Part shown: positions 1 to 12,244 of the stretch, one piece after another
Layout of the letters: every line of letters begins with the position of its first letter
How positions within the stretch are numbered: position 1 is the first letter of the stretch
Virus record (IMG/VR): IMGVR_UViG_3300027312_000135
DNA length: 12,244 bases
Source of the DNA: a virus
Taxonomy: Duplodnaviria > Heunggongvirae > Uroviricota > Caudoviricetes
Direction: 5' to 3' (one strand)
Made by a program: the position numbers and the translations under genes
Notes under the pieces: model-generated
Seen by the model: only the letters and a program-made list of their open reading frames with translations
Told to the model about the DNA's origin: nothing
Database searches by the model: none

Positions 1-198
1 GCCGCGCCGGATGAGCCAGTCGCTGATTTCGCTGTACCACATGTGGGATAAGGCGTTCTGGTTGAGGCTGCGCTTCTCGCGCCACGGCTTGATGATCAGC
101 CGGTAGGTTTCGCCAGAGTCGAGCATAGGGAGGATTTGCTGCCCGATGGCGTTGAAGTTCGACCTATGAAGCCGTATGCCGTCCTTCGGTATCTCCAT
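1..198 (-). CDS. ninB: NinB/Orf-family recombination protein, N-terminal part (gene runs off the window start)
   Basis: ATG at 198..196 preceded by an AAGGAGG SD 6 nt upstream. Translation MEIPKDGIRLHRSNFNAIGQQILPMLDSGETYRLIIKPWREKRSLNQNALSHMWYSEISDWLIRRG carries the QQILP and RSL(D/N)QN motifs I recall from lambda NinB. Confidence 0.7.
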   Translation of the reverse strand, partial: MEIPKDGIRLHRSNFNAIGQQILPMLDSGETYRLIIKPWREKRSLNQNALSHMWYSEISDWLIRRG

Positions 199-388
199 CA
201 ACAACCTCCTTCAGTTGCTGAATAATTAGCCGCATATCATCCTCAAGGCGACCAACAGCGCGGTCAGAGAGCGGGTTGTCACCGCGATGGACCATGAGGA
301 GCTGCTGAGAGGCGTTTACGGCGTTGATGTAGGCGTTGCAAATTTGGCGGAATTGACGTTTTGAGATGGTGACTTGCTTGCTGCTCAA
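164..388 (-). CDS. Hypothetical small nin-region protein (74 aa)
   Basis: Track ORF with a TTG start at 388..386 overlapping the TGA stop of the upstream ORF (TTGA), and a GGAGG SD just upstream. Overlaps the ninB start by about 35 nt. No family recognised. Confidence 0.45.
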   Translation of the reverse strand: MSSKQVTISKRQFRQICNAYINAVNASQQLLMVHRGDNPLSDRAVGRLEDDMRLIIQQLKEVVDGDTEGRHTAS

Positions 389-561
389 GTTTCCTCCTGC
401 TTGCTACAGGCGAGCCATGCGGCCTGCCAGCACTTCCACGCGTTAACTGTAGCGGGATCGTCGTACTCACCCTCATAGGTATGAAGGTCGAATCCCAACG
501 AATCAGCCCAAATCTCGAACTCCAGGTTACAGAACTCAAAATTTATTTTATCGTTTTTCAT
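385..561 (-). CDS. Hypothetical small protein (58 aa), paralogous to the C-terminus of the upstream ORF
   Basis: Not in the track (under 60 aa). ATG at 561..559 overlaps the TGA stop of ORF 558..908 (ATGA). Translation MKNDKINFEFCNLEFEIWADSLGFDLHTYEGEYDDPATVNAWKCWQAAWLACSKQEET; the tail W..WQAA...KQEET matches ...FGFWMAWQAALSSKQEST of ORF 558..908. Confidence 0.5.
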   Translation of the reverse strand: MKNDKINFEFCNLEFEIWADSLGFDLHTYEGEYDDPATVNAWKCWQAAWLACSKQEET

Positions 562-908
562 GTGCTCTCCTGCTTACTACTTAAGGCTGCCTGCCATGCC
601 ATCCAGAAGCCAAATTTGATATGTGGCACTGCGTCGGTATATTTCGAGGATTCGAGATGCTTGTATTCAGCCTCAAACCACGCCTCAAACCTCTGCCGCT
701 CTAGCTCAGCTTTATCACTCATAGTTGTTACCGGATTATCAGAACGCGAGCAACTCATAAGGTCGATAGCTTCTTTTGCCAGCGTGCGGATATGCGTCAG
801 CGTGTCCTGCGATGCCGGTTGCTTCCGGGCGACGTCAATGATCGCCAGCACCAGGTTGCGTGTCTGGTCCTGTGTGGGCCGGATAATCAGCTGTGTTACC
901 TGCGTCAT
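558..908 (-). CDS. Hypothetical nin-region protein (116 aa)
   Basis: Track ORF; ATG at 908..906 overlaps the TGA stop of the upstream 51 aa ORF (ATGA), so it is translationally coupled. No family recognised. Confidence 0.55.
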   Translation of the reverse strand: MTQVTQLIIRPTQDQTRNLVLAIIDVARKQPASQDTLTHIRTLAKEAIDLMSCSRSDNPVTTMSDKAELERQRFEAWFEAEYKHLESSKYTDAVPHIKFGFWMAWQAALSSKQEST

Positions 909-1060
909 GCTCTTGCCCCTTCCCGTCCTGCCAGCCAGAAGAAAAACGCGCGGTCGACAACCTCATCCTGATAGCCGAGGTGCGATCGGGTCATGCTGTG
1001 CTTGTCGCCGTGAACGCTGTGATAAAAACGCTCGAAGCTTCTTCTGATGCTTTCGCTCAT
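905..1060 (-). CDS. Hypothetical small protein (51 aa)
   Basis: Not in the track. ATG at 1060..1058 with a GGAGATAATC SD region immediately after the P stop (1063..1065); TGA stop overlaps the next ATG. Translation MSESIRRSFERFYHSVHGDKHSMTRSHLGYQDEVVDRAFFFWLAGREGARA. Confidence 0.4.
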   Translation of the reverse strand: MSESIRRSFERFYHSVHGDKHSMTRSHLGYQDEVVDRAFFFWLAGREGARA

Positions 1061-1062
1061 GA

Positions 1063-1755
1063 TTATCTCCCTTTCCTGACGAGAGCTTTCAGCCGGGCAA
1101 CGTTGTCCAGTGCCTTTTCGCTGGCTGTAGGCATGTAGAGCTTTTCCAGCTGCGCGCGCGGTGGGGGAATTTCTTCACCAGACTCGATGCGCGATGCCAT
1201 TTTGCGAAGCTCGGCGCGGCACTTTGCGCGCAGCTCAGGCTCAGAGAGGTTATTGGCGCGCATGGTGCTGTACAGTCCGGTGACCATCCAGTATGCGGCG
1301 TTGCTTTCCCACGGATACGCCTCGGGGCTGTCGATCAGACCGCGGCGGGCGGAGTACTTCATCACCATGTCATACAGACCGTCTTCGTCCGGCAGACCAG
1401 CGGAGCGGAGCTCGCCCTGCTTGCACCACTCGATAAATTGCCCAGGCGACGGCCAGAACGGCGAGGCACTGGCGCGGGCGTGCTTCATGCCGGCCGACAG
1501 CTGCTGCTTCGTGCTGATGTCGTTTTCAGCGAAGGCGGCGAGCCACTGACGCTTGGCTGAGGCTTCGTCGCGCGGATCCTTCAGCGCAGTGCTGACCGAT
1601 GCGGGAAAAACCTGCTTCAGGCTCATGAACAGCATGTCGACCAGACGCTCAACGGTTTCGTTAACGCCACGATCCACCGGCTGTGGGCCATCACCAGCCA
1701 TGCGGGCCAGCGCGCTGCTGTCGCGGTTGTTTATTGCGGCTACGAGATTTCTCAT
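1063..1755 (-). CDS. P: Lambda P-like replication protein (helicase loader)
   Basis: Translation (from M7 of the track ORF) shows blocks I recall from lambda P: SPGQFIEWC, YPWESNAAYWMVTGLYSTMRANNLSEPELR, RQWLAAFAENDIS. The ATG at 1755..1753 overlaps the O stop (ATGA). Confidence 0.85.
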   Translation of the reverse strand: MRNLVAAINNRDSSALARMAGDGPQPVDRGVNETVERLVDMLFMSLKQVFPASVSTALKDPRDEASAKRQWLAAFAENDISTKQQLSAGMKHARASASPFWPSPGQFIEWCKQGELRSAGLPDEDGLYDMVMKYSARRGLIDSPEAYPWESNAAYWMVTGLYSTMRANNLSEPELRAKCRAELRKMASRIESGEEIPPPRAQLEKLYMPTASEKALDNVARLKALVRKGR

Positions 1756-2675
1756 ATGAAATTTTCCTCCCACTCTCTGCGGTCGTTCCAGTGTGGAATC
1801 TGCTGCTGTGAACTGGATGGCGCGTTGCGGGCCGGCTGGCTCATCTGCGCTTTAAGGGTCGCCCACTGCTTTCGCAGCTTCGACGGGCTGAGGATGTTGG
1901 TCTGCCAGAACTGATTGCCGTTCGCCCAGGTGAAGACTTCGCAGATTTCCCGGTGGCTGACCTTCAGGGAATCGCGCATCAGGCGAATGTCGTTTGCCCA
2001 GGCTGGCCAGTTGGGTTGCTGTGCTGTCGGGGTGATCACCTGAACCTTGCTGAAAATCCACTGAGCAGCCAGAAGGTCTTCAGCGGTTCCCCACTTATCG
2101 CCCTTAGGTGAATGAACCGCTGCATCAGGCCGAACAACAGGAAGACTTTTCAGACGCTCGTCAGAGGATTCGCCAGAATTCTCGGACGTATGTTTAATGT
2201 CTTTTTTGTCTTTTGTAATAGTGTCTTTTGTGTGTCCCTGTTTTGGTGACATCCCTGTCACTGTTTTGGTGACACTTTTTGTCACTGTTTTGGTGACGGT
2301 GACACCATCTTGGTGACACTCTGGAATTTGCCACTCAGCGAGGTTCTTATTAGGCCCGATTAGCATGCCTTCCCGGACCAGAACACCCATCTGAATAAGC
2401 TCGTTTTTCGCCTTGTTCACCTTCTGCCTGGGCAGTCTGGTGAGCTGGCTTATCTGGCTGTCAGCAATGCGATCCATCTTTTTGTTGAAGCCGTATGTTT
2501 TCCGGCAAACAGCATGCGCAACCTTCGCCTGGTTCCTGGTCAGGTTGGCCCCTATCAGCTCTTCGTACAGCTCGTTTGCCAGACGCGTATATCCGTCGTC
2601 TGTGTCTGCCACACGTTGCTCCACGGCCCGGAGTTCGGGCCTGATTGGCGTTACATTTGCGAGAGCGAGGCTCAT
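1752..2675 (-). CDS. O: Lambda O-like replication initiator
   Basis: The N-terminal region (VADTDDGYTRLANELYEE...RKTYGFNKKMDRIADSQISQLTRLP...GPNKNLAEWQIPE) closely matches the lambda O N-terminal domain as I recall it. The central KTVTKTVTKSVTKTVT linker is encoded by the iteron repeats. Start overlaps the ParB-like stop. Confidence 0.9.
   Translation of the reverse strand: MSLALANVTPIRPELRAVEQRVADTDDGYTRLANELYEELIGANLTRNQAKVAHAVCRKTYGFNKKMDRIADSQISQLTRLPRQKVNKAKNELIQMGVLVREGMLIGPNKNLAEWQIPECHQDGVTVTKTVTKSVTKTVTGMSPKQGHTKDTITKDKKDIKHTSENSGESSDERLKSLPVVRPDAAVHSPKGDKWGTAEDLLAAQWIFSKVQVITPTAQQPNWPAWANDIRLMRDSLKVSHREICEVFTWANGNQFWQTNILSPSKLRKQWATLKAQMSQPARNAPSSSQQQIPHWNDRREWEENFI
2234..2317. repeat. 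Replication origin iterons inside the O gene, with adjacent AT-rich region (about 2195..2233)
   Basis: Three direct copies of the 17-mer GTCACTGTTTTGGTGAC (first copy GTCCC variant) at 2234..2250, 2257..2273 and 2281..2297, each with inverted-repeat arms, plus a degenerate fourth at about 2299..2317. A T-rich stretch (tgtcttttttgtcttttgtaatagtgtcttttgtg) lies downstream in the O reading direction, as in ori-lambda. Confidence 0.7.
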
Positions 2676-3475
2676 TTTGCCTCCTCCGGCTCTGTTGCAT
2701 CACCTAACACCCAACGGAGCGCTGCGGCGTAATCGCCGGTTGTCTCTGTCAGTGCCTGGGTAATTTCTTTGCGGGATCTCATGCGGGGTTTGCTTTCGCC
2801 CATCACGGCGCGCTGACGGCGGGCTCTTTCATGGCCCTTCGCTTCTGCACCGACTTGCGTTAGTTCTTTCACCTTGGCGCGCTGCTCTTCAGGCGGCATT
2901 GTTGACAGCTGGCGAGCATGCGTGACCGTCACCTGTCCGCCCTCTACTGCGTCCTGCACAGCCTGCGTGCAGTCCAGCAGTGCCAGGGTAGCTTTTACAG
3001 TCTGAAGGCTGCAGCCGAAAAGCAGCCCTAAATCCTGCTCATCGTGTCCGCGTTCAATCATCGCCGCCATTTTCTTTGCCCGCCCAAGGGGCGTATCGGC
3101 GCGCCGGATTTCGTTCGCGCTGACCATGTACTGGGACATGCGCACTGCCGATCCCCGCTTAGCGATTGCTGGCACGAGTACCGGTTCTTTACCTTCTGCC
3201 GCCAGGCGAATATTAGCCTCCAGGCTATGCCGGACCCGCTGACGACCGTCGACAACGCAGACCTTGCCGGATTCGGGATCTTTCCAGCACAGAACAGGCT
3301 CCAGAACGCCCTGATCCATGATGTTCAGCACCATCGCTTCGTCGATAGGCAGGTGAATGCGCTCGTCATAAAGCGGGTGTGATGGGTTGGTAACCAGGTA
3401 CAGGGCGCCCGGTTCGAAAAACAGCACGTTGCTTTTGCCGCTGGCGCCGTAAGCGTCGATTGAGTTCTTAGCCAT
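2672..3475 (-). CDS. ParB-like nuclease domain protein
   Basis: Track ORF with a GGAGG SD 5 nt before the ATG at 3475. Contains a VVDGRQRVRHSLEAN block resembling the ParB/Srx N-terminal arginine motif. Sits in the usual position between cII and O. Confidence 0.7.
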   Translation of the reverse strand: MAKNSIDAYGASGKSNVLFFEPGALYLVTNPSHPLYDERIHLPIDEAMVLNIMDQGVLEPVLCWKDPESGKVCVVDGRQRVRHSLEANIRLAAEGKEPVLVPAIAKRGSAVRMSQYMVSANEIRRADTPLGRAKKMAAMIERGHDEQDLGLLFGCSLQTVKATLALLDCTQAVQDAVEGGQVTVTHARQLSTMPPEEQRAKVKELTQVGAEAKGHERARRQRAVMGESKPRMRSRKEITQALTETTGDYAAALRWVLGDATEPEEAK

Positions 3476-3549
3476 TGGCGCCTCCGAGATTGAAAACTTC
3501 AGCTACTTGTTTCATAATTACTCCTGTGAATTGATCCAGTCTTTTCGCA

Positions 3550-3849
3550 TCAGGCCTCGAAGCTGTTCGCGCAGCTCGGGGCCTTTTCTTTGGTAAGAAG
3601 CTGCTCAATGCGAAGCAGTCTTTGCGCCACTTCAGATTCCGGCGACACAACATCGAGGTAAGCCATAGCGAGGCTCATCATCTGGAAGAAGCTGTGTTTC
3701 TGCATTCCCGATCTGCGCTTCATTCGGCTTATGGTCGCTTCATCCATATCAAGCACTTTCGCCAGAGTTCCTTGTCCGCGTTCAGCCAGCTTGTTCAGTA
3801 ACTGACTTTCGATTTCTCGCGCTTTTTTGCGATAACTTGCAATTTCCAT
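3550..3849 (-). CDS. cII: CII-like transcriptional activator
   Basis: Translation MEIASYRKKAREIESQLLNKLAERGQGTLAKVLDMDEATISRMKRR... parallels lambda CII (IESALLNKIA...VGVDKSQISRWKR) as recalled. Located downstream of cro and nutR. Confidence 0.8.
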   Translation of the reverse strand: MEIASYRKKAREIESQLLNKLAERGQGTLAKVLDMDEATISRMKRRSGMQKHSFFQMMSLAMAYLDVVSPESEVAQRLLRIEQLLTKEKAPSCANSFEA

Positions 3850-3912
3850 GACGTAATATCTCTTTCGTTGAATAAGTTGCGTGACATTGCGGTGAGCAAG
3901 TCACTTAAGGTT

Positions 3913-3954
3913 TCCCCACACGGGCGGGGACGGGTTTCAGAGTGTTAAAGAGCG
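3913..3954 (-). promoter_or_regulatory. nutR-like site: boxA plus boxB hairpin on the minus strand, just after cro
   Basis: Minus-strand sequence CGCTCTTTAACA (rc of 3943..3954) matches the boxA consensus, followed 12 nt later by the hairpin TCCCCGCCCGTGTGGGGA. Both elements are near-identical to the plus-strand site at 5286..5332. Confidence 0.6.
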
Positions 3955-3960
3955 GTGTTA

Positions 3961-4176
3961 CTAAGAGGCGGCTAACAGGTCTGCAAGATCAGGGCGAATC
4001 TCGAACGGTTTAACTCGACCCTGCGTGGCCTTGGATATTGCCAACACATATTTGGCATCTATGCCGCCTCCGTGTAGCCAACGCCAAACGGTCGGCTGTT
4101 TGACGCCGCAGAGATCAGCCAGCTTTTGCTGACTTCCTGCGATGTTCACAGCCCTTTGAATAGCTTTGTTAGTCAT
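3961..4176 (-). CDS. cro: Cro-like HTH repressor (YdaS/Cro family), 71 aa
   Basis: Start taken at the internal ATG 4176..4174 (MTNKAIQRAVNIAGSQQKLADLCGVKQPTVWRWL...), with an AAAGGA SD 6 nt upstream. The track's upstream extension would overlap PR and the operators. Diverges from cI. Confidence 0.75.
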   Translation of the reverse strand: MTNKAIQRAVNIAGSQQKLADLCGVKQPTVWRWLHGGGIDAKYVLAISKATQGRVKPFEIRPDLADLLAAS

Positions 4177-4207
4177 AGCAATTCCTTTACGTATTATCAC
4201 AGCAGGA

Positions 4208-4236
4208 ATAATAGCAATGAGTATTGGTAAAGGCAA
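4208..4236 (-). promoter_or_regulatory. PR-like promoter for cro (-35 TTGCCT, 17 bp spacer, -10 TATTAT on the minus strand), overlapped by ATAGCAAT operator motifs
   Basis: The rc of 4231..4236 is TTGCCT and the rc of 4208..4213 is TATTAT, with a 17 nt spacer. ATAGCAAT occurs at 4176..4183 and 4211..4218, and GCAATAGC at 4233..4240. Confidence 0.55.
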
Positions 4237-4248
4237 TAGCTTTCCACA

Positions 4249-4276
4249 TTTGACGGTTAATACGCCTAGCTATAAA
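4249..4276 (+). promoter_or_regulatory. PRM-like promoter for cI (-35 TTGACG, 16 bp spacer, -10 TATAAA), giving a leaderless or near-leaderless cI mRNA
   Basis: TTGACG at 4249..4254 and TATAAA at 4271..4276. The cI ATG at 4286 is about 10 nt past the -10, as for leaderless lambda cI from PRM. Confidence 0.5.
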
Positions 4277-4285
4277 TTGCGGGGT

Positions 4286-4909
4286 ATGAATAAAACTCTC
4301 GCAGAAAGATTGGCTAAGGCCATGCAAGAAAGGGATATGTCCCAGGGTGCTTTAGCTAAAGCATCGGGTGTAGCCCAACCAACTATCTGGCGCCTAGTCA
4401 AAGGTGAGGCCAAGGGTTCGACTCGTCTGGTTGATATTGCGCGCGCTCTGTCGGTGAGCGTTGAGTGGCTGGCTAACGGAACTGGGTCGATGGATGCTCA
4501 GGAAAAGATGACTTATCCTCAGCCACCAGCCAATGAGATGAAGCTCGGAGGGGTGTTTCCTGTTCCTGTCTTTGATCGCTCTAATGAACAAACACATGAC
4601 TATGTGTATGTCCCAAATTCAGTAGAGAGTGATAGCTGTAGAGCTTATATCTTAGAGCGAAATAGCGGGTGTTATGAAGCCCCTGCAGGAACTGTTGTCG
4701 TAGTAGACACAAAGGAAGAAGCTGGTAATGGTGATCTGGTTTACGCCAAAGTTAACGGGGCGTATTCCGTCTATAAATTTGTTGACGGCGGATCCACGGG
4801 TTATCTGTCAGTAGATGATGATCGCGTTCCTCTCGTACCTGCGACAACCGATTCATCCGTAATAGGCGTCGTCGTTTTCCTGCTGCGTGATCTGAAGCGC
4901 AAAAAGTAA
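4286..4909 (+). CDS. cI: CI-like repressor: N-terminal HTH (XRE type) plus C-terminal LexA/S24-like domain
   Basis: MNKTLAERLAKAMQERDMSQGALAKASGVAQPTIWRLVKGE is a typical HTH. The C-terminal ...ILERNSGCYEAPAGTVVVVD...VYKFVDGG parallels lambda CI VEGNSMTAP...LILVD...FKKL around the Ser/Lys region. An alternative start at 4217 is possible but would overlap both promoters. Confidence 0.85.
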   Translation: MNKTLAERLAKAMQERDMSQGALAKASGVAQPTIWRLVKGEAKGSTRLVDIARALSVSVEWLANGTGSMDAQEKMTYPQPPANEMKLGGVFPVPVFDRSNEQTHDYVYVPNSVESDSCRAYILERNSGCYEAPAGTVVVVDTKEEAGNGDLVYAKVNGAYSVYKFVDGGSTGYLSVDDDRVPLVPATTDSSVIGVVVFLLRDLKRKK

Positions 4910-4925
4910 TCCTCTTCATTTTTAG

Positions 4926-4962
4926 GGGGGGTGTATTCTGTATACCCTCCTTGCTTATTTCT
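4926..4962 (+). terminator. Candidate intrinsic terminator after cI
   Basis: Hairpin GGGGGGTGTA / loop TTCTG / TATACCCTCC (10 bp stem with 2 G.U pairs) followed by the T-rich TTGCTTATTTCT. Confidence 0.4.
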
Positions 4963-5182
4963 AAGCAAAGCCGTCGCCATAATCCCTCCCCCTTTTCAAT
5001 CAAATCAGCATTTTATATTTTGAGTCCACCCAAAACACTGTTGTTTTAAACAGTAGTTTTCATAGTGAAACACATCCTCTTATAAATCAAGCAGAGCGTG
5101 ACGCTTTTTTTCTACCCTTCTCAAATCAGTAGCTTGCCACCATAAAACACTAATTTTTTTCGATACGAAATCATTCACTTAT

Positions 5183-5242
5183 GCGTATTGCTATTGAAAT
5201 ATTACCAATACGTATTGCTATGAATAATACGCAATGCTATTG
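5183..5242. promoter_or_regulatory. OL-like operator cluster, three direct repeats (R)CG(Y)ATTGCTAT(T)G, probably overlapping PL
   Basis: GCGTATTGCTATTG at 5183..5196, ACGTATTGCTATG at 5210..5222 and ACGCAATGCTATTG at 5229..5242. The ATTGCTAT core is the reverse complement of the ATAGCAAT motifs in the cro/cI intergenic region. The PL hexamers could not be placed confidently. Confidence 0.45.
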
Positions 5243-5285
5243 TCTACCCCATCAGCAGGACGCAGTACCCAACAGGATGTTGGAT

Positions 5286-5332
5286 CGCTCTTTAACATTG
5301 ATGGGGTTTATTTCTCCCGCCCTTGTGGGAGA
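5286..5332 (+). promoter_or_regulatory. nutL-like site: boxA CGCTCTTTAACA plus boxB hairpin
   Basis: boxA at 5286..5297 is identical to the minus-strand copy at 3943..3954. The boxB hairpin TCTCCC-GCCCTTGT-GGGAGA at 5313..5332 shares the core CCCGCCC(T/G)TGTGGG with the nutR copy. Lies upstream of the N-like ORF. Confidence 0.6.
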
Positions 5333-5515
5333 CCAAAGAGCAGTTGGCTTTGGGATTGGATGAATGCGCAGGCATGGCTGGGATTAGCGAGTATTCCCGG
5401 CGTCGGCTGAAGCCGCTGGATAACAAACCCGCCTTGAGCGGTGGCAAAACCAGCGCGAGTGAACAGCGAGGAGCACCGGCCATCCAATCACCTAAGCCAA
5501 CTACCGGAGGTAAAT

Positions 5516-5785
5516 ATGTTTGCAGCTACCAACAGCGTCAGCCGTCGCTACCTCAAGCGTGGCGAACTGATCGCAAAACGCCGGGCAGAAGCGGCTGAAA
5601 GTAAAGCCCGCGTTGACGCCAGTGCTGAGCGCGTTTCGCGCGCTGTATCGGCGCCGAGCCTTCGTGAGAAACAAGACGTAGTAGCGCTACGCGTTAGTAC
5701 TAAATATCAGAAAATCAGCAACGAAGCTGGCCGTCAGATTCACGCTGTACAGAAGATCCGCGGAAAAAGCATTCCGCTTATCTAA
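5516..5785 (+). CDS. Putative N-like transcription antitermination protein (89 aa, basic, Arg-rich N-terminus)
   Basis: ATG at 5516 with a GGAGGT SD 5 nt upstream. N-terminus MFAATNSVSRRYLKRGELIAKRRAEAAESKAR is arginine-rich like an N-type ARM. First gene after nutL, with nut sites on both divergent transcripts. No sequence similarity to lambda N is claimed. Confidence 0.5.
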   Translation: MFAATNSVSRRYLKRGELIAKRRAEAAESKARVDASAERVSRAVSAPSLREKQDVVALRVSTKYQKISNEAGRQIHAVQKIRGKSIPLI

Positions 5786-6093
5786 TGGCTTTCGATCCAG
5801 TCAGTACGCTGATGAACGAGATGAAGCTGATAGAGGTTATTAGCTTCTGCTCGCCTTCCACAGTTACAGCAGATAGCGCCATGAGGGGTATTTTTTTCTG
5901 CGTCTTTGAAGGTGAACTGAAATCAGCGTGCTCCACATTCAGGGCACCGAAACTTAACACGGCCCATGAGGAGACTCCGTTTTGGTTTTGCTTAGTGATA
6001 GGTAACCCTAACATTCCTTCCAGCTTTAGCCAGCAAAAAATGAACTTACTGCCGCATAAGCGGCTTTTTTTACGCCCAAATTCAGGAGAGTAA
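5785..6093 (+). CDS. Hypothetical Cys/Phe-rich ORF (102 aa), uncertain
   Basis: ATG overlaps the N-like stop (TAATG), but the composition is odd, no SD is evident, and its 3' end contains an intrinsic terminator. Confidence 0.3.
   Translation: MAFDPVSTLMNEMKLIEVISFCSPSTVTADSAMRGIFFCVFEGELKSACSTFRAPKLNTAHEETPFWFCLVIGNPNIPSSFSQQKMNLLPHKRLFLRPNSGE
6051..6071 (+). terminator. Intrinsic terminator (GCCGC-ATAA-GCGGC followed by T7)
   Basis: Perfect 5 bp GC stem, 4 nt loop, then TTTTTTT at 6065..6071. The downstream linker ACGCCCAAATT is repeated at 10943..10953. Confidence 0.5.
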
Positions 6094-6095
6094 CG

Positions 6096-12244: not shown

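Follow-up and report, generated by a model that had tools for sequence, protein, structure and literature searches.

A chain of small genes between P and ninB in a Pantoea-type lambdoid prophage, and a shared C-terminal tail combining a domain helix with ribosome-binding-site codons

The region between the replication gene P and ninB in the viral (Caudoviricetes) DNA analyzed in the current work (IMG/VR record IMGVR_UViG_3300027312_000135, a stretch of 12,244 nucleotides, the whole of which is referred to as the window) is occupied on the minus strand by open reading frames (ORFs) of 51, 116, 58 and 74 aa, two of which end in a similar C-terminal tail. This raises the question of whether such small ORFs are genes, what the shared tail represents and how the arrangement came about. 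The nin region of a Pantoea-type lambdoid prophage begins at this locus, in an early-right operon with the gene order cro, cII, parB-like, O, P, small genes (51-116-58-74), ninB, and the P protein encoded here shares 97% identity with its counterpart in a Pantoea latae prophage. An E. coli element was considered and rejected, since phage and E. coli collections searched by megablast with this region yielded trivial P or ninB fragments only, and RNA families represented in Rfam are absent throughout the window. The four ORFs were found exactly where the initial annotation had placed them and with the C-terminal sequences quoted there. The features on which the analysis is based are as follows:

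1063..1755, minus strand: replication protein P, 230 aa from the ATG at 1755 (PF06992, E 1.4e-64; PHROG 109, E 5.6e-74)
905..1060, minus strand: 51-aa gene, with Pantoea prophage relatives and a weak PHROG 3871 match
558..908, minus strand: 116-aa gene, a fusion of an N-module and a C-module
723..908, minus strand: N-module of the 116-aa gene (aa 1-62, MTQVTQLIIRP...DLMSCSRSDNPVTT), a portable module in other loci
558..722, minus strand: C-module of the 116-aa gene (aa 63-116), divergent PF26207 / PHROG 343 'FEAW' domain, ending in SSKQEST
385..561, minus strand: 58-aa gene, predicted stand-alone PF26207 domain
164..388, minus strand: 74-aa gene with a TTG start, PHROG 25494
1..198, minus strand: 5' part of ninB/orf (recombination mediator), running off the window end (PHROG 72 NinB/Orf, E 2.1e-17)
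389..722, minus strand: two-gene block of 334 bp (54-codon FEAW gene and 58-codon gene), ending at the base before the TTG (DNA alignment A7)
394..405, minus strand: AGCAAGCAGGAG, S-K-Q-E codons of the 58-aa tail, carrying the Shine-Dalgarno for the 74-aa TTG start
567..578, minus strand: AGTAAGCAGGAG, S-K-Q-E codons of the 116-aa tail, carrying the Shine-Dalgarno for the 58-aa ATG

Judged by their patterns of substitution and conservation, all four small ORFs are real genes. Comparison with sibling loci gave pN/pS ratios of 0.12-0.35 in the claimed frames versus 0.7-5 out of frame; the ratio was 0.13-0.34 for the 51-aa gene (above 2 in its other frames), 0.35 for the 58-aa gene, and 0.20 for codons 2-31 of the 74-aa gene when compared among split-type loci (1.4-2.8 out of frame). 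The same four genes are called independently on identical and sibling contigs, with gene callers from three sources concurring, and they recur in Pantoea prophages, this being the conservation in related prophages on which the initial annotation had made its reading depend. That annotation had also remarked that two of the ORFs were missing from its ORF track, which fits the 51- and 58-aa ORFs being lost from an ORF list limited to at least 60 aa. The practical value of the locus lies largely in annotation and includes these two sub-60-aa ORFs, which are removed by length filters and yet are genes under purifying selection.

The small genes from P to ninB form a tightly packed, same-strand chain. 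Every junction between P and ninB had initially been described as a 4-nt start/stop overlap, which is correct for three of the five, these being 51/116 and 116/58 (both ATGA) and 58/74 (TTGA); the O/P junction is likewise an ATGA overlap. The P/51 junction reads TAA-TC-ATG, with a 2-nt spacer and no overlap (it is ATGA in siblings L007, L008 and L010), and a stretch of 35 nt is common to the 74-aa ORF and ninB, the stop of the former being located at 164-166 and the ninB ATG at 198, an arrangement matched by the gene calls on sibling contigs. Each start is preceded by a Shine-Dalgarno sequence with a pairing dG of -7.1 to -12.4, as compared to a background in which 6.6% of positions reach -6; the values are -8.4 for the 51-aa gene, -10.3 for the 74-aa gene (AGGAGG), siblings of which start with TTG or GTG, and -12.4 for the ninB ATG at 198 (AAGGAGG). 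For each small-gene start the Shine-Dalgarno sits within the tail of the preceding gene. The internal M63 of the 116-aa protein has a dG of only -3.0, that is, an ATG of its own without a Shine-Dalgarno. No promoter-like or terminator-like site was matched on the minus strand between P and ninB. From the geometry of the junctions only, translational coupling appears plausible though not required, because every gene is also furnished with a separate Shine-Dalgarno. Programmed frameshifting across the overlaps was dropped as a candidate because each ORF meets a stop before any slippery run.

Kroger and Hobom are said to have described overlapping stops and starts in the ninR chain of lambda. The locus in the window resembles lambda ninR in its position downstream of O and P on the same strand, its small ORFs, its ATGA-type overlaps and the ninB/orf gene that follows; it differs in that the genes between P and ninB are unrelated to ren and ninA (no PHROG, Pfam or NCBIfam family annotated as Ren or NinA matches any of the four proteins), in that 4-nt overlaps are absent from two of the five junctions, and in having one TTG start. 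Given its same-strand small ORFs from the replication genes to ninB, its stops and starts that overlap or abut, and its lack of internal transcription signals, the locus is a chain of the ninR kind, lambda ninR having been termed a 'chain of interlinked genes' (Kroger & Hobom 1982, Gene 20:25, as cited in PMC7166090, ref. 18).

None of the four products had been assigned to a recognisable family in the initial annotation, a statement that is now outdated: the 58-aa protein, like the C-terminal half of the 116-aa protein, matches PF26207 (Phage_phiTE_015) / PHROG 343, an already catalogued phage domain of unknown function, the 74-aa protein matches PHROG 25494 and the 51-aa protein, weakly, PHROG 3871. 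The PF26207 domain consists of approximately 45 residues arranged as helix/beta-hairpin/helix, with W..WQAA representing the last helix; in profile comparisons the 58-aa protein would represent this domain standing alone, and a second, divergent copy is formed by residues 63-116 of the 116-aa protein. The 58-aa protein, which is very acidic (net charge -8, pI 4.2), carries the motif R.EFE.WA...G.DL...G.Y....T..AW..WQAA and possesses every invariant or near-invariant column of its family alignment A6 (F15, E16, W18, A19, Y33, T38, W42 and W45). A protein identical to it has a precomputed PF26207 match graded 'weak' only (E <= 1e-3), and the 58-aa protein itself has no direct match to PHROG 343 at E <= 0.1; its family-profile relatives match PHROG 343 at E 1e-8 to 4e-16 (eight of the ten representatives scanned), and a 54-aa single-domain relative (P0140) has a strong precomputed PF26207 match. 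An exhaustive profile search with the 58-aa family retrieved 27 representatives, from which three (WD40, DsbA-repeat and FGE-sulfatase proteins) were excluded as spurious, being partial matches in repeat proteins. Structure prediction with AlphaFold2, a check proposed at the outset, yielded for the 58-aa product a model with pLDDT 89 (helix 8-22, beta-hairpin 28-33, helix 36-55), whose matches in BFVD are uncharacterised phage proteins only (rmsd 0.8-1.8 Å, probability 0.99-1.0). A PDB fold search with this model gave nothing below E 3, and a PDB sequence-profile search gave spurious hemocyanin W..WQA matches only.

The 116-aa protein matches PHROG 343 over residues 50-107 (E 8.8e-5) and has no precomputed PF26207 match itself; relatives of its C-module that are 74-78% identical in the domain (P0018 and P0020) do have one, and the C-module is approximately 75% identical to the N-terminal domain of hundreds of Ea22-like mosaic proteins of Klebsiella and other enterobacteria, many of which are flagged PF26207. 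Profile-profile comparison (hhalign) of the 58-aa family (A6) gave 93% and E 2.4e-7 with the 116 C-module family, and 95.7% and E 9.7e-9 with the C-module family of a 109-aa protein, as compared to a borderline pairwise BLASTP result (E 0.008) between the 58-aa and 116-aa proteins themselves. Where they can be aligned, the two copies are approximately 27-37% identical, at the DNA level no alignment extends beyond motifs of about 9 nt, and the 116 C-module is without the G.DL loop of the 58-aa subtype. The earlier suggestion that the 58- and 116-aa proteins are paralogues or contain a duplicated domain is thus upheld with respect to a homologous domain and not with respect to a local duplication. 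Pfam and NCBIfam searches returned nothing for either protein because the Pfam copy that was searched lacks the PF26207 model. A tblastn search of GenBank phages, also proposed initially, produced matches from the 74-aa protein and from a PHROG 343 representative only, the 116-, 58- and 51-aa proteins having none at E <= 0.01.

In temperate phages the PF26207 domain is carried in three forms, namely alone beside replication genes, as the N-terminal head of Ea22-like coiled-coil mosaics, and as internal repeats, and it was seen in phages of Pantoea, Klebsiella, Salmonella, Pseudomonas, Aeromonas, Stenotrophomonas and Burkholderia. Five independent prophage types have genes for it in the interval from the replication genes to ninB, and such genes occur in tandem elsewhere too, as in locus L015. 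The copies in the window share with other members the family motif, the predicted helix/beta-hairpin/helix fold and a location in the early region of a temperate phage; they are minimal, consisting of the domain alone or behind an unrelated N-module, whereas most catalogued PHROG 343 / Klebsiella members continue behind the N-terminal domain into a coiled coil and then a C-terminal '...AGIKVEAE' region.

The latter organization recalls the Ea22-like layout, in which a coiled coil separates a short N-terminal region from a variable C-terminal domain; such proteins are encoded in the exo-xis region, pro-lysogenic activity having been demonstrated for Ea22 itself only (PMC10834534, PMC7093339). 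Proteins with this layout in enterobacteria have the N-terminal heads that are most closely related to the 116 C-module; two of these proteins (P0104 and P0110) carry the C-terminal domain of lambda Ea22, and both the Ea22-like proteins and the window locus are mosaics of exchangeable modules. Unlike Ea22-like proteins, the 116- and 58-aa proteins are without a coiled coil or Ea22 C-terminal domain and are encoded in the early-right nin region rather than the early-left exo-xis region, and the FEAW head differs from the Ead_Ea22 (IPR025153) N-terminal segment of lambda Ea22. Membership of the Ead/Ea22-like proteins was therefore rejected for the 116- and 58-aa products, which share the head domain only and have neither the tripartite layout nor the exo-xis location.

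The tail shared by the two proteins consists of two superimposed layers, being the last helix of the domain (W..WQAA) and codons (SKQE) that form a ribosome-binding site. The SKQE codons are AG(C/T)-AAG-CAG-GAG and carry the Shine-Dalgarno of the next gene; in 11 of 11 family gene tails, which precede six different downstream genes, [K/R/E]-Q-[E/G] is encoded by RGCAGGRG, with its end 3-6 nt upstream of the following start. Two copies of the 12-mer AGYAAGCAGGAG are present in the window versus 0.18 expected (three of 200 shuffles reach two), and the 12-mer is found only at such gene tails, in Pantoea and Chimaeribacter loci. As SKQE carries the ribosome-binding site of the following gene, it is conserved at synonymous positions as well. 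The W..WQAA..KQE(S/E)T tail had been put forward as a possible conserved family; its W..WQAA part does represent the PF26207 helix, and its KQE part is conserved at the nucleotide level as a Shine-Dalgarno. A conserved protein 'tail' can consequently be a ribosome-binding site in a second role, and family calls based on motifs should be made with this in mind.

In some long family proteins GKQQ follows the internal repeats, with no gene start at that position; part of the conservation of SKQE-like tails could for this reason reside in the protein sequence.

Lambdoid phages, according to the module theory of Susskind and Botstein, evolve as mosaics with exchange at gene boundaries. The N-module of the 116-aa gene (no match in Pfam, PHROG or NCBIfam; predicted at low confidence to be a helical hairpin) is found in other loci as a free-standing protein of 63-68 aa, as part of a 136-aa fusion with the 74-aa module, or joined to another FE.W domain in a 109-aa protein. 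The 74-aa protein, which is not a PF26207 member, matches PHROG 25494 (unknown function) at E 4.5e-12, its residues 1-65 aligning to positions 1-65 of the 66 in the profile, and has a homologue with 39% identity (tblastn) in the nin region of the Salmonella P22-like phage UPF_BP1. Siblings L003 and L004 encode an intact single 136-aa gene, the C-terminal half of which corresponds to the 74-aa protein (an AlphaFold2 model of this fusion, made as a test for a single fold, was unusable at pLDDT 50). Three states of the locus can be discerned: n = 0, P-51-136-ninB, in L003 and L004; n = 1, P-51-109-74-ninB, in L007-L009; and n = 2, in the window, L001, L002 and L010-L013. The 334-bp block is missing from siblings with the intact 136-aa gene, and in DNA alignment A7 the identity breaks at ...ACT|ATGAGT and restarts exactly at GAGCAGCAAGCAAGTC; the n = 1 intermediate has a different FE.W domain and an identical right junction.

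These observations are consistent with a modular recombination by which the 334-bp block, containing two complete PF26207 genes, would have come to lie within the single 136-aa gene of the siblings, the event being an insertion or a deletion. The first gene of the block would then be read in frame with the N-module of the host gene to give the 116-aa fusion, and the 3' remnant would be expressed as the separate 74-aa gene, its TTG start and Shine-Dalgarno being supplied by the end of the block. The 58-aa copy and the 116 C-module would be ancient paralogues joined by a cassette-type indel and not products of local duplication, because of their 27-37% identity, their unalignable DNA and the closer relatives that each has elsewhere. 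As in module theory, the n = 0/1/2 breakpoints lie exactly at start or stop codons, and a conserved junction of about 30 nt flanks unalignable modules; unlike in module theory, one breakpoint lies inside an ORF, splitting the gene into a fusion protein and a remnant with a non-ATG start. For annotation, the 116-aa 'gene' would thus represent a fusion of two modules and the TTG-started 74-aa gene a split-gene remnant, and the locus offers a clean, small example of lambdoid mosaic building at single-gene resolution. We regard this anatomical and evolutionary account as very probably correct.

Other readings of the same observations have to be weighed against it. That some of the small ORFs are not genes, the real coding sequence being the 188-aa ORF at 481-1047 on the plus strand or the DNA being a non-coding spacer, is hardly credible: such an antisense ORF is present and the small proteins are without known function, but substitutions relative to sibling loci pile up at synonymous sites of the minus-strand frames, conserved homologues exist for all four products, the minus-strand genes are called concordantly by three sources, and every one of their starts has a Shine-Dalgarno. 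A recent tandem duplication in this prophage, by which the 116 C-half and the 58-aa gene would be local paralogues, would suit two neighbours of the same direction with similar tails, yet it is very improbable considering the low identity of the copies (27-37%, with DNA alignable in the ~9-nt motifs only), the approximately 75% identity of the 116 C-module to Klebsiella and Chimaeribacter proteins, the different subtype to which the nearest distinct relatives of the 58-aa protein (P0137 and P0138) belong, and the presence in sibling prophages of zero copies or of one copy of a third subtype. It could also be argued that the tails are alike through nucleotide constraints only (an embedded Shine-Dalgarno with start/stop overlap, or a shared recombination joint) in proteins that are otherwise unrelated. 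This is improbable, though some observations favour it: the SKQE codons are identical at synonymous sites and in each of the 11 tails are spaced from the following start as a Shine-Dalgarno would be, the window 58-aa tail and the L007 109-aa tail have an identical junction behind unalignable upstream DNA, and pairwise BLASTP between the 58- and 116-aa proteins is weak. However, the likeness extends some 45 residues upstream of the tail (ER..FE.W ... Y.D ... W..WQAA), the two families align in the profile-profile comparison (93%, E 2.4e-7), PHROG 343 spans both lineages, and the W..WQAA helix is kept in family members without a downstream coupled gene.

The remaining alternative, which is unlikely but the least so of the four, is that the 51-aa protein represents a third, highly diverged PF26207 copy, so that the locus would contain a three-gene domain array. 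Relatives of this protein fall into 14 clusters with 69-96% identity, including P. piersonii, agglomerans, allii and ananatis. The alignment of the 51-aa protein to the motif is collinear (F9-E10, Y30-x-D32, with FFFW where the motif has W..W), the protein matches PHROG 343 at E 0.045 (as the one match among 15 family members) and the FE.W profile weakly (HMMER 5.9 bits, per-sequence E 4.9e-4; hhalign P 0.018-0.056, with 0.018 the most favourable), and L015 offers a precedent for tandem PF26207 genes. Against this, its hhalign probability is only 1-2.5%, it has better PHROG matches to other families, namely 17609 and 3871 (the latter of unknown function; E 0.0018 for the window protein, with 11 of 15 family members matching and a best E of 6.9e-5), it is without either conserved tryptophan of the WQAA helix, and it is basic (pI 8.3) where the domain is usually acidic. 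The 51-aa protein is not counted as a member of the FE.W / PF26207 family. The preferred explanation as a whole, comprising gene anatomy, two-layer tail, modular origin and inferred function of the domain, is considered likely to be correct.

As to that function, our proposal is a tentative one: PF26207 may be a protein-binding module, small and mostly acidic, that is produced at an early stage of infection or induction and for which binding to a host or phage protein, with modulation of early development or host takeover, would be the most likely role. The acidity of the domain (mean net charge -2.8) and its modularity within Ea22-like mosaics were counted towards this proposal. In the long multi-repeat family members no other recognisable domains were found, and the fusions therefore give no functional lead; a search of the literature for PF26207, phiTE_015 and phrog_343 found no paper, and the present findings point to no specific or surprising activity. 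A functional assignment for PF26207 / PHROG 343 would annotate thousands of prophage genes, since the domain is both widespread and uncharacterised.

A more speculative idea, which we consider a long shot, is that PF26207 genes are portable 'plug-in' cassettes in which a conserved 3' junction of about 12-30 nt (AGCAAGCAGGRG...[A/T/G]TGA) would function as a ribosome-binding and restart signal for any sequence downstream of it, as well as a microhomology joint for recombination. As the domain is acidic and recurrently adjoins replication genes, it could under the same idea be an early-effector family, for example one that inhibits a host-defence or replication-associated protein. If true, such cassettes could enter ORFs without silencing the 3' part, as may be compared with the n = 0/1/2 series of the sibling loci.

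The genes between P and ninB, together with other features of the window, are the following:

2672-3475, minus strand: ParB-like gene
1752-2675, minus strand: O
1063-1755, minus strand: P, its ATG overlapping the O stop
905-1060, minus strand: 51-aa ORF
558-908, minus strand: 116-aa ORF
385-561, minus strand: 58-aa ORF
164-388, minus strand: 74-aa ORF, TTG start
198, minus strand: start of ninB/orf (5' end)
7078-8798, plus strand: RecE-like exonuclease VIII (PHROG 412) and RecT (PHROG 561)
11387-11959: DNA methyltransferase gene

The initial annotation had described every junction from P to ninB as a 4-nt start/stop overlap, which holds for three of the five (ATGA at 51/116 and 116/58, TTGA at 58/74), but not for the P/51 junction, where a 2-nt spacer (TAA-TC-ATG) is present in the window and in Pantoea latae, nor for the 74-aa ORF, whose overlap with ninB is 35 nt long both here and across all sibling contigs (related prophages with the same interval). 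The P/51 junction (window 1061-1062) is polymorphic: where the TAA is absent, P is two codons longer and runs into an ATGA overlap, as in siblings L007, L008 and L010. The tails quoted for the 116- and 58-aa ORFs are exact (...FWMAWQAALSSKQEST and ...WKCWQAAWLACSKQEET), and a 60-aa cut-off removes the 51- and 58-aa ORFs from an ORF list, which fits the two reported as missing from the ORF track.

All four small ORFs are genes. The same four gene calls are found on identical or sibling contigs (JGI, ENA and Logan assemblies), and comparison with sibling loci yields pN/pS values of 0.12-0.35 in the claimed frames versus 0.7-5 in the other two. A Shine-Dalgarno match precedes every start (anti-SD dG -8.4, -7.1, -7.4, -10.3 and -12.4, a dG of -6 being reached by just 6.6% of random positions); the internal Met63 of the 116-aa ORF is without one (dG -3.0). 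The TTG start of the 74-aa ORF is supported by in-frame selection already in codons 2-31, upstream of its first ATG (pN/pS 0.20 versus 1.4-2.8 in the other frames), and is the only possible start in the window, because a TAG interrupts the frame upstream. In the identical DNA of L012 (806-1081) and L010 (2674-2898) the 74-aa homologue is called in two ways, either with a GTG start within a GTGA overlap, or as a 91-aa product from an upstream ATG, with a 55-nt overlap with the 58-aa gene. A scan for minus-strand promoter-like or terminator-like sites between P and ninB retrieved none, and no Rfam family was matched. A 188-aa plus-strand ORF (481-1047), antisense to the 51-, 116- and 58-aa genes, is most likely spurious, since the substitutions are distributed as expected for the minus-strand frames.

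The small proteins had been noted as matching no recognisable family, which is no longer the case for three of them: the C-terminal half of the 116-aa protein belongs, and the 58-aa protein probably belongs, to PF26207 (Phage_phiTE_015)/PHROG 343, here termed the FE.W domain, and the 74-aa protein, unrelated to that domain, belongs to PHROG 25494 (E 4.5e-12). A word-indexed search with the 58-aa protein returned just two close clusters; an exhaustive profile search with its family returned 27 representatives, three of them spurious repeat proteins, the true ones sharing the motif R.EFE.WA...G.DL....G.Y....T..AW..WQAA. The domain occurs as a stand-alone protein of 50-60 aa, at the N-terminus, or as internal repeats in proteins of 246-459 aa (two matched stretches each). 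PHROG 343 is matched by eight of ten scanned representatives (positions ~36-84) and by residues 50-107 of the 116-aa protein (E 8.8e-5), and the precomputed PF26207 match is weak on the 58-aa protein, present on many relatives of the 116 C-module (residues 63-116), and strong on P0140, a 54-aa database protein consisting entirely of the domain. In profile-profile comparison the 58-aa family matches the 116 C-module family (93% probability, E 2.4e-7) and the C-module of the sibling 109-aa protein (95.7%, E 9.7e-9). An AlphaFold2 model of the 58-aa protein from its family alignment (pLDDT 89; helix 8-22, beta-hairpin 28-33, helix 36-55) superposes at ~1 A on uncharacterised proteins from phages of Stenotrophomonas, Salmonella, Pantoea, Achromobacter, Xanthomonas, Pseudomonas, Burkholderia and Ralstonia; fold and sequence searches of the PDB gave no match to this domain. 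The 51-aa protein is at most a candidate member: it is collinear with the motif at marginal significance (PHROG 343 E 0.045, hhalign P 0.018-0.056, HMMER 5.9 bits), and PHROG 3871 matches it better. In L015 (821-1193) the 3' end of the P0140 gene overlaps by 8 nt the next gene, of 71 aa and starting MTEELCRAKFEEWWE, which is another FE.W domain gene, so that tandem PF26207 genes recur outside Pantoea.

The profile-profile link, the family matches and the model thus bear out the suggestion of paralogues or a duplicated domain at the domain level. A local duplication is rejected: the two copies are 27-37% identical and unalignable as DNA, siblings carry either no copy or one of another subtype, and hundreds of Klebsiella, Escherichia, Raoultella and Chimaeribacter proteins have an N-terminal head ~75% identical to the 116 C-module. 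In the subtype of this C-module (FEAW; window 558-722), the core EYKHLESSKYTDAVPHIKYGFW is near invariant among Pantoea, Klebsiella, Raoultella, Escherichia and Chimaeribacter (P0013-P0120), everything downstream of it being mosaic, and such conservation is unusually strong for a domain annotated without a function.

The 116-aa protein is a fusion of an N-module (aa 1-62) with a PF26207 C-module; the N-module occurs elsewhere alone (63-68 aa), with the 74-aa module (136 aa) or with a different FE.W domain (109 aa). The corresponding gene orders are P-51-136-ninB in Pantoea latae and Ca. P. deserta, P-51-109-74-ninB in L007-L009, and P-51-116-58-74-ninB in the window and six other contigs. By DNA alignment, a 334-bp block (window 389-722) is missing in the 136-aa type; it begins exactly at the ATG of Met63, its final base immediately precedes the TTG, and identity resumes at GAGCAGCAAGCAAGTC. 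The window and L007 share one right-hand junction, CGTAGCAAGCAGGAGG(C/A)AACTTGAGCAGCAAGCAAGTC, despite upstream domains that cannot be aligned as DNA; L008 and L010 have GTGA there. Block boundaries and sibling orders together place two complete small PF26207 genes within what is a single ORF in other prophages. The first block gene is read through from the N-module, giving the 116-aa fusion, and the 3' remnant restarts at a non-ATG codon behind a Shine-Dalgarno provided by the block. For prophages with zero, one or two PF26207 genes at this position, either insertion of the block or its deletion from the others fits the loci compared.

The shared tail also carries a predicted ribosome-binding site. 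S-K-Q-E is encoded there by AGT-AAG-CAG-GAG in the 116-aa gene and by AGC-AAG-CAG-GAG in the 58-aa gene, and the CAGGAG(G) within these codons is the predicted Shine-Dalgarno of the next gene. Among 11 PF26207 gene tails (window, L006, L007, L008, L010, L014, L015, L017 and L018), followed by six different genes (58-aa, 74-aa, RusA-like, another FE.W, DUF4752 and 251-aa), all ten with a called downstream gene have [K/R/E]-Q-[E/G] codons reading RGCAGGRG and ending 3-6 nt before the next start, and the eleventh (L006) has the same codons ahead of an ATG read from the sequence. The next start lies in a 4- or 8-nt overlap, or 2 nt beyond. The 12-mer AGCAAGCAGGRG is confined to PF26207 tails among the loci examined, and with at most one mismatch is found twice in the window versus 0.18 expected. 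SKQE is absent from members whose protein continues past the domain (e.g. Klebsiella Ea22-like mosaics), so that the extreme tail is, in part at least, a feature of the nucleotide sequence.

The domain family has catalogue entries already, and lambdoid phages are well known for mosaic exchange at gene boundaries; the arrangement is not surprising, yet useful for annotation. What is specific to this locus is the block of two genes within an ORF, the remnant gene with a TTG or GTG start and the double meaning of the SKQE tail, as read from the compared sequences.

Family annotation and literature provided no function for PF26207, PHROG 343, PHROG 25494 or PHROG 3871. The PF26207 domain is usually acidic (mean net charge -2.8; -8 and pI 4.2 for the window 58-aa copy). 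Five independent prophage types have it between the replication genes and ninB, and it also serves as an exchangeable head in proteins built like Ea22 (N-terminal segment, coiled coil, variable C-terminal domain). In two of these proteins the C-terminal domain is that of lambda Ea22, a pro-lysogenic early protein that forms tetramers and whose host partner is unknown (PMC10834534). Only tentatively, PF26207 might be a small protein-binding module modulating early development or host takeover. An interaction of the 116- and 74-aa proteins would be expected, since siblings encode the N-module and the 74-aa module as a single polypeptide; the AlphaFold2 model of that 136-aa fusion is of low confidence (pLDDT 50). 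In other Pantoea prophages, L006 (4391-5147) and L021 (2765-3004), DUF551-type genes (WI.CSE..P) adjoin PF26207 genes in the replication-to-ninB interval, which suggests that small accessory cassettes at this site are drawn from a common pool.

The window is a lambdoid prophage of a Pantoea-like host: its P protein is 97% identical to that of a Pantoea latae prophage, P. piersonii, agglomerans, allii and ananatis have the 51-aa protein at 69-96% identity, and sequence searches gave no origin in E. coli or in any deposited phage. Its other genes include those for cII, for cro-like and cI-like repressors and for a methyltransferase, and in its early-left operon the RecE-like and RecT pair makes up the recombination module where lambda has exo/bet. 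In the early-right operon the ParB-like gene (267 aa; HTH_ParB E 1.5e-11; PHROG 1033 and 25613) separates cII from O, as it does in L007 and L010; lambda is not known to have a gene at that position. Inside O, at 2244-2287, overlapping repeats TGTCACTG-TTTTGGTGACA lie in a stretch encoding TVTKTVTKSVTKTVT; scored as hairpins in the terminator scan, they resemble the iterons of an ori-lambda-type origin lying within the gene.

Follow-up and report, generated by a model that had tools for sequence, protein, structure and literature searches.

The segment at about 2160-2318 of the window (the whole 12,244-nucleotide stretch of viral DNA analysed here) is very probably the bidirectional replication origin of a lambdoid prophage, of the lambda type and carrying a non-lambda class of iterons. 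The assignment draws on the anatomy of the segment, its homology with ori-lambda, selection acting at the DNA level, and covariation of the iteron arms with the N-terminal domain of the O protein, each of which was observed directly.

Early region of the prophage

The window contains the early region of a lambdoid prophage, running leftward on the minus strand in the order cI / cro-cII-(ParB-like)-O-P (Table 1). Beyond cI, on the other side, are N-like, RecE-like, RecT-like, DksA-like zinc-finger and DNA methyltransferase genes. The Phage_rep_O match covers amino acids 21-115 of the O protein, which is 51% identical to lambda O. A P-type helicase-loader gene follows immediately downstream, and its product is 42% identical to lambda P. 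The alignment with lambda P begins at residue 7 of the listed ORF, so that P most probably starts with the ATG at 1753-1755; as in lambda, this ATG and the stop codon of O overlap (ATGA at 1752-1755). Intact ORFs were present for O, P, cII, cro and cI.

The nearest genome was a Pantoea latae AS1 prophage, with an O protein 98% identical and DNA 95% identical over P, O and ParB; the same iteron array is kept in that copy. The exact O protein of the window was recorded in JGI/IMG alone, under generic cluster names only. Rfam gave no match anywhere in the window at E up to 0.1, with no sign of an oop-like RNA or of any other known RNA, and a scan for pR-like promoters returned 4 sites versus 3.0 expected by chance, which is not significant. 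Only 12 kb of the prophage is visible in the window, and the prophage could therefore be defective.

Table 1. Features of the early region and of the putative origin. Positions are those of the window.
Feature	Position	Strand	Remarks
cI-like repressor gene	4166-4909	+	
cro-like gene	3961-4236	-	
cII-like gene	3550-3849	-	
ParB-like (ParB/HTH_ParB) gene	2672-3475	-	directly upstream of O and translationally coupled to it
O-like replication initiator gene, 307 aa	1752-2675	-	contains the origin; Pfam Phage_rep_O (PF04492) 1.7e-36, phrog_277 1.6e-106
Predicted winged-helix N-terminal domain of O, aa 1-118	2322-2675	-	AlphaFold model and weak Foldseek matches
Iteron 1 (ITN1)	2300-2318	-	TGTCACCAAGATGGTGTCA; first in O reading direction, degenerate
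Iteron 2 (ITN2)	2280-2298	-	CGTCACCAAAACAGTGACA; starts 20 bp after iteron 1
Iteron 3 (ITN3)	2256-2274	-	TGTCACCAAAACAGTGACA; perfect 6-bp arms; starts 24 bp after iteron 2
Iteron 4 (ITN4)	2233-2251	-	TGTCACCAAAACAGGGACA; starts 23 bp after iteron 3; adjoins AT-rich tract
AT-rich tract, presumed unwinding element	2188-2232 (45 bp)	-	75% A+T, 61% A on the O sense strand
28-bp near-palindrome	2160-2187	-	GTCCGAGAATTCTGGCGAATCCTCTGAC; homologous to lambda 39162-39189
Lambda-P-like helicase-loader gene	1063-1755 (ORF listed as 1063-1773)	-	Pfam Phage_lambda_P 1.5e-64

Anatomy of the probable origin

A repeat finder located four in-register 19-bp copies of a dyad in the O gene, spaced 23, 24 and 20 bp on the + strand, which is 20/24/23 bp from start to start in the O direction. 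The sequence-only reading had described three near-perfect copies plus a degenerate fourth, spaced 23-24 bp. The number of copies was confirmed: the 17-mer GTCACTGTTTTGGTGAC occurred at 2234-2250 (1 mismatch), 2257-2273 and 2281-2297 (both exact), with 4 mismatches in the fourth copy and no further match in the 12.2-kb window. The spacing was correct for the intervals of 23 and 24 bp, and the third interval is 20 bp. The repeats are far beyond chance, with 0.04 matches expected and at least three matches obtained in 0 of 200 dinucleotide shuffles. Tandem Repeats Finder reported a period-24 array at 2233-2297 (score 95).

The iterons are thus tandem dyads of ~19 bp spaced about two helical turns apart, of the form TGTCAC-N7-GTGACA, with the window consensus TGTCACC-AAAAC-rGTGACA. 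Iteron 1 keeps the left arm and five of the six bases of the right arm, its deviations from the consensus falling in the centre and right arm; in Pantoea coffeiphila and Erwinia rhapontici relatives the same position is a perfect dyad. The right arm of iteron 4 (GGGAC) is invariant in 12 homologs and resembles that of lambda ITN4. Iterons 2-4 and the AT-rich tract agree with the family consensus.

As had been claimed, all copies lie inside the O-like gene and encode a KT/VT-type linker. They begin at O codon 120, between the N-terminal DNA-binding and C-terminal domains of this PF04492-family protein. Their translation is VTVTKTVTKSVTKTVTGMSPKQGH, the peptide of the ORF reads ...CHQDGVTVTKTVTKSVTKTVTGMSPKQGH... 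at this point, and the (V/K)T-rich linker is VTVTKTVTKSVTKTVT.

In the O direction the last iteron is followed immediately on its 3' side by the 45-bp AT-rich tract and then by the palindrome. GC content falls to 0.225 at 2190-2229; the tract is T-rich on the + strand and A-rich on the O sense strand, in line with the flank that the sequence-only reading had placed downstream. It is made of AAAAGACA-type units, encodes TKDTITKDKKDIKH, and contains short repeats detected by both the repeat finder and Tandem Repeats Finder. In the near-palindrome, 27 of 28 bases are those of lambda (GTCAGAGAATTCTGGCGAATCCTCTGAC). Since conserved origin DNA reaches this palindrome, the origin appears to be wider than the 2195-2317 first proposed: the iterons and AT-rich flank are indeed found there, and the origin would run on to ~2160.

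Comparison with ori-lambda

In an alignment of O genes from the window, lambda, phage 21 and PhiR12_1, the window array was collinear with the lambda array. Annotated iteron starts in the lambda record (J02459) are 39034, 39054, 39078 and 39101, so that successive starts are 20, 24 and 23 bp apart. The window has the same spacing in the O direction, and the degenerate copy therefore occupies the ITN1 position. The two origins (lambda iterons at 39034-39118) also share their place in the O gene at the domain junction (codon 120 in the window, 117 in lambda), four 19-bp dyads with an AAAAC centre, the first ~24 bases of the AT-rich tract, after which the remainder diverges, and the overlap of P with the O stop codon. 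From the centre of ITN4 rightward the window sequence is nearly that of lambda (CAAAACAGGGACACACAAAAGACACTATTACAAAAGA versus CAAAACAGGGGGACACAAAAGACACTATTACAAAAGA), followed by ~20 bp that are more divergent and then by the palindrome. Megablast against lambda, phage 21, 933W and H-19B gave a match only at 2133-2245 (83.6%), because the origin DNA is conserved there.

The differences from lambda are in the iteron arms (TGTCACC/GGTGACA in the window versus ATCCCTC/GAGGGAA), the recognition-helix region of O (LPRQKVNKAKNEL versus LPVKRCNEAKLEL), the ParB-like gene between cII and O, where lambda has only a short gap, and the host, which is Pantoea-like for the window and E. coli for lambda. The window falls outside the lambda replication-specificity class (lambda, 21, 933W, epsilon34), and its arms and helix region are unlike those of that class; the origin is therefore of the same kind as that of lambda but belongs to another specificity class. 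The proposal of a lambda arrangement with a different iteron sequence agrees with the collinearity, the spacing, the near-identical AT-rich tract and palindrome, and the differing arms.

Selection on the DNA of the probable origin

Synonymous difference was measured as how often codons differ where two sequences encode the same amino acid. The first set consisted of 12 collinear homologs chosen by protein similarity from ~10 genera (Pantoea, Rahnella, Tatumella, Serratia, Providencia, Photorhabdus, Rosenbergiella and Erwinia among the sources, together with the E. coli phage PhiR12_1). The synonymous pair-difference was 0.50 in codons 21-118, which encode the folded N-domain, and 0.10 in codons 119-157, which hold the iterons and AT-rich tract. 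Amino-acid difference was 0.155 in the former codons and rose to 0.23 in the latter. When the codon values were permuted, 0 of 100000 permutations gave a mean this low.

Two of the six peptide patterns used for the first set touch the edges of the origin, and the test was therefore repeated with sequences selected on the N-domain only. In 34 unique collinear IMG/VR sequences chosen by N-domain peptide patterns alone, the synonymous differences were 0.35 and 0.08. Conservation was taken from these protein-selected sets, since loci found by the iteron pattern would be circular for iteron conservation. The comparisons demonstrate selection on the putative origin DNA itself, beyond that on the encoded peptide.

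The initiator N-domain and its iterons

The AlphaFold model of the N-domain from a single sequence had a pLDDT of 47.5, and a model with a 36-sequence alignment was used instead. The core pLDDT of this model was 68-92, from an alignment that is shallow (mostly short fragments, 53-85% identical to the query). Helices span residues 47-61, 72-79 and 83-95 in the model, and residues 99-108 form a beta wing. The top Foldseek matches were all winged-helix DNA binders of the CRP/FNR and MarR types and were weak (E 0.014 or higher); a PDB sequence search with O found no relative. The model suggests that the N-domain is a winged helix-turn-helix. Given the weak matches, the recognition helix was placed by analogy, and is predicted to be amino acids 83-95 (RQKVNKAKNELIQ).

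Class A was defined as N-domains at least 70% identical to that of the window with the helix region LPRQKVN.AK. In each of the 60 unique arrays such an N-domain preceded 3-6 dyads of the GTCAC type together with the AT-rich anchor, with the consensus T-G-T-C-A-C-c-a-n-n-n-y-r-G-t-G-A-C-A. The comparison with other O-family origins that the sequence-only reading had suggested returned class-specific dyads: where the N-domain belongs to another class, the dyads at this place differ as well, and they share the 7+5+7 geometry and the A-rich centre (Table 2). The iterons are thus conserved as DNA and covary with the DNA-binding domain of the initiator. The arms track the N-domain class across many loci, as expected if the iteron predicts the binding specificity of O, which these comparisons support.

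Table 2. Iterons and helix regions of O proteins in other N-domain classes.
Phage or locus	Iteron	Helix region
lambda, 21, epsilon34	ATCCCTCAAAACGAGGGAA	LPVKRCNEAKLEL
phiEt88	TGTTACCAAAGAGGTAACA	ISRSKANIAKNQL
Nil2	ATTAGCTAAAACAGCTAAT	IHHTHVCAAKRQL
PhiR30_1, Pantoea alvi, Pantoea deserta	TTTACCCGAATCGGGTAA	LPHKCSAAKS.L
P22, Moellerella	TTTACCGAAACGGTAAA (P22 TTTACC..GGTAAA)	P22 APTKCSTAKNEL, Moellerella DSTKCSTAKNQL
Pantoea rodasii and relatives	TGTCTCTAACCTAGAGACT	LSRQNVNKAKKEL
HK225	TTCCCGAAAACGGGAA	
Gifsy-2	ATCCCCGAAAACGGGGAT	
Pseudomonas MPK9	GTGCCGAAAACGGCAC	

The diversity of classes comes from genome loci and individual phage records, the best 80 related loci all being class A. Further iteron variants were seen in a Lentibacillus locus and in a MAG of a deltaproteobacterium. 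Class A and the Pantoea rodasii class make the closest contrast, with K85 and GTCAC arms in the former, and N and GTCTC arms in the latter; in these sequences this is a correlation and no demonstrated code. Pantoea alvi and Pantoea deserta combine a C-terminal half and AT-rich tract like those of the window with a different N-domain and different iterons, a mosaic that agrees with the known two-domain, exchangeable structure of O.

Relation to other replication systems

In lambdoid phages the origin lies centrally in O and is made up of iterons and an AT-rich tract, with iterons particular to each initiator (PMC7466680, PMC8022706). According to work cited in PMC7466680, lambda can do in vitro with just the pair of iterons closest to the AT-rich tract. 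The O genes of coliphages mEp043, Sf101, SEN22, vB_EcoP-720R6 and PhiR12_1 to PhiR12_5 share with the window the N-domain class (~73% identity), GTCAC-type iterons, their spacing, and the AT-rich tract. In mEp043 this N-domain and origin are joined to another C-terminal domain and a primase-helicase partner, and in PhiR12 they are joined to the lambda C-domain and P.

The Stx phages 933W and P27 (PMC7466680) likewise have lambda-type origins in O, and they make clear that the number of iterons is variable; they carry six iterons with lambda-type arms, whereas the window has four of another class. Synonymous recoding was applied to P27 in that work. Relatives of the window with 6-7 iterons were also found (loci L021-L023). 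The origin in P22 gene 18 and the repeats in gene 18 of phage L (PMC8022706) resemble the window in that the coding region of the initiator carries the repeats specific to it. The N-domain of the window and P22 gp18 are 52.7% identical; the iteron arms of P22 are different (Table 2), and its partner is a helicase of the DnaB type (gp12), where the window has a P-type loader. Iteron plasmids (RepE, pi, RepA) also combine a winged-helix initiator with tandem iterons beside an AT-rich unwinding element. Their iterons are direct repeats, bound by monomers and located outside the rep gene, whereas those of the window are dyads inside the gene and presumably bound by dimers. No sequence relationship of the window O to iteron-plasmid initiators was found by PDB sequence search or Foldseek.

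Alternative explanations and proposed mechanism

The segment might be homologous to a real origin and yet be a silent relic in a defective prophage that no longer fires. The departure of iteron 1 from the consensus, the presence of only part of the prophage in the window, and broken O genes in related loci (a stop after the AT-rich tract in L015, a cut after the N-domain in L024) would fit such decay. Against it are the intact early ORFs, the agreement of iterons 2-4 and the AT-rich tract with the family consensus, and the retention of the array in the 95%-identical Pantoea latae copy, and we consider a relic improbable. We gave almost no weight to repeats that only encode a low-complexity linker and are maintained by protein-level selection, with no role in cis. 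They do encode VTVTKTVTKSVTKTVT, and a flexible linker is expected in O; conservation of synonymous sites is nevertheless 4-5 times higher there than across the folded N-domain, with more variation in the amino acids, and dyad-symmetric arms are not a product of selection on protein. Other O classes encode quite different peptides at this place and always a 7+5+7 dyad. In the column-by-column alignment the arms were invariant and the linkers between iterons variable, which rules out a purely coding repeat.

Two readings assign the dyads to something other than O. That they are parS-like (centromere-like) or operator sites for the ParB-like protein is suggested by the coupling of its gene to O and by parS sites also being palindromes. 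This was rejected as highly unlikely, because a ParB-like gene is upstream in just 5 of 183 loci of this iteron class; mEp043 and PhiR12 have the same iterons without such a gene, and the arms covary with the O N-domain instead. The chance that the hairpin and T-run matches on the + strand at 2244-2287 are intrinsic terminators of antisense transcription is negligible. Although a consensus scan gave three terminator-like sites there, the stems hold just 3 G-C pairs apiece and are formed by an iteron dyad, or by a pair of adjacent arms, with the TTTTG centre after it. No gene of the + strand has its end in this stretch, the iteron sequence fully explains the pattern, and the matches were rejected as a by-product of dyad and T-run.

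A lambda-type origin would function here as follows, each step being taken by homology with lambda. O would act as dimers, with the N-terminal winged-helix domain contacting the four dyad iterons and one TGTCACC arm being read by each recognition helix (~aa 83-95). Strain from the resulting wrapped complex would open the adjoining A-rich tract, to which the C-terminal domain of O would bring P together with the host DnaB helicase that P binds. The early transcription known as rightward, which runs leftward in the window (cro, cII, ParB-like, O), would cross and activate the origin. It is by this analogy that we infer O binding, unwinding, helicase loading and origin firing at this site.

Distribution and significance

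An exact-pattern scan for TGTCACCAAAACNGTGACA matched at least 120 IMG/VR contigs, 119 of those listed having the same O-gene context. The iteron class occurs in prophages of about ten enterobacterial genera and in the deposited phages mEp043, Sf101, SEN22, vB_EcoP-720R6 and PhiR12_1 to PhiR12_5. Origin annotation is absent from the mEp043 and PhiR12_1 records, and no iterons or origin are described in the Sf101 paper; in the epsilon34 GenBank record the origin is annotated by similarity to lambda. A full-text search of the open-access literature for the iteron string returned unrelated primers only. The class is widespread and, in the records and open-access literature covered, apparently undescribed; there is a residual chance that it is already known, as the iteron of the classical phages 82 or phi80. 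The annotation of the HK225 O homolog points to similarity with 'replication protein 15 (O)', and the iteron of HK225 differs from that of the window; we take this homolog to be probably phi80-like. The palindrome, the good dyad at the ITN1 position in relatives, and the wide spread of the class, sequenced coliphages included, were seen beyond what the sequence-only reading had described.

The AT-rich flank is built of repeated AAAGACA-type units (CACAAAAGACA-N5-ACAAAAGACA-AAAAAGACA) that are conserved at synonymous sites. These units recur after unrelated iteron classes and beside unrelated C-terminal domains, and are present in O-type genes of Enterobacterales, a Pseudomonas phage and a deltaproteobacterial MAG. 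We tentatively raise the idea, which we think somewhat doubtful, that the flank is a sequence-specific element and more than an easily melted tract. If this were true, a conserved partner would read the AT-rich strand, for example through O's own single-strand binding or the incoming helicase. Together with the table of 7+5+7 dyads, the family would then give a readable helix-to-half-site code for orthogonal origin/initiator pairs, as in K85 with GTCAC versus N with GTCTC.

While the understanding of how lambda-type origins work stays unchanged, a probable origin and a likely DNA-binding specificity can now be assigned for a large group of lambdoid prophages that had lacked such annotation, with members in Pantoea, Erwinia, Serratia, Providencia, Photorhabdus, Klebsiella, Enterobacter and E. 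coli. The most useful outcomes are the helix-to-iteron table and the AAAGACA units conserved as DNA across unrelated O modules. The table of helices versus iteron arms provides hypotheses for origin specificity, for replicon incompatibility between co-resident prophages, and for the design of orthogonal replicons.

Modular structure of the O gene and its origin

In 12 of 12 class A homologs, which pair the window-type N-terminal domain with GTCAC-type dyad iterons, the right arm of iteron 4 (window 2233-2251) was found to be GGGAC rather than GTGAC (loci L001, L004 and L010-L020, and the window). From the centre of this iteron rightward, lambda carries the same DNA as the window. Because the GGGAC arm is invariant and the DNA to the right of the centre is common with lambda, the border between class-specific and common origin DNA is placed, on sequence comparison, at the middle of the last iteron.

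In the class A loci (L029-L228) the AT-rich tract ends on its right in a mosaic joint, since at least eight distinct C-terminal continuations follow the same N-terminal domain, iterons and AT-rich tract. These continuations include the lambda-type SENSGESSD, PPKAPKGEF, NTMSESVRTEC and INKPPKSPK. The O-related gene of Pantoea piersonii (L012) has an N-terminal domain unrelated to that of the window, and its dyads are replaced by repeated direct CCGCGCATA-type units; here the origin-binding module looks to have been swapped for a non-O one. Two further related O genes appear broken: in Providencia alcalifaciens (L015) a stop codon lies just past the AT-rich tract, and in a Klebsiella plasmid (L024) the gene is interrupted directly after the N-terminal domain, ahead of any iterons.

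Array size differed among loci of the same class, from three iterons in Photorhabdus kayaii (L019) to 6-7 in the Huaxiibacter, Entomohabitans and Enterobacter MAG loci (L021-L023). The additional copies in the longer arrays lie upstream and are of the GTCACCAyrgTAGTGAC type; these arrays recall the six-iteron origins of Stx phages.

Accessory genes and other features

The ParB-like gene lies between cII and O, and the start of O overlaps its stop codon (ATGA at 2672-2675). It is an accessory insertion, as it was present in only 5 of the 183 loci of the window's iteron class. The strong terminator-like hairpin is directly 3' of the cI-like gene. The 195- and 220-aa ORFs were without a PHROG match at 1e-5.

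Coordinates of the ParB-like gene, other window features and the Pantoea O-related gene
Feature	Location	Strand	Description
ParB-like gene	window 2672-3475	-	Pfam HTH_ParB, 1.5e-11; phrog_1033 and phrog_25613
Terminator-like hairpin, strong	window 4923-4953	+	14 pairs, then T-run
195-aa ORF	window 9356-9943	-	leftward early region
220-aa ORF	window 10243-10905	+	leftward early region
O-related gene, Pantoea piersonii	L012:5665-6675		has the window's AT-rich tract and palindrome, and its type of O C-terminal domain

Conservation of the AT-rich tract

AAAGACA-type units, the repeated motifs of the AT-rich tract, also follow the iterons in a deltaproteobacterial MAG (L027), Pseudomonas phage MPK9 (L237) and Gifsy-2 (L235); examples from distant O-type genes are ACACAAAAGACAAAAGACATCTACAAAAGACAAC and TATAAAGACAGTAAAGACAATAC. 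Their recurrence even in such distant genes suggests that conservation of the units may be sequence-specific and not merely compositional.

Follow-up and report, generated by a model that had tools for sequence, protein, structure and literature searches.

The closest described systems are the N/nut antitermination systems of phages lambda, P22, and 21. In lambda, boxA, spacer, and boxB stand on both early transcripts, and N, a protein with an N-terminal arginine-rich motif (ARM), is encoded by the first gene of the PL operon. The boxB hairpins of lambda and P22 adopt a GNRA-like pentaloop fold, and that of phage 21 forms a U-turn-like CUAACC hexaloop. The lambda terminator tR1 is Rho-dependent. 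Phage HK022, which encodes Nun and not N, carries put sites, two-stem RNAs of ∼70 nt that contain no boxA and act without a phage protein. Antitermination by lambda N depends on NusA, NusB, NusE, and NusG (PMC2724277). The boxA of the rrn operons reads UGCUCUUUA(acaa) and that of lambda CGCUCUUA (PMC2724277), and the loop of the phage 21 boxB has been described as CUAACC (PMC12550061). The phage 21 record OL657228 carries annotations for boxA-L, boxA-R, nutL, nutR, and tR1.

The DNA analyzed here, in the following called the window, is a viral stretch of 12,244 nt. It is a lambdoid immunity and early region, reversed relative to the conventional lambda map. The genes P, O, ParB-like, cII, and cro are read from PR on the minus strand, PRM and cI follow on the plus strand, and N, exo, and recT lie beyond OL/PL. 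The following features make up the region around the two sites.

1063-1773, minus strand: P (PF06992).
1752-2675, minus strand: O (PF04492), with four 19-nt iterons at 2233-2318.
2672-3475, minus strand: ParB-like gene.
3550-3849, minus strand: cII (PF05269 Phage_CII, E = 8.5e-16), the first gene past the putative nutR.
3961-4176, minus strand: cro-like repressor of 71 aa (PF15943/HTH, phrog_35), the first gene of the PR operon and directly 5′ of the putative nutR; its stop codon is 3963-3961.
4208-4236, minus strand: PR-like promoter (TTGCCT, 17 nt, TG-TATTAT), overlapping the operator repeats; a consensus match only.
4286-4909, plus strand: cI-type repressor (HTH and S24 peptidase), between the two putative nut sites.
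5181-5243, plus strand: OL operators, three copies of AT(A/G)CG(T/C)A(T/A)TGCTAT at 5181, 5208, and 5227.
5215-5243, plus strand: PL-like promoter (−35 TTGCTA at 5215-5220, 17-nt spacer, −10 TATTGT at 5238-5243), assigned by eye and overlapping OL.
5516-5785, plus strand: gene for an N-like antiterminator of 89 aa; a GGAGG lies 7 nt 5′ of the ATG.
5531-5593, plus strand: ARM NSVSRRYLKRGELIAKRRAEA, residues 6-26 of the N-like protein.
6051-6071, plus strand: intrinsic-terminator-like hairpin, GCCGCATAAGCGGC with a T7 tail, 3′ of N in the PL operon, a candidate tL target.
6459-6491, plus strand: second intrinsic-terminator-like hairpin (11 pairs and T7) between N and exo/recT, a candidate target of N.
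Between the N-like ORF and the exonuclease, plus strand: two small ORFs.
7078-7899, plus strand: PDDEXK exonuclease (exo).
7896-8798, plus strand: RecT.

Three operator-like repeats of the form AT(A/G)CGTATTGCTAT lie at 5181-5240, and inverted copies are found between cro and cI; the best OL/OR pair shows 90% complementarity over 20 nt. Both promoters are predictions in a window where promoter consensus matches occur at background frequency. To place the PL start, we relied on homology with phage 21. The leader ATCAGCAGGACGC at 5251 has its homologue in the start annotated for pL in that phage, and CATCAGCAGGACGC, located 3′ of the PL-like promoter, is annotated there as the transcription start. 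No intrinsic terminator was detected in the PR operon from nutR to cII/O, a Rho-dependent tR1 being beyond the reach of the tools; by analogy with lambda, a Rho-dependent tR1 equivalent would be expected near cII. A cII-type site, TTGCN6TTGC, is found at 3877-3890, on the strand opposite to the nutR hairpin and ∼23 nt from it. Transcripts probably cross this hairpin in both directions. An Rfam E-value scan of the whole window returned no nut or put family and one spurious match to snoU83 (E = 0.72). Megablast of positions 3500-5900 found short patches only, in Erwinia phages, Klebsiella phages, and E. coli. The host of the lambdoid prophage is probably Pantoea. The predicted early transcription map is set by PR, nutR, PL, nutL, N, and the candidate tL terminators.

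Two repeated elements lie on this map, both in the sense orientation on the predicted transcripts, one on the PR transcript past cro and the other in the leader of the first PL gene, where 183 nt separate its end from the N start codon. In lambda, nutR and nutL are placed in the same way. The parts of the two elements are as follows.

3943-3954, minus strand: boxA of nutR, CGCUCUUUAACA, an exact copy of the repeated 12-mer, starting 7 nt 3′ of the cro stop codon.
3931-3942, minus strand: nutR spacer of 12 nt, CUCUGAAACCCG, predicted to be single stranded.
3913-3930, minus strand: boxB of nutR, UCCCCGC[CCGU]GUGGGGA, with the stem at 3930-3924/3919-3913 and the loop at 3923-3920.
5286-5297, plus strand: boxA of nutL, CGCUCUUUAACA, ∼36 nt 3′ of the inferred PL transcription start.
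5298-5312, plus strand: nutL spacer of 15 nt, UUGAUGGGGUUUAUU.
5313-5332, plus strand: boxB of nutL, UCUCCCGC[CCUU]GUGGGAGA, with the stem at 5313-5320/5325-5332 and the loop at 5321-5324.

We read positions 3913-3954 (minus strand) as nutR and 5286-5332 (plus strand) as nutL, the functional N loading sites of a lambdoid prophage, with a probability of roughly 0.88. A preliminary description of this DNA, made from the letters alone, had pointed to a boxA match on the minus strand with a GC hairpin 12 nt further on, in the position of lambda nutR, and to the same 12-mer and a near-identical hairpin core on the plus strand upstream of an N-like gene. These observations hold to the nucleotide. 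The boxA match is exact at 3954-3943, begins 7 nt past the cro stop codon, and is sense on the PR transcript, with the hairpin at 3930-3913; the plus-strand 12-mer lies at 5286-5297, and the cores agree in 13 of 14 positions. The intervals 3913-3954 and 5286-5332 span the two elements exactly, and 5516-5785 is the N-like ORF.

The preliminary description had also held that such a duplication is hard to explain by chance, and the counts bear this out. The 12-mer CGCTCTTTAACA has two exact copies in the 12,244-nt window, at 3954-3943 (minus strand) and 5286-5297 (plus strand), and no third, while none of 200 dinucleotide-preserving shuffles contains even one, the chance expectation being no copy. 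A search permitting two mismatches is uninformative, with 1.17 matches expected by chance. The pairwise alignment proposed as a check shows that the sites share the 12-mer and the hairpin core CCCGCCC(G/T)TGTGGG only, with unrelated flanks; the two outer stem pairs are exchanged in a compensatory manner between nutR and nutL (C-G/U-A versus U-A/C-G). The RNA folding proposed alongside it gave a nutR boxB of 7 pairs and −11.7 kcal/mol, with equally stable folds in 2 of 200 shuffles, and a nutL boxB of 8 pairs and −12.8 kcal/mol, a stability reached in 0 of 200. Folds of 61 nt at both sites show no significant extra stability over shuffles (z of −1.2 to −1.4).

The N-like reading of the 5516-5785 product, likewise proposed beforehand, is borne out by a match to phrog_271, "anti-termination protein N-like" (E = 3.8e-6), and by a colinear alignment with phage 21 N at 35% identity (E = 4e-5). 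This alignment covers the ARM, SRRYLKRGELIAKRR in the window and SRYKARRAELIAERR in phage 21, and within it BLASTP pairs SRRYLKRGELIAKRRAEAAE with SRYKARRAELIAERRSNEAL, which indicates homology of the ARMs. The window thus has, as the lambdoid N/nut systems do, a small basic N with an N-terminal ARM as the first PL gene. A longer ORF from a GTG at 5441 was considered and rejected, as homologues begin with MFAATNS and the GGAGG precedes the ATG at 5516. No model of Pfam (E ≤ 10), N36 included, or of NCBIfam (E ≤ 1) matches the window N. The homologue P0012, 83% identical across the N-terminal 65% of the window N, matches Pfam N_peptide (1.3e-11). Searches of PDB sequences with the full N and with its first 34 residues returned nothing relevant and did not retrieve the phage 21 peptide of entry 1NYB, the NMR structure of the phage 21 N peptide-boxB complex. 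In a phage collection of 50,697 records, tblastn of the window N and of the ARM alone gave no real matches; among the queries, the Salmonella homologue P0047 alone reaches phage 21, DE3, and Stx phages, by way of its C-terminal part.

An alignment of 71 homologues, mainly from Pantoea, shows N to be a modular protein. In other prophages, at least five N-terminal ARMs besides that of the window are combined with the window-type C-terminal half, namely, the lambda-like MNAQERRRAARAEKQAEWK as well as DNARNRRRAKRA, MNNKQRKKLQRAVEHRA, DNAKSRRNARRAEEAIKARE, and MTRRTQF...GRRRERRAHLQ. The window ARM in turn is fused to phage 21-type and P22-type C termini in Klebsiella, Salmonella, and Citrobacter; P0012 and P0066 join the window ARM type to a P22-type C terminus.

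Phage 21 resembles the window in the placement of boxA-R a few nucleotides past cro and of boxA-L ∼40 nt past the pL start, within a homologous leader. Its boxA-R and boxA-L are annotated as GCTCTTTA, boxA GCUCUUUAACA is common to phage 21 and the window, and the phage 21 sequence GCTCTTTAACA is the same as the window boxA. The latter, CGCUCUUUAACA, combines the rrn-type consensus GCUCUUUAACA and a 5′ C like that of lambda; it agrees with the rrn-type consensus UGCUCUUUAacaa save for the first base, which is the C of lambda (PMC2724277). The boxA of lambda, CGCUCUUA, is one U shorter. On the transcript, both window sites show the CGCUCUU(U)A consensus of lambdoid N/nut systems. The hairpins differ. 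Phage 21 has the hexaloop CUAACC in both boxB elements, UCUCAAC[CUAACC]GUUGAGA and UCACCU[CUAACC]GGGUGA (OL657228), whereas the window hairpins lack it and carry a 4-nt C-N-N-U loop, [CCGU] and [CCUU], on a G·U-containing stem. The register of the tyrosine relative to ELIA also differs between the two N proteins. Judged from these sequences, cross-recognition between the window and phage 21 pairs is unlikely.

Lambda has the same arrangement of boxA, spacer, and boxB on both early transcripts, with N and its N-terminal ARM first in the PL operon, but its boxB has a 5-bp stem and the GNRA-like pentaloop GAAAA in place of the C-N-N-U loop. More generally, the window boxB lacks the purine-rich pentaloop of the lambda/P22 type (5-bp stem, U-A closed, with GAAAA, GAAGA, or GACAA). 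The P22-type boxB GCGCUGACAAAGCGC with the ARM GNAKTRRHERRRKLAIERD, found in P22, Stx phages such as SH2026Stx1, and HK620-like phages, differs from the window pair as well. True lambda-type and P22-type boxB elements do occur among the related prophages (L014, L015, and L027). Two of these prophages, L014 and L015 from Pantoea, combine GCCCUGAAAAAGGGC and a true lambda-type ARM with a window-type N C-terminal domain. The flanks of the window nutL and the leader downstream of it are 75 to 79% identical to HK620, HK140, mEpX2, and IME10, which carry the annotation "putative Nut boxA site." The put sites of HK022 are, like the predicted window sites, cis-acting RNAs just past PL and PR that make the polymerase terminator resistant. 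A put reading was rejected, as a boxA and an N homologue are present in the window and each site has one short hairpin only. A reading of the boxB hairpin as a terminator was also rejected, the hairpin having no U-tract.

The preliminary description had set co-conservation of the two sites in related prophages beforehand as the test that could refute the nut reading, and both sites are kept in 12 other loci with an intact N of this type. A search seeded with the ARM, restricted to one ARM class and one genome per species, yielded nine loci. All eight of them with an intact N contain exactly two copies of the motif C[CT]GCC..TGT[GA]G, one on the N strand 5′ of N and the other on the opposite strand past cro; in the ninth, L010, N is truncated and nut sites are absent. 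The same two-site pattern is found in the window and in three contigs fetched through the Klebsiella and Salmonella homologues, and throughout these loci the boxB motif follows a boxA. Both sites are co-conserved in all 12 other intact-N loci of this ARM type, which come from Pantoea, Citrobacter, Leclercia, Pseudescherichia, Superficieibacter, Klebsiella, and Salmonella, many of them close kin and not independent, so that the counts overstate the number of evolutionary events. Outside the nut positions the motif is absent from 221,608 nt on both strands, and none of 14 loci with other ARM types contains it.

A second search, seeded with the exact 20-mer of the nutL hairpin, found 53 viral contigs in IMG/VR, where the invariance of nutL is given by construction and only nutR and the ARM are informative. 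A window-type ARM lies downstream in 53 of 53, and a matching nutR is present in 35 of them; in six contigs that extend for more than 2.5 kb upstream, no nutR was detected inside the limits of the search. Among the relatives, boxA is the invariant CGCTCTTTAACA in almost all nutR sites, and the nutL boxA is degenerate in some (TGCTTATTTAACA) beside an intact boxB. The spacers vary in sequence at a length of 10 to 15 nt, with UUGAUGGGGU kept in the nutL of relatives even where the boxB class is different. The segment from nutL to the ARM is absent from 5,426 complete E. coli genomes, in which only the leader 3′ of boxB was matched.

The hairpins of these relatives show covariation. Among 13 distinct hairpins, 91% of cells are paired, compared to 36 to 75% in slid registers, and double compensatory changes occur in 4 of the 7 to 8 boxB pairs. 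Compensatory cells number 18, compared to 6.6 ± 2.4 in shuffles, and none of 500 shuffles reaches 18, the cells being drawn from related sequences. RNAalifold on the full boxA-to-boxB sequences returns the same 7-bp helix and leaves boxA unpaired. The top of the stem (C-G, G·U, C-G) and positions 1 (C) and 4 (U) of the loop are invariant in all 13 hairpins, while loop positions 2 and 3 are free, giving C-N-N-U; the loops seen are CCGU, CCUU, CCAU, CUUU, CAUU, CAAU, and CGGU. The complementary strand would have an A·C mismatch in place of the invariant G·U, so that selection acts on the sense RNA. As expected of a boxB, a stem-loop with structural support follows each boxA after a short spacer.

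The first alternative to be weighed is antitermination by boxA only, in the style of the rrn operons, with the hairpin as a passive element of structure or RNA stability and the 89-aa protein doing something else. The window boxA is the full rrn-type consensus GCUCUUUAACA and not the weaker lambda form, as this explanation would have it, and rrn antitermination requires neither N nor boxB (PMC2724277). Against it stands the behavior of the hairpin, whose type changes together with the ARM of the neighboring N, against a constant boxA and constant flanks. Loci that share the window N's C-terminal domain, or its leader, and have another ARM show a different boxB in both nut positions, as follows.

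Lambda-like ARM: boxB GCGCUGAAAAAGCGC and GCCCUGAAAAAGGGC (L014, L015).
DNARNRRRA(K/R)R ARM: boxB CCCGC[CGAAAU]GCGGG and CUCCCAC[CGAAAU]GUCGGAG (L001, L002, L018, L019).
MN(N/S)KQR... ARM: GAGACUGAUUCGGUCUC-type stems (L012, L024).
DNAKSRRNARR ARM: boxB GGUGC[CGAGAAC]GCACC (L016).
MTRRTQF... ARM: boxB GGCUGAAAAGCC (L023).
P22-like ARM: boxB GCGCUGACAAAGCGC (L027).

The core that goes with DNARNRRRAKR is CCGC[CGAAAU]GCGG, and MNNKQRKK is paired with CUGAUUCGG stems. Between the window and L018 and L019, boxB alone is exchanged, with an almost identical nutL spacer (UUGAUGGGGUUUGU) and downstream leader. The boxB type matches the ARM type, by association, at both sites in all 13 intact-N loci of the window ARM type, the window included. 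The immunity genes separate the two boxB sites of a locus, which are over 1.3 kb from each other. A peptide motif and two hairpins that switch together across the immunity genes are what a cognate N-boxB interaction predicts and what a passive hairpin cannot explain. The invariant top three pairs and loop positions 1 and 4 above a covarying lower stem are typical of a protein-recognized hairpin, and the degenerate nutL boxA (TGCTTATTTAACA) next to an intact boxB in some relatives also speaks against boxA as the sole functional element. Antitermination by boxA only is therefore improbable.

Still less probable is that the 5516-5785 product is a Nun-like exclusion factor, arresting transcription at its own or a competitor's boxB-type hairpins. 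In HK022, Nun is encoded in the place of N, carries an N-like ARM, and binds to boxB (PMC5386594), and mEp235 is annotated with both Nun and N under a single tblastn match. The window N, however, is colinear with phage 21 N to the C terminus, where the tails QKIRGKSIPLI (window) and QKIKLGSKPLI (phage 21) align. Its cognate hairpins lie on the phage's own two early transcripts, where a terminating factor would be self-destructive, and the terminator-like sites ahead of the recombination genes call for an antiterminator.

A similarly slight probability attaches to the proposal that the hairpin on the nutR side is mainly part of tR1/rut, an RNase III site, or an antisense pRE element, with its PL duplicate due to shared leader ancestry. 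The cII-type site at 3877-3890, so near on the opposite strand, would fit an antisense role, but the flanks of nutL and nutR are unrelated and boxA and boxB alone are shared. The hairpin has no U-tract, and an antisense RNA would turn the G·U that all 13 distinct hairpins keep into an A·C mismatch. The probability that two unrelated GC-rich hairpins resemble each other by chance beside a common 12-mer is negligible: the 12-mer is no rarer than expected once two mismatches are allowed, and the 61-nt folds are unremarkable against shuffles, but the exact duplication stands against an expectation of zero, and both positions are conserved, with covariation, in 12 other intact-N loci of this type and 53 viral contigs.

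For the nut reading, position, strand, the N homologue, co-conservation, covariation, and the hairpin switching linked to the ARM agree, and the computational tests of these points were all positive, which supports the nut assignment at the level of sequence. Binding by N and the Nus factors, with read-through of terminators, would follow by analogy with the biology of lambda, P22, and phage 21. Upon derepression, PR would transcribe cro and PL the N leader. As the single-stranded boxA CGCUCUUUAACA emerges in the RNA, NusB-NusE (S10) would bind to it, and the N-terminal arginine-rich helix NSVSRRYLKRGELIAKRR of N would bind boxB, with its 7- to 8-bp stem, the C-G/G·U/C-G top, and the C-N-N-U loop. 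The rest of N, together with NusA and NusG, may then hold the RNA loop on the elongation complex. On the PR side, the modified polymerase would pass a tR1-type terminator ahead of cII-O-P, and on the PL side, it would pass the two strong intrinsic-terminator-like sites at ∼6051 and ∼6459 ahead of exo/recT.

The N/nut system described here is of the ordinary textbook type, in a new prophage lineage, and its value for annotation is a routine but correct call for a Pantoea-type lambdoid prophage. The fresh point is that a phage 21-related ARM goes together with a boxB that has neither a GNRA-like pentaloop nor a CUAACC hexaloop, unlike the three classes studied structurally. This ARM/boxB pair is well supported and apparently uncharacterized, and it is spread widely among prophages of Pantoea, Klebsiella, Salmonella, Citrobacter, and Leclercia. 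No description of this type was found in the searchable literature, which leaves out most subscription journals, so that a prior description is possible. We suggest tentatively, at somewhat less than even odds, that the ARM NSV(S/T)RRYLKRGEL(I/M)AKRR and the boxB (Y)CYCC(C)GC[CNNU]GUGG(G)RG(R) together make up a fourth N-peptide/RNA recognition pair that is orthogonal, stems from the phage 21 lineage, and would read the invariant G·U and the loop C and U and leave the middle two bases free.

If this pair binds specifically and without cross-reaction with those of lambda, P22, and phage 21, the N-boxB toolbox would gain an orthogonal peptide-RNA tether, and if the proposed mode of recognition is true, the pair would offer a new small model of how an arginine-rich helix recognizes a G·U-containing hairpin. 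For the prophage family, one N C-terminal domain with at least six ARMs, each with its own boxB, amounts to a natural experiment and gives a clear natural example of modular ARM/boxB exchange.

The region around cro and cI contains two candidate control elements for repressor synthesis:

3877-3890, plus strand: TTGC-N6-TTGC repeat TTGCGTGACATTGC, a match to the lambda cII-binding repeat
4250-4288, plus strand: PRM-like promoter with a TTGACG / 17 nt / TAAATT arrangement

The repeat is located between the cII start codon and boxB-R, pointing to cI, and is likely the activator site of pRE. If so, the pRE transcript would cross nutR and cro in antisense. Erwinia phage vB_EhrS_49 contains the same TTGC-N6-TTGC repeat. 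In phage 21, the counterpart of this site is annotated within cII. The end of the PRM-like promoter lies 7 nt upstream of the cI ATG (4286), so the repressor mRNA may be leaderless, as it is in lambda.

The replication genes show two further features:

2233-2318: four 19-nt direct repeats TGTCACTGTTTTGGTGACA within the O gene
2672-3475, minus strand: ParB-like helix-turn-helix (HTH) gene inserted between cII and O

The repeats, which were flagged as "terminator-like" by a terminator scan, are almost certainly ori iterons bound by O. The insertion of the ParB-like gene differs from the arrangement in lambda and is shared with the Pantoea loci L018, L019, and L024.

Beyond recT, positions 9000-10900 have a GC content of 36-39%, compared to 50-60% in the rest of the window. 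The following genes lie in or near this block:

8864-9335, minus strand: three paralogous small open reading frames (ORFs) in tandem (52, 47, and 47 amino acids)
9356-9943, minus strand: DUF6338 gene, within the block
10243-10905: unannotated ORF of 220 amino acids, within the block
11387-11959: Dam methylase gene

The block looks like an acquired moron between the Dam methylase gene and recT. The three small ORFs border it and share the C-terminal end ...KQVT(Q)P(A/V)PPPKKP; a Pfam search with one of the three gave no match.

In related prophages, the two nut sites vary in different ways. The boxA of nutL is frequently degenerate (TGCTTTTTAACA, TGCTTATTTAACA), as in loci L007, L008, and L020 and several of the viral contigs carrying the nutL hairpin, compared to a nearly always perfect CGCTCTTTAACA in nutR. 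The boxB-R hairpin is far more variable than the boxB-L 20-mer. Locus L010 (Pseudocitrobacter) contains a truncated N ORF without nut sites and is presumably a decaying prophage. Although locus L011 is labeled as the alphaproteobacterium Martelella alba, its lambdoid N/nut region is typical of enterobacteria and its boxB variants are compensatory; the label may reflect contamination or mis-binning.

Alignment of the N homologues P0012, P0020, P0021, P0046, P0048, P0049, and P0066 shows a mosaic of two modules. A single C-terminal domain (…STKYQKVSNEAGRQIHAVQK.RGKSIPLI) is joined to at least six distinct arginine-rich N termini, and the arginine-rich motif of the window's N is also found on C termini of the P22 type and the phage 21 type. 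A conserved leader accompanies the nutL site:

5334-5373, plus strand: leader CCAAAGAGCAGTTGGCTTTGGGATTGGATGAATGCGCAGGC with a CCAAAG/CTTTGG hairpin, directly 3' of boxB-L

In E. coli, Erwinia, Yersinia, and Hafnia, this leader is 75-95% conserved in phages and prophages of the lambdoid type, independently of the boxB class, the hairpin type paired with a given arginine-rich motif. The matching element of CUS-3 is annotated as a "boundary sequence." The leader may be a recombination boundary, or it may act in the processing of the N leader or in translation control.

Follow-up and report, generated by a model that had tools for sequence, protein, structure and literature searches.

Predicted 14-bp operators in the cro-cI gap of a lambdoid prophage immunity region

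The operators of phage 434 are 14 bp long and have the form ACAA-N6-TTGT, with conserved ends and a variable centre, while those of lambda measure 17 bp, and the OL of lambda lies about 2.4 kb from its OR. As for the release of repression, SOS induction proceeds via LexA-controlled antirepressors in several phages, such as 186 (Tum), N15 (AntC), and SPC32H (Ant). GfoA and GftA of Gifsy are LexA-controlled antirepressors, too (PMC3121763). Furthermore, ST104 represents a repressor specificity type, found in the immC region of Salmonella P22-like phages (PMC2629481).

The region analysed in the present work is the gap between the divergent genes cro and cI in a window of 12,244 bases (the window being the whole stretch of DNA that was analysed). 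Judging from sequence comparisons, this gap is likely to be the right operator of a lambdoid immunity module, where CI and Cro are predicted to bind 14-bp sites, three of them in OR and three in OL. The locus resembles lambda in its divergent cI and cro, in having three operators at intervals of about 24 bp in OR and another three in OL, which precedes an N-like gene, in the boxA-like nut site by this gene, and in a cII gene accompanied by TTGC-N6-TTGC repeats. Moreover, OR2 is centred at about -43 from the cI start (the OR2 of lambda lies at about the same position), OR3 lies over PRM, and the ATG of cI directly follows the PRM -10. The differences from lambda concern the operators, which are 14 bp long here and of unrelated sequence, the distance between OL and OR (about 1 kb), the strong PRM -35 (TTGACG), the Cro protein, which is of the YdaS/Xfaso1 type, and CI, which has neither a lysine equivalent to Lys192 nor the Ala-Gly cleavage site.

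The helix-turn-helix domain of CI is homologous to that of the 434 repressor, and the operators of both are 14 bp long and variable at the centre, which is presumably not contacted. In contrast to 434, the recognition helix is QPTIWRL instead of QQSIEQL, the half-site is ATAGC/ATACG instead of ACAA, the layout is 5-4-5 instead of 4-6-4, and the C-terminal domain of CI is degenerate; the locus does not have the same immunity as 434. The immC regions of ST104, ST160, SE1, and BTP1 encode an identical QPTIWRL helix and have the same layout of OR2, OR3, and PRM, with the ATG 7 nt after TAAATT. Their CI proteins differ from the present one, with an identity of about 39% that is confined to the N-terminal part. 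These repressors, unlike the CI analysed here, possess a canonical S24 domain (GDSM, VKRL, and an Ala-Gly loop), and another gene stands 3' of cI in these phages (bstA in BTP1, for example).

The region is an ordinary lambdoid OR, whose predicted 14-bp operator specificity is common to the ST104/BTP1 immunity type, and the understanding of lambda-type switches is left unchanged by it. The predicted operator gives a concrete DNA target for the immunity type of several Enterobacterales genera and of ST104, ST160, and BTP1; it would be useful both for predicting homo-immunity and for correcting cI starts that are placed too far upstream.

Gene order and closest relatives

The following features surround the gap:

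1066-1773, minus strand: P gene (Pfam/PHROG)
1755-2675, minus strand: O gene (Pfam/PHROG)
2675-3475, minus strand: ParB-HTH protein (Pfam/PHROG)
3553-3849, minus strand: cII (Pfam/PHROG)
3961-4176, minus strand: cro-like gene, 71 aa, YdaS/Cro family (Pfam YdaS_toxin, E=1.6e-18; PHROG 35)
4286-4909, plus strand: cI repressor gene, 207 aa, HTH_3 and a weak Peptidase_S24 match (Pfam)
4923-4953, plus strand: terminator-like hairpin 3' of cI
5441-5782: N-like antiterminator gene

The repressor gene and cro are divergent and about 100 bp apart, flanked by cII, O, and P to one side and by the N-like gene to the other, as revealed by Pfam, PHROG, and the gene order. The succession of P, O, the ParB-HTH gene, cII, cro, cI, and the N-like gene points to a lambdoid prophage immunity region. 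The ATG of cro is the complement of 4174-4176 and that of cI is at 4286; counting from both start codons verified the length of 109 bp that the initial annotation had assigned to the gap (4177-4285). This gap is less variable than cI itself, with 20% of variable columns vs. 44%. Within the early-right operon, the 267-aa ParB-type HTH protein (2675-3475, minus strand) is encoded between cII and O, a place where such a protein is unusual in a lambdoid phage.

A CI with 100% identity is encoded by Candidatus Pantoea alvi PSNIH6, and near variants are harbored by viral and metagenome contigs; a database look-up for the exact CI protein itself did not retrieve any record. The nearest CI from a phage is that of Yersinia phage vB_YenM_21.09, with 54% identity. 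At the DNA level, probing phages and E. coli genomes with positions 3900-5300 by megablast gave no match, and the Rfam scan of the window detected no RNA family.

Predicted promoters and operator sites in OR and OL

The predicted promoter elements in the two control regions are as follows:

4236-4231, minus strand: PR -35, TTGCCT (promoter scan)
4208-4213, minus strand: PR -10, TATTAT, with an extended TG (TGcTATTAT, 4213-4208); 17-bp spacer, predicted start near 4201
4250-4255, plus strand: PRM -35, TTGACG (promoter scan; invariant in alignment A1)
4273-4278, plus strand: PRM -10, TAAATT (alternative TATAAA, 4271-4276); 17-bp spacer
5239-5244, plus strand: predicted PL -10, TATTGT, with an extended TG; 8/12 together with TTGCTA, under the scan threshold; layout like that of PR

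The gap had been described as carrying near-consensus divergent promoters. A divergent sigma-70-like pair is present, but the term "near-consensus" overstates the match, with PR and PRM each agreeing with the consensus at 9 of 12 positions and the shuffled region yielding a mean of 2.2 such sites. Since shuffled sequences reach 9/12 too, the hexamers of PR and PRM count solely by their location. Nor is the switch distinctively compact, as had been claimed: the predicted starts of PR and PRM are about 85 bp apart, vs. about 82 bp in lambda. In the Yersinia phage, PR has the layout TTGCAT-17-TATTAT, and the PRM -10 reads TAGATT; the PL -10 is TATTAT in locus L001 and TATAGT in the Yersinia phage. 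An alternative PR, TGtGATAAT (the complement of 4192-4200), was rejected, being absent from both the Yersinia phage and ST160.

As far as the repeats are concerned, the initial annotation had proposed that the 8-mer ATAGCAAT is the operator half-site, that it occurs three times in OR, and that it recurs in OL. The window contains four exact copies of this word (at 4175 and 4211 on the plus strand, at 5187 and 5214 on the minus strand), all inside the two control regions. Given that 0.47 copies are expected and that none of 200 shuffles reached four, it is enriched as an exact word. Allowing one mismatch, the enrichment disappears (8 found in the window vs. 11 expected). In OR there are two exact copies rather than three, at the PR -10 and at the cro start, whereas the sequence over the PR -35 is GCAATAGC, which has the ATAGC core of OR2 only and is out of register. 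In OL two copies are exact (5187 and 5214), and the third, AATGCTAT, has one mismatch.

The alignments comprised five different sequences of OR and seven of OL, from loci whose CI identities range from 77 to 100%, and 13 related loci were compared overall. The alignments revealed that ATAGC is invariant, and so is a second block (CGTAT or GCTAT) at a distance of nine bases; the four bases in between vary, and the DNA between the sites varies as well. According to these data, the repressor site is probably a 14-bp pseudo-palindrome of the 5-4-5 type, ATAGC-N4-(CGTAT or GCTAT). The "AAT" of the 8-mer falls in the variable 4-bp centre. The claim of an immunity switch with back-to-back PR and PRM and with operators common to OR and OL keeps its ground, except for the 8-mer as the operator unit.

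The same repeats can also be followed in numbers. ATAGCNNNNNGYAT has five exact matches in the window, every one of them in OR or OL, vs. 0.19 expected. Scored with two half-sites (ATAGC or ATACG), the window yields three perfect sites vs. 0.027 expected and, at a score of at least 9/10, six sites vs. 1.06 expected, and none of 300 shuffles reached either count; these counts were made on the same sequence from which the 14-bp pattern was derived, and the independent support comes from conservation in the relatives only. The predicted sites, together with the words discussed below, are:

4211-4224, plus strand: OR1, ATAGCAATGAGTAT; covers PR from -10 to -23; invariant in close relatives, with a varying flank
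4236-4249, plus strand: OR2, ATAGCTTTCCACAT; 8/10, with a weak right half; precisely between the PR -35 and the PRM -35
4260-4273, plus strand: OR3, ATACGCCTAGCTAT; 10/10; covers the PRM spacer and the beginning of the PRM -10
5181-5194, minus strand: OL3, ATAGCAATACGCAT; central 4 bp vary in relatives, outer 5+5 kept
5208-5221, minus strand: OL2, ATAGCAATACGTAT; invariant; its GCTAT half supplies the PL -35 (TTGCTA, 5216-5221)
5227-5240, minus strand: OL1, ATAGCATTGCGTAT; between the PL -35 and -10
4181-4194, plus strand: possible weak site, ATTCC-TTTA-CGTAT, 8/10; over the cro Shine-Dalgarno
4175-4182, plus strand: exact ATAGCAAT over the cro start codon; not kept in L006, L007, L008, L002, L013, and L009

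Three OR sites and a second cluster in OL were thus found, which are enriched and kept both in sequence and in spacing. From start to start, neighbouring sites are 25 and 24 bp apart in OR; in OL the distances are 27 and 19 bp. The OR spacing of 25/24, as well as the distance of 26 nt from the OR3 start to the cI ATG, recurs in the Yersinia phage, Erwinia persicina, Serratia marcescens, Proteus mirabilis, and Morganella, whose CI proteins share 50-56% identity with the present one; this position of OR3, 26 nt 5' of the ATG, is found in every relative. The Yersinia phage also has the OL spacing of 27 and 19 bp. In Salmonella phage ST160, the OR spacing is 25 and 25 bp and the OR1 14-mer is identical, and the same three OR sites are present in BTP1. 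As for OR2, the window holds 25 sites scoring 8/10, so that its support is given by position and conservation and not by the score: an equivalent site lies 25 bp from OR1 in L009, L003, L013, L015, L018, and ST160, and in L006 and L007 it reads ATAGCTTTCCGCAT, ending in CGCAT (9/10). The centre of OL3 is TATT, TATA, TTTA, or AATT among the window and its relatives, and the gap is most variable at 4225-4230, the six bases following OR1.

What remains to be weighed is which feature of these repeats is the functional unit. That the 8-mer itself, with copies over the PR -10 and -35 and at the start of cro, is the operator half-site appears unlikely, in spite of the excess of exact copies and of the fact that in Serratia, Proteus, and Morganella both OR1 and OR2 begin with ATAGCAAT. 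Variation at bases 6-8 of the word affects OR2, OR3, and OL1 in the window as well as OL3 in the relatives, while ATAGC and the distal CGTAT/GCTAT are fixed; one of the three OR copies does not exist, and the search with one mismatch showed no enrichment. The copy at the cro start, an exact match in the window, is lost in all the distant relatives and in closer loci, being replaced by ATGGCAAT in L006 and by ATGTGCAAT in L007, L008, and L002, and it is probably not an operator. A longer unit was our first reading, that is, 20-bp palindromes ATAGCAATAC|GTATTGCTAT centred on ATAC|GTAT, with OL2 at 5202-5221 and OR1 at 4211-4230. The arms 4211-4230 and 5202-5221 are indeed 90% complementary, and CAATACGTATTG is a perfect palindrome. 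The 6 bp that this model adds to the 14-bp site are, however, those that vary most, 4225-4230 being TGGTAA, TAGCAA, CGGTGA, CAGTGA, or GAGTGA and the extra bases in OL being TTACC in the window vs. ATGTC in L002; furthermore, 20-bp sites placed 19 bp apart in OL would overlap, and OL3 of the Yersinia phage, ATAGCTAGTGCTAT, is a perfect 14-bp palindrome on another axis. The 20-bp operator was dropped on account of these variable flanks and is very improbable. Invariant half-sites with variable centres and flanks therefore speak against either word, of 8 or of 20 bases, being the unit.

Still less credit is due to the idea that the repeats are promoter elements (TTGCTA as -35 and a TAT starting the -10) copied between PR and PL, rather than sites for a protein. 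GCTAT does run into the -10 hexamer at PR, PL, and PRM alike, and the TTGCTA in OL2 is the PL -35. On the other hand, OL3 and OR2 do not lie where they could serve as the hexamers of any promoter, yet their position is conserved, and the distal CGTAT half is conserved without a promoter role. Moreover, the motif tracks the recognition helix, since the repeats of a Xenorhabdus relative whose helix is QSSVWKL are different and of the ATCGC type.

The 14-bp sites would be read by two proteins. CI has a 434-like helix-turn-helix domain with the recognition helix QPTIWRL, which is invariant in the Yersinia, Erwinia, Serratia, Proteus, Morganella, and ST160/BTP1 relatives; the 434 repressor is the best solved relative of this N-terminal domain (E=3e-6 alone, 1e-7 with a profile). 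Cro contains the helix-turn-helix VKQPTVWRW, with the recognition helix QPTVWRW, and its best solved relative is Xfaso1 Cro (3bd1). The resemblance between QPTVWRW and QPTIWRL is in keeping with the same sites being recognised by both CI and Cro.

If the switch works as in lambda and 434, CI at OR1 and OR2 would shut PR, and CI at OR2, at about -43 from the cI start, could touch RNA polymerase at PRM and may stimulate this promoter. OR3 would serve for the negative autoregulation of cI and would also be the place where Cro turns cI off, and OL, about 1 kb away, would likewise control PL and the N-like gene. The sequence data show enriched motifs, conserved half-sites and spacing, hexamers resembling promoters, and homologous proteins, whereas the binding of CI and Cro, the order of occupancy, the activation of PRM, and the transcript start are inferred. 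Searches of the literature did not retrieve any published operator description for this motif, for the Yersinia phages, or for the ST104 immC.

One element that the three-site model does not accommodate is a CGTAT half-site in the cro leader (4190-4194). Located about 16 nt from OR1, it is kept in relatives from Pantoea, Serratia, Proteus, Yersinia (as AGTAT), and Salmonella; the site at 4181-4194 to which it belongs may be a fourth, weak operator. A further operator-like 14-mer, ATAGCGGGTGTTAT (9/10), occurs at 4662-4675 inside cI. It encodes the invariant NSGCY motif, and its conservation is therefore probably due to coding constraint. Between PL and the N-like gene, a boxA-like sequence, CGCTCTTTAACA (5286-5297), is followed by a hairpin, TCTCCCgcccttgtGGGAGA (5314-5333); the boxA is kept in the relatives, and 5286-5333 is a probable nutL.

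The start of cI and its mRNA

The ATG of cI lies close behind the PRM -10, as had been noticed initially (with a distance of about 10 nt); it is 7 nt after TAAATT or 9 nt after TATAAA. The stretch TATAAATT is invariant, and the seven bases leading from it to the ATG vary (GCGGGGT, GCGAGAT, GCCGGGT, or GCCGGTT). The distance from the -10 to the ATG is equal in the Yersinia, Erwinia, Serratia, Morganella, and Salmonella relatives, and no Shine-Dalgarno precedes the cI ATG. This conserved distance, together with the missing Shine-Dalgarno, makes it plausible that the predicted PRM yields a leaderless cI mRNA, which would start at the ATG or within 2 nt of it. For the homologous cI of BTP1, the transcript is predicted to begin at an ATG located 36 nt into the annotated gene STMMW_03541.

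Alternatively, cI might begin at the in-frame ATG at 4217, inside OR1, which would give a protein of 230 aa, a leadered mRNA, and a promoter located elsewhere. This frame is open in every close relative, most cI homologues in the databases are called at 226-232 aa, and extended starts are annotated in the records of the Yersinia phage (L009, 2390-2500) and BTP1 (L012, 1456-1491). We nonetheless regard this start as quite improbable. The variable columns of the 69-nt extension number 6, 3, and 5 at the three codon positions, vs. 57, 37, and 183 in cI proper; the 23-residue extension (4217-4285) was rejected on this non-coding pattern. Moreover, the extension consists of operators and promoter hexamers, the Erwinia relatives have no upstream in-frame ATG (L003 carries an in-frame TAA, by reading), the alignment with the 434 repressor starts at residues 3-6 of the short form of CI, and a start at 4217 would require a promoter within cro. 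The in-frame ATG inside OR1 leads gene callers to lengthen cI by about 23 residues.

Two TTGC-N6-TTGC repeats are located on the plus strand near the cII start, pointing toward cI (3827-3840 and 3877-3890). TTGC-N6-TTGC is the pattern of the lambda cII box for PRE. The count, two vs. 1.0 expected, is not significant alone, and the pair suits a cII-dependent PRE promoter; PRE transcripts would give the cI mRNA a long leader.

The C-terminal domain of CI, the LexA box, and the small ORF

The C-terminal domain of CI (residues 88-207) has a degenerate S24 fold, with a Pfam S24 score of 23.0 vs. a cut-off of 23.3, and most members of the CI family have no Peptidase_S24 match. The Ser-Lys catalytic dyad of the S24 repressors is not present in CI: the column of lambda Lys192 and LexA Lys156 is occupied by an invariant Tyr163 (hhalign probability 95%; MAFFT), with Lys or Arg as the next residue, and Ser127 may be the equivalent of the catalytic Ser. 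The Ala-Gly/Cys-Gly cleavage site is missing as well, the SAGPG loop of the ST160-type relatives being deleted in CI, and the alignment of the CI family contains no conserved Ala-Gly or Gly-Gly. On these grounds, CI is probably not self-cleaving.

Two further features are found at the 3' end of cI:

5036-5055: LexA box, CACTGTTGTTTTAAACAGTA; core CTGT-N8-ACAG at 5038-5053, the core pattern having 1 match vs. 0.12 expected
4801-4980, minus strand: conserved 59-aa ORF; convergent with cI, whose 3' end it overlaps

The LexA box lies 96-130 nt past the cI stop in 11 out of 13 distinct family loci and is absent after the S24-competent cI genes of ST160 and BTP1. A Shine-Dalgarno and then an ORF of 58-68 aa occur on the minus strand between the LexA box and cI; the observation of box and ORF covers the window, L002, L006-L009, L013-L016, L018, and L020. 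A -35/-10-like pair is located upstream of the LexA box on the minus strand, with weak hexamers that were assigned by eye. The 25 N-terminal residues of the ORF are encoded by intergenic DNA and conform to M...L.R...G.Y.........DY, whose invariant residues are encoded by synonymous codons (TTG/TTA; AGA/AGG/CGT; GGA/GGC/GGT; TAT/TAC), which points to a real protein. Its sequence had no match in Pfam, PHROG, or the PDB and one database match only. The module with the ORF is harbored by prophages of Pantoea, Serratia, Proteus, Morganella, and Yersinia and by the Enterobacterales MAG L002; in the Sodalis and Xenorhabdus relatives the LexA box is kept, and a homologous small ORF was not found.

A repressor without a working cleavage dyad and a LexA box before a small gene are traits that the locus shares with the systems of LexA-controlled antirepressors. 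The arrangement is different, since the LexA box is located directly after cI, whereas that of Gifsy is found next to dinI, 1.3 kb past the replication genes, and the small ORF, convergent with cI, overlaps the 3' end of cI, whereas the ant gene of SPC32H is 14 kb from rep. The small ORF and CI have no sequence similarity to Ant or Rep of SPC32H. In lambda, too, LexA represses the promoter of oop, which is antisense to the 3' end of cII.

It is conceivable, and we propose it tentatively, that a non-cleavable CI is induced via the LexA-repressed ORF of 58-68 aa, which would represent a new antirepressor family in a new gene arrangement. DNA damage would relieve the LexA-repressed promoter, and the transcript of the small ORF would then provide an antirepressor and/or interfere with cI in an antisense or convergent manner. 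A LexA box and an ORF beside a non-cleavable CI could, in this case, reveal another route from DNA damage to induction. The Yersinia relatives were apparently isolated by induction with mitomycin C (PMC9224151).

Between the LexA box and OL (5093-5113, plus strand), there is a second terminator-like hairpin with a T-run, AGAGCGTGACGCTTTTTTT. Of its two parts, only the T-run is conserved; the hairpin may insulate PL from read-through. Moreover, two Erwinia loci, L003 and L019 (Erwinia persicina and E. rhapontici, respectively), keep cI, OR1-OR3, and the small ORF and have neither an adjoining cro nor a canonical LexA box. In L019, cI is located near the lysis and Q genes, and both loci look like rearranged prophage remnants.

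Follow-up and report, generated by a model that had tools for sequence, protein, structure and literature searches.

A putative pL–nutL–N module of a lambda-like phage in which the arginine-rich motif of N is matched to a pyrimidine-rich boxB loop

The stretch of viral DNA analysed here (IMG/VR record IMGVR_UViG_3300027312_000135; 12,244 nt, referred to throughout as the window) very probably carries, around nt 5183–5785, the pL/OL–nutL–N module of a lambda-like temperate phage, and the source of the window is probably a Pantoea prophage. A first-pass annotation had read the operators, nutL and an N-like gene as the start of an early-left operon, and a nutR site after cro, an operator motif shared with OR, a sequence block found at the pL start of lambda and a long leader stem all agree with that reading. 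In about 50 related loci, the arginine-rich motif of the N protein (RRYLKRGELIAKRR) and a boxB loop (GCCNNUGU) occur together, the loop being carried by a stem that covaries.

The window holds a complete lambda-type immunity and early region, in an orientation that is the mirror of the lambda map (Table 1). The gene order, P-O-ParB-cII-cro on one side and cI-N-...-cIII-exo-RecT on the other, follows the lambda plan, and N is the first gene of the early-left operon, being preceded by cI and OL and followed by cIII, the exonuclease and RecT. The nearest genomic relatives, as found by a locus search that started from alignment of proteins with the same motif, are Pantoea prophages. Megablast found no match to the region among 50,697 GenBank phage records. 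Rfam models gave nothing relevant when run over the whole window, and none of the unknown ORFs nearby was recognised by PADLOC.

Table 1. Features of the window, in order of position. Promoter, operator, nut, leader and terminator entries are predictions.
Feature	Position (nt)	Strand	Details
P gene	1063–1773	minus	
O gene	1752–2675	minus	iteron-like repeats inside
ParB-HTH gene	2672–3475	minus	
cII	3550–3849	minus	
nutR boxB	3913–3930	minus	UCCCC-GCCCGUGU-GGGGA
nutR boxA	3943–3954	minus	same 12-mer as nutL; begins 7 nt after cro stop codon
cro-type gene	3961–4176	minus	71 aa
OR region	4177–4285		same operator motif at 4211–4230 and 4258–4273, plus weaker copies
pR-like promoter in OR	-35 4236–4231, -10 4213–4208	minus	
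pRM-like promoter in OR	-35 4250–4255, -10 4273–4278	plus	
cI-type repressor gene	4286–4909	plus	HTH_3 + Peptidase_S24
OL, three repressor operators	5175–5240		core copies 5181–5194, 5208–5221, 5227–5240
pL-like promoter	5215–5251	plus	-35 TTGCTA 5215–5220, 17-nt spacer, -10 TATTGT 5238–5243, inferred +1 A5251
nutL boxA	5286–5297	plus	CGCTCTTTAACA (RNA CGCUCUUUAACA)
nutL boxB hairpin	5313–5332	plus	UCUCCC-GCCCUUGU-GGGAGA
Long-range N-leader stem	5343–5501	plus	5′ arm 5343–5362, 3′ arm 5481–5501
Shine-Dalgarno of N	5506–5510	plus	GGAGG, five bases 5′ of ATG
N antitermination protein gene	5516–5785	plus	89 aa + stop
Two small ORFs	5785–6368	plus	
First intrinsic terminator after N	6051–6071	plus	-9.6 kcal/mol, then seven U
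Second intrinsic terminator, strongest	6459–6491	plus	-21.3 kcal/mol; just 5′ of cIII
cIII	6523–6660	plus	PF02061
PDDEXK exonuclease	7078–7899	plus	
RecT	7896–8798	plus	
Third intrinsic terminator	10920–10944	plus	-11.7 kcal/mol
Dam methylase	11387–11959	plus	
Fourth intrinsic terminator	11984–12014	plus	-15.5 kcal/mol; after Dam methylase gene

The three direct, operator-like repeats described in the first-pass annotation are copies of a core operator motif, ATRCGYAWTGCTAT, all of which lie in OL. When up to three mismatches were allowed, the motif had nine matches in the 12.2 kb window, and eight of these fell in the OL cluster or in the cro–cI intergenic region (4175–4273); none of 200 shuffled sequences reached nine matches. 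The middle OL copy forms the right half of a 20 bp near-palindrome, TTACCAATACGTATTGCTAT (5202–5221), which is found again, inverted and with 18 of the 20 bases retained, at 4211–4230. Because the motif is common to OL and OR, the OL sites can be read as operators of one repressor, as in lambda.

Both hexamers of the pL-like promoter fall within operators, specifically the two promoter-proximal ones. This candidate was missed by the promoter scan, as it agrees with the consensus at 8 of 12 positions and the threshold was 9/12. Seven bases past the -10 hexamer, from nt 5251, is the block ATCAGCAGGACGCA, the same as the one following OL1 in lambda, which we take to be the start of the lambda pL transcript. 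The block is also present in phage 21, at the equivalent position, and in an E. coli prophage and several other lambdoid loci. Given its identity with the lambda block, a transcription start near 5251 is predicted by homology.

Beyond the predicted start are the perfect boxA and the boxB hairpin that had been recognised at first pass. The nutL boxA agrees in sequence and position with the boxA of phage 21 and of E. coli prophage nut sites, and CGCTCTTTAACA has exact copies at only two places in the window, nutL and nutR. The latter site, which had been overlooked, appears from its sequence and its position after cro to be a second cognate nut site in the canonical place. Nut sites thus occur in both early transcripts, with nutL (5286–5332) 5′ of N and nutR (3954–3913, minus strand) following cro. 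The nutL boxB folds with an 8 bp stem and a CCUU loop. Compared with nutL, the nutR boxB shows two compensatory swaps of stem pairs (U-A to C-G, and C-G to U-A), while the loop is of the same type and differs by one base.

Directly after boxB, the 5′ arm of the leader stem is a boxC-like sequence, GGCUUUGGGAUUGGAUG, that pairs with CCAUCCAAUCACCUAAGCC (5481–5501), and the 3′ arm stops just 5′ of the Shine-Dalgarno sequence. The lambda leader has an equivalent stem, formed by GGCUUUGGGGUGUGUG with CACACACCACCAAAGC; the proximal halves of the two stems are identical, whereas the distal halves differ with complementarity kept. The long leader stem of lambda is an RNase III-sensitive structure modulating N translation, and a probable role for the stem in the window is likewise to control how N is translated and how RNase III processes the leader.

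The 89 aa product of the next gene is basic (predicted pI 11.2) with R or K at eight of its first 30 residues, in keeping with the basic ORF, strong Shine-Dalgarno and arginine-rich N-terminus reported in the first-pass annotation. Its parts are an arginine-rich motif (about residues 6–26), a central RV.RA..(x)SLR sequence, and a lambda-type C-terminus. PHROG 271 ('anti-termination protein N-like') matches residues 4–88 (E = 3.8e-6). The whole protein is collinear with the N protein of phage 21 (35% identity over 85 aa, pairwise E = 4e-5; the phage 21 sequence used is 100% identical to N of phage DE3), and the arginine-rich motifs of the two, SRRYLKRGELIAKRR against SRYKARRAELIAERR, align without gaps and with 9/15 identities, so are related and clearly diverged. 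The last 28 residues (62–89, on 81–107 of lambda N from NC_001416) are 54% identical to lambda N (15/28, E = 2e-5), the window protein ending in KIRGKSIPLI and lambda N in KIKGKSIPLI. Residues 73–107 of lambda N are its RNA-polymerase-binding domain (PMC3526286), and by sequence similarity the C-terminus of the window protein corresponds to this region. In the central region, where contact with NusA would be expected, the alignment contains an RV..A motif (A43 is invariant in 24 homologues, and lambda and phage 21 were included in a further alignment), a similarity too short to identify a NusA-binding region.

Based on the PHROG 271 match, the phage 21 alignment and the lambda-type C-terminus, the 89 aa protein is a true homologue of N and not an analogue. 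The first-pass annotation, which had neither the PHROG 271 nor the phage 21 relationship, had seen no obvious similarity to lambda N and suggested a divergent N analogue. The protein is indeed N-like, as PHROG 271 indicates, but 'analogue' has to give way to 'homologue' in view of the C-terminus and the relationship of the motif to that of phage 21 N, and the claim that lambda N bears no obvious similarity does not hold.

No Pfam match at E ≤ 1 and no NCBIfam match was obtained for the protein; the curated models cover either the lambda motif (PF11438, N36) or the full length of P22-type N (PF25694), and the window protein is another mosaic. A phmmer search of PDB sequences produced a chance match only, and did not recover lambda N. 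The AlphaFold2 model is of limited use (pLDDT 70, pTM 0.27); in it, residues 7–45 form a long N-terminal helix and there is no globular fold, which is what would be expected of an N protein.

The 71 homologues of the window N sort into modules. In Pantoea, Klebsiella oxytoca, Salmonella, Citrobacter and others, the motif NSV[ST]RRYLKRGEL[IM]AKRR is found fused to a C-terminus of the lambda, phage 21 or P22 type. The C-terminal half of the window protein (...SLREK...STKYQKVSNEAGRQIHAVQKxRGKSIPLI) is found fused to lambda-N36-like, H-19B-like, NARNRRRAKR-type and NNKQRKKLQR-type N-termini. The window protein itself is 88% identical over its first 58 residues to Pantoea proteins, the cluster representative of which (P0012) passes Pfam N_peptide, and over its last ~50 residues is ~60–80% identical to Pantoea N proteins with lambda N36 or P22-type motifs. 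With a P22-type C-terminus, the same motif passes PF25694 (45 bits for P0012 and 49 bits for P0066). The database names of the homologues are 'regulator', 'hypothetical protein' and 'transcriptional antitermination N peptide'.

A tblastn search with the 89 aa protein gave no match at E ≤ 0.01 among the 50,697 phage records. When a Salmonella homologue was compared with the same phage collection, only phages with the central or C-terminal part were matched; the two phages in which the alignment reached the N-terminus were both inspected and have P22-type motifs. The pairing of motif and loop described below was not found in these two protein searches of the collection, and is known from prophages and uncultivated viral contigs only.

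Nine genomic loci were retrieved by way of the protein motif alone, through alignment of proteins with the same motif, and these make up the unbiased part of the comparison. In each of the eight loci whose N is intact, boxA precedes a hairpin with the loop GCC(C/U/A)NUGU, on stems of UCUCCC, UCCCC, UCUCC or UCUCCU. In the ninth (L009), N is truncated and the stretch examined has no nutL hairpin, so that modules of this type do decay. The module of the window could likewise be a decayed remnant within a defective prophage, its sites and ORF no longer working, but this is improbable. None of the elements in the window is damaged or out of register, the ORF has its full length, both nut sites are preserved, and the early genes around N are all open and above Pfam thresholds. 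In addition, an identical copy of the N protein is present in the protein collection, from three metagenome contigs, and copies with 84–93% identity occur elsewhere.

The reverse approach was to scan viral contigs for boxA together with GCCNNTGT, which gave 120 loci. A protein with RRYx[KQR]RGE was encoded at 40 of the 51 loci with a stem of at least 4 bp, and at none of the 69 without a stem (Fisher p = 4e-22, a value that overstates independence because the loci are related to one another). Since this viral set was selected by loop pattern and a stem of at least 4 bp, its loop conservation and pairing are partly by construction. The remaining 11 stem-positive loci lack the motif in the available stretch, and the two that were looked at (L088 and L138) have a cII-like gene downstream, as is the case at nutR. 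A subclass of the motif, TRRYRQRGE[LV]MA[KR]RR, goes with UCUCCU-GCCA[AG]UGU-AGGAGA. A comparison of 31 distinct hairpins shows four stem pairs in which both partners have changed (43 cells, where shuffles give 16 ± 4.5), and sliding the register gives nothing close to this. Prophages and viral contigs with the pairing of motif and loop come from Pantoea, Klebsiella, Salmonella, Citrobacter, Leclercia and others.

Where the C-terminus and leader are the same or similar but the motif is another one, the boxB loop is also a different one, and this was seen for four other motif types. A lambda-like motif, MNAQERRRAARAEKQ, is accompanied by boxB sequences GCGCUGAAAAAGCGC and GCCCUGAAAAAGGGC with the loop GAAAA (L017). 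The NARNRRRAKR-type motif occurs with the loop CGAAAU (L015, E. coli T43 prophage, Erwinia phage 49 and Pantoea phage PA-1), NNKQRKKLQR with UGAUUC or UGUUUC (L013), and the P22-type motif GNAKTRRHERRRK with boxB GCGCUGACAAAGCGC. The phage 21 motif is paired with a CUAACC loop in each of the two nut sites (as read in the DE3 sequence and, for PDB 1NYB, in PMC12550061). Motif and loop switch together, as cognate recognition predicts, and the arginine-rich motif can be said to match the boxB type in its co-variation, which is a correlation and not binding. The specificity type to which the window would belong combines the motif RRY[LR][KQ]RGE[LV][IM]A[KR]RR with the boxB loop GCCNNUGU, the protein side being related to phage 21 and the RNA side unlike any solved boxB.

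The Nun protein of HK022 is encoded at the first position of its pL operon and has an arginine-rich N-terminus. The ORF of the window shares both properties, and in some phages (mEp235) this place is taken by N together with Nun. The ORF might then encode a Nun-like exclusion factor, directed at the boxB of a competing phage so as to end the transcription of that phage instead of antiterminating its own. This is very improbable, as the protein gave no alignment with the mEp235 Nun-like protein at E ≤ 100, its C-terminus is of the lambda-N type, the two early operons of its own genome have matching boxA-boxB pairs in canonical positions, and motif and boxB loop co-vary within genomes, as expected for self-recognition. 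Just as improbable is that the hairpin at 5313–5332 is present in the leader incidentally or for structural reasons and is not a protein-binding boxB, with antitermination brought about by boxA and Nus factors alone or by the RNA itself, like HK022 put: its pyrimidine-rich loop is unlike the GNRA-like loops of lambda and P22 or the CUAACC of phage 21 (PMC12550061), but the same loop type is present at nutL and nutR with compensatory stem changes, and the loop type switches with the N-terminal motif, with no change in the C-terminus or the remainder of the leader.

At least three intrinsic terminators had been proposed downstream in the first-pass annotation, and with a shift of a few bases these were recovered (starting at 6051, 6459 and 10920), along with a fourth at 11984. 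All four are terminator-like hairpins followed by T tracts, and their fold energies have z values of -2.9 to -5.5. As the terminator at 6051 is inside a called ORF (5785–6093), either it or the ORF end at 6093 may be less real than it looks. No intrinsic terminator was found on the minus strand between nutR and P, which would be compatible with a Rho-dependent tR1, as in lambda.

If the region is a pL/OL–nutL–N module, its operation may be modelled on the lambda paradigm (PMC3526286, PMC2724277). In a lysogen, the cI-type repressor (4286–4909) would shut off pL by occupying the three OL operators. Upon induction, transcription would begin near 5251, and the nascent RNA would expose boxA (5286–5297), where the host factors NusB and NusE(S10) would bind, and the boxB hairpin (5313–5332), to be bound by the N-terminal helix of N. 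The central region of N would contact NusA and the lambda-type C-terminus would contact RNA polymerase, giving a termination-resistant complex. We infer that read-through depends on the N protein, the modified polymerase passing the terminators at 6051, 6459, 10920 and 11984 so that cIII, the genes of the exonuclease/RecT recombination pair and those further on would be expressed. The nutR site (3913–3954, minus strand) would do likewise for the rightward operon (cII, O and P), where Rho-dependent or other terminators would be passed in the same way.

As phage biology the locus is unremarkable, with an early control circuit of the standard lambda type. For RNA recognition by arginine-rich peptides, a classic model is provided by N-boxB pairs, which are also widely used for protein-RNA tethering, and in the literature found, solved N-boxB complexes represent three pairs, those of lambda, P22 and phage 21. 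No description of the present motif, its boxB loop or Pantoea N proteins was found in the papers searched. The window locus and its ~50 relatives show a further pairing with a very different loop, which makes it a candidate orthogonal peptide-RNA pair. We propose tentatively, and as somewhat less than an even prospect, that motifs of the RRYLKRGELIAKRR type recognise the GCCNNUGU boxB as one more pair, distinct in structure from and orthogonal to those of lambda, P22 and phage 21, in which a pyrimidine-rich CNNU loop with two free positions, not GNRA-like, would be set on an invariant C-G / G.U platform. If this is true, the pair would add a new mode of arginine-rich-motif recognition, and a new tethering tool. 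The locus is also a clean natural example of the exchange of a specificity module (N-terminal motif and boxB) on a constant effector C-terminus.

Among known systems, HK022 Nun shares with the window a small arginine-rich protein at the start of the pL operon, and differs in that the window protein is without similarity to the mEp235 Nun-like protein and has cognate nut sites in its own genome. Among the Pfam families, the window motif joined to a lambda-type C-terminus is intermediate between that for P22-type N (PF25694, N_peptide) and PF11438.

Lambda itself has the same order of elements as the window, namely cI, OL with three operators, pL, boxA, boxB, a boxC-like long leader stem, N, terminators, and then the cIII/recombination genes, and in both cases nutR is placed just after cro. 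The ATCAGCAGGACGCA block is identical, and the conserved 28 residues at the C-terminus of N end in K-I-(R/K)-G-K-S-I-P-L-I. In contrast, the arginine-rich motif of lambda N (MDAQTRRRERRAEKQAQW) is unrelated to that of the window (NSVSRRYLKRGELIAKRR), and the lambda boxB (GCCCUGAAGAAGGGC) has a pentaloop, either GAAGA (nutL) or GAAAA (nutR), where the window has UCUCCC-GCCCUUGU-GGGAGA. The boxA of the window (CGCUCUUUAACA) differs from that of lambda (CGCUCUUAA), and the rrn-type boxA consensus is nearer to the former. Lambda N is longer (107 aa, compared with 89 aa), and unlike lambda the window has no rexAB between cI and OL.

Phage 21 (and also DE3) has an N protein that is collinear with that of the window over its full length, the same boxA (GCTCTTTAACA), and a nutL stem that begins with UCUC, as it does in the window. 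A CUAACC hexaloop is present in the boxB of each phage 21 nut site (PDB 1NYB, cited by PMC12550061), whereas the loop in the window is GCCNNUGU or, in the alternative fold, a tetraloop CNNU above C-G and G.U pairs. The loops at nutL (GCCCUUGU) and nutR (GCCCGUGU) are thus not the CUAACC of the phage 21-type N/boxB class. The C-termini also differ, as the window protein has the lambda-type ending (GKSIPLI) while N of phage 21 ends in LGSKPLI.

In four other lambdoid loci (L001, L015, L144 and L146) an N protein carrying the motif (D/T)(N/A)(A/K)RNRRRA(K/R)R is paired with a boxB of the form CCCGC-CGAAAU-GCGGG, apparently a further uncharacterised N/boxB pairing. L001 is a prophage of E. coli T43, L144 is Erwinia phage vB_EhrS_49 and L146 is Pantoea phage PA-1; the N gene of the T43 prophage is annotated merely as 'hypothetical protein'. 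The other features located in the window are listed in the table.

Features of the immunity and early regions of the window
Feature	Position (nt)	Strand	Details
Tandem repeat	2233-2297		unit 24-bp (or 12-bp), TGTCACTGTTTTGGTGACAC...; inside O replication gene
ParB-HTH family gene	2672-3475	-	between cII and O replication gene
pRM-like promoter and cI start	4250-4288	+	TTGACG, 17 nt, TAAATT
Strong hairpin	4909-4955	+	-18.8 kcal/mol; directly after cI stop
Terminator-like site	5093-5107	+	weaker than the 4909-4955 hairpin
Predicted ORF	5785-6093	+	102 aa; starts at N stop codon, ATCTAATGG overlap
Three tandem paralogous small ORFs	8864-9335	-	52, 47 and 47 aa
DUF6338 membrane protein gene	9356-9943	-	within low-GC island
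ORF	10243-10905	+	220 aa; within low-GC island

The ORF that follows N, whose 3' end may be noncoding, spans a terminator hairpin (6051-6064) upstream of its own stop, and its sole Pfam match, to DUF1619_N, is borderline, exactly at threshold, and probably due to chance. Further along the pL operon, the region 9000-10900 has a GC content of 36-39%, against 52-60% in its surroundings, and has the appearance of a moron insertion, whose boundary is the intrinsic terminator starting at 10920. Its 220-aa ORF found no match in Pfam or PADLOC. The three small paralogues all share the C-terminal sequence ...QVTQP(A/V)PPPKKP as well as repeated 'GYQPK/GYKP' motifs, and gave no match in a PADLOC scan.

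The 270-bp spacer between cI and OL carries no rex-like gene. The hairpin after cI and the weaker site beyond it probably act jointly to keep transcription of the repressor gene from reading through into pL. The pRM-like promoter, which is overlapped by an operator copy (4258-4273), ends only 7 nt upstream of the cI ATG (4286), and the repressor mRNA initiated there would therefore be leaderless, as is the lambda cI mRNA from pRM.

The ParB-HTH gene is common to the window and two related loci (L015 and L020), whereas the lambda plan has no such gene. The repeat within O codes for TVTKTVTKSVTKTVT and, by analogy with lambda, where ori likewise lies within O, looks like a set of origin iterons.
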